From contig JBDHAC010000007.1 of NCBI GenBank assembly GCA_039588275.1, positions 1 to 64,000 of the forward strand: DNA of 64,000 nucleotides. Direction: 5' to 3'. Below the pieces are notes generated by a model that saw nothing but the letters and a program-made list of their open reading frames with translations, was not told where the DNA came from and did no database searches. Positions within the stretch are counted from its first letter, which is position 1. Each line of letters begins with the position of its first letter. This document shows, piece after piece, positions 1 to 64,000 of the stretch. The translations under genes were made by a program, and so were the position numbers. The DNA is from Gemmatimonadota bacterium. Lineage in GTDB: Bacteria > Gemmatimonadota > Gemmatimonadetes > Palauibacterales > Palauibacteraceae.

Positions 1-1456
1 CCGGAATGGGTACCAGGCCGCTCCAGCTCCTCCGGATCGGCGCGATTCCCACAGCCTGCCACCCGATGTTCCCATCACGGTCGGCCCACACCATGTTCTC
101 GCCCGGGATGTGGCTGTAGTTGCACGCGTCCCGGAACTCCTCCCACGTCCGGGACTGGTCCATGCGAAGGCTGGCCAGGTATGGCGCGCCGCCGATTTCC
201 ATCCACGCCGCGCGTACCGCGTACGCCACCCGGTGCTCCGGGTCCTCGTATACCACCGGACCGTGTCTCGTGTACTTGAGCTCGGCGACGTGGGGCGCCT
301 GCCCTTTCACCCTGATCGTGTCCCGGATCACGGTCATGCGCTCCCAGCCGTCACCGTACCGGAAGCGGTCCGGGTCGGCCGCGTCGGTCTCGTATACGTA
401 CAGGTCCTCGCCGTCGGTCTGGAACACCGTCAGGCCCCAGGCGCCGTACTCGTTGTGACCGATGGACACGCCCGGCAGGCTCGGCTCGCCACCGCCGATC
501 ACGTTCCAGCCAGGCCCGATGAGGTGCACCCAGTAGCGCAGCGAGGGCGCGGCCTGCGCCCGGTGGGGGTCGTTGGCCATGAGCGGATAACCGCTCTCGG
601 TGAGCCGGCCGCTCACGACCCAGTTGTTGCTGCCGATGTCCTGCTGCAGATCCCAGGCGGGAGCGGCCGACACGAGGGCCGCGGCCGCCTCGAGCCGCTC
701 GAACGCATCGCGGGAGGCGCGGTGCTCCTGGGCGATGTCTTCCGGGAGGAAGCGCACGGGACCCCGAAAGGCGTCGTAGACGGCCAGGACGTCATCGAAC
801 AGCAGCGACCCGTCGACATCCGGATCCAGCTGCAGGTCGGGGTCGGCGGGGCCGAAGCTTGAGAGCGCCTCGAGCCGTTCCTCTCCGATCAGGGTCACGA
901 CGCGGCCGTAGTCGAGCTCGGCGCCGATGTTGCCGAGGAGCCCCTGGTGCCGGGAGATCACCACCTCCGGCGTCCACCGGCCCGGCCGGATGTCCAGAAG
1001 CTCGAACTCGACCGACAGGAGCGACGGGTCCCGCTCGGTCTCGGCGATGTACGCGTTGATCCCCCGCACGAAGGCTTCGACGATCTCTCGTCCCCGGGGG
1101 TGGTAGTACGCGAGCTCCTCGTCCAGGTCGCGGCGAAACATGAACAGGCGCGTCCCCACGTCGCGCTGCAGCTCTCGCAGTCCCAGGATCTCGGCCACCG
1201 TGCCCGTTGCCTGACGTCGCCACAACTCGAGCTGAAACAGCCTGTCCCGGGCGGCGTTCCAGCCCTGTGCGAAGAACAGATCGGCTTCGGTCTCGGCATA
1301 GATGTGGGAGATGCCCCAGCGGTCGACGATGACCTCGACCGGCTCGACGAGCCCGGGGACCGTGAGCTCGGTCGTCTGGCCGACCGCACCCGCCGACAGC
1401 GCGAGGGCGAGGGGTGCACCGAGCAGGACAGGACGAAGCGCTCTGAACGGTCTCAT
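1..1456 (-). CDS. Penicillin acylase family (Ntn hydrolase) protein, 3' end beyond window start
   Basis: Not in the ORF track (truncated). Manual translation gives MRPFRALRPVLLGAPLALALSAGAVGQ (signal peptide), then VEVIVDRWGISHIYA..DLFFAQG..DRLFQLELWRR, and the catalytic GSNNWVVSG near 610-635. Confidence 0.9.
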   Translation of the reverse strand, partial: MRPFRALRPVLLGAPLALALSAGAVGQTTELTVPGLVEPVEVIVDRWGISHIYAETEADLFFAQGWNAARDRLFQLELWRRQATGTVAEILGLRELQRDVGTRLFMFRRDLDEELAYYHPRGREIVEAFVRGINAYIAETERDPSLLSVEFELLDIRPGRWTPEVVISRHQGLLGNIGAELDYGRVVTLIGEERLEALSSFGPADPDLQLDPDVDGSLLFDDVLAVYDAFRGPVRFLPEDIAQEHRASRDAFERLEAAAALVSAAPAWDLQQDIGSNNWVVSGRLTESGYPLMANDPHRAQAAPSLRYWVHLIGPGWNVIGGGEPSLPGVSIGHNEYGAWGLTVFQTDGEDLYVYETDAADPDRFRYGDGWERMTVIRDTIRVKGQAPHVAELKYTRHGPVVYEDPEHRVAYAVRAAWMEIGGAPYLASLRMDQSRTWEEFRDACNYSHIPGENMVWADRDGNIGWQAVGIAPIRRSWSGLVPIP

Positions 1457-1469
1457 TCTCTCTCTCTTT

Positions 1470-2435
1470 TCATGCCTTCCCATCCTGGCCCACCAGTGCC
1501 TGTCGCATCGTCGCGATCTCTTCGGGACTCACGCGGCAGCAGCCACCCACCCCCGTCGCACCCTCCTGGGTCCACTGCCGGCACGCCCGCCCCCAGTCGA
1601 TAGCCCTGGCGGCACCCACCCAGGACTTGGCCGCCGCGTCATATCCCTCGCCGGAGTTGGGGTAGACGAGCACAGGCTTGTCCGTCGCTTCACACGCTTC
1701 GTGGATCAGCGAGGTGACCAAATCGGGCGAGGTGCAGTTGATGCCGACGCCCACGACCCGTTGTTCCGCGTCGCAGTCCCGCGCCGCATCGGCCAGGTCG
1801 CCCCCATCGCTCACATGGGTCTCGTCGCGGCAGCTAAAGCTGATCCAGGCCCACCTGCCCGGCGTTTCTTTCAGGAGCCGCAACAGCACACGAGCTTCCG
1901 AGCGCGAGGGGATGGTTTCGCAGGCGATCAGATCCGCCTCGCTCTCGGCGAGTGCGAGCCAGCGGTCCCGGTGAAACTCGTACAGCTCGCCCATGCCCAG
2001 GTCGTAGTCGCCCGTGTACTCGGATCCATCGGCCAGGTACGCGCCGTACGGTCCGATGCTCGCCGCGACCAGAGGTCGGAGCCGACCGACCCGGTTCCCG
2101 GACTCGCTCCAGAACTCGTCCCGGGCTTCGACCGCCAATCGGACCGCTTCGGGGAACAGCTCCCGACTATCACTCTCCGACAACCCGCGCTCACGGAAGC
2201 CCGGGATGGTGGCCTGGTACGTAACCGTGGCGATGCAATCGGCGCCGGCATCCAGGAAATCACGGTGTACCTGTCGAATCACGTCAGGCGCTTCGAGGAG
2301 GACCTTGGCCGACCACAGGTCGTCCTTCAGGTCGCAACCACGGGCCTCCAGTGCGGTGGCCAGACCACCATCCAGCAGCATGAACCCCTGGTGGGCGATG
2401 AAGCGCGCGATGGGGTTTTGGATCTCTGACTCCAC
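1470..2435 (-). CDS. mmuM: Homocysteine S-methyltransferase
   Basis: LLDGGLATALE, LWSAKVLL, ASIGPYGAYLADGSEYTG, GINC, YPNSGE, GGCC Zn motifs; GTG start at 2435 with GGAGG RBS. Confidence 0.92.
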   Translation of the reverse strand: MESEIQNPIARFIAHQGFMLLDGGLATALEARGCDLKDDLWSAKVLLEAPDVIRQVHRDFLDAGADCIATVTYQATIPGFRERGLSESDSRELFPEAVRLAVEARDEFWSESGNRVGRLRPLVAASIGPYGAYLADGSEYTGDYDLGMGELYEFHRDRWLALAESEADLIACETIPSRSEARVLLRLLKETPGRWAWISFSCRDETHVSDGGDLADAARDCDAEQRVVGVGINCTSPDLVTSLIHEACEATDKPVLVYPNSGEGYDAAAKSWVGAARAIDWGRACRQWTQEGATGVGGCCRVSPEEIATMRQALVGQDGKA

Positions 2436-2451
2436 GAAATGGGTCCTCCAA

Positions 2452-2526
2452 CGTGCCGGGCACCACCTTGCCGAGCACCACCCTGCCGAGCACCACCGTG
2501 CCGGGCACCACCGTGCCGGGCACTGG
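2452..2526. repeat. 15-bp tandem repeat, about 5 copies (consensus CGTGCCGGGCACCAC)
   Basis: Units cgtgccgggcaccac, cttgccgagcaccac, cctgccgagcaccac, cgtgccgggcaccac, cgtgccgggcactgg; directly upstream of the mmuM RBS. Confidence 0.9.
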
Positions 2527-2677
2527 CCCGAACCAGCTCCGCGAATCCGGCCGGTGATCCACAAACTAGAAGCGTGACGCGGCGGGAAACGAGACCCTAC
2601 CGCCGTCGGCGTCGCCGCTTCACCTTCACGCTGATGCAGGACGCTCCTCCACACCCAACGATTTCGAGAGGAACCCC

Positions 2678-3850
2678 ATGTCGATGGTCCGACGCGACTT
2701 CCTAAAGAACGCGGCCGCCGCGGGTGGCGCGCTCACACTCGCGTTGCCGGCGCGGGGGGCCGCGTCATCCCGGGCCGAACCGTCGCTTGACGGGACCTAC
2801 GCACCGGCTGCGGCCGCTCACCCGCTAGACATCCTGATCCTGGGCGGGACGACGTTCCTGGGCCCGCACCAGATCCGATACGCGCTCGAGCGCGGGCATT
2901 CCATCAGCATCTTCACGCGTGGGCAGACCCGGCCCACCGTGCACCGGGAGCTGTTCGGCGAGGTCGAGCACCTGATCGGCGACCGCAACGACGATCTGAC
3001 GGCCCTCGAAGACAGATCGTGGGACGCGGTGATCGACAACTCGGGCAGGCGGGTGGAGTGGACTCGGGACACGGCCCAGTTACTCGAGGATCGCGTAGAG
3101 ATCTACGTCTATACGTCCTCAACCGGCGTGTATTTGCCGTATCTGGGCGATGACCTGACGGAGGACACCCAACTCGTCCTCGAGGACCCGCCCGAGGTGC
3201 CGGAGGAACGGAGACCGACGTACGGCGTGATGAAGTCGCTCTCCGAGATCGAGGCGCGCACGGCCTTCGGGGACGACCGCGCCATCATCGTACGACCCAC
3301 GTATATCATCGGACCGGCCGACCCGACGAACCGATTCCCGTATTGGCCCGTGCGCCTCCAGCGGGGAGGCGAGGTACTCGTCCCCGGCAAAGGACACGAC
3401 CGCGTCCAGTTCGTAGACGTGCGAGATCTTACCGAGTGGATGATCCGCTTGATCGAGAATCGGACCGCCGGGACCTTCAACGCGGCGGGGCCCGCGTCTC
3501 CCATGGGGATGCACGCGTTCGTGCACGGCGTGCACGCCGCCACCTCGTCCGCTGTTTCGTGGGTGATGGTCCCCGACTACGACTTCCTCGAGGCTCACGA
3601 GGTCCAGTACGCGATCCCGTGGCTCATGCCGGTGGGAGACTACGTCGGCTCGGCCCGCATCAACCACGATAGGGCCGTTGCGAGCGGGCTGACGTTCCGG
3701 CCTCTGGCCCTCACGTCGATGGATACGCTGGAGTGGTGGTTCTCGGACGCGGTGACCGCTGAGCGGCGTCAGGGTCTCCTCGAAGATCCGCGCTCTCTCA
3801 TGCAGCGTGAGGCCCAGATCATCGCGGACTGGAAGGCACGACAGCCCTAG
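2678..3850 (+). CDS. NAD-dependent epimerase/dehydratase (extended SDR) with Tat signal
   Basis: RRDFLK twin-arginine signal; ILILGGTTFLG Rossmann motif; YGVMK (YxxxK); RPTYIIGP; VDVRDL. Confidence 0.88.
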   Translation: MSMVRRDFLKNAAAAGGALTLALPARGAASSRAEPSLDGTYAPAAAAHPLDILILGGTTFLGPHQIRYALERGHSISIFTRGQTRPTVHRELFGEVEHLIGDRNDDLTALEDRSWDAVIDNSGRRVEWTRDTAQLLEDRVEIYVYTSSTGVYLPYLGDDLTEDTQLVLEDPPEVPEERRPTYGVMKSLSEIEARTAFGDDRAIIVRPTYIIGPADPTNRFPYWPVRLQRGGEVLVPGKGHDRVQFVDVRDLTEWMIRLIENRTAGTFNAAGPASPMGMHAFVHGVHAATSSAVSWVMVPDYDFLEAHEVQYAIPWLMPVGDYVGSARINHDRAVASGLTFRPLALTSMDTLEWWFSDAVTAERRQGLLEDPRSLMQREAQIIADWKARQP

Positions 3851-3869
3851 GACGGAGTGAGACCGACCG

Positions 3870-4181
3870 ATGTCGCGAGCGTTCGTCAACGAGGACGCCT
3901 TCGAGGAGGAAGAGCCTCGATATAGCCTGCCGGAGCGGGACTCCCCTCACTTCGACGAGGCGGCGGCCTGGGCGCTGATCGAGGGTGCAAACCTCGGCAA
4001 CACGAGGAGCGCGGAGCTCGCCACGGGCTGCAAGTGGGGCGAGCCGAGGCTCATCTCACACGTGCGCACCATCCTGAATGAGGCGCTCGCGCAGGGGGAC
4101 GACCGCATGGCGAAGCTGGCCCGGAGGTTCCTGCGGAAAGCCGGGGGCGCCCAGGGTCCTTCGATGGACGGAGCTCTCTGA
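3870..4181 (+). CDS. Hypothetical protein
   Basis: Compact 103-aa ORF 19 nt after the previous gene, with GGAG upstream and natural composition; starts MSRAFVNED. Confidence 0.65.
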   Translation: MSRAFVNEDAFEEEEPRYSLPERDSPHFDEAAAWALIEGANLGNTRSAELATGCKWGEPRLISHVRTILNEALAQGDDRMAKLARRFLRKAGGAQGPSMDGAL

Positions 4182-4193
4182 GGTTTGCTCAGC

Positions 4194-4397
4194 TCAGCCC
4201 ACGCAGCCCATCTCCTGCATTCGCTCCCCGAGCTCCTGTAACTCTTCCGCGCGGTCAAGGACCGTCTCCGGGTTCGCCTCTATCTCGCGCCCAATCTCTT
4301 CGAATTCCTCCTGCAGACTCTCGCAAGAATCGCCACCACAGGCGAGGAGCGACACACTCAGACCGAGTACGAGAAAGAGCGAAGGCAAGCGCGACAT
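4194..4397 (-). CDS. Small helical lipoprotein
   Basis: AAGGAGGT RBS; signal peptide with lipobox LLAC; acidic helical mature part with two further Cys. Confidence 0.75.
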   Translation of the reverse strand: MSRLPSLFLVLGLSVSLLACGGDSCESLQEEFEEIGREIEANPETVLDRAEELQELGERMQEMGCVG

Positions 4398-4563
4398 TCG
4401 AACCTCCTTTGTGACCTTGTCGGAACGTGGGACTTGAGGGTGCACTCGATATCCTGCTGCTCGAGGTGATGTGAACCTCAGCCACCTAACGAACGGGCGA
4501 TTCTGCAGCGAACGAGAATGCTGATGGGTCGCTTGGCAGGCAAGCAGAACCCGAGGAGGGGCG

Positions 4564-5877
4564 TCACCTGTCGCCGTTCGGCCGATCGGCGATGGCCAGG
4601 GGCACCGGTTCGAGGGCCGAGAGCTCGCGCATCAAGTCCGCGAACGGTCCGCGCACCCGGAGCCGCGCGAGAACGGCGTGCAGACCCCACTGTAGCCGCT
4701 GCAGCCATACCCACTCCGGCGCAATGGCGATCTTCCGCAGGTTGGGGTTCGTGGGACCCGAGAACTCCATGGCCTCCCGAACGTAGTCGAGCGTGAACTC
4801 GAACTCGTCGCTCCGATACGGGGCATATTGATGACACAGCATGCGCCAATGCAGGTCGAAGTCGTAGCCCCGAGTCTGCGCGACCATCCCCGTGGCCATC
4901 AGCGCATCGTAGAAGTCGCTGGTCCGATTCTCGATCACGACCCTCATCAGCTCCCTCTCCGCCTCAAGAAAGGAGGGGCTGAATCGGCGGGTACACCCGA
5001 AGTCGATGAAGATCACGGGCCCGTTCTCGGGGAACATGTAGTTGCCCGGGTGCGGATCCGCGTTCACGGTCCCGAGCTCGAACAGAGACCGATACGCGAA
5101 CCGTAACAGGACGAGGCCCGCCTCGTTCCGCTCCGCTGCGCTCGCCCGGCTCGCGAACTCGTAGAAGTCGCGCCCCTCGGCCCACCCTGTCGTGATCACG
5201 TTCGTACACGTCCGCTCGCCTATGACCGGCGGGATTTCCACCCGCCCGTCCAGGGCGAACGCACGGCGGAATGCTTCCTGAGCCGCGGCCTCGAGCAGAT
5301 AATCGCACTCCAGACGAACCCGCCCCCTCATCTCATCCGCGATGGCCCGGCCGTCCACCGCCGTGCCGATCGAGACCAGCCGCGAGATTCCCCCTCCCAG
5401 TCTGGCGAAATCCCCGTCGATGCTCTCGACGATCCCCGGATACTGGATCTTCACGGCGACCGGGTCACCCTGGTACCACGCCCGGTGAACCTGACCGATC
5501 GACGCACCGGCCACCGGCTCTCGCTCGAAGCGGTCGAACAGGTCGTCGACGGGCTCGCCGAAGGCCTCCTGCAGGATCTTCTGCACGCGCTCGTACGGCA
5601 GGGTCGTCACCCCCTGCTGGAGGACCCGCAGGGCGGCGTGGGTCTCTTGGGGGAGGATGCCTTCGAAATAGGAGAGGATCTGCCCGACCTTCATGGCCAT
5701 CCCCTTCATGCGGTCCAGCTCGCCGGCCAGGGCCTCGCCGATCAGACCATCCGCGGGTCCTTCTCGCCGCAGGAGTCGGCGGGCCGCGAGGCGGATGCCC
5801 GACCCGGCGACTCGACCGGTCGCGAGCAGGCGTTTCGCCTTCCTCGCACCGATGAGGAGGTCGTCTTTCTCGCTCAC
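4564..5877 (-). CDS. ABC1/AarF/UbiB family atypical kinase
   Basis: MKGMAMKVGQILS, PVAGASIGQVHRA, VAVKIQYPG, ADPHPGN, IDFG; probable GTG start at 5877 (the longer ORF overlaps the next gene). Confidence 0.9.
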   Translation of the reverse strand: MSEKDDLLIGARKAKRLLATGRVAGSGIRLAARRLLRREGPADGLIGEALAGELDRMKGMAMKVGQILSYFEGILPQETHAALRVLQQGVTTLPYERVQKILQEAFGEPVDDLFDRFEREPVAGASIGQVHRAWYQGDPVAVKIQYPGIVESIDGDFARLGGGISRLVSIGTAVDGRAIADEMRGRVRLECDYLLEAAAQEAFRRAFALDGRVEIPPVIGERTCTNVITTGWAEGRDFYEFASRASAAERNEAGLVLLRFAYRSLFELGTVNADPHPGNYMFPENGPVIFIDFGCTRRFSPSFLEAERELMRVVIENRTSDFYDALMATGMVAQTRGYDFDLHWRMLCHQYAPYRSDEFEFTLDYVREAMEFSGPTNPNLRKIAIAPEWVWLQRLQWGLHAVLARLRVRGPFADLMRELSALEPVPLAIADRPNGDR

Positions 5878-5918
5878 GGCCGGCCGTCCCTCATCGAACC
5901 GGCCCGCGGGCCGTGGGC

Positions 5919-7142
5919 TTAATGAGGGTGAGCCTCGTAGTGCTGCCGCAGAAGGTCCTTCCCGTAGTCGTTGCCGTTCGGGGTGCGGACCACCGCGTGG
6001 ATGTGCTGTCGGTTGGGTGACCGGTCCGGGAACAGATGGCGCATGCCGACGGGTCGCTGGTGGTCGAACTCGATGAGGATGACCGGGCTGTGGACGCGGT
6101 AATAGAAGACGGCATCCGGCCCGGTGCCCCCGATCCAGGCGAACCACGTCTCGTCCAGGTGCCGCTCGACCTCCTCCATGCGCACCCGCGCGTGCCCTTC
6201 CCCCATGTTGCCCACGAACAACCCGATCAGCTCGAGCAGCTGTTCTCTTTGCGCCGCTGAGAACGATGAAACGGGTGCGCCGGCGTAGTCGAGGACGATG
6301 TTGTCCTTGAACGCTTCCCCGAGGGTGTTGTTGGCGGTCTTCGAGACCTGGAGGATCGCCCGCTCCCGCTGTGCCTCGGTCAGGGCCCCGATCAGGGCCA
6401 GCCCCGCGGCCTGCTCCTCCTGCAGGATCGCGACACCCTCGTACTTCCCGGTCTCGGCGATCACGGGCTCGGAGCCTACGAACACGGGCGACATCACCAC
6501 CTGGTCGCCGAGGACGAAGTAGTTGATGATCGCGTGGTGGCCATCCAGCTGCCATCCCCACGGTGCGTCATCCGACGGCTCGCCCATGACCGTGATCCAA
6601 TAGAGCCACTCGCCGTACTCCACGAAGTTGTCGTCGTTCAGCTCGCCGAGTGTGTGATTCAGCCGCATGATGTCGCGCGTGAGCCGGAGTCCCTTCGCGC
6701 TCAGCGACGCTCGTAGCAGACCGAAGGCGGCCTCGCGCTGCGCCTCGCTCATCTCGTTGAAGCCGACTCCCTGCCGGACGTAGAAGTGCTGGTTCATCCA
6801 CTTGCGCCACTCCGGATCGTCTACGGAAAAAGTCGTTCGATCCCGCTGTTCGTCCGTCAGTGCCGACAGGAAGGTCGTCGCTGCCCGGCGTAGGGGCTCG
6901 GTGGAGACGCCCGTGGAGCGGATCCCGAACAGCCCCGGAACGACCTCGCCATTCGTCGTCACGCCCAAGAAGGGCTCGGCCAGACCGCGCTCTTCCGCTT
7001 CACTCGACATGCGGCGGAAGCGTTCCATGACGTCCTGCCCGGCGCTCCCGAGCGCGCCGGACCCGAGGGCCGCGAACGCGAGGAGCAGGATCAGGGGGAG
7101 CGTGATGAACGGGAGTACGCGCGGGATCAGACGACGTTTCAT
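5919..7142 (-). CDS. DUF3500 domain-containing secreted protein
   Basis: Signal peptide MKRRLIPR..; WGWQLDGHH, YYRVHSPVILIEFDHQ, HIHAVVRTPNGNDYG. Confidence 0.85.
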   Translation of the reverse strand: MKRRLIPRVLPFITLPLILLLAFAALGSGALGSAGQDVMERFRRMSSEAEERGLAEPFLGVTTNGEVVPGLFGIRSTGVSTEPLRRAATTFLSALTDEQRDRTTFSVDDPEWRKWMNQHFYVRQGVGFNEMSEAQREAAFGLLRASLSAKGLRLTRDIMRLNHTLGELNDDNFVEYGEWLYWITVMGEPSDDAPWGWQLDGHHAIINYFVLGDQVVMSPVFVGSEPVIAETGKYEGVAILQEEQAAGLALIGALTEAQRERAILQVSKTANNTLGEAFKDNIVLDYAGAPVSSFSAAQREQLLELIGLFVGNMGEGHARVRMEEVERHLDETWFAWIGGTGPDAVFYYRVHSPVILIEFDHQRPVGMRHLFPDRSPNRQHIHAVVRTPNGNDYGKDLLRQHYEAHPH

Positions 7143-7296
7143 GTTTCCTGTCCCCTGCACCTCGGGCCTTTCGGTCGTTCGTGCGTGGATCGAGTCGAAT
7201 CGATCGTGGCGAGATGAGCCGCCGGGAGAGGGGAGCACCGCGTTCGCCGGCTCGCGGCAGCGCGGCGGCGTCCCCAATCCCGGTCGTTGGCGTGGA

Positions 7297-7764
7297 CTAC
7301 TTCGCCCGGTTCATGTTGACGCTGAAGATCTCGTCTCTGTGGCCACCCGCGAGGAAGTACTTGACCCACGCGGCCGCCTGCTCGTCGAACTCTTCCCGCT
7401 CCGGCGTCCCCTCTTCGGGGATGTTCTCCGCGGCCCACGTCTGGCACGGCTCGCCGCAGGGCGCCTCCACGGACTCCCAATCGGGATACTCCGTGATCAG
7501 CTTGATGTCCGTCGAGTTGGCGCCGTAGTAATGCGTCGCGACGCGATACGAGAGCACGTTGGGGTTGTTCCTCGCCTGCGGCGCGATCACCCGGTCGATG
7601 AACTGCATCATCTTCTGGCGTTCGTCGCCCTGAGGCGCGCGGAACGTGGTGATCTGGAGCACCCGGATCTCGGGCGCTTGCTCGGCGTCCTGGCCTACGG
7701 CGACGGTCGGTGCCAGCAGGACCAGTGCAACGGCGCTGGCGAGGAGTAGGCGTGCCGCTTTCAT
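7297..7764 (-). CDS. Hypothetical secreted protein
   Basis: GGAGG RBS, Sec signal peptide, globular composition. Confidence 0.75.
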   Translation of the reverse strand: MKAARLLLASAVALVLLAPTVAVGQDAEQAPEIRVLQITTFRAPQGDERQKMMQFIDRVIAPQARNNPNVLSYRVATHYYGANSTDIKLITEYPDWESVEAPCGEPCQTWAAENIPEEGTPEREEFDEQAAAWVKYFLAGGHRDEIFSVNMNRAK

Positions 7765-7852
7765 ACGGACCTCCTTCAGGGGGTGGCAAGGGGCGGATAG
7801 CCGTTGAGGCTACGTCCGAGCCGGCTGCACGGAAAGAGCGCGTGGAGAGGCC

Positions 7853-8785
7853 CTACGCCCCGGGCGCGGGGGCTCCGGGCCGGCGGGGGAGCAACAGCGG
7901 CGTACGGCGCGCGTACTCGACAAAGCCAGGTTTGCTCGCGAGGCGGCGCTCCATCAGTGGGAGACTCACGGCGGCGAAGAGCGCGCTGATCGCCACCGCC
8001 CCGGCCACGGACCAGGCGAAGCTCCCGGGCGAAGCGGCCAGCCCGGCGAGCGCCAACCCCCACCAGAACAGAAGCTCGCCCAGGTAGTTCGGGTGGCGAC
8101 ACCAGGCCCACGGGCCCGTCGTGAGGAGACCTCCTTTCGCGGCGTCGCGGTTCAAGAAGCGCCGCAATTCCCGGTCAGCCGCCCACTCGAGCCAGATCCC
8201 GCCGCCGGCCACGGCGAGCGCGAGCGCCTCCAGGATCACTAGCGGCCCCGCGCCGGAAACGAGGACCAGGTACACAGGCACGCAGCCGAGGAAGACGAGG
8301 ATGGTGGGCAGGAGATGAAACCCGCCCAGGCTTACGAGCCAGTACGCGCGCCCCGCGCTCACCCGATACTCCGCGTATCGCCAATCCTCCTCGGCGAGGC
8401 CTCTCCAACGCCGCGCCCAGTTCGCGGTCAGGCGCATCCCCCACGCGAGCACGAGGGTCATGATCGCCGCGTCTAGGACACTGGGGGCAGCAGCGTCAGC
8501 GAGCGCCCAGTAGAGGACGATCGGGATCGGAGCCAGACTCCAGTACGGGTCGTACACGCTGGAGTTGTTCAGCGCGAAGCTGAATCCGAACACCACCAGC
8601 GTGGCCGTGACATCGGCCGTAGCTGCCACGACGATCGGGTGCGTCGTCCAGCCTGCCGAGCCATCGGCCGCGACCAGGGTGCCGCGGGCGACGAGCCACC
8701 CCGCCAGCAGCGCCATCAGGAACGCGACCGCATACGCCGCCGCTACGCGCACGCGATCGACGCCCAGTCGTCCGGCCTCGCTCAT
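7853..8785 (-). CDS. DUF1295 family membrane protein (steroid 5-alpha-reductase-like clan)
   Basis: NSSVYDPYWS, WGMRLT, EDWRY, WCRHPNYLGE; multiple TM helices. Confidence 0.88.
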   Translation of the reverse strand: MSEAGRLGVDRVRVAAAYAVAFLMALLAGWLVARGTLVAADGSAGWTTHPIVVAATADVTATLVVFGFSFALNNSSVYDPYWSLAPIPIVLYWALADAAAPSVLDAAIMTLVLAWGMRLTANWARRWRGLAEEDWRYAEYRVSAGRAYWLVSLGGFHLLPTILVFLGCVPVYLVLVSGAGPLVILEALALAVAGGGIWLEWAADRELRRFLNRDAAKGGLLTTGPWAWCRHPNYLGELLFWWGLALAGLAASPGSFAWSVAGAVAISALFAAVSLPLMERRLASKPGFVEYARRTPLLLPRRPGAPAPGA

Positions 8786-8798
8786 GGGCTCCCTAACC

Positions 8799-9548
8799 TC
8801 ATAACAACCCGGGTATGAGCGCCTTCCGGCGGGCCGGATAATCGGGGAACCGCTCGAGATACCAGCGATGGTGCGCGAGGGCGCGCGGGATGAGGTTGGC
8901 GGCCGTCCACACGGCGAACGAGACCGCGGGGAGCGACCACGTCAGCAGCGCGAATCCCATCCACTCGACGATCTCGCCCAGGTAGTTGGGGCAAGACACC
9001 CAGCGGTACAGCCCACCCTCGGGAATCCGGTAGCTCGTCTCGCCCGGGCGACGAAGCCCGAGCAGCACCTGGTCCGCGTGCACGTTGACGAGGGCCCCTG
9101 CCATGAAGGTGACCAGGCCCGTGAGAAACCGGGGGTCCGTGAGCCACGCTACCTCGTATGGAGCCGCGATCGCGCCGAAATAGTGGCCGTTCAGGTAACC
9201 GTTCATGCCGTTGAACAGCATCGCCGATCCCATGATCGCGACCGGCATGCGCTTGCCCAGCGTCTTCTGCCGGAGCGGGTAGATCAGGGCACGATTCAGG
9301 TAGTGCGCCCACCACAGCGCCGCGAACAGCCACATCGCCCCGGTCTTGGGCCCGTCGCCCGCCAGAAAGAAGAGGATGAACGCGATCGGGGACACCACCT
9401 CCATCGCGATCCAGCCCACTCGGTGCGGAACCGAAGGGCCCCGGCCCTCGGTCGAGTAGCGGCCGTACGGAGCGCGTACCCCAAGAAGAACGATGAACGA
9501 GAGGACCGCGACGAGGATCCAGCCGTATACCAGCGTCGTGAAGGACAT
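8799..9548 (-). CDS. 3-oxo-5-alpha-steroid 4-dehydrogenase (steroid 5-alpha-reductase) family
   Basis: APYGRY, GWIAME, HYLNRALIYP, YRIPEGGLYRWVSCPNYLGEIVEW, NLIPRALAHHRWY, RKALIP. Confidence 0.92.
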   Translation of the reverse strand: MSFTTLVYGWILVAVLSFIVLLGVRAPYGRYSTEGRGPSVPHRVGWIAMEVVSPIAFILFFLAGDGPKTGAMWLFAALWWAHYLNRALIYPLRQKTLGKRMPVAIMGSAMLFNGMNGYLNGHYFGAIAAPYEVAWLTDPRFLTGLVTFMAGALVNVHADQVLLGLRRPGETSYRIPEGGLYRWVSCPNYLGEIVEWMGFALLTWSLPAVSFAVWTAANLIPRALAHHRWYLERFPDYPARRKALIPGLL

Positions 9549-9557
9549 GCGCCGCGA

Positions 9558-10538
9558 TCAGGCCAGCCGACCGGCGGCTTCGAACCAGGCGTAGGCATCC
9601 TCCAGCGTGGCCCTCAAAGGCCGGGGGGCGAAGCCCAGGTCTCGGGCCGCTTTCGCGTGGCTCACACAACGGCTCGACCGGACGAGACGGTCAAGCGACT
9701 CAATCGTGTAGAGTGGACGCCTTCCGCTCAAACGGCTGTGAAGCCTGGCGAACGGAACGCCGGCTCGCGCCAGCCACAGGGGCGTGGTGAAGCGCGGCCC
9801 CTTCCTCCCGGTGATCGATTCCACCAGCGTAGCGAGCTCGCGCACCGTGGTCCACCCGCCGCCGAGCAGGTAGCGCTCGCCTGGCGTCCCCCGCTCGACG
9901 CCGGCGACCGCCGCGTCGCACACGTCTCGCACGTCGACCCAGTCCGAGCCACCGGGAACCAGGCTGGGCAAGCGCCCATGATACAGGTCGAGCAGCACTT
10001 CGCCCATCAACGACGGTCGATGGTCGTGTGGGCCGATGATCGCGGTCGGGTTGAGGATCACCGCGGGCAAGCCTCGCTCGACCCCGGCCAGCACCTCCCG
10101 TTCGCCGGCGGCCTTCGACCGGTCGTACGCGAACGCCGTCGGACCGACCGGCGACCGGTCTTCGGTAAGCTCCTCATCGAACGGCGCCTGGGTAAAGGCA
10201 TGGAACGAGCTGAAGTGGATGAACCGCCGGACACCCGCATCCAGGCAGGCCGCAACCACGTTCCGGGTGCCTTCGACGTTGACGGCGTGGACCTGGCCGT
10301 CCGGGTCGCCGTCTATGGAGATTCGCGCGGCTAGGTGAAAGACGACCTCGACGCCGTCCAATGCATCTCGAAGCGTCTCGATCTGTAGCACGTCGCCCGT
10401 CACCCGCTCGACGTCCACGCCATCCAGGGCGTCGCTCGGCTTATGGCAAAGCGCAAAGACCGTGTCGCCACGCCCTGCCAGTGAACGGCAAAGGTTCGCC
10501 CCCACGTGGCCGGTGGCCCCGGTCACCAGAGCCCTCAA
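9558..10538 (-). CDS. Extended SDR, dihydroflavonol-4-reductase/HpnA/3beta-HSD-like
   Basis: LVTGATGHVG, VFHLAA, VNVEGT, YDRSK, VDVRDV; probable TTG start at 10538 with GGAGG upstream. Confidence 0.88.
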   Translation of the reverse strand: MRALVTGATGHVGANLCRSLAGRGDTVFALCHKPSDALDGVDVERVTGDVLQIETLRDALDGVEVVFHLAARISIDGDPDGQVHAVNVEGTRNVVAACLDAGVRRFIHFSSFHAFTQAPFDEELTEDRSPVGPTAFAYDRSKAAGEREVLAGVERGLPAVILNPTAIIGPHDHRPSLMGEVLLDLYHGRLPSLVPGGSDWVDVRDVCDAAVAGVERGTPGERYLLGGGWTTVRELATLVESITGRKGPRFTTPLWLARAGVPFARLHSRLSGRRPLYTIESLDRLVRSSRCVSHAKAARDLGFAPRPLRATLEDAYAWFEAAGRLA

Positions 10539-10832
10539 GCGCTTTCGAGCCCTCCGGTCGAAATCACGGCATCTCCCCGAATTAGACGGCTCCGCGCTCG
10601 CTCGAATGGCCGCTTCTTGCCCGAACGGCCTGCCCGAACGGCGTCCGGAGACACGCGTACCCCACGAATATGGGACGGCTGGGGAACGGAGTTTGCGCCC
10701 GGACCCCGCAACTCCGGTGGAACCCGAGCCCCCCGAAGTGAGTATCCGGGGGCTTTGTACGTCAAGCCGAACGCACGGGGGAGAACCATCCGAAAGCGCA
10801 TACTCGAGTTCGGGGGGTGGGGTCAACGCTCC

Positions 10833-11483
10833 ATGGGAGCGTTGCCTGAATCGACATGGCAGGAGGAGCTGGTCAACACCTTCACGGGGGGCGTCGGCCT
10901 CGTGGGCGCCGTGCTGGCGCTCGGGATCCTCGTGCAGGCAGCCCTTCAGGCCGGTTACTTCGAATACCTGTTCGGGGCGGTGGTGTACGGCTTTACGCTG
11001 GTGTTCTCCTACGCGGCGACGACGCTGTACCACGGCGTGCGCGACGAGCCCCGGAAAGAACGGCTGCGCATCCTCGACCACTGCGCCGTGTACACGTTGA
11101 TCGCCGGGTCGTATACGCCCGTGGCGATCGCGGGGCTCGGCGGACGCATCGGTTGGCTGCTGCTCGGCGCGGTGTGGGCGTTGGCGGGGATCGGCATCCT
11201 GTTCAAGCTCCGGTACCGATTCCGCTTCCCGGGTACCTCCGTGCTCATCTACCTCCTGATGGGGTGGCTCGGTGCCGTCACCATCCGCCCGGTTGTCGAG
11301 GCGATGGGATCGCAGGGCTTCATGCTCCTGGCGGCCGGCGGGCTGGCGTACACGATCGGCACGATCTTTTTCGGGGCGAAGCGCCTGCCGTATCACCACG
11401 CGGTGTGGCACGTGCTCGTGATTCTCGGAAGCGGGTTCCACTTCCTCGCCATCTCCGGCTACATACTCACACCCGTCGCCTGA
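10833..11483 (+). CDS. Hemolysin III / PAQR family membrane protein (TrhA-like)
   Basis: EELVN, TLYH, LDHCAVYTLIAGSYTP, YLLMGW, HAVWHVLV; seven TM helices. Confidence 0.92.
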   Translation: MGALPESTWQEELVNTFTGGVGLVGAVLALGILVQAALQAGYFEYLFGAVVYGFTLVFSYAATTLYHGVRDEPRKERLRILDHCAVYTLIAGSYTPVAIAGLGGRIGWLLLGAVWALAGIGILFKLRYRFRFPGTSVLIYLLMGWLGAVTIRPVVEAMGSQGFMLLAAGGLAYTIGTIFFGAKRLPYHHAVWHVLVILGSGFHFLAISGYILTPVA

Positions 11484-11579
11484 CGCGCGAGCGTATGAGG
11501 TGGCGGCCGTGTGTGGCGCGCCGGCGCAGTCGGGAAGCCCGACTGGTCACACCGTGACGCACGGCTGATATTGCGCGCC

Positions 11580-14500
11580 ATGCGAGCCTCCCGCGCCGTC
11601 TTGCTCGTCGCGTTCTTCCTGTCTGGGGCCGCGGGTCTCATCTACGAAGGCGTCTGGAGCCGATACCTCGCACTGTTCGTCGGGCACAGCGCCGAGGCTC
11701 AGGTGCTCGTCATCGCGATGTTCCTGGGGGGGATGTCGCTTGGGGCGGCCGCCACGGGAGCGCGCGCCCGGCGGCTATCGCGTCCGCTGCTGGTGTACGC
11801 CGCGGCCGAGGTCCTGCTGGGAGGGTTCGGGCTCACGTTCCATTTCGCGTTCGAGCTCCTGACACAGAACGCGTACGCGTCGCTGTTCCCATCCCTGCCC
11901 GGAGCGACGGCGATCTCCATCTACAAGTGGCTGGTCGCCAGCCTGTTGATCTTCGTTCCGTCGCTGGTGCTGGGCACGACCTTCCCGCTCCTGGCGTCGG
12001 GGGCGCTGCGCAGGTTTCCCAGACGCCCGGGCGAGACCATCGCGACCCTGTACTTCGCGAACAGCTTCGGCGGCGCAGTCGCGATCCTGGTCGCCGGCTT
12101 CCTGTTGATCGGTCTACTGGGGCTCGTGGGCACGCTGGTGAGCGCGGCGGCCTTGAACTTCGCCGCAGCCGCTGGTGCGTTCGCGGTCCACCGCACGACG
12201 CCAGTGCACGCGCCGGCAGCGCAGGCCGAGGCGCAGCTGACACGAGCCGAGACACCGGATGACCTGGCGGAAGCCGCGGGGACGGCGGCGGGGACGGCGG
12301 CGGAGGCGGCGGCGGCAGGGGCGCCCGGTTCGGGGAAAGCACGGCAGCGGCTGTGGCGGTGGCTGCTCGGGGTGAGCGCGTTGACGGCGGTGGCTTCCTT
12401 TATCTACGAGATCGGCTGGATCCGCATGCTCTCGCTGGTCATGGGGAGCGCGACCCACTCCTTCGAGCTCATGCTGTCCGCCTTCATCCTCGGACTGGCG
12501 ATCGGGGCGCTTGCCATCCGCCGGGCGGCCGACCGCTCGCCTCGACCCCTCATCCTCCTGGGGAGGATCCAGTGGCTGATGGGCCTGTTCGCGCTCGCCA
12601 CCCTGCCGGTGTACGTGGCGTCCTTCGGCTGGCTGGGCGACCTGGTCACGCGGCTCTCGGCGACCGATGGCGGCTACCAGACGTTCAACCTCGCGCGCTA
12701 CGGGGTGGCGCTCGCCGTCATGCTCCCCTCCACGGTCCTGGCCGGCATGACGCTCCCGGTCATCACCAACACGCTGCTTCGTGCGGGGGCGGGGGAGCGC
12801 TCGATCGGGTGGGTCTACGCGAGCAACACGGCCGGTGCGATCGCGGGCGTCATGCTGGCGGGGCTGATTCTGCTACCGGCGCTGGGGCTGAAGTGGATGC
12901 TGATCGCGGGAGCGGCGCTGGACATGGCGCTCGGCGCCTTCCTGTTGTGGCCGGGGCGGTCCGCCGTCTTTCGCGAGGCGACGGGCGGCGAGCGCGACGC
13001 GCGCCCGGGCCCGCGGCCTCGGGTGGCGGTCGCGGCGCTGGGTCTCACAGCGGTCGCCTGCCTCCTGGCGGGACTGGGTCTGCCGTTCGATCGGGTCCTG
13101 CTCACGAGCGGCGCGTTCCGATACGGCCGGGTGGATCCCGACGCGCAGTCGATCCTCTACTATGCGGATGGGCGGACCGCCACGGTGGGAGTCCACCTGA
13201 CCGAGCCGGACAGCGTGATCGCGCTCACCTCGAACGGGAAGCCTGACGCGTCGCTCACCGCGCGCTGGGTACGGGCGGCCAGCCAGCCCCTCCCCCCAAA
13301 GCCGATCCTGCAATTGGACGAGTCGACGCAGATGCTTTCGGCGCTGGTGGCGCTTGCGCACGCCCCGGGCGCGGCCTCCGCCGCCGTGATCGGACACGGG
13401 TCGGGCATCTCCGGCCACTTCCTGCTCGCCGATCCTGAGCTGGGCTCGCTCACGACGATCGAGATCGAGCCGCGGATGATCGAGGCGTCCAACATCTACT
13501 ACCCTGCGAATCGCCGCGTCTTCGATGACGAACGCTCCGAATTCGTGATTGCGGACGCCAAGTCGTATTTCGCGCACGAGCAGGCCCGGTACGACCTCAT
13601 CGTCTCTGAACCGTCGAACCCGTGGGTGAGTGGGGTCGCCGGGCTGTTCAGCCAGGAGTTCTACGGCCACCTTCGCCGGTATCTGTCGGATCGCGGCGTG
13701 TTCGCGCAGTGGATTCATCTGTACGAGTTCACCGACGAGCTGGTCCTCAGCATCCTGTCGGCGTTCCACAAGAACTTCCCGGACTATCGTGGCTTCCTCG
13801 TCGGGGACGCCGACCTGCTGCTGGTCGCCACGGTCGGCGCGGAGCTGCGCGAGCCCGATTGGAGCCTCTTCCAGAGCGAGGCGTTGCGCGAGGAGCTGTC
13901 GCATGTGGTCCCGATCCGGCCCGACCACATGGAGGGGCTGAAGGTGTTCGAGCGGCGCGAGCTGAGTCCCTTGCTGGATGATTGGCCGTCGCCCCACTCG
14001 GACTATCGGCCCGTGCTGGACGTGGGGGCCGAAAAGGCCCGCTTTCTCGACGCTTTCGCGCTCGGTACGTACTCTCTCGCGACGTCACGCTTTCGTCTCG
14101 CAGCGGCGCTCGGTGGTTGGCGCCTCGATCCGGGCCTCAGTGGAGAGGCGCCCATCCCCGGGATCGCCCCGCTCCGAGGTCGTGCGATCGCGGCCGAGAT
14201 CGCGCGGGGGCTCGTGGATCCCGGAGCGGCGCTGGCTCGCTACGCGGAGGTGCCTGCCAGCGACGCCCGCGCTAGGTGGGCCCGAATCCTTCAACCACCC
14301 GATGCCCCGGATGCGGCCGATGCATGGGACGCCTGGCTGGATGACTTCCTGACCGTGGAGCGCGGGCTGCACATGGCCACCGCGGGATTCGCCGACTCCA
14401 CCTTCTTCGGGACGGTTCGTCAAGTTATCGACGCTGCCCTGGCGCCGGGGCGAGTACACGCGGTGCTTGCGTTTGCCGAGGGACTCGCGGGTTGGGACTT

Positions 14501-14780
14501 CCAGATGGCGGCCGAGGGCGCCCGTGGCATCCTCGAGCGTTCTGCCGAGACCGGAGCGGCCGGCGCGGCCCAGCGCGGGCTCGTGTCGGAGCTGGGCCCG
14601 CTGGATCCGGAGTACCTACTGGACGGGGCCGTCGTGGCGTTTCTGGAGACGGGCGACGCCGAGGCTGCGGCCGAAGCGTACCGAGCGCTGGCTCCGGTGA
14701 CGGGGCGGGGGCACGACGACCTGCGCATGCGACTGCTTCGGGCTCACATCGGGTCGGCAGGGGGGACGATCACCGACTAG
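11580..14780 (+). CDS. Fused MFS-like membrane / spermidine synthase-like protein
   Basis: FFLSGAAGLIYE and ASFIYEIGWIRML membrane repeats; SAM-binding region IGHGSG, IEIEP, ADAK, IVSEPSNPW. Confidence 0.88.
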   Translation: MRASRAVLLVAFFLSGAAGLIYEGVWSRYLALFVGHSAEAQVLVIAMFLGGMSLGAAATGARARRLSRPLLVYAAAEVLLGGFGLTFHFAFELLTQNAYASLFPSLPGATAISIYKWLVASLLIFVPSLVLGTTFPLLASGALRRFPRRPGETIATLYFANSFGGAVAILVAGFLLIGLLGLVGTLVSAAALNFAAAAGAFAVHRTTPVHAPAAQAEAQLTRAETPDDLAEAAGTAAGTAAEAAAAGAPGSGKARQRLWRWLLGVSALTAVASFIYEIGWIRMLSLVMGSATHSFELMLSAFILGLAIGALAIRRAADRSPRPLILLGRIQWLMGLFALATLPVYVASFGWLGDLVTRLSATDGGYQTFNLARYGVALAVMLPSTVLAGMTLPVITNTLLRAGAGERSIGWVYASNTAGAIAGVMLAGLILLPALGLKWMLIAGAALDMALGAFLLWPGRSAVFREATGGERDARPGPRPRVAVAALGLTAVACLLAGLGLPFDRVLLTSGAFRYGRVDPDAQSILYYADGRTATVGVHLTEPDSVIALTSNGKPDASLTARWVRAASQPLPPKPILQLDESTQMLSALVALAHAPGAASAAVIGHGSGISGHFLLADPELGSLTTIEIEPRMIEASNIYYPANRRVFDDERSEFVIADAKSYFAHEQARYDLIVSEPSNPWVSGVAGLFSQEFYGHLRRYLSDRGVFAQWIHLYEFTDELVLSILSAFHKNFPDYRGFLVGDADLLLVATVGAELREPDWSLFQSEALREELSHVVPIRPDHMEGLKVFERRELSPLLDDWPSPHSDYRPVLDVGAEKARFLDAFALGTYSLATSRFRLAAALGGWRLDPGLSGEAPIPGIAPLRGRAIAAEIARGLVDPGAALARYAEVPASDARARWARILQPPDAPDAADAWDAWLDDFLTVERGLHMATAGFADSTFFGTVRQVIDAALAPGRVHAVLAFAEGLAGWDFQMAAEGARGILERSAETGAAGAAQRGLVSELGPLDPEYLLDGAVVAFLETGDAEAAAEAYRALAPVTGRGHDDLRMRLLRAHIGSAGGTITD

Positions 14781-14922
14781 GCGGGTGCCAAAAGGGTTGG
14801 AAACTGGCCCGCATCGATCGCCGTACATATCGTCGTACGGGGCCTCTATCGGTCCGTTCGCCCGGGCCGGGCCCGATAACGGGTCAATCCTGTGCATGAC
14901 CCAAGACGCGCGGAGCGACACG

Positions 14923-15234
14923 ATGCCTGTCGAAATCCTCGAGATGATCGGACCCGTGATCGTCCTCTTCCTCATCGGATGCGTCATCCTCCTCTTCCCC
15001 ATCAGTCGGCGTTTGGGCGGAGTGATGGAGGAGTGGATGAAGCTCAAGCGGGAGACGTCGCCGGACCGCACGAAGCTCACGAACCTGGAACAGACGGTGT
15101 ACGAGGTGCGGCATCTGGTCGAGAACTTGAATCAGCGGGTCACGCTTCTCTCGGAGCGCCAGGACTTCATGGAGTCGCTCATCGAGTCGAGGAAGCCCGA
15201 GGAGCTCCCCGCGGGGCAAGTCGCCGGGGATTGA
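14923..15234 (+). CDS. Small single-TM protein with coiled coil
   Basis: GGAG 7 nt before the ATG; N-terminal TM helix, coiled coil, ERQDFMESL tail. Confidence 0.7.
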   Translation: MPVEILEMIGPVIVLFLIGCVILLFPISRRLGGVMEEWMKLKRETSPDRTKLTNLEQTVYEVRHLVENLNQRVTLLSERQDFMESLIESRKPEELPAGQVAGD

Positions 15235-15244
15235 ACCAGCTACC

Positions 15245-15283
15245 GCGGGAGCCAACCGCCGTTGCCGACTGGCGGGCTCCCGC
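15245..15283. terminator. GC-rich hairpin between convergent genes (possible bidirectional terminator)
   Basis: gcgggagcc (15245-15253) pairs with ggctcccgc (15275-15283), with an inner cgcc/ggcg stem; no U-tract. Confidence 0.45.
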
Positions 15284-15306
15284 AATGGCGAACCGCCCGG
15301 CGAAGT

Positions 15307-16953
15307 CTAGCCGGCTCCCACCACGAACTCCCGCGCCTCGGTGACCTCGGGCCGTTCAGATTCCGCTTCGCCGATCACTTCGAGAAGTCGCGCGTAGAAG
15401 CCGCGCGCCTTCCCGTCCTCACCTATCGCTCGCGAAGCGCGGGCCGCCCCGACGAGCGTCTGGAAGCGCCTCGGCCACGCCTCGAGCGAAGCCTCGTACG
15501 CGGCCAGCGCTTCGGCAGGACGACCGAGCTCCATCAACAGATCGCCGAGCGCCTCGTTGGCTGGAAGGAGCGAGCCGGGGGACACGGGATGCTTCTGGAT
15601 GCCTTCCTCCCACTCCACGGCCGTCCGAGCCAGCGCGACGGCTCCCTCGCTCTTGCCGCGTGCGTGCGCAATGCGTGAAGCAAGGACGATCCGGTCGATC
15701 TCGATATAGGTCGCGAAACCTCGTTCACCCGCCTCAGCCGCTTGGTCCCGGAGCGCTCGCATCCGCTCTTCCGCCCTGACCGCCTCCTCGAGATCGCCTG
15801 TCTGTGCGGCCCCGAGGCCGCGTGCGAACCAGCTGAGGGCCTCCGGCCACGGGTACCGGTCCCAATCGACCGAGGCCCGTGCGCGCGGGGTCACTCGGGC
15901 CGCCTCCCCCCACGCACGACGCTCGAGAGCGTAGCGGGCCGGCATCGCCGCGACGTGGAACGCGCTCGAGAACTCCTGCTGGTATGCCTGTTCGCGGTGG
16001 ATGACCTCGCGCAGGGCGGCCAGGGCCCGTCCGTCCTCACCGCGCTGCAGGTACGCGTACAGCAGGTAGTCCATCGCGTGCGGGTAGTGGTTCGACACGC
16101 GGTCACCGGCCGGCAGCTCGAGCGCGGCATCGGCCGAGCGGCGGTTCCAGGTGATCACTTCGGGCCATGCGCCCAGGCGGACGAAGATGTGCGTGGGCAT
16201 GTGCAACGCGTGAGGCACGCTGGGGGCGATGTCGTCGTAGCTCCGAACGATATCCAGCGACTCGTCGGCTCGACCCGTTACGTCGTTCGCGTGGATCGTG
16301 TAGTGGAGCGCGCCGGGGTGCATCGGCTCCCGCGCGTATACGCCGAGGAGCACTTCGGCGGCCCTCTCCTGATGAACCATCCGGTTCTCCGCCACCAGCC
16401 CGGCCGCCATGTGCGAGAGGGCGTAGAAGGCGGCTGTCTCGAGGTCGTCGGGGTGTGCGGCGTACGCTTCCTCCATGGCCGCGGCCCAGCGACGGATCCT
16501 CGTCCACCAGTCGGCGGTCTCGGGCCCCGCGTAGAACGCCTCGGCCGCCGCGACGAACGCCCGCTCGCGATCCGTGCCTGCTCCCAACTCGACCGCCTTT
16601 TGCACCTCCTCCCACCCGCGCATCAGGTGCTCGGGGGTCGGTCGCGCCGGCCAAAGGGGCTGAAACAGGGTCACGGCGACGCCCCAGTGCGCCATCGCGC
16701 AGGAAGGATCAGCCTTCGCGATTGCCTCGAACGCCGCGCGCGACTCCACGTACTGCATGTGGTGCAACAGGGCCACGGCCCGGTTGAAGTCCGTCTGTAT
16801 GCCCGAGTCGCACGACACGGGGAAATCGACGACTCCAAGGGCTGCGTCGTGGAGCTGGTCGGGCTCCTGGGCCACGCTGGCCGCGGGCGCCAGCGCGCTC
16901 AGCACGACGATCGAGAGAAGCTGTGTGCGGGACGGATCGAACGAACGGTGCAT
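15307..16953 (-). CDS. Secreted TPR-repeat protein
   Basis: Signal peptide; VDFPVSC, DPSCAMAHWG, HPGALHYTIH, PHALHMPTHIF; TPR-like helices. Confidence 0.85.
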   Translation of the reverse strand: MHRSFDPSRTQLLSIVVLSALAPAASVAQEPDQLHDAALGVVDFPVSCDSGIQTDFNRAVALLHHMQYVESRAAFEAIAKADPSCAMAHWGVAVTLFQPLWPARPTPEHLMRGWEEVQKAVELGAGTDRERAFVAAAEAFYAGPETADWWTRIRRWAAAMEEAYAAHPDDLETAAFYALSHMAAGLVAENRMVHQERAAEVLLGVYAREPMHPGALHYTIHANDVTGRADESLDIVRSYDDIAPSVPHALHMPTHIFVRLGAWPEVITWNRRSADAALELPAGDRVSNHYPHAMDYLLYAYLQRGEDGRALAALREVIHREQAYQQEFSSAFHVAAMPARYALERRAWGEAARVTPRARASVDWDRYPWPEALSWFARGLGAAQTGDLEEAVRAEERMRALRDQAAEAGERGFATYIEIDRIVLASRIAHARGKSEGAVALARTAVEWEEGIQKHPVSPGSLLPANEALGDLLMELGRPAEALAAYEASLEAWPRRFQTLVGAARASRAIGEDGKARGFYARLLEVIGEAESERPEVTEAREFVVGAG

Positions 16954-17068
16954 CTTTGACGACCTCCGGCGAAGCCTGTGGTGAACGATGCCGAATAGAG
17001 TAGGGGGTCATCGTCCACGCTGCACGTCCGGAGGGTCCTCTCGCACCGCACCCCGGAACTCCCGCCGC

Positions 17069-17097
17069 TTGCGGCAGATGTGCTACATAGCTAGCAT
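17069..17097 (+). promoter_or_regulatory. Putative sigma70 promoter TTGCGG-17-TAGCAT with overlapping palindrome TGCTA-N6-TAGCA
   Basis: -35 at 17069-17074, -10 at 17092-17097; inverted repeat 17081-17096 in an AT-rich patch upstream of padR. Confidence 0.5.
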
Positions 17098-17154
17098 TAC
17101 TATACACGTGCGCCGTCGCACGCGAAAACGGTATCGGCCCAGGCAAGGTGATCC

Positions 17155-17481
17155 ATGGTTCGAAAGACGCTGGGACTCACGACGATTCAAGTCCTGTATG
17201 CGGTAGCCGCCGGCTCGCGGTATGGCTTCGACATCATGGACCGAACCGCTCTGGCGAGCGGGACGGTCTACCCGGCTTTGAGCCGCCTGGAGCGACAGGG
17301 TCTGCTGAGAGCCAAATGGGAGGACCAGCGGGTCGCGCAGCGGGAGAAGCGCCCACCACGCAAGTACTACCAGATCACGAAAGACGGACAGCGACGCTTG
17401 CTCGAGGAAGCGGAGCGGATTCGCGCCGTCGAACGGGCTCTGCCAAGAGACCTGCGAGGTCTCGAGACGGCGTCGAGCTGA
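17155..17481 (+). CDS. PadR family transcriptional regulator
   Basis: YGFDIM, SGTVYPALSRLE, RKYYQIT winged-helix motifs. Confidence 0.92.
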   Translation: MVRKTLGLTTIQVLYAVAAGSRYGFDIMDRTALASGTVYPALSRLERQGLLRAKWEDQRVAQREKRPPRKYYQITKDGQRRLLEEAERIRAVERALPRDLRGLETASS

Positions 17482-17494
17482 CGCGTCAGGATCC

Positions 17495-20200
17495 ATGACC
17501 CAACCTCCGAGCTCCACGGCCAACGCGGTGCTCTCCATCTGCCTCGGATTGGTGCGAGCCGCCGGCCACGTGGCCCCTGGCTCGGAGCGTCGAACCTGGG
17601 GCGCGGAGTGGGAGGCCGAGGTCCTCCATCGGTGGGCGGAACTGGAGAAGAGGAGAGAGGCGACGGGCAGAGGGCCGGGCGCGTTCGAGTCCCTGGATCT
17701 GCTCGGGAGAAGCGCGGGAGCGTTGGCTCACGCCATATGGCTACGTCGGGAAGAGTGGAGGTTCGACGTGTTGATGCAGGACATCCGGTACGCCCTCAGG
17801 GGCCTCATCAAACGCCCCGTCTTCTCCGCGGTCGTGATTGGAACGATCATGCTCGCGATCGGAGCGAACGCGGCGATCTTCAGCGTCCTCAACGGCGTCC
17901 TCCTCCAGCCCCTCCCCTTCGAGAACCCCGAGGGCCTCGTGATGGTGTGGGAGCACAACATCCCGCGGGCCAATCCGACCAACGTCGTCTCGGGCGCCAA
18001 CTTCGTGACGTGGCGCGAGGAGAGCAGCTCGTTCGAAGATCTCGCTGCGATCACGTGGTTCAGCCAGAATCTGGTCGAGGGAGAGGACGCCGAGCGCGTG
18101 GGTGTGGTGTCCGTGAACGCGAGCTTTTTCCCCCTGCTCGGGGTGAATGCCGCGCACGGGCGCGTGTTTCTGCCGGAGGACGATCGGGCGGGGGACGGAC
18201 CGAGACCGATCCTGTTGAGCCACGGTTTCTGGCAGCGCCGGTTCGGGGGGAGCTCCAATGTGATCGGGCGTACCCTGAACCTGAACGGGTTCGAGCTCCC
18301 CGTGATCGGCGTGCTTCCGGAGGGCTTCCGGTTCGATTTCCTGCCGTACTCCTTCAACGCCACCGGGACGCAGGACATCTGGATGCCGCAACAGTTCCCG
18401 GACGAGATTCGGGACGCGAGCGGGCGCTGGCTCCAGGTCCTCGGGCGGCTCGAGCCAGGTACGTCGATCGAACGCGCTCAGACCGAGATGAGCACGCTCG
18501 CCAGCCGGCTGGAGATGGAGTACCCGGACCGCCAGTCGGGGTGGACGGTGAACGTGGTGTCCCTTCAGGAGCAGGTGGTCGGGGAGGCGCGAACACCGCT
18601 CCTGATTCTGTTCGGCGCGGTCGCGTTCGTCCTGCTCATCGCGTGTGCCAACGTGGCCAATCTCCTGCTCTCGCGCTCGGTTGGGCGGCAACAGGAGGTC
18701 GCCTTGCGGACTGCCCTGGGTGCGAGCCGTTTGCGACTGGTCCGGCAGCTCCTGACGGAGAGCTCGATCCTGGCACTGGCTGGTGGAGCCCTGGGCCTGG
18801 GCCTGGCGTTCGTGCTGGTGGATGCCCTTCTGAGATTGGGCCCTGATATCCCCAGGCTTGCGGACGTTTCCGTCAGCGGACCGGTGATCGCGTTCACGCT
18901 GGGCATATCCGCCCTTACCGGTCTCGTATTCGGGCTCGCGCCCGCTCTCAGGGCCTCTCGGCCAGATCTGGCCGGGTCGCTCAAGGAAGGAGGAGCTCGA
19001 GCCGGGAGAAGCGGAGGTCTGCTGCGCGCCCGGAGCGCCCTCGTCGTCGCCGAGGTGGCGCTCGCCCTCATTCTTCTCGTGGGGAGCGGGCTTCTGCTGC
19101 GCAGCTTCGCGAACCTCTTGGACCTCGGCGTGGGGTTCGAAACCGACGGGCTGATCACCGCCGAGGTCGCGCTCCCGGGGCGCGTATACGAGGAGGAGGC
19201 CGACCGCGTTCAGTTCTTCGAGGAGCTGGTCGGCCGGGTACGAAGCATCCCGGGCGTGAGCGCCGCGAGCGCGATCACCTTCCTCCCTCTGGCCGGGAGC
19301 GGGTCGGCGACCTCGTTCTGGGCCAACGATCGACCGGTGCCTGAGCCGGGCGAGCTTCCGGTCGCCGACCTCCGCTGGGTGCACCAGGACTACCACCGCA
19401 CGCTCGGCATTCCCGTCATCCGCGGCCGTCTGTTCGACGGGCGAGATACGCGCGATGTGCCGCTCCGGATCGTGATCAGCGAGGCGTTGGCGCGCGACCT
19501 GTGGCCGTCTGAGGATCCGATCGGCCGCACGATTTCCATGCCGTGGGGCGATACGCTGGTGGCCGAAGTGATCGGGGTCGTGGGCGACGTGCGGCACCAG
19601 GGCCCCGAGACGGAGGCGCGCGACAAGATCTACTGGCACCATTTGCAGTGGCAGGACTGGTCCGGCATGACCATCGTCGCTCGCACGTCGGGCGACCCCT
19701 CCATGCATGTCGGCTCGATCCGGGCCGAGCTCAGGGCGATGGACTCCAACCTCCCCCTGTTCAACGTGAGCACGATGACCGATCTGCTCGGCGAGGCGCT
19801 CGCGGCTCGGCGGTTCACGATGCTGGTGCTGGGGCTGTTCGCGCTCGTGGCGTTGCTCCTGGCGAGCGTGGGCGTGTACGGCGTCATGTCGTACGGCGTG
19901 AGCCAGCGCACGCAGGAGTTCGGAGTACGCATGGCGCTCGGGGCCAGCGCAAGGGCCGTCGCGATGCAGGTCGTGAAGGGCGGGCTGCGTCTCGTGCTGA
20001 TCGCCGTCGCGATCGGTGGGCTCGGGGCGCTGGCGCTCTCCAGGCTCATGCAGAGCCTCGTGTTCGAGATCAGCACCAGCGATCCCGTGACGTTCGCGCT
20101 CGCGGCCCTGTTCCTGGCGGCCGTGGCCGCGGCGGCGTGCTATTGGCCGACGCACCGGGCCGGCCGCGTGGACCCGATCGAGGCGCTCCGCTTCGAGTAG
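17495..20200 (+). CDS. ADOP/MacB-like duplicated ABC permease
   Basis: QDIRYALR, LAIGANAAIFS, VLLIACANVANLLL, RTQEFGVRMALGA, VDPIEALRFE; two MacB_PCD/FtsX repeats, no ATPase. Confidence 0.93.
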   Translation: MTQPPSSTANAVLSICLGLVRAAGHVAPGSERRTWGAEWEAEVLHRWAELEKRREATGRGPGAFESLDLLGRSAGALAHAIWLRREEWRFDVLMQDIRYALRGLIKRPVFSAVVIGTIMLAIGANAAIFSVLNGVLLQPLPFENPEGLVMVWEHNIPRANPTNVVSGANFVTWREESSSFEDLAAITWFSQNLVEGEDAERVGVVSVNASFFPLLGVNAAHGRVFLPEDDRAGDGPRPILLSHGFWQRRFGGSSNVIGRTLNLNGFELPVIGVLPEGFRFDFLPYSFNATGTQDIWMPQQFPDEIRDASGRWLQVLGRLEPGTSIERAQTEMSTLASRLEMEYPDRQSGWTVNVVSLQEQVVGEARTPLLILFGAVAFVLLIACANVANLLLSRSVGRQQEVALRTALGASRLRLVRQLLTESSILALAGGALGLGLAFVLVDALLRLGPDIPRLADVSVSGPVIAFTLGISALTGLVFGLAPALRASRPDLAGSLKEGGARAGRSGGLLRARSALVVAEVALALILLVGSGLLLRSFANLLDLGVGFETDGLITAEVALPGRVYEEEADRVQFFEELVGRVRSIPGVSAASAITFLPLAGSGSATSFWANDRPVPEPGELPVADLRWVHQDYHRTLGIPVIRGRLFDGRDTRDVPLRIVISEALARDLWPSEDPIGRTISMPWGDTLVAEVIGVVGDVRHQGPETEARDKIYWHHLQWQDWSGMTIVARTSGDPSMHVGSIRAELRAMDSNLPLFNVSTMTDLLGEALAARRFTMLVLGLFALVALLLASVGVYGVMSYGVSQRTQEFGVRMALGASARAVAMQVVKGGLRLVLIAVAIGGLGALALSRLMQSLVFEISTSDPVTFALAALFLAAVAAAACYWPTHRAGRVDPIEALRFE

Positions 20201-20202
20201 GA

Positions 20203-20229
20203 ACGGGCGGCTCAGCGCGAGCCGCCCGT
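20203..20229 (+). terminator. Hairpin directly after the ADOP stop codon
   Basis: Perfect 11-bp stem acgggcggctc / gagccgcccgt with a 5-nt loop. Confidence 0.55.
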
Positions 20230-20318
20230 GGAGTTCAGTTCAGGCGCTAAGCTGGTCGATCGCCGTCTGGGCGGTATTGACGAGGGGCTGACCTTGCTCG
20301 AGCGTCAGCGTTCCGCCC

Positions 20319-20993
20319 GTGACCATGGCCTGTACCTCGTTTTGGAACGCGACCAGCAGGTTGATGGCCGCCGTCACGTCTCCGCGATCGATCGCTCAGG
20401 TGCTCTCTCTGGTCAGCGAACTGAGCGGCCAACCATTGGAACGCGAAGCTAGGGACGGGCTCGAGTTCCAGATGGCGGTCGAGCTTCTCTGGCACGACCA
20501 GACTCGAGCGGGCCGAGAGATCCTCGACGAGCTCGCCCGTCGGTTGACTGAGCGTCGGCGGGAAGAGGGCGAAGGTGGAGCGTGGCCGATTGTCGGGGTT
20601 CTGCTTCACCTGGATCGGGCGGAGGAAGCCTGGAGGGTCCTCGGCGGATCCGGGTTTGAAGCTTCGACAGTGATCCGCCCCGACAGCGTGCCCGAAGGCC
20701 AGTGGCGGCGGACGAGGACAGCGGAACTGAGCATCCGGGGCGTCGTGGCCGCGCGTGCGGGACGCCGCGAGGAGGCCGAGCGAATGGACCGGGAACTGGT
20801 GGCGTTCGGCAATCGCCCCGGCGAGATGCTCGAACGGGCTGGCATCGCCGCCGCCCTAGGAGACTGCGCGCGAGCGGGCAGATTCCTGGAAAGGTCCTGG
20901 GAGGGCCGACACCAGTGGATCCACAGGCACGCCGGCTTGTTTTACTGCCGCCACGACCCCGCCTTTCAGGAAGTCGCCAAGCCGCGAGGTTAG
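20319..20993 (+). pseudogene. TPR-like helical ORF, probably an N-terminally truncated gene remnant
   Basis: Resembles the C-terminal TPR tail of large kinase/TPR proteins (GVVAARAGRREEAERM..RAGIAAALG..HDPAFQEVAKPRG); no clear RBS or N-terminal domain. Confidence 0.45.
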
Positions 20994-21014
20994 CTGCAAT
21001 CGCGTGCTGGCCCG

Positions 21015-21497
21015 CTAGAGGTGTAGCAGCCTTCCCTGCGCGTCGATCAGCAGGCTCCGCTCCCCCGTGCGGGTCATCACGGTGATCAAGCCGGGAGGCA
21101 GCTGACAGTCTCCGCCCGTCACGAGTCGGCCGCGCGGATCGAAGCAGAGCATCGTGCGGTCGCTCACGATCTCCACGGCCGGCGGCTGGACCACACGTGC
21201 TACCGTGGGGGTACCGCTCGCACCCTGGGTCGTGTCCACCTCGACCCACAGGCGGTCCGCATCCGAGTCGATGTGCAGGACGGCCACCTGACCGTGGCGA
21301 ATGGCCAGCGTACGCGCCTCGGCGTACGCGATCTCGATCAGCTCGATCGCGTTGCGGGTCGCGTCCTCCTCCGTCGCACGCAGCATCGGCCAAGCGGTCG
21401 CGAGGACGGTAACGGCGGCGAGGGCGCCGACCGCAAGCCCTTCGAGCCCTTTCGGCGCAGGTCGCTTCAGGTCGCCAGGCAATCTTGTCGGTGACAT
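21015..21497 (-). CDS. GspH/FimT-like pseudopilin with degenerate prepilin motif
   Basis: N-terminal hydrophobic helix ending ATAWP; ARTLAIRHG..V; LCFDPRG; C-terminal IDAQGR. Confidence 0.6.
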   Translation of the reverse strand: MSPTRLPGDLKRPAPKGLEGLAVGALAAVTVLATAWPMLRATEEDATRNAIELIEIAYAEARTLAIRHGQVAVLHIDSDADRLWVEVDTTQGASGTPTVARVVQPPAVEIVSDRTMLCFDPRGRLVTGGDCQLPPGLITVMTRTGERSLLIDAQGRLLHL

Positions 21498-21555
21498 GAT
21501 CTAATCCGTCTGCTGTGAAACCGGTCTTCCGCAGTGCTTCGGGTCGCCGGGACCC

Positions 21556-21592
21556 CGGCGCAAGACCCAGACGGCGCAAGACCCAGACGGCG
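21556..21592. repeat. 16-bp tandem duplication (CGGCGCAAGACCCAGA x2.3)
   Basis: Read directly in the intergenic region upstream of the pseudopilin gene. Confidence 0.85.
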
Positions 21593-21810
21593 TACTCTCG
21601 CATCATCAACTACAACAACGTCTTACACGGCCACACATGGGCACTATCGGCCTGCGGTGCGGTGCGATCGCGACAGGCTGACACTGGCATTCTGCCTGGA
21701 ACCCTGGTGATCTGCGCTCCCTAAGGCGAGGTGGCCGTCTCCCTCCGGGGACCGACCCCCCGTTGCGCCGCAGGCCCCCCCGTCTAATCGTGCCCGAGCC
21801 CGACTGCGCG

Positions 21811-23016
21811 ATGACTTCCCCCACACGAGGACGCGCGTTGCGATACCGAAGCGGACGACACTTCCTCCAGCTCCCCGGTCCGACCCCCGTCCCCGATCGT
21901 GTCCTGCGGGCGATGAATCGGGCCCTGATCGATCATCGGGGTCCCGAGTTCGCCGACCTGGGACGGCGGATTCTCCAAGATCTCCGGCCGGTCTTCAAGA
22001 CGGACTCGCCGGTGCTGGTCTTCCCCTCATCGGGCAGTGGCGCCTGGGAGGCCGCCCTCCAGAACACTCTGTCTCCCGGCGATCGTGTGCTTGGCATCGA
22101 CCAGGGGTTCTTCGCCGGGAAATGGCAGGATGTAGCCCGGCGACTGGGACTCGAGGTGCAGGAGGTCGCCAGCGACTGGCGCCGGCCTGTCGATCCGGGT
22201 GCCGTCGAGGAGGCGCTGTCCGATGACCCGGATCGTACGGTCGCGGCCGTGCTCCTTGTGCACAATGAGACATCCACGGGCGTCACCAGTGACATAGCTG
22301 CCATCCGAGCGGCTATCGATCGGACCCGACACCCCGCGCTGCTGATGGTGGACGCGGTGTCATCATTGGGGGCGACCGACTACCGGCACGACGAGTGGGG
22401 CGTCGACGTGACGGTGAGCGGATCGCAGAAAGGGCTCATGCTGCCGCCCGGGCTCGGTTTCACGGCGGTGAGCGGCAAGGCCCTCGATGCGCACGAGCGG
22501 GCGCGCCTCCCACGCGCGTACTGGGATTGGGGCGACATGCTCCGGTTCAACGAGGAAGGGTTCTTCCCGTACACGCCCGCCACCGGTCTCCTGTACGGAC
22601 TCGAGGAAGCCCTGACGATGCTGCGCGAGGAAGGATTGGATCGCGTCTTCGCCCGCCACGCGCGCTTCGCCGAGGCGACGCGTCGGGCGGTAGCCGCCTG
22701 GGGGTTGGAGAACTACTCCGTGGATCCGACCGCGTACTCCAACTCGGGCACCACGGTTCTGATGCCCGAGGGCCCGGATGCGGACGAGCTGCGTCGTGTA
22801 ATCCTGGAGCGCTTCGACATGTCGCTGGGCACCGGGCTCGGGAGGCTCCAGGGCGACGTGTTCCGCATCGGTCACCTGGGCGATCTCAACGAGCTGACGC
22901 TGGCCGGGGCGTTGTGCGGTGTGGAGATGGGCCTCGGTCTGGCCGGCGTGCCGCACGCAAAGGGGGGCGTGGACGCGGCGCTGGAGTTCCTGGCGGCCCC
23001 GGCGGATGGGCCGTGA
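21811..23016 (+). CDS. Serine-glyoxylate/alanine-glyoxylate aminotransferase (class V PLP)
   Basis: GRHFLQLPGPT, VHNETSTG, VDAVSSLG, GSQKGLMLPPG, FRIGHLG. Confidence 0.92.
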   Translation: MTSPTRGRALRYRSGRHFLQLPGPTPVPDRVLRAMNRALIDHRGPEFADLGRRILQDLRPVFKTDSPVLVFPSSGSGAWEAALQNTLSPGDRVLGIDQGFFAGKWQDVARRLGLEVQEVASDWRRPVDPGAVEEALSDDPDRTVAAVLLVHNETSTGVTSDIAAIRAAIDRTRHPALLMVDAVSSLGATDYRHDEWGVDVTVSGSQKGLMLPPGLGFTAVSGKALDAHERARLPRAYWDWGDMLRFNEEGFFPYTPATGLLYGLEEALTMLREEGLDRVFARHARFAEATRRAVAAWGLENYSVDPTAYSNSGTTVLMPEGPDADELRRVILERFDMSLGTGLGRLQGDVFRIGHLGDLNELTLAGALCGVEMGLGLAGVPHAKGGVDAALEFLAAPADGP

Positions 23017-24074
23017 CGCTCCGGCGCGGACGCGGTCGATCGGTGCCCGGCACCGTTCCGGAGCGTAGCCGGCCCGCGGGTGCCCTCGCCCTCCTCGCTC
23101 CTGTCCTCCTGGCGCTCGCGCTTCCGGCTCTCGCGTGCGGGGGCGGATCCTCGGACGACGGCGTGATCGAGCTCAAGTTCGGGCACGTCGGCGGGCCGAG
23201 CTCGCTTTATGACCTGGCGGTGAACGAGTTCGCGCGGCGAGTCAACGAGCGCCTGGCCGGGCGGGTCGAGATGACGGTGTTCGGAGCGAGCCAACTCGGC
23301 GGCGATGAGATCCTGCTCCAGAAGCTCAAGCTCGGGACCGTAGACCTGTCCCTGCCCGCGACGATCATGTCCTCGACCATCGAGCAATTCGGTCTGTTCG
23401 AGATGCCTTATCTGGTGAGGGACCGCGAGCACATGAAGCGCATCGAGGAGGAAGTCGTGTGGCCCGATCTGGCCCCGCTCGCGGAGGCGCAGGGGTACCG
23501 GCTGCTCGCGGTGTGGGAGAACGGATTCCGGCACGTCACGAACAACCGGCGCCCGATCGTGGCGCCTGAGGATCTGCGCGGCATCAAGCTCCGCACACCC
23601 CGTGGCGTCTGGCGAGTAAAGCTGTTTCAGGCCCTTGGGGCGAACCCCACGCCCATGCCCTACTCAGAGGTGTTCATCGCGCTGCAGACCGGGGTGATGG
23701 ACGGTCAAGAGAACCCGTTCACGCAGATTCGCGGCGGCCGGCTACACGAAGTGCAGAAGTACCTTTCGCTGACCGAGCACGTCTACTCGCCCGCGTTCGT
23801 CATGGTCGGTACGGCTCGGTGGGATCGGCTTCCCGAGGACATTCAGGTGGCGGTGGCGGAGATCGCGCGCGAAGTCCAGGCGTTCGTTCACGAAACCGCC
23901 GAGCGCCTTGACGACGAGCTCTTGCAGGAGATGCGCGAGGCGGGGATCGAGGTGAACGACGTGGACCGCGGCGCTTTCCTGCGGGCCAGCGGTGCGGTGT
24001 ACGAGGAATTCGCGGCAGCCGTCGAGGGCGGTCAGGAGCTGATCGAGAAGGCCACCTCCGTTGCCGGCGGCTGA
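23013..24074 (+). CDS. dctP: TRAP transporter substrate-binding protein (lipoprotein-type signal)
   Basis: GTGA overlap with the upstream gene; LALPALACGG; ENGFRH, KLRTP, ALQTGVMDGQENP. Confidence 0.9.
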   Translation: MTLRRGRGRSVPGTVPERSRPAGALALLAPVLLALALPALACGGGSSDDGVIELKFGHVGGPSSLYDLAVNEFARRVNERLAGRVEMTVFGASQLGGDEILLQKLKLGTVDLSLPATIMSSTIEQFGLFEMPYLVRDREHMKRIEEEVVWPDLAPLAEAQGYRLLAVWENGFRHVTNNRRPIVAPEDLRGIKLRTPRGVWRVKLFQALGANPTPMPYSEVFIALQTGVMDGQENPFTQIRGGRLHEVQKYLSLTEHVYSPAFVMVGTARWDRLPEDIQVAVAEIAREVQAFVHETAERLDDELLQEMREAGIEVNDVDRGAFLRASGAVYEEFAAAVEGGQELIEKATSVAGG

Positions 24075-24105
24075 CTCGCGCAGCTCCGAGACGCCTGAGC
24101 CGCCC

Positions 24106-24639
24106 GTGTCGCGCGCTCGCGAGCCATCCACGAGTACGCGCGGCAGCACCCACCTGAGAACGGTCGTGGAGCGATTCCTGGAAGCGGCCGTCCTGATCCT
24201 GATGGCCCTCCTGGCTGGTGTCGTCGTCGTGGGCGTCGTGTTCCGAAAGCTGGGTGCGGCGTTGGTCTGGTATGACGAGATCGCGTCCATACTCCTCGCC
24301 TGGCTCACCTACTATGGCGCGGCGCTGGCCGCCTTGAAGCGAGCGCACATCGGAGTTCCGACCGCCGTTCAGCGACTCCGCGGGCGCTGGAGGTTGCTGG
24401 CCGTGGCTCTCGCGGAGACCGCCGTGATCGGGTTCTTCGTCGTCGTGGCGTGGGCGGGCTGGCGGGTCCTCCGGGTCCTCGGCGGGACTACGCTGGTCAG
24501 TCTCCCGTGGGTTCCCGCCATTCTCGCGCAGTCGGTGATCCCGATCGCGGCGCTCCTCTTCATCGTGGCCGAGTTGCTGAGCGTGCCCGATGCGCTGGCG
24601 CCGCACCGCCGGCGCGAAGCTCCCGGGGCCGAGCCGTGA
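24106..24639 (+). CDS. dctQ: TRAP transporter small permease
   Basis: Four TM helices; WYDEIA..WLTYYGAALA..HIGV; start codon uncertain. Confidence 0.85.
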   Translation: MSRAREPSTSTRGSTHLRTVVERFLEAAVLILMALLAGVVVVGVVFRKLGAALVWYDEIASILLAWLTYYGAALAALKRAHIGVPTAVQRLRGRWRLLAVALAETAVIGFFVVVAWAGWRVLRVLGGTTLVSLPWVPAILAQSVIPIAALLFIVAELLSVPDALAPHRRREAPGAEP

Positions 24640-25919
24640 CGCTCTTCCTGATGTTCCTGGGGCTGGTCGTGCTCGTGACCCTCAACGTGCCAATCGCGGT
24701 CGCGTTGGGGATCGTCGCGATTCTCGCGATGGTCCTCACCTCCGGCGCGGCGGTGCTCCCCAACGCGGGTTTGGTCCTGTTCGACGGCGCCACGTCGTTC
24801 CCCCTCATCGCTATCCCGCTGTTCATCCTCGCGGGAGCGATCATGAACGCGACGGGGATCTCGCGTCGATTGATCGCGTTCGCGTCGGCGCTGGTGGGCT
24901 TCATCCGGGGCGGACTAGCGATGGTGAGCATCAGCGCGTCCCTGTTTTTCGCGGAGATCTCGGGCTCGGCGGTTGCCGATGTAGCCGCGCTCGGTTCGCT
25001 GTTGATCCCGGCGATGGAGAGACGGGGGTATTCGAAGCCCTTCGCTGCGGCGGTCATGTCATCGGCCGCGACGCTCGCGGTGATCATCCCGCCTTCCATC
25101 CCGATGATCATCTACGGCGTCATGTCCGAGAGCTCGATCGTCGAGCTGTTCGTGGCGGGCATCATCCCGGGCGTGATCGGCGGGTGCTCACTCATGTTCG
25201 TGGCGTATATGCTCGCGCGGCGTCACGGTTTCCCGGTCGAAGAATCGTTTCAGGTGCGCCGCGTGTGGCGGACGTTCAGGGAAGCGGGCTGGGCGCTGCT
25301 GCTCCCGTTGATCATCCTGGGCGGGATCTTCAGCGGGTGGGTGACCGCGACCGAGGGCGCGGGGCTGGCGGTGGTGGCCGCGCTCGCGATCGGAGGCCTG
25401 GTTTACCGCGAGCTCGATCTGGCCCACCTGCGGGAGGCGATGCTCGAGGGGGGCGTGCAGACGGCGGTGGTGATGCTGCTCGTCGCCACCTCCGCCCTGC
25501 TCGGCGATTTCCTGACCGAGCAGCAGCTCCCGCAGCGCGTCGCGTCCGGCATCATGTCCGTCACGGAGAGCAGGTGGCTGATCCTCGCGCTTCTGAACGT
25601 CTTCTTCCTAATCATCGGGCTCTTCCTCCACTCGGCCGCAGCCATCATCCTGGTGGTGCCGATCGTGATGCCGCTCGTGCACGCCGCGGGGATCGACCCG
25701 ATCCACTTCGGGCTCATCGTGACGCTCAACCTGGGGATCGGCCAGCAGACTCCACCCGTGGCCAGCGTCCTCGTGACGGCGTGCTCGGTGGCCAAGGCGG
25801 ACATCTGGGAGGTGAGCAAGGTCAACGTCCGGTTCATCGCGGTGTTATTCGCGGTGTTGGTGCTCGTGACCTACCTCCCGGCCATCCCGATGAGCCTGGT
25901 GAATTGGTTCTACCGCTGA
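24636..25919 (+). CDS. dctM: TRAP transporter large permease
   Basis: AIPLFILAG, ISGSAVADVAA, IIPPSIPMIIYG, GIDPIHFG, TPPV; GTGA overlap. Confidence 0.93.
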   Translation: MTLFLMFLGLVVLVTLNVPIAVALGIVAILAMVLTSGAAVLPNAGLVLFDGATSFPLIAIPLFILAGAIMNATGISRRLIAFASALVGFIRGGLAMVSISASLFFAEISGSAVADVAALGSLLIPAMERRGYSKPFAAAVMSSAATLAVIIPPSIPMIIYGVMSESSIVELFVAGIIPGVIGGCSLMFVAYMLARRHGFPVEESFQVRRVWRTFREAGWALLLPLIILGGIFSGWVTATEGAGLAVVAALAIGGLVYRELDLAHLREAMLEGGVQTAVVMLLVATSALLGDFLTEQQLPQRVASGIMSVTESRWLILALLNVFFLIIGLFLHSAAAIILVVPIVMPLVHAAGIDPIHFGLIVTLNLGIGQQTPPVASVLVTACSVAKADIWEVSKVNVRFIAVLFAVLVLVTYLPAIPMSLVNWFYR

Positions 25920-25925
25920 AGCACG

Positions 25926-25952
25926 AGCGCCCCGCCGATCGAGCGGGGCGCT
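25926..25952. terminator. Hairpin between convergent operons
   Basis: Perfect 10-bp stem agcgccccgc / gcggggcgct with a 7-nt loop. Confidence 0.55.
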
Positions 25953-26011
25953 GATTCAAGTGGTGGGGCGAGCGCGCCTCGGCGCGGTACCGAGTGCACC
26001 TGCGCTTTCGT

Positions 26012-26878
26012 TCAGCCCTCCGTCCACATCGCCACGGTCTCGGCGACGAAGTCCTCGAAGCGGCGCGGCGGGTGACCGAGCACGCGATCCTGGAGAGCCA
26101 GATCCTCATCCGTGGCTGTCAGACCACGCGCCAGGAAGTGCTCGAACATGATGCGGACATCCTCGACCATCCATTCCGGCATCATCCCGCGGGCGGCCTC
26201 CTCCCAGGCGTCGAGGTCATCGCCCACGTAGTGGATCTCGCGTCCCAGCCCCCGGCTCCAGGCAGCGGCCGTGTCCTCTCCCGTGAGCACCTCGGGGCCG
26301 ACGAGTGGATACCGTACCCCCTCGTGGCCTTCGTCGAGGAGGGCGTTCACGGTCGCGTCGGCGATGTCTCGGACGTCGACGCGACTGAGACCCACGGAGC
26401 CAACGGGCGACGGGTAGATTCCCATCTGAAGGATCGGGTCCTTGAGCCAGTAGTCGTTCTGGTAGTAGTTGTTGGGTTCGACCGTCACCCACGGAATCCC
26501 CGACGTCTCGATCGCTTCCAGTATGCGGATCTTGCTGGCGAAGTGGGGGATCTGGGGTGCGTCGTCGACCCGGTGAACCGAATGGAGCACGATGCGCCCG
26601 ACACCCGTGTTCTGCGCGGCATCGATGGCGGCGGCCCCGAGCGCGGCCTCGTTCGGGTGCACCGGGGTCAGGAGGTGCAGGCGGTCGATCCCACCGAAGA
26701 CGGGCCCGAGGCTGGCCGGGTCCTCCAGGTCACCCTTCACGTACGAGACACCGTCCACGGTCGAGCCCGCTACTTCCTCCGAGCGCGTCATGCAACGCAC
26801 GGAGGCGCCGCGCTCCACCAGGCGAGCGACGACCTGGCTGCCCACCGTGCCCGTGCCCCCGAGACAAAGAACGTTCAT
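26012..26878 (-). CDS. NmrA family NAD(P)-binding protein
   Basis: MNVLCLGGTGTVGS, PHFASK, VDVRDIA; GGAGGA RBS; ATGA overlap with the upstream gene. Confidence 0.9.
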   Translation of the reverse strand: MNVLCLGGTGTVGSQVVARLVERGASVRCMTRSEEVAGSTVDGVSYVKGDLEDPASLGPVFGGIDRLHLLTPVHPNEAALGAAAIDAAQNTGVGRIVLHSVHRVDDAPQIPHFASKIRILEAIETSGIPWVTVEPNNYYQNDYWLKDPILQMGIYPSPVGSVGLSRVDVRDIADATVNALLDEGHEGVRYPLVGPEVLTGEDTAAAWSRGLGREIHYVGDDLDAWEEAARGMMPEWMVEDVRIMFEHFLARGLTATDEDLALQDRVLGHPPRRFEDFVAETVAMWTEG

Positions 26879-27705
26879 CGAGAGTCCTCCGATCGGCTTC
26901 GTGAATGCTGCGCGGTTGGAACCGTGTAAGCGGCTGCGATCTCGGACACCGCTGTCTCCAGAGTGCTCAGGTAGTCCTCCAGGCCGGCGGCCGCGATCGG
27001 GTTCCCATGGATGGGTGCCACGAAGGTCACAGGGTGCTCGTCCAACATGCGCCGAAGCGTACCGCTCAGGCGGGGCGGGTCCACGTAGCGCAGCCACTTG
27101 AGGGCACCCCGGTGAAAGTCCGCAACCCCGAGCTCGCGACCTTCCTCGGGCAACTCGGAAGACATCAGCCGACAGGCGCCCGGCTCGTGGTAGTTACCGA
27201 ACCCATCCGCGACGAACATGACGCGCGACTCTCGATCATAGATCCACGTCGTGTGCGACCGATCGGCCAGAGGTGGATCCAGGAAGGTGAACTCGCGTCC
27301 CAGGACATCGAGCGTCTCTCCGATCCTGGACCGCCGCGCGTAGGGCAAACCCTGCACCCCGGCATCGGCACACGACGCGACGATCTCGAAGTCGCCCCAC
27401 TCCCCGCGGAACGTGGGGATGTTGCCCGAATGAGGGTAATCCGAATGCGAAAGGATGAGGGCCTGGATGCCCTGGCCGCGCGTAGCGGCGGTCAGCCGCG
27501 ACTCGATGCTCTCCCTGTGGTAGAACGATCCGGAATCGACCACGATGTTGCCGCCCGTTGCCCGGATCAGATATAGAGACACGTGCAGGTGACGATCCCC
27601 GATCGGATAGCACTCGCTGATCCACTCCACGTCATCCGTCAGCCGCACGGTCGTGCTCGCGTCCGGGGCTGCCGCCGACCCCGTGCTGCTCGCCGAGTCA
27701 GTCAT
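26875..27705 (-). CDS. MBL-fold metallo-protein, FprA/ODP-like, without flavodoxin domain (paralog 2)
   Basis: VVDSG, LSHSDYPHSGN, HTTW, FVADGFG, VAPIHG. Confidence 0.8.
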   Translation of the reverse strand: MTDSASSTGSAAAPDASTTVRLTDDVEWISECYPIGDRHLHVSLYLIRATGGNIVVDSGSFYHRESIESRLTAATRGQGIQALILSHSDYPHSGNIPTFRGEWGDFEIVASCADAGVQGLPYARRSRIGETLDVLGREFTFLDPPLADRSHTTWIYDRESRVMFVADGFGNYHEPGACRLMSSELPEEGRELGVADFHRGALKWLRYVDPPRLSGTLRRMLDEHPVTFVAPIHGNPIAAAGLEDYLSTLETAVSEIAAAYTVPTAQHSRSRSEDSR

Positions 27706-28509
27706 TCACAGCACCCCGACGCGACCGGTCTCCGCCACGCGGCTCACCACGTCCTTCATGAGCTCGAAGTAGCGCTCGACGTCGCGTCGGATCACCAGCC
27801 CGTGTGCGGGAGCGATTCGGCGCGGGCGAAACTCTCGAGCGAGACGGTCGACCTCCGCGCGTGTCTTGCCGACGTCGACGTATTGGAACCAGAACAGGAC
27901 CCTGCTGTGGAACTCGGTCAGCCGCTCGATGCCGATCTTCACGTCGAGCTCGTCTGCGAAGCGCATGCATTCCCCGTCCAGGTGAGGGAAGCCCAACCAG
28001 TCGACCGGGAAGAGCGTCGCTGTGTGCACCTCGGTCATCCACACGTGCAACGCCGCGTCCAGGAACGTGGCTTCGTGGAAGCGCACGATCGGGCCGCCGA
28101 GGTCGATCTCGTCGCCGGGTCGGACCTTGAGTGCCTGATCCAGCCGGTAGAGCGCGTGCGTATCTCCTTCGCCCGGGGCCACGAGCTGGACCTCGGGATA
28201 GCGGCGCATAATCCGGGCGGTGTTCCCGGCGTGCGGAACATCCGGGTGTGAGATGACCAGATAGTCGAGATCCGCACCGTCAAGGACCCGGTCGAGCTCA
28301 TCAATGATCAGCTCGCCACCCGCGGGCGAGAGGGTGTCGAACAGCAGACTTCGCTCGCCTCGGAGTAGATATGCGTTCTGCGGCACGTGGAGCTCGCGGC
28401 CCGATGGACACCAGGTGCCGCCGCGGGCGCGAACGGCCTCAGCGATCCCCTCACGGTGGGGGCCGCATTCCTGGATCCAGTAGAAACCCGGTTCGATCTC
28501 CCGATGCAT
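27706..28509 (-). CDS. MBL-fold metallo-protein, FprA/ODP-like, without flavodoxin domain (paralog 1)
   Basis: NAYLL..LFDT, LDYLVISHPDVPHAGN, HVW, FPVDWLG, IAPAHG; TGAATG junction to paralog 2. Confidence 0.82.
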   Translation of the reverse strand: MHREIEPGFYWIQECGPHREGIAEAVRARGGTWCPSGRELHVPQNAYLLRGERSLLFDTLSPAGGELIIDELDRVLDGADLDYLVISHPDVPHAGNTARIMRRYPEVQLVAPGEGDTHALYRLDQALKVRPGDEIDLGGPIVRFHEATFLDAALHVWMTEVHTATLFPVDWLGFPHLDGECMRFADELDVKIGIERLTEFHSRVLFWFQYVDVGKTRAEVDRLAREFRPRRIAPAHGLVIRRDVERYFELMKDVVSRVAETGRVGVL

Positions 28510-28836
28510 CGGCTCCTACCCGAAGAGATCTGCCTGCAGGGGCTCCGGCGGGCGCCCACGGTGCTCGGCTCGGGCGCGCGGCCCTCGGTGCGAGCAGCCA
28601 CACTACCCGGTCCGAAGATCGAGGGCCAGAGAGCTGCGAGCGCGGCGCACTGCGAGACCCCGCGCGGCCCGGCGATACGCGGTTCCGGGGTTTTGGCCAC
28701 TCCGCGCAACCGGAGGTGTAACATGTTGCCACATTGACGCTTACGCCCATCGACGCGGGTTCAGCGAACGCGGCTCGGTTCCTGCGGGCCTGAACCGCCT
28801 GACGTGGGGATGGCGCAGCCGATCCGGGGCGCCGCA

Positions 28837-30696
28837 ATGGGGACTGTTCCTCAAGCTCGAAAAGCGCCTGTGCTACAACAGATCCTCCCGATATTAGCGG
28901 TCCTGCTGGTCGGCCTGCTCGTCGCCTGGCGTGCCCAGGTGCGGCGAGACAGCCGGCGCCATCGACGCACGCAGAAGCGGTACCAATCCCTGTTCGTGAA
29001 CAACGTGGATGCGGTCGTGTCCCTGGATCCAGGAGGCGCGGTGGAGCGCGTGAACCCCACCTTCACGCGCCTCACCGGTTGGAACGAGGAAGAGACCCGC
29101 GGGACGGCCTTCGCGGGGTACGTGAGCTCCGAGGACCGGAACCGGGTGCTCAAGACCCTGAAAGGAGCGACCAGGGGTGCGCCCCAGACGATGGAGACCG
29201 CACTCCAGCACCGGGACGGGCAGCTGGTCGAGGTCGAGCTGACCACGGTTCCGATCGTCGTCGATGATGACGTCCTGGGCGCCTATCAGATCGCCCGAGA
29301 CATCGGGCAGCGGAAGGAGACCGAGCGCAAGCTCGAGACGCAGGCGCTGCACGATTATCTCACCGGCCTCCCGAATCGATCCCTGTTTCAGGATCGACTC
29401 GAGCACGCGATCGAGCGCGGAGCGCGGACGGGCGCGCAGGTCGCGCTCCTGTATCTCGACCTCGATCGCTTCAAGGCGGTGAACGACAGCGCCGGCCACG
29501 CGGCCGGCGATCTGCTGCTCCAGCAGGTGGCGTCGAGGCTCAGCTGTTTCCTGCGAGGAGGCGACACGGTAGCCCGGCTGGGCGGAGACGAGTTCGCGAT
29601 CCTGTTGGAGGACATCTCCGACGTCAACGCGGCCCTGGGCGCGGGAAAGAGAATCGCGGACCTTCTGAGCGAGCCGATCCGGCTCCCGATGGGTGACTTC
29701 GAGACCGGAGCCAGCATCGGCGTGGCGCTCAGCTCGTCCGATACGGAGTCGCCGGAAGATCTCGTGCGACAGGCCGACGTCGCCATGTACGAGGCCAAGC
29801 GGTTAGGTGGGCACCGATTCCAGCTCTACGGCGCCGAGCTCGAGGAGAAGCGCGACAGCGTGCCCGTGCACCTCGAGGGGGACCTGCGTCGCGCGATCCA
29901 GCGGGACGAATTGACCCTTCACTACCAGCCGATCGTCGACCTCGCCGGCACTCGCATCGTGGGAGTGGAAGCTCTCGTGCGCTGGCCGCACCCGGAGTTG
30001 GGCATGCTCGCCCCGACGACCTTCATCCCGCTGGCCGAGGAGTCCGGGATCATCGTCGCGCTGGATCACTGGGTGTTGAGGCGTGCATGTCTGGAGATCA
30101 AGGGACTGATCGAACAGAGAGTCGTGACCTCGGACTCCTTCTACATCAGCGTGAACTTCTCGAAGCGCCACCTGGAAGAGCAGGATCCCGCGGAGGCCGT
30201 GGAACGGATCGTCGGCGAGGTGGGGTTCGATATCGCCAGGCTCCAGCTCGAGATCACCGAGAGCATCGCCGGGGTCGACCGGGAGAAGGTCAACCGTCTG
30301 AAGGCGCTCGGGCTCACCGTGGCCATCGATGATTTCGGTACGGGCTATTCCTCGCTCGGCTACCTCAAAGACCTGGACGTCGACATCCTCAAGGTCGATC
30401 GGTCGTTCGTTCACGCGCTGTCGGGAGACAAGGCCTCACTGGCGATCGTGCGAACGATTCTGACCCTGGCGGAGATGCTGGGAATGGACGTCATCATCGA
30501 AGGCATCGAGGAGCCGGTACAGCTCAGGCGGCTACAGGAGCTGGGCGGGCGCTTCGTACAGGGGTTCTACTTCAGCGCGCCGGTCAATCTAGAAGGCCTC
30601 GAGGATTTGTTGCGACGCGGCCTGCCCCCCGAGTGGGTGCTCAACCTGAACGTCAAACCCGAAGCCAAAGCCGCACCCGTCCACACGGGAGTCTGA
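28837..30696 (+). CDS. Membrane-anchored PAS-GGDEF-EAL diguanylate cyclase/phosphodiesterase
   Basis: TM helix, PAS (VNPTF..GW..EE), HDYLTGLPNR, RGGD I-site with RLGGDEF, EALVRW, DDFGTGYSS; start could be 28804, 28837 or 28870. Confidence 0.93.
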   Translation: MGTVPQARKAPVLQQILPILAVLLVGLLVAWRAQVRRDSRRHRRTQKRYQSLFVNNVDAVVSLDPGGAVERVNPTFTRLTGWNEEETRGTAFAGYVSSEDRNRVLKTLKGATRGAPQTMETALQHRDGQLVEVELTTVPIVVDDDVLGAYQIARDIGQRKETERKLETQALHDYLTGLPNRSLFQDRLEHAIERGARTGAQVALLYLDLDRFKAVNDSAGHAAGDLLLQQVASRLSCFLRGGDTVARLGGDEFAILLEDISDVNAALGAGKRIADLLSEPIRLPMGDFETGASIGVALSSSDTESPEDLVRQADVAMYEAKRLGGHRFQLYGAELEEKRDSVPVHLEGDLRRAIQRDELTLHYQPIVDLAGTRIVGVEALVRWPHPELGMLAPTTFIPLAEESGIIVALDHWVLRRACLEIKGLIEQRVVTSDSFYISVNFSKRHLEEQDPAEAVERIVGEVGFDIARLQLEITESIAGVDREKVNRLKALGLTVAIDDFGTGYSSLGYLKDLDVDILKVDRSFVHALSGDKASLAIVRTILTLAEMLGMDVIIEGIEEPVQLRRLQELGGRFVQGFYFSAPVNLEGLEDLLRRGLPPEWVLNLNVKPEAKAAPVHTGV

Positions 30697-30835
30697 TCCC
30701 GAACGGTTGCGGTCCTGCGTAGCCATCCCGGCCAGCGCCGGGTAGGTTCATCCGTCATCCAAATCGACGAGCCGCGGCGGAGGGGGCCGGCTCTCGCCCC
30801 AGGCGCCGTAGGAACTGCCCGATTCCCGACCGAGG

Positions 30836-31561
30836 ATGTCCATGACTTCATCCGCGTCCATTCTCCTCGCCGCTTTGGCTCCGCTGAGCTGTGGTTCTCC
30901 GGTCGAGTCGGCCGCTCCGACGACGATGCTCTCGACCTCGCTCTTCTCGGGCGCGCACGCGCACGAAGTGCTCGCCAGCCCAGCCAACGCGCTCGCGACC
31001 CTGGAGGAGCTGTACCGCTCGGGGCTCACGTTCGACGAGTTCTTCGCGCAGGCGGATCGCCGCAAGGCCATGTGGGCGGATCACTACGGGAACGGGGTCG
31101 TCTCGGAGGCGCTGCTCGACCGCGCGCGCCGCATCACGGGAACGTGGCGTATCCTGGCCGTCGCCGAGGACTGGTGCAGCGATTCCGTGAACACGGCCCC
31201 TTACCTGGCTTTGCTCACGGAGCAAGCCGATGGGATCGAGATGCGGATCATCGACTCCGAGGCAGGACGCGAGATCATGGAGACGCACCGCACACCCGAT
31301 GGCCGCGCGGCGACCCCCACGATCCTGATCCTCGACGAGGAGTTCACGCAGGTCGGCTGCTGGGTCGAGCGTCCGGCAGACCTGCAGACATGGGCCCTCG
31401 AGAATCGCTCGAAGCTCGAGGATGAGGAGTTCCTCGACCGGAAGATGGCCTGGTATCGGGAGGACGGCGGCGAGGCCACGGTGTCCGAGATCCTCGGCCT
31501 GATCGAGGCTGCCGCGTCTGGAACGCCAATCTGCGGAGCCCGGTCGATCGAGCCAGGCTAG
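30836..31561 (+). CDS. Thioredoxin-fold protein (Thioredoxin_9-like), probable lipoprotein
   Basis: AEDWCSDS, GRAATPT, WVERP; N-terminal LAPLSCG. Confidence 0.8.
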   Translation: MSMTSSASILLAALAPLSCGSPVESAAPTTMLSTSLFSGAHAHEVLASPANALATLEELYRSGLTFDEFFAQADRRKAMWADHYGNGVVSEALLDRARRITGTWRILAVAEDWCSDSVNTAPYLALLTEQADGIEMRIIDSEAGREIMETHRTPDGRAATPTILILDEEFTQVGCWVERPADLQTWALENRSKLEDEEFLDRKMAWYREDGGEATVSEILGLIEAAASGTPICGARSIEPG

Positions 31562-32739
31562 CCGAACGCGGACAACCCCGTGACGTCGTGTCCGAGGATC
31601 AACCCGTGGATGTCGTGCGTCCCCTCGTACGTGTATACGGACTCGAGGTTGGCCATGTGGCGCATCGACTGATACTCGACCAGGATCCCGTTCGCCCCCA
31701 GTAGTCGCCGCGCTTCACGGGCAATGTCGCAGGCCATGTTCACGTTGTTGCGCTTGGCGAGCGAGACCTGTTGCGGCCGCATCTTCCCGACGTCCTTCAA
31801 GCGTCCGAGTTGTAGCGCCAGAAGCTGTGCCTTGGTGATCTCCGTCAGCATCTCGGCAAGCCGCACCTGCTGGATCTGATACGCCGCGATCACCTGCTCG
31901 AACTGAACGCGATTCTTCGCGTATTCCAGCGCCTCACGGTAGCACGCCATCGCCGATCCGATCGCCCCCCAGGCGATCCCGTAACGCGCCTGCGTGAGGC
32001 AGCTGAGCGGGCTCTTCAGACCGCCGCTGTCGGGCAGGAGGTTGGCGTCGGGCACGCGTACGTCCTGGAGGACTAGCTCGCTCGTATCGGATGCGAGCAG
32101 GGAGAGCTTTCCTTCCTGATCCTTCGCGGAGAACCCCTCGCGGGAGGTCTCCACGATGAACCCGCGAATCGAGCTCACGTCATCCAGGTCGCCCGTCTTC
32201 GCCCAGATGATCGCCACGTCCGCCATCGACCCGTTCGTGATCCACATCTTGGCGCCGTTCACGACCCACTCCTCTCCATCCTTCACGGCTCGCGTGATCA
32301 TCCCGCCCGGGTTGGAGCCGAAATCGGGCTCGGTGAGACCGAAGCACCCAATCGCCTCACCGGTAGCCAGCTTCGGGAGCCACTCGACCCGCTGCTCCTC
32401 GCTTCCGAAGGCGTAGATCGGATACATGACGAGCGATCCCTGGACCGACGCGAAAGAGCGGAGGCCCGAGTCGCCGCGCTCGAGCTCCTGCATGATCAGC
32501 CCGTATGCCACGTTATTCAGCTCGGCGCACCCGTACTTCTCGGGGAGGTTCGCGCCCAGGAATCCGAGCTCACCCATCTTCGGGATCAGATCGGTGGGGA
32601 ACGTGTGCTCGACATAGTGCCGATTGATGATCGGGATCACCTCGCTCTCCACCCAATCCCGCACCATGTCTCGCACGGCTCGTTCCTCCTCGCCGAGGAG
32701 CGAGTCCATGTCATAGTAGTCGACGCCCTCGAAGCTCAT
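31558..32739 (-). CDS. Acyl-CoA dehydrogenase, glutaryl-CoA dehydrogenase-like
   Basis: ELERGDSGLRS, GCFGLTEPDFGSNP, KMWITNG, NLESVYTYEGTHDIH. Confidence 0.92.
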   Translation of the reverse strand: MSFEGVDYYDMDSLLGEEERAVRDMVRDWVESEVIPIINRHYVEHTFPTDLIPKMGELGFLGANLPEKYGCAELNNVAYGLIMQELERGDSGLRSFASVQGSLVMYPIYAFGSEEQRVEWLPKLATGEAIGCFGLTEPDFGSNPGGMITRAVKDGEEWVVNGAKMWITNGSMADVAIIWAKTGDLDDVSSIRGFIVETSREGFSAKDQEGKLSLLASDTSELVLQDVRVPDANLLPDSGGLKSPLSCLTQARYGIAWGAIGSAMACYREALEYAKNRVQFEQVIAAYQIQQVRLAEMLTEITKAQLLALQLGRLKDVGKMRPQQVSLAKRNNVNMACDIAREARRLLGANGILVEYQSMRHMANLESVYTYEGTHDIHGLILGHDVTGLSAFG

Positions 32740-32999
32740 ACCTCGATCTCTCCCTCGGTTTCTTGGATGCGGGTCGGATCGGCCCCGCGTCGAGTGCTCT
32801 CGCCCGGTCTGCGGACCTCGGCGGCTCGAAACAGGCGTACCGTCAGGGCGATGCCCAGTAGCGCCGTCAACGAGCCGACGACGATCGCGGCGCTCCCGTA
32901 ATGTCCCGGGTTGGCCGCGAGCACGAGGCCACCCATGACCGCCAATACGGTCAGCGGCAGCGCGTACAGAGCGGCAGGCCGGCTCCGCCTGTCGCTCAC
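32736..32999 (-). CDS. Small two-TM membrane protein
   Basis: GTGA and ATGA overlaps with both neighbours; two hydrophobic helices. Confidence 0.6.
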
Positions 33000-33316
33000 C
33001 GAACGCGTCGCCAGCGCAGGTAGCCCTTGACGGCTTCGCGACCGATGCGAAATCCCAGGTAGTAGGCGGCTCCGAGCGGAATCAGCCACGCGTAGGCCGG
33101 AAGGAACTCGGCCTTGTCCAGCTGCCACACCCAGATCGCGAACGGAACCACGATGAGGGTGGCGATCACGTGCGGGCTGATGCGCATCCGGCGCTGCATT
33201 CGGGGGCGACAATCCGCACACCACCCGTCCTCGTCCAGCGCCTTCTTCGGGTGCAGCTTCCCGCAGCCGTCGCACTGCGTGCCTTTGAAGTGCAGCTCGT
33301 CGCTTTGCTCCGTCAT
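32996..33316 (-). CDS. Zn-ribbon plus two-TM membrane protein
   Basis: CDGC..CADC followed by two TM helices; GAGG RBS. Confidence 0.7.
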
Positions 33317-33363
33317 CCCTCGTCCCGAAGTCAGGTGGCGTTCAAGGAGGCCGCTGCAGCCTC

Positions 33364-34389
33364 TCACCGGCCTGCCAGGTTCTCGATCACCGCGTCGCCG
33401 AACTCGACGGTGGTGGCCGACCCGCCGAGGTCCGGCGTGAGCGCGTCGCCCCGGAGCGTCCCTCGGAGTGCGGTCCGTACGCGCTTGGCGGTCCCGGTCT
33501 CGCCCAAATGGTCCAGCATCAAGCACCCGGCCAGCAAGATCGAACACGGGTTCGCGATCCCTTTGCCCGCGATATCCGGCGCGGAGCCGTGGACCGCCTC
33601 GAAGATCGCCGCACGCTCGCCCAGGTTGGCGCCGGGTGCGAACCCGAGACCGCCCACCAGCCCGGCGGCCTCATCCGAGAGGATGTCGCCGAACATGTTC
33701 TCGGTGACGATCACGTCGAACTGGTACGGATCCAGGACCAACTGCAACGCGGTGTTGTCGACGATCCGTTCGTTGAACTCGACCCGGCCCTCGTAGTCCC
33801 GGGCCACATCACGACCGACCTCGAGAAAAAGCCCCTGCGTGTACTTGAGGATGTTCGCCTTGTGGACCAGAGTCACCTTCCGGCGCCCGTGCGACAGGGC
33901 GTACTCGAACGCGAAGCGGACGATACGCTCCGACCCGAAGCGCGTAATCAGCATCACGGACTCGGCCACGGCCCGCGGGTCGTTCTCCATCCCGATGAAG
34001 TGCTCGATCCCCGCGTACAACCCTTCGGTGTTCTCGCGCACGATGACGAGATCGATGTCGGGGTATCTGGGCTCGGGCAGCCAGGTGACCGCCGGGCGCA
34101 CGTTGGCGAACAGATCAAAATGCTTTCGCAGGGCCACGTTCACCGAACGGAAGCCGGACCCGATCGGAGTCGTGAGCGGTCCCTTGAGCGCCACTCTCGT
34201 ACGCTCGATCGACTCCAGGGTCGGCTCGGGCAAAGGGTCGTGCTGGCTCTCCATGGCCGTCATCCCGGCCTCGTGCTCGTCCCAGTCGATCGGCGCCCCC
34301 GCCGCCTCCAGGATGTGCACGGCGGTCTCCGCGATGGAGGGTCCGATCCCGTCCCCTGGAATCAACGTGACCTGGTGCATCGATGCCAT
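33364..34389 (-). CDS. NAD-dependent isocitrate dehydrogenase (isocitrate/isopropylmalate DH family)
   Basis: [59 protein letters not shown]. Confidence 0.88.
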
Positions 34390-34408
34390 CTACCTGTCCG
34401 CTGGAGGT

Positions 34409-35086
34409 TCAGGATGGGGCGAGCTGTCGCGCCGCCTCGAGCGCCAGCGACGTGAGCAACATGCGCGAGGTGGGCTCGGCGGGCTTGCCCTCGATGAACC
34501 CGTGCCACAGCACGGCGCTCCTGCGGATATCGATCACCGCCGCGAGCATGACCGCCCGACCCCACGCCTGCTCTCCCTCCGCACCGCGGGCCGCGACCAC
34601 CTCGCGCTCTTCCTCGGTCGGCCCCCGGTACCAGACGAGCAGCGGGAGGACCACGATGCGCGCGTCGAACAGCGCTGCGAGCTGGCGCAGCTGAGTGTGG
34701 AGCGGCTCGTATATCTGGGCGTTCCGCTCCGGCTTGTTCAGGAGACCGTGGTACGCGAGACGTCGCGGGTCCACGCGGATCATCGGGTTCCGCTCCAGCC
34801 GGGCGGTGATGTCGTCGGGCATCGCCCAGCTTTCCGCGCCTTCCTCCTCGCCGAACGCGAACGCGAGCTCGGCGCCGAGCAGATCGCGCACTTCCCGATC
34901 GGTGCGCAGGCCGCCCAGCCAGGCGCCCCCTGCCGTCGGGCGAGTGGCCTGCACGGGAAGAAACACCGCCGGCACGCCGGCCGGGATGGTCGGAACGGAC
35001 TCGTCCTGTGCGGCGGCGGGTGTAGTGTGAGCCAGCCCTGGCAACGTCGCGACGATGGCGGCGGCGAGTATACGGTGCGTCATCAT
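34409..35086 (-). CDS. Hypothetical secreted protein
   Basis: Signal peptide ending AAA-Q; in operon context with a purine-rich RBS. Confidence 0.7.
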   Translation of the reverse strand: MMTHRILAAAIVATLPGLAHTTPAAAQDESVPTIPAGVPAVFLPVQATRPTAGGAWLGGLRTDREVRDLLGAELAFAFGEEEGAESWAMPDDITARLERNPMIRVDPRRLAYHGLLNKPERNAQIYEPLHTQLRQLAALFDARIVVLPLLVWYRGPTEEEREVVAARGAEGEQAWGRAVMLAAVIDIRRSAVLWHGFIEGKPAEPTSRMLLTSLALEAARQLAPS

Positions 35087-35119
35087 CCTCTTCTTCCTCC
35101 CATCAGCTTCTTCCTCCCA

Positions 35120-36358
35120 TCAGCCCGAACTACGCATGCGGGCGATCTCCGCCTCGATCTCGTCCCGCGTCAGCGTGTGGTCACACCGCTTCGCGAGTCC
35201 GAAGACCGCTTCGCACAGATCCTCATCGTGTGGGTCGTAGCCATGTTCCCCCAGCCAGTACTTCACGTTGCTCAGGCCCGAGACCGGGGAAATCTCGATT
35301 TGCTGGCGGCAACCCACCACCGATGCCGGAACCCCGCTATAGACGCAGTCCTCGAGCCACGGGTCACCCTTACGCATCGCTTTGATGATCGCCGCTGCGT
35401 GCACGCCTGTCCCGGTGCGGAACGCGTCGGCCCCCACCACGGGATAGTTGTGCGGCACCTCCAACCCGCACATGTCGGCCGCGAGCCGGCAATAGTCGGG
35501 AAGCCGGGTGAGATCCGCTTCGTGCACGCCCAGGAGCTTCAGGTTGACGAGGAGCAGGTCCATCTCCGTGTTGCCGACGCGCTCCCCGATCCCAAGCGCC
35601 GTCCCGTGCACCCGATCCACGCCTTCCTCGATAGCGGTCATCGCGTTCGCGAGCCCGTAGCCACGGTCGCGGTGGCCGTGCCAATCGATCTTTGCCCGGG
35701 CACCGCTGTCCGCCACGATCTCCTTCGCGAAACGCACCAGCTGCCGCACGCCATCCGGTGTGGCGTGGCCCACGGTGTCGGCCAGGCAAATGCGGGCCGC
35801 GCCGGCCTCGATCGCCGCGGTGTACAGGGCGCGGAGGGCCTCCGGCCGTGACCGAGTCGTGTCCTCGGTTACGTACATGACGTCGAGACCCTCGCCGACC
35901 GCGAATCCTATCGCCTCGCGGGTCGACTCGAGGATGTGCTCCACGTCCCAACCCTCCGCGTACTGCCGGATGGGGGAGCTCCCGATGAACGCTCCGACCT
36001 CGAGCCTCAGACCGGTCGCTTGCGAGACACGAGCGATCGGCTCGATGTCCGCTCGCACGGTGCGCGCCGCACAGTTGGCGGAGATCGGGAGCCCTCCGTC
36101 GGCGATCTCACGCGCGAGCACCAGCACGGCATCGTACGCCCGGGGACCGGCCCCGGGCAGGCCGATATCGGCGGCGTGGATCCCGAGCTCCACCATCATG
36201 TGCAGAAGCTCGAGCTTCCTCTCCACGGGCGGGTCGGTCACGGAGGGGTTCTGTAGCCCGTCCCGAAGGGTCTCGTCATCCAGCTCTACCGAGGTCGAAT
36301 CGTATTCGAAGCTCCCCGGGAGCTCGTTCCAGTCGTATATCAGGTCGTCGCGGTTCAC
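35120..36358 (-). CDS. LeuA/homocitrate synthase family (DRE-TIM) protein without C-terminal regulatory domain
   Basis: DETLRDGLQ, EDTTR, ADTVG, WHGHRDRG, GIGERVGN, GVHAAA; GTG start overlaps the upstream stop. Confidence 0.88.
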   Translation of the reverse strand: MNRDDLIYDWNELPGSFEYDSTSVELDDETLRDGLQNPSVTDPPVERKLELLHMMVELGIHAADIGLPGAGPRAYDAVLVLAREIADGGLPISANCAARTVRADIEPIARVSQATGLRLEVGAFIGSSPIRQYAEGWDVEHILESTREAIGFAVGEGLDVMYVTEDTTRSRPEALRALYTAAIEAGAARICLADTVGHATPDGVRQLVRFAKEIVADSGARAKIDWHGHRDRGYGLANAMTAIEEGVDRVHGTALGIGERVGNTEMDLLLVNLKLLGVHEADLTRLPDYCRLAADMCGLEVPHNYPVVGADAFRTGTGVHAAAIIKAMRKGDPWLEDCVYSGVPASVVGCRQQIEISPVSGLSNVKYWLGEHGYDPHDEDLCEAVFGLAKRCDHTLTRDEIEAEIARMRSSG

Positions 36359-37383
36359 GATCCCAGCCGGCTCGATTCGGCGCGCTGCGGAGACGGACGG
36401 CCACTCACCTCGGAGTGATCCCCGACGTTCACGCGTCCCTGTACGCCGTGGAGCCGCGCGTGGTCCCCGACGAGAGAATCGTGCAGATCGCAGTCCTCGA
36501 TCACGGTTCCCTCTCCCACGATACAGTCGCGGAGCCGGCTGCGGCGGACCGTGCAACCGGCCGCCAGGCTCACGTTCGGCCCCAGCCGTACCTCTTCGAG
36601 CTTCACATCGGTCGCTACGGCGATCGGATCCCGTACCTCGATGCCCGAGAGCTCTCCGCCCGGAGGCGCGGCGTGACCCCGCTCGAGCATGGCTCGGTTC
36701 GTCTCGAGCACGGTCTCCGGCTTCCCGCAGTCGAACCACCCGCCGACTTCGGCCGTGTACAGGCGCGCCTCGCGGTCGATCATGTACTGAAACGCATCGG
36801 TGAGAAAGAACTCCCCCAGCTGCGGATCCTGGCCCATGACTTCGTGAATCCCTTCGAACATGAGCTCATGATCGCGCACGTAGTAGACGCCGATGTTGGC
36901 GAGCTTGGAGATCGGCTCGCTCGGCTTCTCCACGATCCGGAGCATGTAGCCGTCCTCGTCGGTCACCACGACGCCGAATCGCTGGTAGTCCTCGACCTCT
37001 TTGGCCCAGATGATCCCGGCATCGTCCGGACGCTCGCCGATCACCCTGAAGTCCGCCTCGAACAGCGTGTCCACGAACAGGATGAGGATCGGCCCTGACA
37101 CGAATGGCTCGGCCAGTCGGATCGCGTCCGCCGTACCGAGCTGCTTCACCTGCTCGACGTAGCGCACCGGCATCGACGGATATTCCCGCGCCAGGAACTC
37201 CTCGATCTGACCGGCCAGATGGCCGGTGATGCAGATCATCTCATCGACGCCGATGTCTTGCAGCTGCTCCACCACGTAGCTGAGCACGGGTCGATTCGCC
37301 ACTCGCAGAAGCGGCTTGGGGCGCGTGTGGGTGTGGGGCCGGACTCTTGTACCCTTCCCCGCCAGCGGTATTATGGCCTGCAT
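36355..37383 (-). CDS. Sugar-1-phosphate nucleotidyltransferase (long-form glucose-1-P thymidylyltransferase-like)
   Basis: IIPLAGKGTRVRPHT..PKPL, QLGTADA, VEKP, LTDA, WFDCG; C-terminal hexapeptide repeats. Confidence 0.9.
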   Translation of the reverse strand: MQAIIPLAGKGTRVRPHTHTRPKPLLRVANRPVLSYVVEQLQDIGVDEMICITGHLAGQIEEFLAREYPSMPVRYVEQVKQLGTADAIRLAEPFVSGPILILFVDTLFEADFRVIGERPDDAGIIWAKEVEDYQRFGVVVTDEDGYMLRIVEKPSEPISKLANIGVYYVRDHELMFEGIHEVMGQDPQLGEFFLTDAFQYMIDREARLYTAEVGGWFDCGKPETVLETNRAMLERGHAAPPGGELSGIEVRDPIAVATDVKLEEVRLGPNVSLAAGCTVRRSRLRDCIVGEGTVIEDCDLHDSLVGDHARLHGVQGRVNVGDHSEVSGRPSPQRAESSRLGS

Positions 37384-37559
37384 GTTTGCTGGAATCCTTC
37401 GACCACCCGCGGGTGCTCGTGCATGGGTTCGGGAATCGCCGGGCGCGGGAGCCGTGGATCATCCCCGCATTGGCCGAGCGATGGCGTCCGGCAACGTACC
37501 GTGGGGCGGTCGAGACGGTCAACCGGATTCGTTCGGAATCCCCAACACGCTGTCACACC

Positions 37560-38000
37560 GTGAGTTCTGCGCGCGACGACAACGTTCTGAGTGAGACGCT
37601 GCGGCGGTGGTTGAGCGAGAACGTCGCGGATACCCGGGCGGAGGGCGGGCCCGAAGGCCGGGTGTATGCGGCGCCCTTCGCTCAGGTGTGGGACGCGATT
37701 CTGGACCAGGTCGAGTCGCGCCGGGGCTGGGTCCTCGCGCACAAGGACGAAGAGCTGGGGATCATCACGGTACGCTGCCGCACACCGGTCTTTCGGTTCA
37801 TCGACGATCTGACGATCTGGGTCGGTCTGGACGAGAATGGACTGACCTGGGTAGACGTTCTGTCGCGCTCTCGAGTCGGCAAGGGCGACCTGGGAGGCAA
37901 CCGGCGCCGGATCGTGCGCACTCTCTCGACGCTCGATCGGGCGTTGGGCCCGAATACGCGGCTGCGACAGGATCGGGCGCGCGCGGAGGCGAGCGCGTAG
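37560..38000 (+). CDS. DUF1499 family protein
   Basis: TPVFRFIDDLTI..SRSRVGKGDLGGNRRRI; start codon uncertain. Confidence 0.78.
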   Translation: MSSARDDNVLSETLRRWLSENVADTRAEGGPEGRVYAAPFAQVWDAILDQVESRRGWVLAHKDEELGIITVRCRTPVFRFIDDLTIWVGLDENGLTWVDVLSRSRVGKGDLGGNRRRIVRTLSTLDRALGPNTRLRQDRARAEASA

Positions 38001-38001
38001 T

Positions 38002-38276
38002 AGCAGGCCGCTGCAGGACGTGAGTACGTCGCGCGCATGGGTCTTGTGAGTCGAAGACAAGGAACGAGGAGGAAGGCGATGCTCGAGCATCGTCGACGAC
38101 GAGTGACGCCGTATTCGGCCACAACCCCATGCGCCCTGCGGGTTACGGCGGCGTGGGGGCATCTCCTGTGTTGTCGCTCCTCCCCGATGGCTCACGACAT
38201 CGCGTCGTCGCGCCGCCTTGGATCTGCCCCCACGGCGCTCGTAACGCGATCCCCTCACGTCCTGCAGCGGCCTGCT
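38002..38276. mobile_element. MITE-like non-autonomous element with perfect 23-bp terminal inverted repeats
   Basis: agcaggccgctgcaggacgtgag (38002-38024) is the exact reverse complement of 38254-38276; TAG at both flanks; two internal hairpin modules; no credible ORF. Confidence 0.75.
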
Positions 38277-38316
38277 TAGGCCGTTGACGACCGCGACACT
38301 CTTACCTGCCAGACGC

Positions 38317-39318
38317 ATGTACGGTCTCGAGCTCTCGCGCGCGGCATTCGCTGCGGTCGCCGTCGGCCTGGGGCTCGCGTGCGCCGCGTGCGGTGACCCG
38401 CCCCCGATTCCCGAGGCCAGCGACACACCCGAGCTGACCGCCGCGAGCGCCGGCGCCCCCGCCGCCGCCCGCTACCTGACCACCTACGCGTTCACCTCCG
38501 CCGGGGGCGATGAGGCGCTCTATTCGACGTTCCGCAACGAGACAGGTGGGTCCCGGCTCGTCCGCAACTACGCCGCCTGGCTGTCGCGGGAAGGATCGTG
38601 GACGCGGGTGCTCGGGGTGCAGGATTCGCTCCCCGTGCCCCGAGCAGGGTGGCGGCTTCTCCCCACCGACGCGCTCGGGATTCTGGTAGGGGACGGCGCA
38701 CAGGTCGTGGGTCTACGCTTCCGGCGCGGCGAGACGGACGTACATCTGCGATTGGGGGACGAGATCGCGGCGTGGACCGGCGCCACGGGCCAGGTGCAGG
38801 CCCTTTATCTAGCAGGCCTCGAAACGGGAGAGGACCTGAGCGCGGGTTTCGTGTTCTTCCACAGAGCCGCGAGATCGCTCGACTCACCACCTGAGCCGAC
38901 AGCGGACCGGGTATTTCTGCTCGCGGACACGCTCGGCAACGCACTCCTGATCGAAGCATCGGTCCAGCCCGACGAGCCAGCGGTGGCTCGCACGTGGCTG
39001 CACGGGACCCCGGGAAGCTGGTCGGATGTAACGCTCGTGCCCACGTACTCGGACTCGAGCGAGGCGACCCCGGCCCAAGCCTCCGGCGACCCCGCCGCTC
39101 CCACGGATTCCGCGGATTCCGCGCGCGGGCCCACGGGCTGGCTGTTCGTCATCCCGCAGGCGGACCTGAGCGGCGAGCTGCGGATCACGCCGGAGGAGGA
39201 CATGCCGGGACCCGCTTCACCGACGGCGCGCCGCGCCATCCGCATCTCCGGTGAGCTGGTCGCTGACGGGGAGTCGTTTCGCTTCCAGGGTCTGACCGTG
39301 GAGCTCCCCCTCCCGTGA
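38317..39318 (+). CDS. Hypothetical lipoprotein
   Basis: Signal peptide LACAACG; beta-rich mature part; stop overlaps the next start. Confidence 0.7.
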   Translation: MYGLELSRAAFAAVAVGLGLACAACGDPPPIPEASDTPELTAASAGAPAAARYLTTYAFTSAGGDEALYSTFRNETGGSRLVRNYAAWLSREGSWTRVLGVQDSLPVPRAGWRLLPTDALGILVGDGAQVVGLRFRRGETDVHLRLGDEIAAWTGATGQVQALYLAGLETGEDLSAGFVFFHRAARSLDSPPEPTADRVFLLADTLGNALLIEASVQPDEPAVARTWLHGTPGSWSDVTLVPTYSDSSEATPAQASGDPAAPTDSADSARGPTGWLFVIPQADLSGELRITPEEDMPGPASPTARRAIRISGELVADGESFRFQGLTVELPLP

Positions 39319-40892
39319 TGGCGTTCTCGGTCGACTGGCTTCGCGCGGCACTCACGATCTTCTTCGGCGCTCTGGCTGGAGGCGTCACGAACCGAATCGC
39401 GGTGTGGATGCTGTTCCACCCGTACGAGCCGCCGAGCGTGGCGGGCCGGCGAGTGCGCTGGCTCCAGGGTGCCGTCCCCAAGAACCAGAAGCGGCTCGCC
39501 AGCTCGATCGGCCGAGTGGTCGGCGGGCAGTTGCTCACCTCCGAGGACATTGCCGCGGAGCTGCGGGACGAGGAGCTGAGGGACGCCTTTCAGACCCGGT
39601 TGCGGGAGCTGATCGTCGCCCTCGTAGAGGGCGATCAGCCCGCCCTCGCGGACCTGCTCCCCCCGTCCGCCCTCGAGGAGCTGCGGGCGCTCGCCGAGCA
39701 CGTGCTGGACGAGGGTCGCGAGCAGATTCAGAAGGCGGTGGAATCACCGGAGTTTCAGACCGAGGCGGAGCGCCTCCTGGACCACGTTCGACAAACGCTC
39801 AGCGATGAGCCGCTGTCGACGGCCCTCGACGAGGAGCGGCTCGACGCGGTACGCGACAGCCTGGACGAGTGGCTGGCGCGGTTGGCGAATTCGGAGGCGT
39901 TCGAGCAGACGGTCAACCGCCACCTGGAGGGGGCGGCGAATCACGTCCTGGCCCCCGGCCGGACGCTCGAGGAGCTGATTCCGCAGGGCCTGGTCGCCGC
40001 CGTCGAGCACGCGATCAACGATTACCTCCCCCTCGCGATGGAGCGGCTAGGGCGGCTGCTCGAGGATCCCGAGGCACGCCACCGCGTGGAGCGCCTCATC
40101 CACGACCTGCTCGACCGGTTCATGCGAGACCTCCGCTTTCACCAGCGTGTGGTGGCCAAGCTGATCATCACCGAAGAGACCGTGACGAAGGTCCTCGAAA
40201 CGCTGGAGGCGGAGGGCGCGGACCGGCTCGGCGACCTGCTCAAGGAGGAAGAGGTGCAGGGGGCGATGGCCCGCAACGTGAACGAGGCCATCTCGGAGTT
40301 CCTCCGCCGCCCCACCACCAGCGTGCTGGGTGAGGTCGACGCTCCGCAGGTGCTGAGCGCGCTCGCCGCCATCCAGGGCTGGATCCTCCAGAGCGCCCGA
40401 GACGAGAAGGCGCGCAGGTTCTTCCTCGAGCAGCTCGAGGATGCGGTAGCCCGCCTGGGTGAGCGCAGCTGGGCGGATCTGCTGCGTCTGGTGCCGGCGT
40501 CGCGGATCGGTCCGTGGCTCGCGGCGGGGTTGCGATCGGAGCCCGGCCAGGAGGTGTTCGACTCGATCACCGCGACGCTGGTCGAACGTTTGCTTCACCG
40601 ACCAATCGGACGCCTGAACCGGTTTCTGCGCGAAGATGCCGCGGTGCGGCTTTCGGACAGCCTCGCTCCTCCCGCGTGGGAGTGGGTGACGGGCCAGGTC
40701 CCGGAGGTCGCCGAGCGAATCCGCATCGCCGAACGCATCGAGGAGAAGATCGAGGGCTTCCCACTGGTGGAGGTGGAACGCCTCGTGCGCGAGATCAGTC
40801 AGCGCGAGCTGGATCTCATCATTCGCCTCGGGTACATCCTCGGGGCGTTCATCGGGACGATTCTGGTCATCATCACGACTATTCTGGGTTGA
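39315..40892 (+). CDS. DUF445 family membrane-anchored protein
   Basis: GGVTNRIAVWMLFHP..QGAVPK; C-terminal RELDLIIRLGYILGAFIG. Confidence 0.9.
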   Translation: MMAFSVDWLRAALTIFFGALAGGVTNRIAVWMLFHPYEPPSVAGRRVRWLQGAVPKNQKRLASSIGRVVGGQLLTSEDIAAELRDEELRDAFQTRLRELIVALVEGDQPALADLLPPSALEELRALAEHVLDEGREQIQKAVESPEFQTEAERLLDHVRQTLSDEPLSTALDEERLDAVRDSLDEWLARLANSEAFEQTVNRHLEGAANHVLAPGRTLEELIPQGLVAAVEHAINDYLPLAMERLGRLLEDPEARHRVERLIHDLLDRFMRDLRFHQRVVAKLIITEETVTKVLETLEAEGADRLGDLLKEEEVQGAMARNVNEAISEFLRRPTTSVLGEVDAPQVLSALAAIQGWILQSARDEKARRFFLEQLEDAVARLGERSWADLLRLVPASRIGPWLAAGLRSEPGQEVFDSITATLVERLLHRPIGRLNRFLREDAAVRLSDSLAPPAWEWVTGQVPEVAERIRIAERIEEKIEGFPLVEVERLVREISQRELDLIIRLGYILGAFIGTILVIITTILG

Positions 40893-40895
40893 GTC

Positions 40896-41582
40896 ATGCG
40901 ATCGATACATACCGCGCGGGCCGGAGCGTCGGCCAGGCTCTCGGCTGGGCTGTCGGCCGGGCTCGGCGCCGCCGTGCGCCTCGCGAGCTCCGTGTTGATC
41001 GGAACGCTCTTGCTGACCGCGTGTGGCGAGCGGAGCGGGAGCGCACGGATCGATTCTGAATTCCGAGGCTCCGCGCTGCCCGAGCCGTTTCCCGCGCCGG
41101 ACTTCACGCTGCTCGATACGGACGGGGCCGAGTTCCGCTTCCGCGAGGAGACGGCCGGTTACCTGACGATGTTGTTCTTTGGGTATACACACTGTCCCGA
41201 CATCTGTCCGGTACATATGGCGAACCTCGCGGCGGTGCTCGGCGACCTCCTGTACGAGCAGCGGAGCCGGGTGAAGGTCGTGTTCGTCACCACCGACCCC
41301 GAGCGCGACACGCCGGCGGTCGTGCGCGAATGGCTGGATCGTTTCGACCGGAGCTTCATCGGGCTGATCGGAGATCTCGAATCGGTGAACGAGATTCAGG
41401 CGAGCTTCCGACTGCCGCCGGCCGTGCGTCAGGAGATGCAGAGCGGTGAGCACCTCGTTGGACACGCCTCGCAGGTGGTCGCGATCACGAGCGACGGTCT
41501 CGTCCGCGTCTTCTACCCCTCGGGAGTCCGGCAAGCCGACTGGGCCGAGGACCTACCCCGTCTTCTCGAAGTCGGCCGCTGA
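40896..41582 (+). CDS. SCO1/SenC family copper chaperone (lipoprotein)
   Basis: FFGYTHCPDICP, TTDPERDTP, VGH; lipobox LLTAC. Confidence 0.92.
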   Translation: MRSIHTARAGASARLSAGLSAGLGAAVRLASSVLIGTLLLTACGERSGSARIDSEFRGSALPEPFPAPDFTLLDTDGAEFRFREETAGYLTMLFFGYTHCPDICPVHMANLAAVLGDLLYEQRSRVKVVFVTTDPERDTPAVVREWLDRFDRSFIGLIGDLESVNEIQASFRLPPAVRQEMQSGEHLVGHASQVVAITSDGLVRVFYPSGVRQADWAEDLPRLLEVGR

Positions 41583-41588
41583 GCGCAG

Positions 41589-42377
41589 ATGAACTGGTGG
41601 TGCGCCGCACAGGGGGTCCCCTGGGCGTGGACGTGGCGACCGTATCCCGGCGTATGGCTGTTCATCGCCCTGGTGGCCGTCCTCCACTGGACCGTGGGCG
41701 GCGGGCGATCCGTCGAGGCCCGCCGGCGACCCTGGTTCTGGGTCGGGCTCGCGCTTCTGTGGGTCTCGTTGGACTGGCCGCTGGGCGCGTTGGGAGCGGG
41801 CTATCTGGCGTCGATCCACATGGTTCAGTTCGTGCTCATCGCCCTCATCGTGCCACCGCTCCTGTTGAGCGGGGTTCCGCGTGAGACGTTCGAGCGTCTG
41901 GACGCCAGCCCGGCTGGGCGAGGTGTGATTCGCCCCCTGACGCACCCCCTGGTGGCGCTCCTCCTGTTCGCGCTCGTGGTCGTGGTGACGCACTGGCCCG
42001 CGGTCGTCGACGGGCTGATGGCCACGCAGCTCGGATCGTTCGCTCTCGATATGGCCTGGCTGGGCGCGGCGATGCTGTTCTGGTGGCCGGTCGTCGTGCC
42101 CGTGCCCGCGCGTCCCCGATTCACGTATCCCGCCAAGGTGGCGTACCTGATCCTCACCACCGTCGTGATGACGGCGCCCTACATCTTCCTGACGTTTGCG
42201 GAGCTGCCCTTCTACGCCACGTACGAGCTCGCGCCACCGGTTGGCGGACTCAGCGCGCGGGTGGATCAGCGCATCGCGGGTCTGGTGATGCGAATCGGAG
42301 GAGGGGCGGTGCTTTGGACCGCGGCGGGCATCGTCTTCTACCGGTGGTATCGGAGCGAGAACGCCCCGGTCGGCTAG
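41589..42377 (+). CDS. Cytochrome c oxidase assembly factor, Caa3_CtaG family
   Basis: SIHMVQ..PPLLL, HP..A, FWWPV, DQRIAGLVM. Confidence 0.85.
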   Translation: MNWWCAAQGVPWAWTWRPYPGVWLFIALVAVLHWTVGGGRSVEARRRPWFWVGLALLWVSLDWPLGALGAGYLASIHMVQFVLIALIVPPLLLSGVPRETFERLDASPAGRGVIRPLTHPLVALLLFALVVVVTHWPAVVDGLMATQLGSFALDMAWLGAAMLFWWPVVVPVPARPRFTYPAKVAYLILTTVVMTAPYIFLTFAELPFYATYELAPPVGGLSARVDQRIAGLVMRIGGGAVLWTAAGIVFYRWYRSENAPVG

Positions 42378-42715
42378 GCGGTTTCCCCCACGATCCACGC
42401 CAGGTAGGCGTTCGAGCCACCGACGACGGGCAGCGCGATCACTTCCGGAACATCGTAGGGGTGCAACTCGACGATACGGCGCTCGAGCGGGTCGAGGCGC
42501 TCGGCGGTAGTCTTGAAGATGGCCAGGGCCTCGCCCTCATCCTCGATCGCGCCTTCCCACCGGTAAATGGAGCGAACGCCGTCCAACAGGTTCACGCACG
42601 CGGCGAGCTTCTCATCGACGATGGTGCGGCCCAAGCGGGCCAGCGATTCGATGTCCGGGCCGGTCACCAGCACCACGACGACGTTCGCGCTCGAGCCTCG
42701 AACCCCGTCGCTCAC
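42374..42715 (-). CDS. cutA: Divalent cation tolerance protein CutA
   Basis: LAACVN, SIYRWEG, KT, HPYDVPEVI. Confidence 0.93.
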   Translation of the reverse strand: MSDGVRGSSANVVVVLVTGPDIESLARLGRTIVDEKLAACVNLLDGVRSIYRWEGAIEDEGEALAIFKTTAERLDPLERRIVELHPYDVPEVIALPVVGGSNAYLAWIVGETA

Positions 42716-44625
42716 CCCCCGAGCTCCTCGCGCTCGTCGGCGTCGGCCGCTTCCTGGTCGCGTTCCGCGGCCTCGTACAGCTCGTCGATCTCGTTCGCGT
42801 AACGCTTCACGACCACGCGCCGCTTCACCTTCAGGGTGGGCGTCAGCTCCCCTCCCTCGACCGTGAACTCGTCGGCTACGGGCAGGATGCGCCTGGGCCG
42901 CTCGTAACGGGCGAAGTCCGAGCAGCGGGAGAGAACGGATCGTTCCAGCTCGTCCCGCAGCCGTGGCTCGCGCAGAAGCGCCTCAGCGGTCTCGGCCGAG
43001 ATCCCCAGCTCGAGCGCGCGGGCCTGAAGGAGCTCGAGGTTCGGAACGATGAGGGCGACCGGGAACTTCCTGCGATCGCCGAGCATCACGGCCTCGATCA
43101 CCAGGGGATCGGTCTTCATGGCCCGCTCGAGGGGCTGGGGTGCGATGTTCTTCCCGTACGCCGTGACGATCAGCTCTTTCTTGCGGTCGGTGATCCGCAG
43201 GTAGCCGTCCGCATCCAGCTCGCCGATGTCTCCCGTGTGAAACCACCCGTCCTCGTCGATGACCTGACGGGTGGCCTCCGGATCGTTGTAGTACCCCAGC
43301 ATGATCTGGGGGCCGCGCGCCAGGATCTCGCCGTCGCCGGCGATTCGAATCTCCGTGCCGGGCAACGGGCGTCCCACCGTTCCGAGGCGTACGGCGTCGA
43401 CGGGATTGAACGTGAGGATGGGCGAGGTCTCGGTGAGTCCGTATCCCTCGAAGATCGGGAGGCCGGCCGCGAAGAAGAATTGGGCGATCTCGCGTGACAG
43501 CGGCGCACCTCCGCTGAGGAAGTAGCGGATACGGCCGCCCGTCCGCGCGCGCAGCTTGCTGAACACCAGCCGGTCCGCCAGCGTGCCCCGGAGCGTCAGC
43601 CAGACCCCGGCTCGGCCGCCCTCGAGCCGGCGGGTGGCGCGTTCCTCCCCCACCCGCCTGGCCCACGAGAAGATGGCGGCCTTCAACGCCCCTCCCTCAC
43701 GCGCCGTCTCTTCAACGCGCTCGAGCACCTTCTCGTACACCCTCGGCACCGCGGCCATCACCGTCGGACGCACCTCGCCCAGGTCCCGCGCTACGGTCAG
43801 CGTCGATTCGGCGTACGCAACGGTGACCCCGGCCAGCCACATGATGTATTGGCCGACCACGCGCTCGAAGATGTGGGCCAGCGGAAGGAGTGAGAGCGCG
43901 ATGTCGTCGGTCGCGATCGGAAAGACCTCGGTGGCGAGCTTCGCGTTGCTCTGCACGTTGAAGTGGCTGAGCATCACCCCCTTGGGCGACCCGGTCGTTC
44001 CGGACGTGTAGATGAGCGTCGCGAGATCTTCGGGCTGCGTCTGGAGCGCGTACGATTCGTAACTCTCCCCCAGCGTCGTCTCCGCCCGTGCACCGCGCTC
44101 GAGCAGATCGTCCAGGGATATGGTGGACAAGCGGCGCGACAGGGTCTCGCGAGAGGTCCTGTCGTCCTCCGGGACCGTAACGGGATCGAAAACGACCAGC
44201 ATCTCGAGCTCGGGCAGCTCGTCGAGGACCTCGAGCACCTTGTCGAGCTGTTCCTGGTCGGAAACGAAGAGGGCGCGGGCCCCCGCGTTTTCCAGCACGT
44301 AGTGGACCTGGTCGGAGGGGAGGACGGGGTACACCGGTACGCTTACGAGGCGCGCCATCACGAGCGCGAAGTCGGTCAGCGTCCATTCGAGCCGGGTGTG
44401 GGAGAGGATTCCGACCCGGTCGCCGGGCACGAGACCGAGGTCGCGCAGCGCGAGCGCGAGCCGCCGGATACGCCCGGCCACGTCGTCCGTCGACAGGCTC
44501 TCCCATCTGCCATCGGGTAGCCGACGTCGGAGCGCGTCGGCTTTCCCCACACCTGCCCCATCGAGGAACAGCTCCGCCAGGGTCCCGGGTTCCATCGTCA
44601 TCGAGGCGCCGGAGGCCTGAGTCAT
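42712..44625 (-). CDS. Long-chain-fatty-acid-CoA ligase
   Basis: YTSGTTGSPKG, LPLAHIFER, GYGLTET, GWFHTGDIG, DRKKE, LTPTLKVKR. Confidence 0.92.
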   Translation of the reverse strand: MTQASGASMTMEPGTLAELFLDGAGVGKADALRRRLPDGRWESLSTDDVAGRIRRLALALRDLGLVPGDRVGILSHTRLEWTLTDFALVMARLVSVPVYPVLPSDQVHYVLENAGARALFVSDQEQLDKVLEVLDELPELEMLVVFDPVTVPEDDRTSRETLSRRLSTISLDDLLERGARAETTLGESYESYALQTQPEDLATLIYTSGTTGSPKGVMLSHFNVQSNAKLATEVFPIATDDIALSLLPLAHIFERVVGQYIMWLAGVTVAYAESTLTVARDLGEVRPTVMAAVPRVYEKVLERVEETAREGGALKAAIFSWARRVGEERATRRLEGGRAGVWLTLRGTLADRLVFSKLRARTGGRIRYFLSGGAPLSREIAQFFFAAGLPIFEGYGLTETSPILTFNPVDAVRLGTVGRPLPGTEIRIAGDGEILARGPQIMLGYYNDPEATRQVIDEDGWFHTGDIGELDADGYLRITDRKKELIVTAYGKNIAPQPLERAMKTDPLVIEAVMLGDRRKFPVALIVPNLELLQARALELGISAETAEALLREPRLRDELERSVLSRCSDFARYERPRRILPVADEFTVEGGELTPTLKVKRRVVVKRYANEIDELYEAAERDQEAADADEREELGG

Positions 44626-44635
44626 TCGGGCAGTA

Positions 44636-45232
44636 TCAGATCTCGGGTTTGGCGTCTGCGCCGGGCGCGTCTGCGTCGGGCGCGTCCGCGGCTGAGGCGT
44701 CGGCGTCGGGCTCGTCCGCGGCGGGCGCGTCTGCGTCTACCTCGTCCTTGGGAGGCGCGTCGGCGTCTGCCTCGGCTACCCCGAGATCATCTGTACCTCG
44801 CTCTTCGGAGGCGGACGGCGCGTGGCCCGTCACACGCCCCAGCGTTCTCCGCGCGTGAGTGATCTGCCGCGCGTCGTCTCTTCCGGGCTTGGCCCGTCGG
44901 AGAAACGCCTCGAGGTGGACCACGGCGGCTTCTACGTGCCCGGCCTTGAGCAGCAGGAACGCGAGACCGTAATGCGCAGAAGTGCTGGTGGGGCGAAGCT
45001 CGAGCGCCCGTTGATACGACTTGATCGCGTTATCGGCTAGCCCGATATGGGTGTACGCAACGGCCATCTGCTCGAGCGTGGCCGCGTCGTCGGGGCGCTG
45101 TCTCAGGGCCAGCCGGAAGGAGGTGAGCGCATCGTGGTGAAGCTCCTGGCGTAGCAAGGCGACACCCTCTTCATAGTAATCCGGAGCGCGTCTCCCGCTG
45201 GAATCGCGTTCCCAGAACTTCCACCAGACCAT
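44636..45232 (-). CDS. TPR protein with acidic repeat tail
   Basis: DYYEEGVALL..; TPR motifs (AHYGLAFLL); C-terminal DADAP repeats. Confidence 0.82.
   Translation of the reverse strand: MVWWKFWERDSSGRRAPDYYEEGVALLRQELHHDALTSFRLALRQRPDDAATLEQMAVAYTHIGLADNAIKSYQRALELRPTSTSAHYGLAFLLLKAGHVEAAVVHLEAFLRRAKPGRDDARQITHARRTLGRVTGHAPSASEERGTDDLGVAEADADAPPKDEVDADAPAADEPDADASAADAPDADAPGADAKPEI
44651..44770 (-). repeat. Degenerate 30-bp coding repeat x4 (xDADAPxxDx)
   Basis: ADADAPPKDE VDADAPAADE PDADASAADA PDADAPGADA. Confidence 0.8.
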
Positions 45233-45248
45233 GGCTACCGTTTCTCGT

Positions 45249-45518
45249 TCACGCGAGCGGCGGCGGCTCGGGCGGTGACGCCGCCAGGTTATGCACGAAG
45301 GCGAATACTGCTCCGCCGAAGAATCCGTAAATGTACGCCCACATCGCTCCGATGAACGCGCCCGCCGGGCTCACCGAGTACCCGAACAACACGCTCCTGA
45401 GGAGCGGCGGCGTAGCGACTTCACCGACGCCGAGGAGCATCGCGAGCGTACCGATGAACACTGCCCCGGCGGCCACCGCGCCGCCGGCGATTCCAAACGC
45501 TCTCGTGTTCAGTCGCAT
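45249..45518 (-). CDS. Small two-TM membrane protein
   Basis: GAGGT RBS; GYSVSPAGAFIGAMWAYIYGFFGG..HN. Confidence 0.75.
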   Translation of the reverse strand: MRLNTRAFGIAGGAVAAGAVFIGTLAMLLGVGEVATPPLLRSVLFGYSVSPAGAFIGAMWAYIYGFFGGAVFAFVHNLAASPPEPPPLA

Positions 45519-45640
45519 ACCTCGATCGGGGGTGGCCGGAATCCCGGCGGAATCGGCGCGAAAACGGCCGAACCGAAGTTAGACGGGGCATCGAGGCCGG
45601 GCAATCGACCTCGGAAGGGCGCTGAAGGGTGCGAGGCCCG

Positions 45641-46324
45641 CTACAGACGCGTGGCGACGAGCGCGAGGGCCTCGGCCGCGTGGACCTCGAAGCCCCCCTC
45701 CCGTATGGCTTCGAGCACGTCCTCCGCCGGGTCGAACACGGCCAGGCGGCCACCGGGTGCCAGGACGCGCTCGGCTTCGGCGAGGCGCTCCGCCGATCCG
45801 CCGAGGAGCGCGATGCCGTGCAGCGCACGCGGCCGGAAAGGCCACGGGAGGCCGGACGCGCCGGCCATCGGTGTCACGCCGGCGAGGGGCTCGTGCGGTC
45901 GGGGCCGGGAGTCGCCTGGCGAATCCGCCGGCAGAAAGGACTCCGGCGCCAGAAACAGGATCTCGAGCCGTTCTCCCCAGCCCGCCACGGGCTCCGCGCA
46001 CGCGGCCAGTCCCTCGTCGAGGAGCAACCGCGCGCCGGCGCGTTCCTGGACCCCCAGAAGCGCTGCCACCTGCATCGCACGCTCGGGTGGACACGGGTGG
46101 GCGGAGGTCGCGGCGGATGCGGAGGGGCCCGGCTCGGCGGAATCGCTCGCTTCGCGGCGGAGATCGATGGCACCCCCGACGATGGGGTACTCCACCCCAC
46201 ACTGCGGGCACCCGAGGTGACCCTCGACTACGCGCCGGTCCTGCAGGTCGCCGACGAAGGCAACCAAACCCAGGGCGGCCTGGCAATCGGGACAGTCGAG
46301 CGCTTCGGCTAGCTCGATGAACAC
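45641..46324 (-). CDS. Trm112-like Zn-ribbon fused to a degenerate methyltransferase-like fold
   Basis: CPDC..EGHLGCPQCGVEYPIVGG; C-terminal LPWPF..EAERVLAPGGRL. Confidence 0.7.
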   Translation of the reverse strand: MFIELAEALDCPDCQAALGLVAFVGDLQDRRVVEGHLGCPQCGVEYPIVGGAIDLRREASDSAEPGPSASAATSAHPCPPERAMQVAALLGVQERAGARLLLDEGLAACAEPVAGWGERLEILFLAPESFLPADSPGDSRPRPHEPLAGVTPMAGASGLPWPFRPRALHGIALLGGSAERLAEAERVLAPGGRLAVFDPAEDVLEAIREGGFEVHAAEALALVATRL

Positions 46325-46344
46325 GCGCCTCGCTCGAGGCTGGG

Positions 46345-46926
46345 CTAGGAGATGAACTGCGGAGAGAGCACGAGCTGCATGAACTCCTCGCGCGTGCGTG
46401 GATCACTGCGGAACAGCCCGCGGACCGCGCTCGTGATGGTCTTGCTGTTCTGCTTCTGGACGCCGCGCATCATCATGCACAGGTGGTAGGCTTCGACGAC
46501 GACGCCCACACCCTGTGGCTGGAGCACATCCTCGAGCGCCTGCGCGATCTCCTCCGTGAGGCGTTCCTGCACCTGCAGCCGGCGCGCGAACACTTCCACG
46601 ACCCGCGGCAGCTTGCTGAGCCCGACGATCTTCCCATCCGGGATATATGCGACGTGCGCCTTTCCGAAGAAGGGAAGCATGTGGTGCTCGCACAGCGAGT
46701 ACAGCTCGATGTCCTTGACGATCACCATGCTGTCGTGCGCCTCGTCGTACACGGCGTCGCCGATCGCATCCTCCACCGACAGCCCGTAGCCGCGCGTGAG
46801 AAAGCCGAGCGAGCGGGAGACTCGCCCCGGCGTTTCGCGCAACCCTGCCCGGTTCGGGTCCTCGCCCAGGGCTTCGAGCTGCGCGCGCACGAGCTCCTCG
46901 AAAGGGACGTCCCGTTCTTCACTCAC
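46345..46926 (-). CDS. folE: GTP cyclohydrolase I
   Basis: [44 protein letters not shown]. Confidence 0.96.
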
Positions 46927-46995
46927 CTCGATACTCCGCCATGTGGCGTGCCGCGTCGTGCGACTTCACCGACGCCGACTTGCCCACGTCCAGAG

Positions 46996-47028
46996 AAAAA
47001 AAAGGGGCGACCCTCTCGGGTCACCCCT
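46996..47028 (-). terminator. Intrinsic (Rho-independent) terminator
   Basis: Minus strand AGGGGTGACCC-GAGA-GGGTCGCCCCT followed by a T-tract. Confidence 0.88.
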
Positions 47029-47168
47029 ATGATTGAGACAGATGCGAGGGGTTTTTTGAAGCCCTTTTCCTAATAATCCCTAAGGAATTCGCCCCTCCTC
47101 CCCGTCGTACGCCGTCCCACTCGGGGCCTGACGCCGGCCGGAAGATCGGGAGCGTTATGGCGTCTGTT
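46996..47168 (-). ncRNA. Putative structured small RNA or folE leader (~170 nt)
   Basis: Bounded by a promoter-like element and a strong terminator; several predicted hairpins and a closing stem; no ORF; family not recognised. Confidence 0.5.
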
Positions 47169-47174
47169 GGTTCA

Positions 47175-47203
47175 AAAATACGCCTCACATCCGCTGCTCT
47201 GAA
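47175..47203 (-). promoter_or_regulatory. Putative sigma70 promoter TTCAGA-17-TATTTT
   Basis: -35 at 47203-47198, -10 at 47180-47175, exact 17-nt spacer. Confidence 0.5.
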
Positions 47204-47300
47204 CCTTACGCAGGGGGGCTGCCGCCGTCAATCCTCGCGCCATCCGGACCCGTCCGCGGACCACGCACATCGACCCCGGAGGTCGAACCCGGTGGCCGAC

Positions 47301-48068
47301 TTAGTGACCGCCGGCCGGAACCAGCATCAGACCGAGGATCATCACCGCGACGCCCAGCAGGAACGCGAGGGTATTGCGCCGGCGACCGCTCGCCTGGCCC
47401 TCGGGGAGGAGATCGGCGGCCCCCACGTACAGGAACGTCCCGCCCGACGCCGCCAGGAAGATCCCCAGGAGCATCGTGCTCGCGTCACGCAACAGCGCGT
47501 AGCTCACGACGACGGCGAGCGGCGTGATCAGAGCGACCCAGGTCGCGTAACGCGCGGCCTCCCGCCGCTCCAGGCCGCCGTGGTACAGCACGCTCATGGT
47601 GGCGATCCCCACCGGCAGCTTGTGCGATACGACGAGCGACAGGATCACCGCCCCTGTGAGGAAGCTCGCCGAAAAGCCCGCCCCCACCGCGAGCCCGTCC
47701 AGAAGCGAGTGGAGCGCGAGTCCGAGGATCGCGGCCCAGCCGACTTGGTCCGGGTGGTCGTGGTGGGCCTCGTCCTCCCCTTCCTCGGCGCGGGCGTGCG
47801 GGTGTGGGAGGAAATGGTTCTCGGCGATGTACAACAGGATGAACGCGCCCAGACCCCATGCCATCGACGCACTCGATCCGATCATTTCGCCGGCACGCGT
47901 CAGGAGGTGGAGCAACGAGCCCGCTACCAGCAGCCCGCTGGCAAACGTGATCAGCTCGGGGGTGTGCCGACGGGCCCATGCCTCGTGACCCCACATCAGC
48001 CACACGCCGACCAGGCCGGCGACGCCCGCGATCGCGGCGAAAAGGACTACGGCGGGCCAGGTGGGCAT
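47301..48068 (-). CDS. ZIP family metal transporter
   Basis: His-rich loop HPHA..HHDH, LHSLLDGLAVG, HKLPVG, GTFLYVGAADLLPE. Confidence 0.92.
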   Translation of the reverse strand: MPTWPAVVLFAAIAGVAGLVGVWLMWGHEAWARRHTPELITFASGLLVAGSLLHLLTRAGEMIGSSASMAWGLGAFILLYIAENHFLPHPHARAEEGEDEAHHDHPDQVGWAAILGLALHSLLDGLAVGAGFSASFLTGAVILSLVVSHKLPVGIATMSVLYHGGLERREAARYATWVALITPLAVVVSYALLRDASTMLLGIFLAASGGTFLYVGAADLLPEGQASGRRRNTLAFLLGVAVMILGLMLVPAGGH

Positions 48069-48130
48069 CGGGCTCCTCGTCTGCTCCAGGCGGGGGGAAG
48101 CGCCGCGTCGGGCGAGTGCCAGCGCGACTT

Positions 48131-48178
48131 GATTGCACGTAATCGCCTACAAACCCTACATTTCGCGCGATGTTAGGG
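48131..48178 (+). promoter_or_regulatory. Divergent control region with putative promoter TTGCAC-18-TACATT and two imperfect palindromes
   Basis: GATTGCACGTAATC (48131-48144); CCCTACAT..ATGTTAGGG (48154-48178); ATG at 48170 falls at the expected transcription start. Confidence 0.45.
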
Positions 48179-48523
48179 CAATATCCTTCCCTTTGGCCGG
48201 TGCTGTTGCGGAGGCCGGGCGTGGCGCTTCTGGCGCTCCTCTCGGTGGGCGTACCCGTCAGTCTCCCCCTCGTGGACGCGGGTGAGCGCGTCGATGGGGC
48301 GTTTGTCGAGTCCAGCCACGACCCGGCGACGTGTCTTCGGGTGCACGACCACGCGGCCTGCTCGCAGTTGCTCAAGTCGTTCGCGGGGCTGTGGCCCGCG
48401 TGGCTCACCCCGCTCCGCCCTGCTCGGGCTAGAGGACCACTGTCTACTTCCGGGAAGGCTCCGCCACTCCGACTCTGGCCCGTCTCCCACGCACCTCGCG
48501 CCCCTCCGGAGATCGCTCTCTGA
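48170..48523 (+). CDS. DUF2946-like upstream ORF with His/Cys motif and C-terminal RAPP motif
   Basis: Signal/TM segment, HDPATCLRVHDHAAC, Pro/Arg-rich linker, RAPP five codons before the stop; first gene of a metal uptake operon. Confidence 0.72.
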   Translation: MLGQYPSLWPVLLRRPGVALLALLSVGVPVSLPLVDAGERVDGAFVESSHDPATCLRVHDHAACSQLLKSFAGLWPAWLTPLRPARARGPLSTSGKAPPLRLWPVSHAPRAPPEIAL

Positions 48524-48637
48524 TTCGAAGGGTCCTATGACGGACCTGCGCATGGAGGAGCCTTCGCTTGATCCGTGCGTGACGCGCGCCCGTTGAAGCG
48601 CGTCTGACAGGAGCCAGACATCCTCGGAGGACCACAC

Positions 48638-50026
48638 ATGAAAGCCGATTATGCCAGGGCTGTGCGAGGCTCGCGCCGGGCCATCCTGGGTGTCGTCCTC
48701 GGCACCCTGGTGCCGGGCGTCCCGCTGGCCGCACAGGAGACCCGCGCCGATTCACTCGAGGCGCGTGTACGTCGCCTCGAAACGCTGGTCGATAGCCTGC
48801 TCGTCGAGTTGCGGCGCCAGCGAGCGGCGGAGGCGGGGCAAGCCGAGGCGGGGCAGGCGGAGGCGGCTCGACCGGAGGCGGATGAGCTCGCCGCCCTGCG
48901 AGCGGCGGCAGCAGCCGCGGCGGCGGAGGCGGCGCCCGCGGCCGCTATGGACACGGCAGGCGAAGCGGGTAGCCGCACGCGGAACCTGAACGTCCTCAAC
49001 CCGGAGATCAGCGTCTCCGGCGACGTGGTCGGCGGCTTCCTGTCGCCATCCGAGGAGGACGACCGTGGGACCGCGTTGCCGCGCGAGTTCGAGTTCTCGT
49101 TCCAGGCCGCGCTGGACCCCTTCACGCGGACCAAGATCTTCCTCAGCAGAGAGGAGGAGCTGGAGATCGCCGGGCTCGAAGCCGTCATCGAGGGGGGCGG
49201 CCTCGGCGACGGCGAAGGAGGAGAGGGTGGAGGAGGACACGGCTCCGGGCTCGATCTGGAGGAGGGATACCTGTACTGGGTGGGTCTTCCGGGCGCGATC
49301 GGACTGAAGGCCGGTCGGTTTCGTCAGGAGATGGGGCTGTACAACCGCTGGCATACCCACGCGCTTCTCGAGGTCGAGCGGCCATTGCCGATCGGCGCCT
49401 TTCTCGGCGATGACGGCCTGATCCAGACAGGCGCGTCCCTCACGCTCCCCAGCTTCCAGGTCGGGCCATCCACCCAGACCGTCACGTTCGAGACGGCGCT
49501 GGCCGACAACAAGCTGTTCGAAGGCGGCACGGACTTCTCGTACTCGGGGCGGGCTCAAAGCTTCGTTGACGTCTCGCCGAGCATGTATCTGCAGGTGGGA
49601 GCGAACGGAGTATACGGCCGAAACGACGACCTCGACCTCGATGCCACGTTGTTCGGGCTGGACGTGGCGTTTCGATGGGCGCCGCCGTCGCAGGCACGCT
49701 ACCGTGAGCTGAGGCTGAAGGGCGAGTGGTACTGGGCGGATCGCAACATCGGTCCCGAGAGCTTTTCGGGCAACGGGGGGTACGCCCAGGCCAGCTATCG
49801 TTGGGATCAGCGCTGGATCACCGGCTTCCGGGCCGATTGGCTGGACCACTTCGGAGACGACCCGACGGCCATTCAGCTGGTCCCGTCCGTTACCTGGTGG
49901 CAAAGCGAGTGGGTGCGACTGCGCCTCCAGTACCACTATTTGAAGCGCGCCGGCCTCGACGCCGACCATACGCTCCTGTTCCAGACCGTGTGGGCCGTCG
50001 GGCCGCACAAGCACGAGACCTACTAA
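48638..50026 (+). CDS. Outer-membrane beta-barrel, putative metal uptake porin/receptor
   Basis: Signal peptide, coiled coil, NPEISVSGD, REFEFSFQAALDPF, NRWHTH, alternating beta strands, C-terminal GPHKHETY. Confidence 0.8.
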   Translation: MKADYARAVRGSRRAILGVVLGTLVPGVPLAAQETRADSLEARVRRLETLVDSLLVELRRQRAAEAGQAEAGQAEAARPEADELAALRAAAAAAAAEAAPAAAMDTAGEAGSRTRNLNVLNPEISVSGDVVGGFLSPSEEDDRGTALPREFEFSFQAALDPFTRTKIFLSREEELEIAGLEAVIEGGGLGDGEGGEGGGGHGSGLDLEEGYLYWVGLPGAIGLKAGRFRQEMGLYNRWHTHALLEVERPLPIGAFLGDDGLIQTGASLTLPSFQVGPSTQTVTFETALADNKLFEGGTDFSYSGRAQSFVDVSPSMYLQVGANGVYGRNDDLDLDATLFGLDVAFRWAPPSQARYRELRLKGEWYWADRNIGPESFSGNGGYAQASYRWDQRWITGFRADWLDHFGDDPTAIQLVPSVTWWQSEWVRLRLQYHYLKRAGLDADHTLLFQTVWAVGPHKHETY

Positions 50027-50068
50027 GGCAGGTCGCTGACAGACCTGCCACCAGGAGAGACGCGGAGC

Positions 50069-51169
50069 ATGAGAGACACGATGACGAGACGGTTCACCGC
50101 TACGCGTTGGGCCGCCCTCGCAGTCCTCCTGACCTCGATCGAGCCCACTCCGCTCGGCGCCCAAGACAGACTCAACGTGGTCGCCACGCTCCCGACGTAC
50201 GCGGCGATCGCGCGCGAGATCGCGCGAGACCGGGCCGACGTGCGGGCCATAGCCCGAGGTGACGAGGATGCTCACTTCGTGAACCCGCGTCCGTCATTCG
50301 CGCGTCTGCTGCAATCCGCCGACCTGTTCATCTCGACGGGTCTGGACCTCGAGCTGTGGGTGCCGGGCCTGCTCGACCGCGCCAACAATCCGGACGTGTC
50401 CGAGGGAGGCCCCGGGCACGTCGTCGTCTACTCGGGGATCGAGCTGCTCGACATCCCCGCCTCCGTCTCACGATCGGGGGGCGACGTGCACGTGTTCGGC
50501 AACCCGCACATCCATACGGACCCGATCAACGGGATCCTCATCGGCCGGAATATCCTCGCGGGTCTGAAGCGGGTCGACCCGGACGGCTCCGCGACGTACG
50601 AGGCGAACGCGCGCGAATTCGAGGAGCGCGTCCTTCGCCGGCTGTTCGGCGATGAGCTGGTCGACATGCTGGGTGCCGGTGCCCTGTTCGGTCTAGCTCG
50701 CGCAGGCCAGTTTTGGAAGTTCGCGGAGGGCCAGGAGTTCGAGGGTCGACCTCTCGCGGAATACGTTGGCGGGTGGCTGGCGGAAGCCGAGCCCTTCCGC
50801 GGCGAGCGGATGGTGTGCTATCACAAGAACTGGGCATACTTCAGCGCGCGATTCCAGATCGAGTGCGCCATGTACGTAGAGCCCAAGCCGGGCATCCCGG
50901 CATCGCCGGGGCACGTGCGGGACGTGATCGCCTTCATGGAGGCCAACTCGATTCCGGTGCTGTTCGCCGCCAATTACTTCAGCCAGCGTCAGGTCGAGCT
51001 CGTGGCCGATCGAAGTGGCGCGCTGCCGCTGCGGATCCCGGAGCACGTGGACGGAGAGGAAGACGTGGATGATTACTTCGATCTGTTCGACGCGTGGATC
51101 CCCTGTCTGGCGGTGGCCTTCCAGCAGGGAGAGGGTGTGGCTCACCGCTGCCCGCGTCACCACCCATAG
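50069..51169 (+). CDS. Metal ABC transporter substrate-binding protein (ZnuA/cluster A-I)
   Basis: VVATLP, EDAHF, GLDLELW, GDVH..GNPHIH, YHKNWAYF, EPKPGIP. Confidence 0.9.
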   Translation: MRDTMTRRFTATRWAALAVLLTSIEPTPLGAQDRLNVVATLPTYAAIAREIARDRADVRAIARGDEDAHFVNPRPSFARLLQSADLFISTGLDLELWVPGLLDRANNPDVSEGGPGHVVVYSGIELLDIPASVSRSGGDVHVFGNPHIHTDPINGILIGRNILAGLKRVDPDGSATYEANAREFEERVLRRLFGDELVDMLGAGALFGLARAGQFWKFAEGQEFEGRPLAEYVGGWLAEAEPFRGERMVCYHKNWAYFSARFQIECAMYVEPKPGIPASPGHVRDVIAFMEANSIPVLFAANYFSQRQVELVADRSGALPLRIPEHVDGEEDVDDYFDLFDAWIPCLAVAFQQGEGVAHRCPRHHP

Positions 51170-51234
51170 CATGCCTGACGCTCTCCCTGCGGCCAGCGGC
51201 GCACTGCGCGTGACTGACGCGGCCTCCTGACGTC

Positions 51235-52065
51235 ATGCTCGAGTTCATGCTCGTGCCGCTCGTGGCGGCGCTCGTACTGGTCGGTATCCACGCGTACCTG
51301 GGCGTACACGTCATCGCGCGCGGCGTGATCTTCGTGGATCTGGCGCTGGCGCAGATGGCCGCTCTCGGGTACACGGGCGCGACGCTGGCCGGGATCGAGC
51401 CCGGATCCACGGGCGGGTACGTGATCGGCGTCGCCGCGACGCTCCTCGGAGCCTTGATCCTGAGCTTCACGCGCCTCGAGCACGAGTTCATCACCCAGGA
51501 GGCGCTCATCGGCGTCATGTACGTGACGGCGTCGGCCGCGACCATACTGCTCGCCGCGCAAGCGCCGCGCGGATCGGAGCACGTGGAAGAGCTGCTCACG
51601 GGCACGCTTCTGTGGGTCACGTGGTCCGACGTGCTCCGGATCGGCGCGATCTACCTCGTCCTGGGTCTGATCTACTGGGCGCTGCGGCGACGGTTCTTGA
51701 CGATTTCGCTACGGCCCGCGGAGGCGCTAAGCCACGGGTGGAAGCTCAGGTGGTGGGACTTCGTGTTCTACGGGCTGTTCGGCGCCGTGGTGACCGTCTC
51801 GGTCGCCGTCGCGGGCGTTCTGGTGGTGTTCACCTTCCTGGTGATGCCGGCGGTGATCGCATTCCTGTTCACGCGCCGCCCGGGTCCGTTACTCGGCATC
51901 GCGTGGGCGAGCGGGACCGCCGCGACGGTGGCGGGGTTGGCCTTATCGTTCCGCTACGACCTCCCGACCGGGCCCATGGTGGTGTGCGCATTCGCGCTCG
52001 CGCTCGTGCTCGCGTTCGTCGCCCGCGCGGTGACGGGCCGCTCGGGAAGTCCCGGACCCTCGTAG
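51235..52065 (+). CDS. Metal ABC transporter permease (ZnuB/ABC-3)
   Basis: HAYLGVHVIARGVIFVDLALAQ, EALIG, GVLVVFTFLVMPA, DLPTGP. Confidence 0.9.
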   Translation: MLEFMLVPLVAALVLVGIHAYLGVHVIARGVIFVDLALAQMAALGYTGATLAGIEPGSTGGYVIGVAATLLGALILSFTRLEHEFITQEALIGVMYVTASAATILLAAQAPRGSEHVEELLTGTLLWVTWSDVLRIGAIYLVLGLIYWALRRRFLTISLRPAEALSHGWKLRWWDFVFYGLFGAVVTVSVAVAGVLVVFTFLVMPAVIAFLFTRRPGPLLGIAWASGTAATVAGLALSFRYDLPTGPMVVCAFALALVLAFVARAVTGRSGSPGPS

Positions 52066-52119
52066 CCAGATCGCCGCAGGCTATCCGGCGATCGCCTGGT
52101 TACACAGCTATCCCGTGGG

Positions 52120-54069
52120 CTACCATGCGATGCCGTAGTCGTCGCCGTGGTGGCTCGAGCCACCCCAGAACGACCCGTGCTCCCAGTCGAAGAAGATCGC
52201 GTTGATGGGACCCGACGTCCGCTCGCGGAACGTGAGCGAGTAGCCCATCTCGCGGAGCGCCGACCGTACCCAGGGGGGGGTCGCCTCCTGCAGGAGCAAC
52301 CGCCCGGGCTGCGTCTCGTGATCTCCGAAAGAGCCTCGTAGCTGGTAGCTGTTGATGTTCGGGGCCTCCACGGCCTGCTGCACGTTCATCCCCCATTCGA
52401 CCACGTTGAGGAAGAACTGGAGCAGGTTCTGATCCTGCGAGTCGCCCCCCTGCACGGCGAAGGAGAGGAACGGCTTGCCGTCCTTGAGCGCCATGCCGGG
52501 GGTGAGCGTCGCGCGCGGGCGCTTGCCCGGCTCGACCACGTTGTAGGGGTTCTCGGCCGCGTCCAGCACGAAGCTCTGCGCTCGCTGCGAGAGCCCGATC
52601 CCGGTGCCGCCGGCGATCACCGCCGGGATCCAGCCTCCCGATGGCGTGATCGACACGACCCAACCCTCTTCATCGGCGGCCTGGATGGACGTCGTCCCGA
52701 GGTAGAAGTCCTCCTCGAGCTTACGGATGCGGGCCTCGTCGAGCATCGCCATCCCGGCGCCTTGCTCGGTCGTGACCGCGTCGCCCGTCCTACCCCATTG
52801 ATCCAGGTACTGTTTGAACGGATTCTCTTCGCCCTGGAACGGGTACGGATCTCCCGGGGCCGCGTCCGGATCGTTCTTCTCCCAATCGATCCCGTCCAGA
52901 CGCGCCTTCGCGTAGTCCTTCGAGAGGAGCCCGACGATGGGCTCTGCCGGCGGGTAGTAGGGGTCGCCGTAGTAGAAGTCACGATCGGCGAACGCCAGGT
53001 TCATGACTTGGTACAGCGCATGAATGTAGTTGGCGCTGTTGTACCCCATGGCTTCGAGGTCGAGCTGCTCGACCATGTTGAGCGCCTGCAGCATCACGGG
53101 ACCCTGCACCCAGGTCGTGAGCTTGTAGACCTCGATCCCCTTGTAATCGGTGCTGACGGGCTCCTCGAGGTGGACCTGCCAGTTCCCCAGGTCTTCCATC
53201 GTGATCAGGGCAGCGGCCTCGCGCGCGCCGCGAACGAAGTCCTCGCCGATGTCGCCACGGTAAAACGCATCGTAGGCCGCGTAGATCGCTTCCTCACGGG
53301 ATTGTCCGGCCTCGAGCGCCCCGGCCTCGGCGGCGACCAGCCTCTCGAGCGTTCGCTTGAGATCCGGCTGCCGGAAGATCTCGCCCACGCGCGGGGCCGG
53401 ATCTTCCTCGTCGTCGGGGTGCGTCAGGTAAACCTCAATGGACGAGGGCCACTGTCGAATCTCGTCCAACGCACCGCGGATTCGACGCACGGGATCGGCC
53501 TCGATCGGGTAACCTTCCGCCATCTCGATGGCGGGCTGCAGCACGTCGGCGAGGCTCAGGGTGCCCCACTCGGCGAGCATGGTCATCAGCCCGCCGGGCG
53601 TGCCGGGTGTTACCGCCGACAACGGACCATACTGAGGCGGATACCGCTCATGGCCCTCGGACCGGTAGCGCTCCGGCGTCGCGCCGCTGGGGGCCACGCC
53701 AAGCGCGTTCACCCCGATCACCTTGCCGGTGTTCGGGTTGTAGACCAGCGCCTGCGTCTCGCCGCCCCAACTGAGCACGTCCCACATCGTGGCTGTGGCC
53801 GCGAGCATGGCCGCCGCCGCGTCCACAGCGTTCCCACCCTGGTGGAACATGCGAGCCCCCGCCGTAGCCCCCAGGGGCTTGCCGGTTATCGCCACCCAAT
53901 GAGATCCGTGCAGGACAGGCTTTGCCGTTTGCTGCGCGGTCAGTGGCAGTGCGGTTACCGTCGCGAGGGACGCTGCCAGGACGACGGACGCTCCGAGCCG
54001 CCCGGGGCTCCCCGAAGTCGGCCGAGTGTGGATGCGTCGTGAACCGAGGGATCGTGGCGCGCGGGTCAT
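52120..54069 (-). CDS. ggt: Gamma-glutamyltransferase family protein
   Basis: GGNAVDAA, TPG..G, AFADRD.YYGDP, GTTSIQAAD (Thr nucleophile), PGKRPRATLTP, GGDSQDQ. Confidence 0.9.
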   Translation of the reverse strand: MTRAPRSLGSRRIHTRPTSGSPGRLGASVVLAASLATVTALPLTAQQTAKPVLHGSHWVAITGKPLGATAGARMFHQGGNAVDAAAAMLAATATMWDVLSWGGETQALVYNPNTGKVIGVNALGVAPSGATPERYRSEGHERYPPQYGPLSAVTPGTPGGLMTMLAEWGTLSLADVLQPAIEMAEGYPIEADPVRRIRGALDEIRQWPSSIEVYLTHPDDEEDPAPRVGEIFRQPDLKRTLERLVAAEAGALEAGQSREEAIYAAYDAFYRGDIGEDFVRGAREAAALITMEDLGNWQVHLEEPVSTDYKGIEVYKLTTWVQGPVMLQALNMVEQLDLEAMGYNSANYIHALYQVMNLAFADRDFYYGDPYYPPAEPIVGLLSKDYAKARLDGIDWEKNDPDAAPGDPYPFQGEENPFKQYLDQWGRTGDAVTTEQGAGMAMLDEARIRKLEEDFYLGTTSIQAADEEGWVVSITPSGGWIPAVIAGGTGIGLSQRAQSFVLDAAENPYNVVEPGKRPRATLTPGMALKDGKPFLSFAVQGGDSQDQNLLQFFLNVVEWGMNVQQAVEAPNINSYQLRGSFGDHETQPGRLLLQEATPPWVRSALREMGYSLTFRERTSGPINAIFFDWEHGSFWGGSSHHGDDYGIAW

Positions 54070-54148
54070 GGGTCACTCCTGTGGCTACGGCGGGTGAGGG
54101 CGAAATGTCGTGGCCGCCCGATGTCTCGGCAACCGTCGGCTGTCTGGC

Positions 54149-55441
54149 TCAACCGAGGTCGCACGCCCGCAGGTCGTCCAACGTCTCCCGACGTACGACT
54201 TCGCGCGCCTGCCCATCGCGTACGAAGACGACAGGCGAGCGTCCGACTCCGTTGTACCGGCTGGACATCGAGTAACCGTACGCTCCCGTGGCCGGCACCA
54301 CGAGGAGCTCGCCCGGTGTCGTGTCCGAAGGCAGGAGCGCCTCTTCCGACACCACATCGCCGGTTTCGCAATGGCGACCGACGACGCGGAACGGCTGGTC
54401 GTGGAGGGCGCCGGGTCGCTCCGCGCACAGGACTTCGTATCGCGCCCCATATAGCGCGGGCCGCGGGTTGTCGGACATGCCCCCGTCGACCGCGATGAGC
54501 TCTCGACCTTCCGGCAGCCGTTTTCGGGCCTCGGTCCGGTACAACGTCACCCCGGCGTTCGCGATCACCGAGCGGCCGGGCTCCACCAGCAGCCGGTGCG
54601 TACCGAGGCGATCGCCGGCGCGCGCTTCTTCGAGGCCCTCGAATAGCGCGTCTGCAAGCGCCGCCGGGGTGAGCGTGGGGTCGGTCCGCAGGTACGGCAC
54701 CGCGAGCCCGCCACCCAGGTCGAGCTCCACCGGGTCACCGAAATGGCCACGAAGCGGCTCGATGAAGTCGACGGCCGCCTTCGCCGTCCGTTTGTACGTG
54801 TCCAGATCGCGAATCTGGCTTCCCACGTGGATGTGAATGCCTGCCAACCGGAGTGACGGCCAGCGATTCATGTCGGCCACGGCGCCGGCCGCCGTCCGTG
54901 CATCCATGCCGAACTGCGCGCCAAGGCCGGTGGTCTTCACCTTCGGGTGTGTGATCGCGGCTACATCGGCGTTCAGGCGCAGCAGGAGGCGCACCTCTTT
55001 GCCGCTCGCCACGGCGCCGTCGGCCAGCGTATCCAACTCTCCGGGGTGATCCACGACGACTCGCCCGATGCCCACCTCGATCGCTCGGGCGAGCTCGGCC
55101 GCCGGCTTCGCGTTCCCGTGCATCAGGATGCGGGAAGTCGCCATGCCTCCGCGTCGAGCGATCTCCAACTCGCCGGCGGAGACCACGTCTATCCACCAAT
55201 CCGTTTCGTTCAGCAGCCCGACGAGGGCGCGGCAGAGGAATGCTTTGCCAGCGTAGACGAGCGTGGTCACCGGTCCGAACGCGTCGCGATACGCGGCGAG
55301 TCGGGCGCGAACATGCGCTTCGTCGACGATATACGCGGGGGTCCCGAATCTCTTGGCGAGCGCCTGCAGCTCGACTCCGGCGAGGCTGGCGCCCCCGTTC
55401 TCCGCATGCCACGAGTCCGGCAGGACGTTCGAGAGCGCCAC
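54149..55441 (-). CDS. lysA: Diaminopimelate decarboxylase
   Basis: FGTPAY, YAGKAF (PLP Lys), HGNAK, HIHVGSQI, DLGGG, EPGRS, DNPRPALY, HCETGD, GAYGYSMSSRYN. Confidence 0.92.
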   Translation of the reverse strand: MALSNVLPDSWHAENGGASLAGVELQALAKRFGTPAYIVDEAHVRARLAAYRDAFGPVTTLVYAGKAFLCRALVGLLNETDWWIDVVSAGELEIARRGGMATSRILMHGNAKPAAELARAIEVGIGRVVVDHPGELDTLADGAVASGKEVRLLLRLNADVAAITHPKVKTTGLGAQFGMDARTAAGAVADMNRWPSLRLAGIHIHVGSQIRDLDTYKRTAKAAVDFIEPLRGHFGDPVELDLGGGLAVPYLRTDPTLTPAALADALFEGLEEARAGDRLGTHRLLVEPGRSVIANAGVTLYRTEARKRLPEGRELIAVDGGMSDNPRPALYGARYEVLCAERPGALHDQPFRVVGRHCETGDVVSEEALLPSDTTPGELLVVPATGAYGYSMSSRYNGVGRSPVVFVRDGQAREVVRRETLDDLRACDLG

Positions 55442-55510
55442 GCTGCGCGTGATCTCGCTTGCCGAGGCGCTAGGCGGCCGCGACGCGGCGCGCGGTGCGG
55501 CGGCGTGGCG

Positions 55511-56932
55511 TCAAAGCAGGACGCCCAGGACGCCGAACCCCACGATCGCCGCTCCCCCCGCGGTCAGCGCGAATGGGAGCTGCGTGCGGACGTGCTCGAT
55601 GTGATCGGTTGCCGATGCCAACGACGAGATGATCGTCGTGTCGCTGATCGGGCTGCAGTGATCTCCGAAGATCCCTCCCGACAGCACGGCTGCCACGAAC
55701 GGCGCCGCCGGCAGCGAGAGCGCCTCGGCGAGCGGGACGGCCACGGGGAGCATGATCGCGAATGTGCCCCAGCTGCTCCCGGTCGCGAACGCGATTCCGC
55801 TGCCCACGACGAACACCAGCGGCAGGAGGACTGCGACCGGGACTCGCCCACCGACCACTCCGGCGACGTACTCCCCGGTCCCCAGGGCGTCGGTCACGGA
55901 GCCCAGGGTGATCGCCAGCCACAGGACGAGCGCCATCCCCGTGAGCGCCGCGGATCCCTTGAGGCTCACCTGGCTGAGCCCTTCCAGGTCCAGCGTCCCC
56001 TGCGCCAGCGTCAGGATCCAGGCGACGCCGAGACCTGCGAGGACGGCCCATACCACGCTCGTGGATCCCGAGCCCTGTGAAATGTCTCCGGCGCCCGTGA
56101 TGTACATGAAGGCCGGCATGCAGGCGACCATGACGACGATCGGGATCACCATGTTGCGGGGGCGAAGGTCGGTGCCTGCTGGCGGCTCGGGCGCGATCTC
56201 GCCCGGGTCCGCGAGCGCCACCGCATGATCCCATTGGAGCTTACCGCCGCGCGTGCGTTCTTCCGCCTTTCCCATCGGACCCCACTCCAGCCCGAAGAAG
56301 GCCACGATGCCCGCCAGGGTGAGCGCCCCCATCGCGTACATGTTGAGCGGAATCGCGATCAGGAACGTCTTGAGCGGCTCGTCGACTCCCAGGCCGGCGA
56401 GGATGCCGAGGATGTAGGCACCCCACGCGTTGAACGGGATCAGGATGCACACGGGGGCGGACGTGGAGTCGACCAGATACGCGAGCTTCTCTCGTGACAC
56501 GCGGAAGCGGTCGAACAGGGGGCGGCAGATCGAGCCGGCGACCAGGATCGTGAGGTTGGATTCGATGAAGATCACGAGTCCGATGACCCAGGCGAGGATC
56601 TGTGCGCGTCTCCCGCTCGTGACGAAGCGTCGGCGTTCGACCCAGCTCACGAAGCCGCGCACGCCACCGTTCGCTTCCACGACCGCGATCAAGGCCCCTA
56701 TCAGGAACGTGAACACGATCACCTGGGCGCTGCCCAGATCGGCCAGGATGCGGATGGTGCCCTCGATGGCATCCGCCATGCCCGCGGCCGGATTCCAGCC
56801 GGCCATGATCGTGAACCCGAGCCAGATGCCGGCCGCCAGCGACAGGTAGACCTGGCGGGTGTACACCGCCAGGCCGATCGCCAGCAGAGGCGGCAGCAGC
56901 GAAAGCAGGCCGTACGTCGTCGAGCTCTCCAT
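55511..56932 (-). CDS. Na+/H+ antiporter NhaC family transporter
   Basis: SLLPPLLAI, SREKLAYLVDSTSAP, FATGSSWGTFAIM, FGDHCSPISDTTI, HVRTQLP. Confidence 0.9.
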   Translation of the reverse strand: MESSTTYGLLSLLPPLLAIGLAVYTRQVYLSLAAGIWLGFTIMAGWNPAAGMADAIEGTIRILADLGSAQVIVFTFLIGALIAVVEANGGVRGFVSWVERRRFVTSGRRAQILAWVIGLVIFIESNLTILVAGSICRPLFDRFRVSREKLAYLVDSTSAPVCILIPFNAWGAYILGILAGLGVDEPLKTFLIAIPLNMYAMGALTLAGIVAFFGLEWGPMGKAEERTRGGKLQWDHAVALADPGEIAPEPPAGTDLRPRNMVIPIVVMVACMPAFMYITGAGDISQGSGSTSVVWAVLAGLGVAWILTLAQGTLDLEGLSQVSLKGSAALTGMALVLWLAITLGSVTDALGTGEYVAGVVGGRVPVAVLLPLVFVVGSGIAFATGSSWGTFAIMLPVAVPLAEALSLPAAPFVAAVLSGGIFGDHCSPISDTTIISSLASATDHIEHVRTQLPFALTAGGAAIVGFGVLGVLL

Positions 56933-56952
56933 ACGCGCTGACTAACCGGCCA

Positions 56953-57612
56953 CTAGCGCCGGGAGACCCAGCTGCTGTGCGCGTCGTAATAGCGCAGCCG
57001 GCGCTCGGTCCCTCTCGTGATGCCGATGCGGGTGGTGACGATGACGCGGTCCTCTGGAACCCGCTCGCCGCGCTCTATCCATAGGGGCGGGCGGTCTAGC
57101 GGATGACGCTGAAGCTCGGGCCCGACCGCCAACGCCTCCGCGAGGCGCGCGGGTCCGTTGGTGAGCTCCGATCGGCCTCGGCGCTGGCGCATCACCTCTA
57201 TCCCCTCGACGGGCTCCAACGCACGAATCAGTACGCCGGCAGGCTCTTCCTCGAGACCCGTAACCGCGTTCAGGAGCCAGTGGATCCCGTAGTTCATGTG
57301 GATGTAGGCGGTGCCCGGCGGGCCGAACAGTGGATCGTTTCGAGAAGTGCGGCCGATCGATTCGGCCGCGTGACACGCCGGGTCTTCGGGGCCCGTGTAC
57401 GCTTCCGTCTCGACGATGCGTCCGGACACACGCGCCCCGCAGCACTCGGAAACCAGCGTGCAACCCAGCAGCTCTCGGGCTACGGCGTCGGCCGTACGGG
57501 CGAAGAACTCCGGTGAAAGCGGATCGGGACGCGAGGAAGTGCCGCCCGGAGCTCTCCCGTGGCGTCCCGCGCGACGCGTGGCGCTCGGGCCTCCGGGCGG
57601 CGAAGCGGTCAC
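56953..57612 (-). CDS. mpg: DNA-3-methyladenine glycosylase (MPG/AAG family)
   Basis: ARELLG, IVETEAY..DPACH, YGIHWLLN, VLIRALEP, NGPARL, RIGI; start codon uncertain. Confidence 0.92.
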   Translation of the reverse strand: MTASPPGGPSATRRAGRHGRAPGGTSSRPDPLSPEFFARTADAVARELLGCTLVSECCGARVSGRIVETEAYTGPEDPACHAAESIGRTSRNDPLFGPPGTAYIHMNYGIHWLLNAVTGLEEEPAGVLIRALEPVEGIEVMRQRRGRSELTNGPARLAEALAVGPELQRHPLDRPPLWIERGERVPEDRVIVTTRIGITRGTERRLRYYDAHSSWVSRR

Positions 57613-57620
57613 GAAGGCGG

Positions 57621-59918
57621 TCAGCCCCCGCCGTTCGACCGCTCCGACGCTCGTGCGGCGATCACCGCACGAGCGCGCGCTGCCGAGAGCACCTCCGTGA
57701 GGCGCTCCGGCTCACGATCGATCACTTGAAAGACTTCGGCGCCAAAGCGGTCGACCAGAGCCTCGGCCGTCCGACGACCCACGCCGCTGTAGTTACGGAT
57801 CATGTGCGCGATCGGGTCGGAGGTCGACTCCGACGGCTTCTTCGAGGCCGATGTCGTCGGCTCACTGCGTCGCTTCTCTTCCGATGCACCGTCAGGGGAG
57901 GCGGGTTCCCACGCCTGGCCGGGAGACTCGGCTTTCGCCGGGCCGGAAGACGCGGCACCACCAACTGGGCCCGATGCCCCGATGACGGGGCCTTTGCGCC
58001 CGACCGAGCCGGTGCGGTACCGGCCCATGCCGCGTCGCTCGGGAGGCCGATCGGCCGGCCCGTGGGCGGTGGGCTCTGGAGTTGGCGGTCTCGTAGGTTC
58101 GGGAGACGGCTGCGAGTGCGCCTTCGGCGATTGCCGTGCCGGCTCGGAAGACTGCGGCCGGGACCGGGATCGCTCGGCACGGGGCTTCCTCGACGGCTCT
58201 TCACGTGGCTTCTGCGATCGCTCGGCCCGCTCCTTCGGCGGCCGCTCGGGGCGCCGCTTCTGGGACCGGTCCTCACGCGGCTTCTGGGACCGGTCAGCGC
58301 GCGGTTTCGGCGGCTGTTCTCCCCGCGGCTTCCGGGATCGGTCGGCGCCCTGTTTGCGAGACCGTTCCGCACCTTGCTTCCGAGAGCGGTCCGCAGGTCG
58401 CTTCCCCGACCGCTCGCCTCGTGGGGTGGCGGGCCGCTTCGTGGGCTCTCCCGCCTTCTCACCGGACCGTGTCGACTGCCCGTCGTCCGCCGGGGTATCC
58501 GGTCCGGGCTCGGCGGCCTTCGCGCCCGCGGGCGCGGATGGGGCACCCGGGCCTCCCCGGATTCGGCCGAGCGTCCGACGAGCCACCTTCTTTGCCGCGG
58601 CAAACGCGGAGCCGCCACCGGACTGCGGGGTCTCGGCTGCTGCTGCACCCGCAGCGGGTCGCCCCTTTTCACCTTCGTCCGCCGGCTCGGACCCGACGCC
58701 CTGACGCGCACGATCCGAGCGGCCTCCTCCCCCACGATCGCCGCCCCCACCCCGCCGACCCCGGCGGGACGATCCCTTCCCGGCCTTCGCGGGAGTGAGG
58801 TAGAAATTGCCGTCGTCCCCCTGCCTTAGACTCACGATGCCGTCGTCGTCCGCCTGCTTCAGAAAGCGGTTGAACTTGTTGAATCCGAGGGCACCTTCGT
58901 CGAACGTCGCGTCACGTTCGAGCAGACGCCGCTTCACCATCGAGTCACGCACCGCGTCGGACCCGTCGAAGAGCTCGGTCACGACGGTCGCCAACTCATC
59001 GTACGCCCGGCCGAGAGCCACCTCGGGTACGTCGGGACCGCTTGCCTCGCGGCCAGTGGCGGCGGCCGCGGTCGCGGCTTCCGAATCGGGCGCCGTCTTC
59101 ACGCCAGCCGCCTCGGTCGGGGCTTCGGTATCCTCTCGTCGGGCCGCTCCATGGCCCCGTGATACCTCGTATTGCCCGCTCTCGCCTTTGCGGAGGCGGA
59201 TGAGGTCTCGGTGGGCCGCCTCGGTCAGGAAGCGATTGAATTTGGTGAAGCCGGCCGTTTTCTCGTCGAAGGTCGGATCGATCTCGAGCATGACCTGCTT
59301 GAGCCGATCCGAGCGCATGACGTCCTTGCGCTTGACCATTCGTTCTATCGCATGCACGACGAGCTCCCACGGATCCAGCCGTTCCGTGGGCATATCCGCG
59401 GCGGACGTGAGCCCGCCCAGCGTGTTGTAGCTGTAGTACTCGTCGCAATTCTGGACCAGGATATCCGAGGTGGATTCCTGCAGCCCGACCCCGATCACGT
59501 ACTTCCCGTACTCCTTCAGCTTCAGGACGAGACTCGAGAAATCCGAATCACCCGAGAGCAGGATGAACGTGCCGATCTCGGGTCGGGTGAAGACGAGCTC
59601 GAGCGCGTCGATCGCGAGGCGGATGTCCGTCGCGTTCTTGCGGGATGATCCGTACGCCGGAGCGAAGATCAGGTCGATCGACGCCTCGGAGAGCGAGACG
59701 ATGTACTGGGGATAGCGCCGCCAGTCCGCGTACGCGCGCTGTACGGCCACCTTCCCTTTGATGAGCTGGGAATCCAGCAGTTTGCGGAGCTCCTGACCCA
59801 GGTTGGATCGGATCCCCATGGTGACGTTGTCGAAATCGATCAGTAAGGCCGCGTTATGAGACGGCCGCTCGGAGGGTTGGGCGCCCATGTGGGGGGCGCG
59901 CACGAATTCGTTATTCAT
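57621..59918 (-). CDS. NYN domain ribonuclease with two OST-HTH/LOTUS domains, disordered repeat region and C-terminal HhH-like domain
   Basis: IDFDN, KNATDIRLAID, LSGDSDF (NYN); LKQVM..DPTFDEKTAGFTKF and VKRRL..DATFDEGALGFNKF (LOTUS x2); SGVGRRTAEALVDRFG (HhH). Confidence 0.88.
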   Translation of the reverse strand: MNNEFVRAPHMGAQPSERPSHNAALLIDFDNVTMGIRSNLGQELRKLLDSQLIKGKVAVQRAYADWRRYPQYIVSLSEASIDLIFAPAYGSSRKNATDIRLAIDALELVFTRPEIGTFILLSGDSDFSSLVLKLKEYGKYVIGVGLQESTSDILVQNCDEYYSYNTLGGLTSAADMPTERLDPWELVVHAIERMVKRKDVMRSDRLKQVMLEIDPTFDEKTAGFTKFNRFLTEAAHRDLIRLRKGESGQYEVSRGHGAARREDTEAPTEAAGVKTAPDSEAATAAAATGREASGPDVPEVALGRAYDELATVVTELFDGSDAVRDSMVKRRLLERDATFDEGALGFNKFNRFLKQADDDGIVSLRQGDDGNFYLTPAKAGKGSSRRGRRGGGGDRGGGGRSDRARQGVGSEPADEGEKGRPAAGAAAAETPQSGGGSAFAAAKKVARRTLGRIRGGPGAPSAPAGAKAAEPGPDTPADDGQSTRSGEKAGEPTKRPATPRGERSGKRPADRSRKQGAERSRKQGADRSRKPRGEQPPKPRADRSQKPREDRSQKRRPERPPKERAERSQKPREEPSRKPRAERSRSRPQSSEPARQSPKAHSQPSPEPTRPPTPEPTAHGPADRPPERRGMGRYRTGSVGRKGPVIGASGPVGGAASSGPAKAESPGQAWEPASPDGASEEKRRSEPTTSASKKPSESTSDPIAHMIRNYSGVGRRTAEALVDRFGAEVFQVIDREPERLTEVLSAARARAVIAARASERSNGGG
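58152..58415 (-). repeat. Degenerate 24-bp coding repeat x11 (consensus [DE]RS[RQ]KPRA)
   Basis: ERSGKRPA DRSRKQGA ERSRKQGA DRSRKPRG EQPPKPRA DRSQKPRE DRSQKRRP ERPPKERA ERSQKPRE EPSRKPRA ERSRSRPQ. Confidence 0.85.
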
Positions 59919-60143
59919 GTCCTCTCTTCAGTTGCTGTGGGGGCAGCCGATCCGCCGAAGCGGGCGAGAGGCCCCCCGTCCTCGCCTCCGACCGACCGGC
60001 CGAAGGGGATGGCACGAGGGGTCTCACACCGACCGCTTCCCCGTTTCCTTTTGCTTCTCTCTACGAAGTTCTCTTTTGCGTCCGGCCTTTTGGCACCCCG
60101 GCTCGGATCCGCGATCTGGTCGCGGGCTCGGCCTGGCGCCCCC

Positions 60144-61778
60144 TCAGCCTCGATCCGCGGAATCGGACGCGACTTCCGCACGGACGATGCGGGCCAGCTC
60201 GACGCGGCGCGCACGTTGCTCCGAGGCCTCCGGAAACTCATCCATGAATAGGACGATATCCGGCACTTTGTATTTCGTGACCGAGCCGCGGCAGTAGCCG
60301 CGTAGCTCGTCGGCCGTGATCAGCGCCCCCTCTACGGGGACGACGCAGGCGCATACGAGCTCGCCAAGCACTTCGTTCGGCACCCCGAGCACGACGGCGT
60401 CGGTCACCGCCGGGTGAGAGCGCAGCAGATCCTCGAGCTCGCGAGGATGCACGTTGTACCCCCCGCGAATGATCACGTCGCTCAACCGACCGACGATGTG
60501 CAGGTAGCCCTCTGCGTCGATCATGGCAAGGTCACCCGTTCGCAGGAAGCCGTCGGGAGTCATTGCCGACGCCGTCACCGACGGTTGGCGGAAGTAGCCC
60601 TGCATGACGTTGAACCCGCGCACTCCTAGCTCGCCCACGGACTCGGCGGGCAGCGCTTCCCCTTCCTCGTCGAGAATGACGACCTCGACGCCGGGGAGTG
60701 GCCGGCCCACCGTCTGAACCCGCTTCGCGGGTGCGTCATCCGGTCGGGTGATCGACACCGTCGGAGACGTCTCCGTGAGCCCGTACGCGATCTCGATCCC
60801 GGCCGTGAAGCGGTCACGCACATCCCGCGCCAACTCCTCACGCACGGGCGCGCCGGCGACGATCCCACCCCGCAGCGACGAGAGGTCGCGCTTCGACCCC
60901 TCGGCCTCCCGGAGCTGCATGACGAACATCGTCGGAACGCCGTGATCGATGGACACTCGGTGGCGCTCGATCAGCTCGAGGGATTCCTCCGCCTCGAATT
61001 TCTCCTGGAGCACGAGGGCCGACTCGGACACGAGCGCGGTGAGCAGGGCGGCCGACAGCCCGAAGATGTGGTAGAGCGGTACGGCACACAGCGTTACGTC
61101 GGCCGGAGTCAGGCTCAAGGCTTCCGCCGTCGCGCCGGCGGTCCGCAGCAGGTTTTCGTGCGTCAGCACGACCCCTTTCGGCGTGCCCGTGGTTCCCGGC
61201 GTGTACAGGATCGCGTACGGATCCTCCTCCGGGTTGACCTCCGCCGGCTCGAACTCGCGCCCTCGGCCGCTCGCCACCAGGTCCTCGAACTGGTAGATCC
61301 GGTCGTCGTACCAGAGATCCTCTTCGCCGACCGTGACGAGATACTGCAGGTCGGGCAGGTCGACGAGGAGCGTCTCGAACACCTGAAGATAGTCCACGCC
61401 ATCGAAGTGTTCGGCCGTGATCGCGACCGACGCCTCGGAGTTCCGGAGCATGTACTGCAACTCGCGGGGGGTGTGGCCCGGGTTCAGCGGTACGATCGTC
61501 GCTCCCAATTCAGCCGCCGCGAGCGTGGAAATGACGAACTCCGGCCAGTTCGGCATGTCGATCGCGATCCGATCGCCCCGCTCGATGCCGAGGTTGTGTA
61601 GCCCCACGGCCAGCGCCCGGGCTTGCGTGGCGGCGTGGGCATAGCTCCAGGTGCGCTCCCCGAAGATGAGGAACGGCGCCTCGGGGCGGCCCTCGGCCGC
61701 AACTCTCAGGGCTTCCGCGACGGTCAACGTCTCTGTCCTGGCCGGCTCTGCGACTGGCACAACCCTCTCGCTTGGCAA
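60144..61778 (-). CDS. Class I adenylate-forming enzyme (acyl-CoA synthetase)
   Basis: YTPGTTGTPKG, PLYHIFG, YGLTET, LRTGDL, IIRGGYNVHPRE, YKVP; start codon uncertain. Confidence 0.9.
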   Translation of the reverse strand: MPSERVVPVAEPARTETLTVAEALRVAAEGRPEAPFLIFGERTWSYAHAATQARALAVGLHNLGIERGDRIAIDMPNWPEFVISTLAAAELGATIVPLNPGHTPRELQYMLRNSEASVAITAEHFDGVDYLQVFETLLVDLPDLQYLVTVGEEDLWYDDRIYQFEDLVASGRGREFEPAEVNPEEDPYAILYTPGTTGTPKGVVLTHENLLRTAGATAEALSLTPADVTLCAVPLYHIFGLSAALLTALVSESALVLQEKFEAEESLELIERHRVSIDHGVPTMFVMQLREAEGSKRDLSSLRGGIVAGAPVREELARDVRDRFTAGIEIAYGLTETSPTVSITRPDDAPAKRVQTVGRPLPGVEVVILDEEGEALPAESVGELGVRGFNVMQGYFRQPSVTASAMTPDGFLRTGDLAMIDAEGYLHIVGRLSDVIIRGGYNVHPRELEDLLRSHPAVTDAVVLGVPNEVLGELVCACVVPVEGALITADELRGYCRGSVTKYKVPDIVLFMDEFPEASEQRARRVELARIVRAEVASDSADRG

Positions 61779-61853
61779 TCCGGGCTCGTCGTCCCTTGCA
61801 GGCCGCGGAGGAACTCGCGCGCCGCGGGCCTCATAGCCTGCAATCGTCTTAAT

Positions 61854-62993
61854 CTAGGCCTGGGCCGGCGGACGTAAAGCGGCGGCCACCCACTCCTCAC
61901 CCGATTCGGGCGAGATCTCGAACGTATGGCTCCCCTCGGGCGAGGTCGCTACCTCGCCCAGCCGATGGAGCAGCACGCAGCGTACCCGGCCACCCCTGGC
62001 CTTCTTGTCACGCACGAGGGCGTGCCAGACGTGCGACGGGGATCGCTCCTCCTCCCAAAGCCGATCCAGCTCACAGGCCTCGAGCAGATGCTCGATTCGA
62101 GGCGAAGTTTCCGGCTCGGTCACGCCGATTTGCTCACCGAGGCGTGCCTCGACGCGCATGCCGGACGCGACGGCCTCGCCGTGCAGCACGGCGTATCCCC
62201 CGAGAAGCTCGAGCGCATGCCCGATCGTGTGACCGAAGTTCAGGATGGCGCGCCTGTCGGTCTCGGTCGGGTCCGCGCTCACCACATCGATCTTGTGGCT
62301 CACCACCCGGCGGATGAGCGCCTCCAGGCAATCCTCGTCACCATCCAGGAGCGACCCCGCGTTCCCTTCGATCCACTCCCACAGATCGAGGTCGAGGATC
62401 GCCGCGGTCTTGATCGCTTCGGCCAGACCGGCGGCCCGCTGGTGGCGTGGCAGCGAGTGCAGCAGGTGCGGGTCGATCAGCACGAACGACGGGTGATGGA
62501 AGGCGCCCACCAGGTTCTTTCCAGCCTCGGTATCCACGCCCGTCTTGCCCCCCACCGAGCTGTCCAGCATCGCGAGCAGGGTGGTCGGGACCTGGACGAC
62601 GGGAACGCCCCGCATGTAGGTGGCCGCCAGGAAGCCCGCCAGATCGCCCGTGACGCCCCCGCCGAGCGCGATCACGGCCGTATCCCGGCCAAACCCGCCG
62701 AGCAGCATGCGGTCCGAGAGCTCCGCCCACGTCTCCCGCGTCTTGTTCCACTCGCCGGCCGGGAACGGTACCAGCTCCACTTCCGCCCCAGCCGCCTTCA
62801 TCGAGGCCAGCGCCGCATCGCCATAAAGGCGAGCGACCTGGGAGTCGGCGATCAGGGCGTACCGGTGAGCGTCGAGCGACCGAGTGCACAGCTCGCCCAG
62901 TCGCTCCAGGCCCCCGATTTCCAGATGGACCTCGTACGCGGATGCTTCGGTGTCGGGCTGCTCGATCAGCAACGGTTCGAGATCGACGTTCAC
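61854..62993 (-). CDS. aroB: 3-dehydroquinate synthase
   Basis: GEWNKT, ALGGGVTGDLAGF.AATYMRG, PTTLLAMLDSSVGGKTG, KNLVGAFH, LNFGHTIGHALE, HGEAV. Confidence 0.95.
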   Translation of the reverse strand: MNVDLEPLLIEQPDTEASAYEVHLEIGGLERLGELCTRSLDAHRYALIADSQVARLYGDAALASMKAAGAEVELVPFPAGEWNKTRETWAELSDRMLLGGFGRDTAVIALGGGVTGDLAGFLAATYMRGVPVVQVPTTLLAMLDSSVGGKTGVDTEAGKNLVGAFHHPSFVLIDPHLLHSLPRHQRAAGLAEAIKTAAILDLDLWEWIEGNAGSLLDGDEDCLEALIRRVVSHKIDVVSADPTETDRRAILNFGHTIGHALELLGGYAVLHGEAVASGMRVEARLGEQIGVTEPETSPRIEHLLEACELDRLWEEERSPSHVWHALVRDKKARGGRVRCVLLHRLGEVATSPEGSHTFEISPESGEEWVAAALRPPAQA

Positions 62994-63000
62994 GGTGACG

Positions 63001-64000
63001 CTATTGTTCCGAGAGCTCCACGCGCGCCAGCGCTTCGAGGAGCTGCGGAGACGTTCCGCGTGGAACGTCCTGGATCACCACGCCGGACCGCCCTCCCAGC
63101 GAAACCCGTTCAACCCGCACCTGGCGCGCACTTTCGGGCGGGGACGAGGAGCCGATCTCCAACCCGTACCGCGCACGGTACGCAGCCCGGGCCGCCTCCG
63201 CGAACTCGTCAGCCTCGGCGTCCGCATCCCATACGCTCACCCAGACCAGCACCTCTCCCTCGGGTCCCCGCAGCAATCGATACGCATCTCCGTCCCAGCC
63301 GCCAGCCGCAGTCTCCCCCAGGGCGTCGTCCCCGAGGTGCTGCGCCAAGAAGACGCGGGTTTCCAGCTCGCCGAGGCCGTTCGCGTAGACCTCCTCCCAA
63401 CCGGGCGGGGCGGGCCGGCTGAAGACGACTTCGGTCGGGTGATCCCCGTCGATGTACCGGTCCAGGTGCAGGACCTGCTCGGTCGACCTGGGCAGACCAT
63501 CGCCGAAGGGGAGCGGGCGCCCGTCCCGGGTACTCCAGGCGCGTTGCAGGAACACGAGCCCGCCCACGTAGGGGAAGATCAACTCCTCCTGGATGACCTG
63601 GGGGGCCGATCGCAGGACCGCCACCGATGCCACATCGCCCAACGCCTCGAGGTCGAGGTTCGCGAGTTGAGCCCCGAGGTCGGGCAGTTGGGTCAGATCG
63701 ACCGTGCCTCCGGACATCTGCCCCAGCTGCCACTCCATCATCGCGAAGGTGGCGTGGCCCTCGATCGCCGCCTGCGCAGCCAGGGTGCGATCGTTGGCAT
63801 CGATGATCTCGCGTCGCAGCGAGTCCAGATCGACGCGCTGATCCTGGAGCGCGTGCACCAGCTCGTGTGCGAGCACCACCTCGAGTTGTGCGGGCGGAAC
63901 GTGCTCCAGCACGAACAGCGTGTCAGAGGCCGGATCGTAATAGCCCACGACCTGCTCGCGTAGCAGGGCCTCGAGCAGCCCGCGTAGATCCAACGTGTCG
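63001..64000 (-). CDS. Zincin-like HExxH protein, 5' end beyond window
   Basis: VVGYYDP, LAHELVHALQDQ, AAIEGHA, FPYVGG, PRSTEQVLH, AAGGWDGD; the frame is open to the window edge. Confidence 0.78.
   Translation of the reverse strand, partial: DTLDLRGLLEALLREQVVGYYDPASDTLFVLEHVPPAQLEVVLAHELVHALQDQRVDLDSLRREIIDANDRTLAAQAAIEGHATFAMMEWQLGQMSGGTVDLTQLPDLGAQLANLDLEALGDVASVAVLRSAPQVIQEELIFPYVGGLVFLQRAWSTRDGRPLPFGDGLPRSTEQVLHLDRYIDGDHPTEVVFSRPAPPGWEEVYANGLGELETRVFLAQHLGDDALGETAAGGWDGDAYRLLRGPEGEVLVWVSVWDADAEADEFAEAARAAYRARYGLEIGSSSPPESARQVRVERVSLGGRSGVVIQDVPRGTSPQLLEALARVELSEQ

Follow-up and report, generated by a model that had tools for sequence, protein, structure and literature searches.

A conserved RAPP-ending leader peptide, predicted to sense metal, upstream of a porin–ZnuA–ZnuB operon in Gemmatimonadota

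The leader reading frame and its genomic setting

The window, by which we mean the whole stretch of 64,000 nucleotides that was analysed, carries on its forward strand a reading frame of 117 amino acids (48170–48523) which, on profile, family and codon evidence, is predicted to encode a metal-sensing arrest peptide. Re-reading of the sequence reproduced the coordinates, length, motif positions and RAPP codons given in the original prediction, and the leader is confirmed as a real feature of this DNA. Its His/Cys cluster reads H50-x4-C55-LRV-H59-D60-H61-AA-C64; 45 residues lie between C64 and R110, the first residue of the motif R110-A-P-P113 at 48497–48508, and four residues remain before the stop codon, from which 114 nt, again as first noted, lead to the next ATG at 48638.

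Residues 1–37 (48170–48280, forward strand) form a predicted Sec signal or membrane segment that ends in V-D-A37 and is presumably cleaved there. Hydropathy, the sole predictor used, agrees with the export or transmembrane segment proposed earlier, with a maximum at residues 18–32 (KD15 2.39) and a KD15 above 1.6 in 80/83 leaders of the family, and A37 is almost invariant in a 15-row alignment. The putative metal site, delimited by conservation, spans residues 47–64 (E47, H50, C55, H59-D60-H61 and C64; 48308–48361, forward strand) and is followed by a Pro/Arg-rich spacer of 45 residues (48362–48496, forward strand), the length of which is kept while its sequence is free. The RAPP arrest motif comes next on the same strand, and its Pro codons, CCUCCG, are complementary to the Shine-Dalgarno (SD) region of the porin gene. 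In an AlphaFold model of the leader, helices occupy residues 11–42 and 61–72, the tail is unstructured, with no secondary structure past residue 80, and a confident metal site is absent (pLDDT 56–62 over residues 41–60); a fold search with this model gave zero matches.

A predicted promoter (48133–48162, forward strand) consists of a −35 element TTGCAC at 48133–48138, an 18-nt spacer and a −10 element TACATT at 48157–48162, which ends 7 nt before the ATG of the leader; a strict sigma-70 consensus scan returned no promoter site. The hexamer TAnnnT is found 5–9 nt upstream of an in-frame start in 49/83 leaders vs. 0/82 downstream starts, and genome-wide at that distance in 69/3907 long frames, while TTGAC is often present at the −35 position of leaders with a −10-like hexamer. 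Since the −10 box lies only 7 nt before the ATG, a leaderless transcript is probable, and the leader, the start of which has no Shine-Dalgarno sequence, is probably translated from such an mRNA. A GATT-N6-AATC palindrome at 48131–48144 overlaps the −35 box, recurs in L006, L049 and L055 and is a possible regulator site common to the divergent gene described below. In the L060–L101 subgroup, the leader is preceded by another promoter type, which combines an extended −10 with GGAAC around −35.

As the original prediction had it, genes for an outer-membrane barrel, a substrate-binding protein and a permease follow the leader, and models and Pfam matches identify them as a porin, a ZnuA-type protein and an ABC-3 permease. 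The porin (48638–50026, forward strand) is modelled as a 16-strand barrel with an N-terminal helical stalk and no plug (AlphaFold pLDDT 82.5). No Pfam family matched it above cut-off; Foldseek with the model gave OprP (2o4v, E 6e-12) as the best match and porins as the next ones, and we rejected a TonB-dependent receptor, with 22 strands and a plug, because of the 16 barrel strands and the porin matches. H239, H241 and H459 of the porin are invariant and its His-rich C-terminus is conserved, making them candidates for metal selectivity; the long stalk is a candidate trimer anchor. The binding protein (50069–51169, forward strand; Pfam ZnuA, E 2.5e-38) belongs to the ZnuA family (cluster A-I), and its His ligands H69, H147 and H252 are conserved in 59, 59 and 58 of 59 homologs, H252 being aligned with a Glu of Mn-binding MntA. 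A three-His ligand set is the zinc type in cluster A-I binding proteins. The ABC-3 permease, ZnuB/AztB-like, is encoded at 51235–52065 (forward strand; Pfam ABC-3, E 1.6e-31). The traits of a zinc-type cluster A-I importer, that is, a three-His binding protein with an ABC-3 permease, are therefore present at scores that stay below the NCBIfam equivalog cut-offs. No gene for a cognate ATPase was found in the window, and none was recognised in the neighbour clusters that recur across 65 porin loci. The porin, ZnuA and ZnuB genes are each single-copy in the genome, and the gene after the permease encodes a gamma-glutamyltranspeptidase in opposite orientation. A planctomycete locus, L105, has two ABC-3 permeases.

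Divergently from the leader, and sharing a promoter region of 101 nt with it, lies a gene for a ZIP (ZupT-like) metal transporter (47301–48068, reverse strand; Pfam Zip, E 6e-27), which scores under the NCBIfam ZupT cut-off and is found in 20/65 porin loci. Beyond it, GTP cyclohydrolase I is encoded at 46345–46926, which may be plain synteny; in another locus (L052:1029-2144) this enzyme is fused to a PTPS/QueD domain. GTP cyclohydrolase I and PTPS/QueD are zinc enzymes.

Conservation of the leader family

A profile seeded with four close proteins was searched against 41 related genomes and gave 14 matches, the query frame included, the 14th of which runs off its contig. All 13 complete matches keep HDH-xx-C, a spacer of 45–46 residues and R[AS]PP, and all sit before the same outer-membrane gene. 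A wider profile matched 69/301 Gemmatimonadota genomes and 454 protein clusters at 50% identity. Among the best 150 of these 454 cluster representatives, which were retrieved by a profile already holding the motif, R[AGS]PP was present in 148 and HxHxxC in 146, and the spacer measured 44–46 residues in 145/148. H59 and C64 were invariant and E47 was kept in at least 90% of 75 sequences.

Because the profile matches had been found with the motif itself, the downstream porin gene was taken as a second anchor. The gene was present in 82/201 genomes, one of which is flagged unpublished. The porin-anchored set comprised 65 loci, with Gemmatimonadota titles except for nine from planctomycetes and other groups, and seven of them were not evaluable (six with less than 300 nt upstream, one with an N gap). 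Upstream of the porin gene, 52 of the 58 evaluable loci had a frame ending in R[AGS]PP and six had no leader; in 44 of the 52, a Cys, which was no selection criterion there, stood 44–46 residues before the Arg. In 40 further porin loci a frame with an R[AGS]PP end was found upstream in 35, one of which repeats an earlier locus and one of which, without the Cys, is doubtful, and it was absent in five. Over the 83 leaders counted after removal of duplicate genomes, Cys and Arg were 44–46 residues apart in 74, and the motif was RAPP in 64, RGPP in 14 and RSPP in five. Relatives with CxxC occur in planctomycetes; a metagenome scan for close relatives gave four loci, and a plasmid search for a porin homolog gave two weak matches.

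The reading frame, its motif, the spacer length and the position before the porin gene are thus conserved. Since the spacer sequence diverges and the motif positions use all synonymous codons, it is the length of the spacer and the protein motif that selection keeps. Loss of RAPP or of the His/Cys motif in homologs would have told against the original prediction, and neither was seen. The family counts likewise agree with its view of the frame as a leader akin to CruR and CutF that combines an export segment, a His/Cys cluster, a spacer of set length and RAPP and stands ahead of a metal-uptake operon. In the 4.1-Mb genome itself, R[AGS]PP ends 98 stop-to-stop frames, and the leader is the sole one with H..H..C or CxxC 43–47 residues away (control motifs gave 0, 1 and 0), which puts the combination beyond chance; genome-wide profile and motif scans found no second family member.

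An origin of the leader as an open frame arising by chance in GC-rich DNA would accord with the start lacking a Shine-Dalgarno sequence and with the lack of any match in Pfam (at E ≤ 1) or NCBIfam. Conservation refutes this explanation, to which we assign practically no weight: the profile is matched by hundreds of clusters, the motif codons vary synonymously and the −10 box is held at a fixed distance. It is also very improbable that the leader serves as an exported small protein for metal binding, or monitors Sec export capacity as ApdP and SecM do, with RAPP slowing or coupling translation and no sensing of metal. The near-universal signal segment and the exported or membrane nature of the downstream products would suit such a function, and passages of PMC10951233 describe RAPP peptides as export monitors. 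A secreted chaperone, however, would need no fixed spacer, whereas here the Cys–Arg distance is held to a few residues and the spacer sequence is free, and a SecDF monitor showed no conserved motif.

Porin loci with no leader, among them L079, L081, L083, L086, L103, L128, L129, L144, L147 and L157, represent natural alleles. Alkaline phosphatase, a zinc enzyme, is encoded directly upstream in L070, L083 and L091, and since leaderless L083 shares this neighbour with leader-bearing L091, gain or loss of the leader in place is possible. At L071:1-7186 the porin-ZnuA-ZnuB operon occurs as a tandem duplicate, the second copy of which has no intact leader and only an ARGPP remnant in one frame. Related leaders in L029, L033, L042–L045 and L048 precede other genes, which resemble TonB-dependent receptors by N-terminal sequence; by the same kind of evidence the gene after the L033 leader is TolC-like.

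Modelled pairing of the leader 3′ end with the porin Shine-Dalgarno sequence

The 114-nt intergenic region (48524–48637, forward strand; the family median is about 105 nt) contains three hairpins predicted by consensus folding to lie inside a long-range helix, and the porin SD, GGAGG, at 48626–48630. In the consensus of three same-genus sequences, this helix pairs the Pro-Pro codons with 48625–48630 and encloses the three hairpins; double changes were found in 2/42 pairs of that consensus. The original prediction had placed the switch in a small TCCT-CGG-AGGA hairpin at the ribosome-binding site. This hairpin (48621–48631) is present, but it is weak (−2.0 kcal/mol) and its 5′ arm is altered in both same-genus relatives, so that we rejected it as the switch; the longer-range pairing with the leader 3′ end fits better.

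To assess this pairing across the family, RNA models were computed for 82/83 leaders (L038 has no downstream sequence), with downstream start codons picked by script, some of which may be wrong. The duplex between the RAPP tail and the SD was stronger for cognate than for non-cognate partners (−18.1 vs. −15.4 kcal/mol over 82 loci), a gap of 2.7 kcal/mol compared with at most 1.2 in control windows, and the cognate duplex ranked in the top 5% at 13/82 loci vs. 1–5 for eight control windows. The 34 further loci gave a similar picture (−17.9 vs. −15.4 kcal/mol). Deletion of everything up to 21 nt past the Arg codon made the SD easier to open by 2.8 kcal/mol, whereas two control windows showed no decrease, and a single ribosome footprint at RAPP lowered the opening energy by 1.8 kcal/mol vs. 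0.05 with the footprint 20 codons upstream. This footprint effect exceeded 1 kcal/mol in 40/82 loci and was reversed in 8/82; in L033, the modelled SD change is of opposite sign (−5.3 kcal/mol), as an efflux switch might give. Occlusion of the SD amounted to 2.8 with the leader's own 3′ end and to 1.5 with foreign ones (own exceeding foreign in 51/82 loci), meaning that about half of the effect is generic. In the further loci, the advantage of own over foreign ends lacked significance (19/34, p 0.08); as kin are not independent, the p-values overstate the case. A bias toward CCT codons was dropped as proof of anti-SD selection: 36/83 vs. 82/819 Pro codons, then 8/34 in the further loci, and clade-biased.

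At the query locus, the SD opening energy fell from 9.0 to 6.6–6.8 kcal/mol with one ribosome at RAPP and to 7.5 with the upstream control, and two queued ribosomes brought it only to 7.1–8.9 kcal/mol. The modelled gain there is 0–2.4 kcal/mol and varies with the footprint, three repeats in the last 20 leader codons competing for the SD; even after truncation of the sequence at 48518, the SD remains paired to the region around the stop codon. Taken together, the models suggest that relief of SD occlusion by a stalled ribosome is a modest family-wide effect which is weaker at the query locus.

A scan found no intrinsic terminator, and Rfam over 47000–52500 gave one irrelevant sub-threshold match and no relevant family. 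The first of these results would suit the same sensor with an output of the CruR type, the mechanism that sections of PMC9426467 set out: a stalled ribosome would hide a Rho loading site, its release would lead to termination before the porin gene, and SD pairing would be incidental or secondary. The base composition is in line with this, for the C/G ratio is highest around RAPP (2.1–2.5) and at four-fold sites the early part of the leader has C 0.38/G 0.42, compared with C 0.45/G 0.18 from RAPP on, and a Rho RNA-binding domain occurs above cut-off twice in the genome (C46:14321-14542 and C32:33445-33663). Nevertheless, the advantage of cognate over non-cognate duplexes calls for more than C-richness, and predictions give the intergenic region a high degree of structure, both of which make a Rho output unlikely as the main one, though SD occlusion and Rho outputs can coexist.

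Candidate metal signal, proposed mechanism and known arrest peptides

By ligand set, the 83 leaders divide into HxHxxC (49), CxxC (20, one with both) and single-Cys (15) types, and all three head the porin operon (43, 17 and 15 leaders, respectively). Measured from RAPP, His61 stands where CxxC leaders have their first Cys, which suggests that the His-rich leader is a variant in a continuum grading into DUF2946. The His-rich ligands that the original prediction had set against CxxC were found, but HDH alone is no evidence for a different metal, given that CxxC and single-Cys leaders precede the same operon. Of Zn, Ni and Co, which it had named as candidate signals, the content of the operon favours Zn over the other two, if only putatively, and no Cu, Ni or Co genes were found among the neighbours examined. 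The leader is likely to be metal-responsive, and we give zinc a slightly better than even chance of being the main signal. The two Fur-family proteins in the genome, which is 86% complete, score best as Fur and PerR rather than Zur, far below the NCBIfam cut-offs.

Unlikely, in our estimate, is a metal-responsive arrest peptide that answers instead to Cu, Co, Ni, Mn or Fe or to the redox state of its two cysteines. ZIP transporters are promiscuous for metals, the closest PDB sequence matches of the binding protein are YfeA and MntA/MntC, and the proven relatives of the leader sense Cu; moreover, PMC9973294, in the passages concerned, ties His-rich CutF-like clusters to Ni/Co genes. A C55–C64 disulfide is possible, as proposed for CutF. 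Against this reading stand the conserved three-His site of the binding protein, the lack of Cu, Ni or Co genes among the neighbours examined and the several homologs that have no C55.

On balance we favour a mechanism in which the leader stalls its own ribosome at metal, most likely zinc, scarcity and is thereby predicted to free the porin ribosome-binding site. Arrest is very probable and control of the operon in cis highly likely. The probably leaderless mRNA would load a ribosome at its 5′ end, and the signal segment would engage SecYEG. As judged from ApdA/ApdP and CruR, arrest would occur at RAP/P with Pro112 in the P site; RAPP alone is insufficient for arrest (PMC12992588). In the arrested state, the active site would be 48 residues away from C64 and 62 from H50, which would put both residues past the tunnel, within the translocon or on its far side. 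In the models, an mRNA free of ribosomes has its RAPP codons and tail base-paired to the SD 114 nt downstream, and a stalled ribosome would cover them and leave the SD free; the C-rich stretch may double as a Rho loading site. Metal binding would then fold the His/Cys segment, pull the chain, end the arrest and shut the operon. A bolder version, which we consider conceivable though doubtful, holds that a leaderless exported nascent peptide binds Zn2+ via H-C-HDH-C at the translocon and ends RAPP arrest, whereupon the Pro-Pro codons re-pair with the SD, and that arrest, not Zur, controls zinc uptake across much of Gemmatimonadota.

So far, copper is the sole metal for which sensing by a nascent chain has been shown (CruR, CutF), and PMC12992588 poses as an open question how metal alters arrest. 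Should a zinc version prove true, the class would become broader and Zur would have a counterpart of another kind. With the spacer as a ruler of constant length, the leaders of HxxC, CxxC and single-Cys type that nature already provides make a ready series for metal specificity and pulling force; the RAPP motif can be carried into translation systems of E. coli or B. subtilis, and alleles with no leader also occur naturally. The arrest codons themselves contain the predicted anti-SD, and the family points to an uncharacterised porin through which zinc probably enters.

The concept of non-copper CutF-like leaders has already been predicted in print. Passages of PMC9973294 propose His-rich CutF-like leaders for Ni/Co, and part of PMC4176598 describes a DUF2946 gene heading a zinc-efflux operon. 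In a published supplement, at least nine rows place RAPP leaders before ‘zinc-regulated’ receptors, eight of those nine with CxxC; these rows appear neither in the text of the paper (‘zinc’ has 0 matches there) nor among the top-30 classes, and their label may denote the porin family. No zinc-sensing arrest leader was found in the literature searched, which lacked most subscription papers. What is new here is the predicted leaderless start and the modelled pairing of RAPP codons and tail with the porin SD, predicted to be relieved by a stalled ribosome.

Several traits of DUF2946 (PF11162) are present in the leader: RAPP about 45 residues past the metal motif, an N-terminal segment by hydropathy, and a position at the head of a metal-homeostasis operon, before a long intergenic region; the genes are of zinc rather than copper type. 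Instead of CxxC, however, it has HxxC (H61-A-A-C64) at the same distance from RAPP, and it gave no match at E ≤ 1 to the family model, the cut-off of which is 23.7 bits; for these two reasons we do not file it under DUF2946. Among 81 of the 83 homologs (L067 and L113 were left out of the Pfam scan), 16 had sub-threshold PF11162 matches, the best at 21.7 bits, and the nearest ESM Atlas cluster is auto-named putative DUF2946 (score 0.97), which we treat as a lead.

The closest parallel is CruR (Bp2923) of Bordetella pertussis, a DUF2946/PF11162 member for which, according to sections of PMC9426467, the 45-residue spacing is needed and an extension by five residues loses most of the regulation; its arrest is cited also in PMC12992588. 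As those sections present it, CruR resembles the query leader in being the first gene of a metal-import operon, in its export signal, in a C-terminal RAPP that follows the metal motif at a distance of 45 residues, and in its long intergenic region, C-rich 3′ end and expected logic, by which metal turns uptake off. The query leader differs from CruR in having HDH-xx-C with an upstream H and C instead of CxxC, in heading a porin-ZnuA-ZnuB operon in Gemmatimonadota instead of a TonB-dependent copper system, in its predicted SD occlusion and leaderless start, and in scoring under the Pfam cut-off.

CutF of Rhodobacter capsulatus, in the passages that PMC9973294 and bioRxiv 10.1101/2025.02.05.636593 offer on it, is, as proposed here for the query leader, a nascent sensor that is exported and, on stalling, releases a downstream Shine-Dalgarno sequence from sequestration. 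Unlike the query leader it has CxxxC and a PPP tail, stalls with Cu present and switches on detoxification, and the query anti-SD, unlike that of CutF, lies in the leader's own last codons. As the query leader precedes uptake genes, a polarity opposite to that of CutF is implied. The sensing side is cytoplasmic for CruR and periplasmic for CutF, in the relevant parts of PMC9426467 and PMC9973294. ApdA, ApdP and SecM monitor protein export and head sec genes, and the passages of PMC10951233 that treat them describe no metal motif; like members of the ApdA/ApdP class, the query leader has R[AG]PP close to its C-terminal end and is by prediction small and exported or membrane-bound. By analogy, then, the leader appears to work like CruR with an output of the CutF/SecM type.
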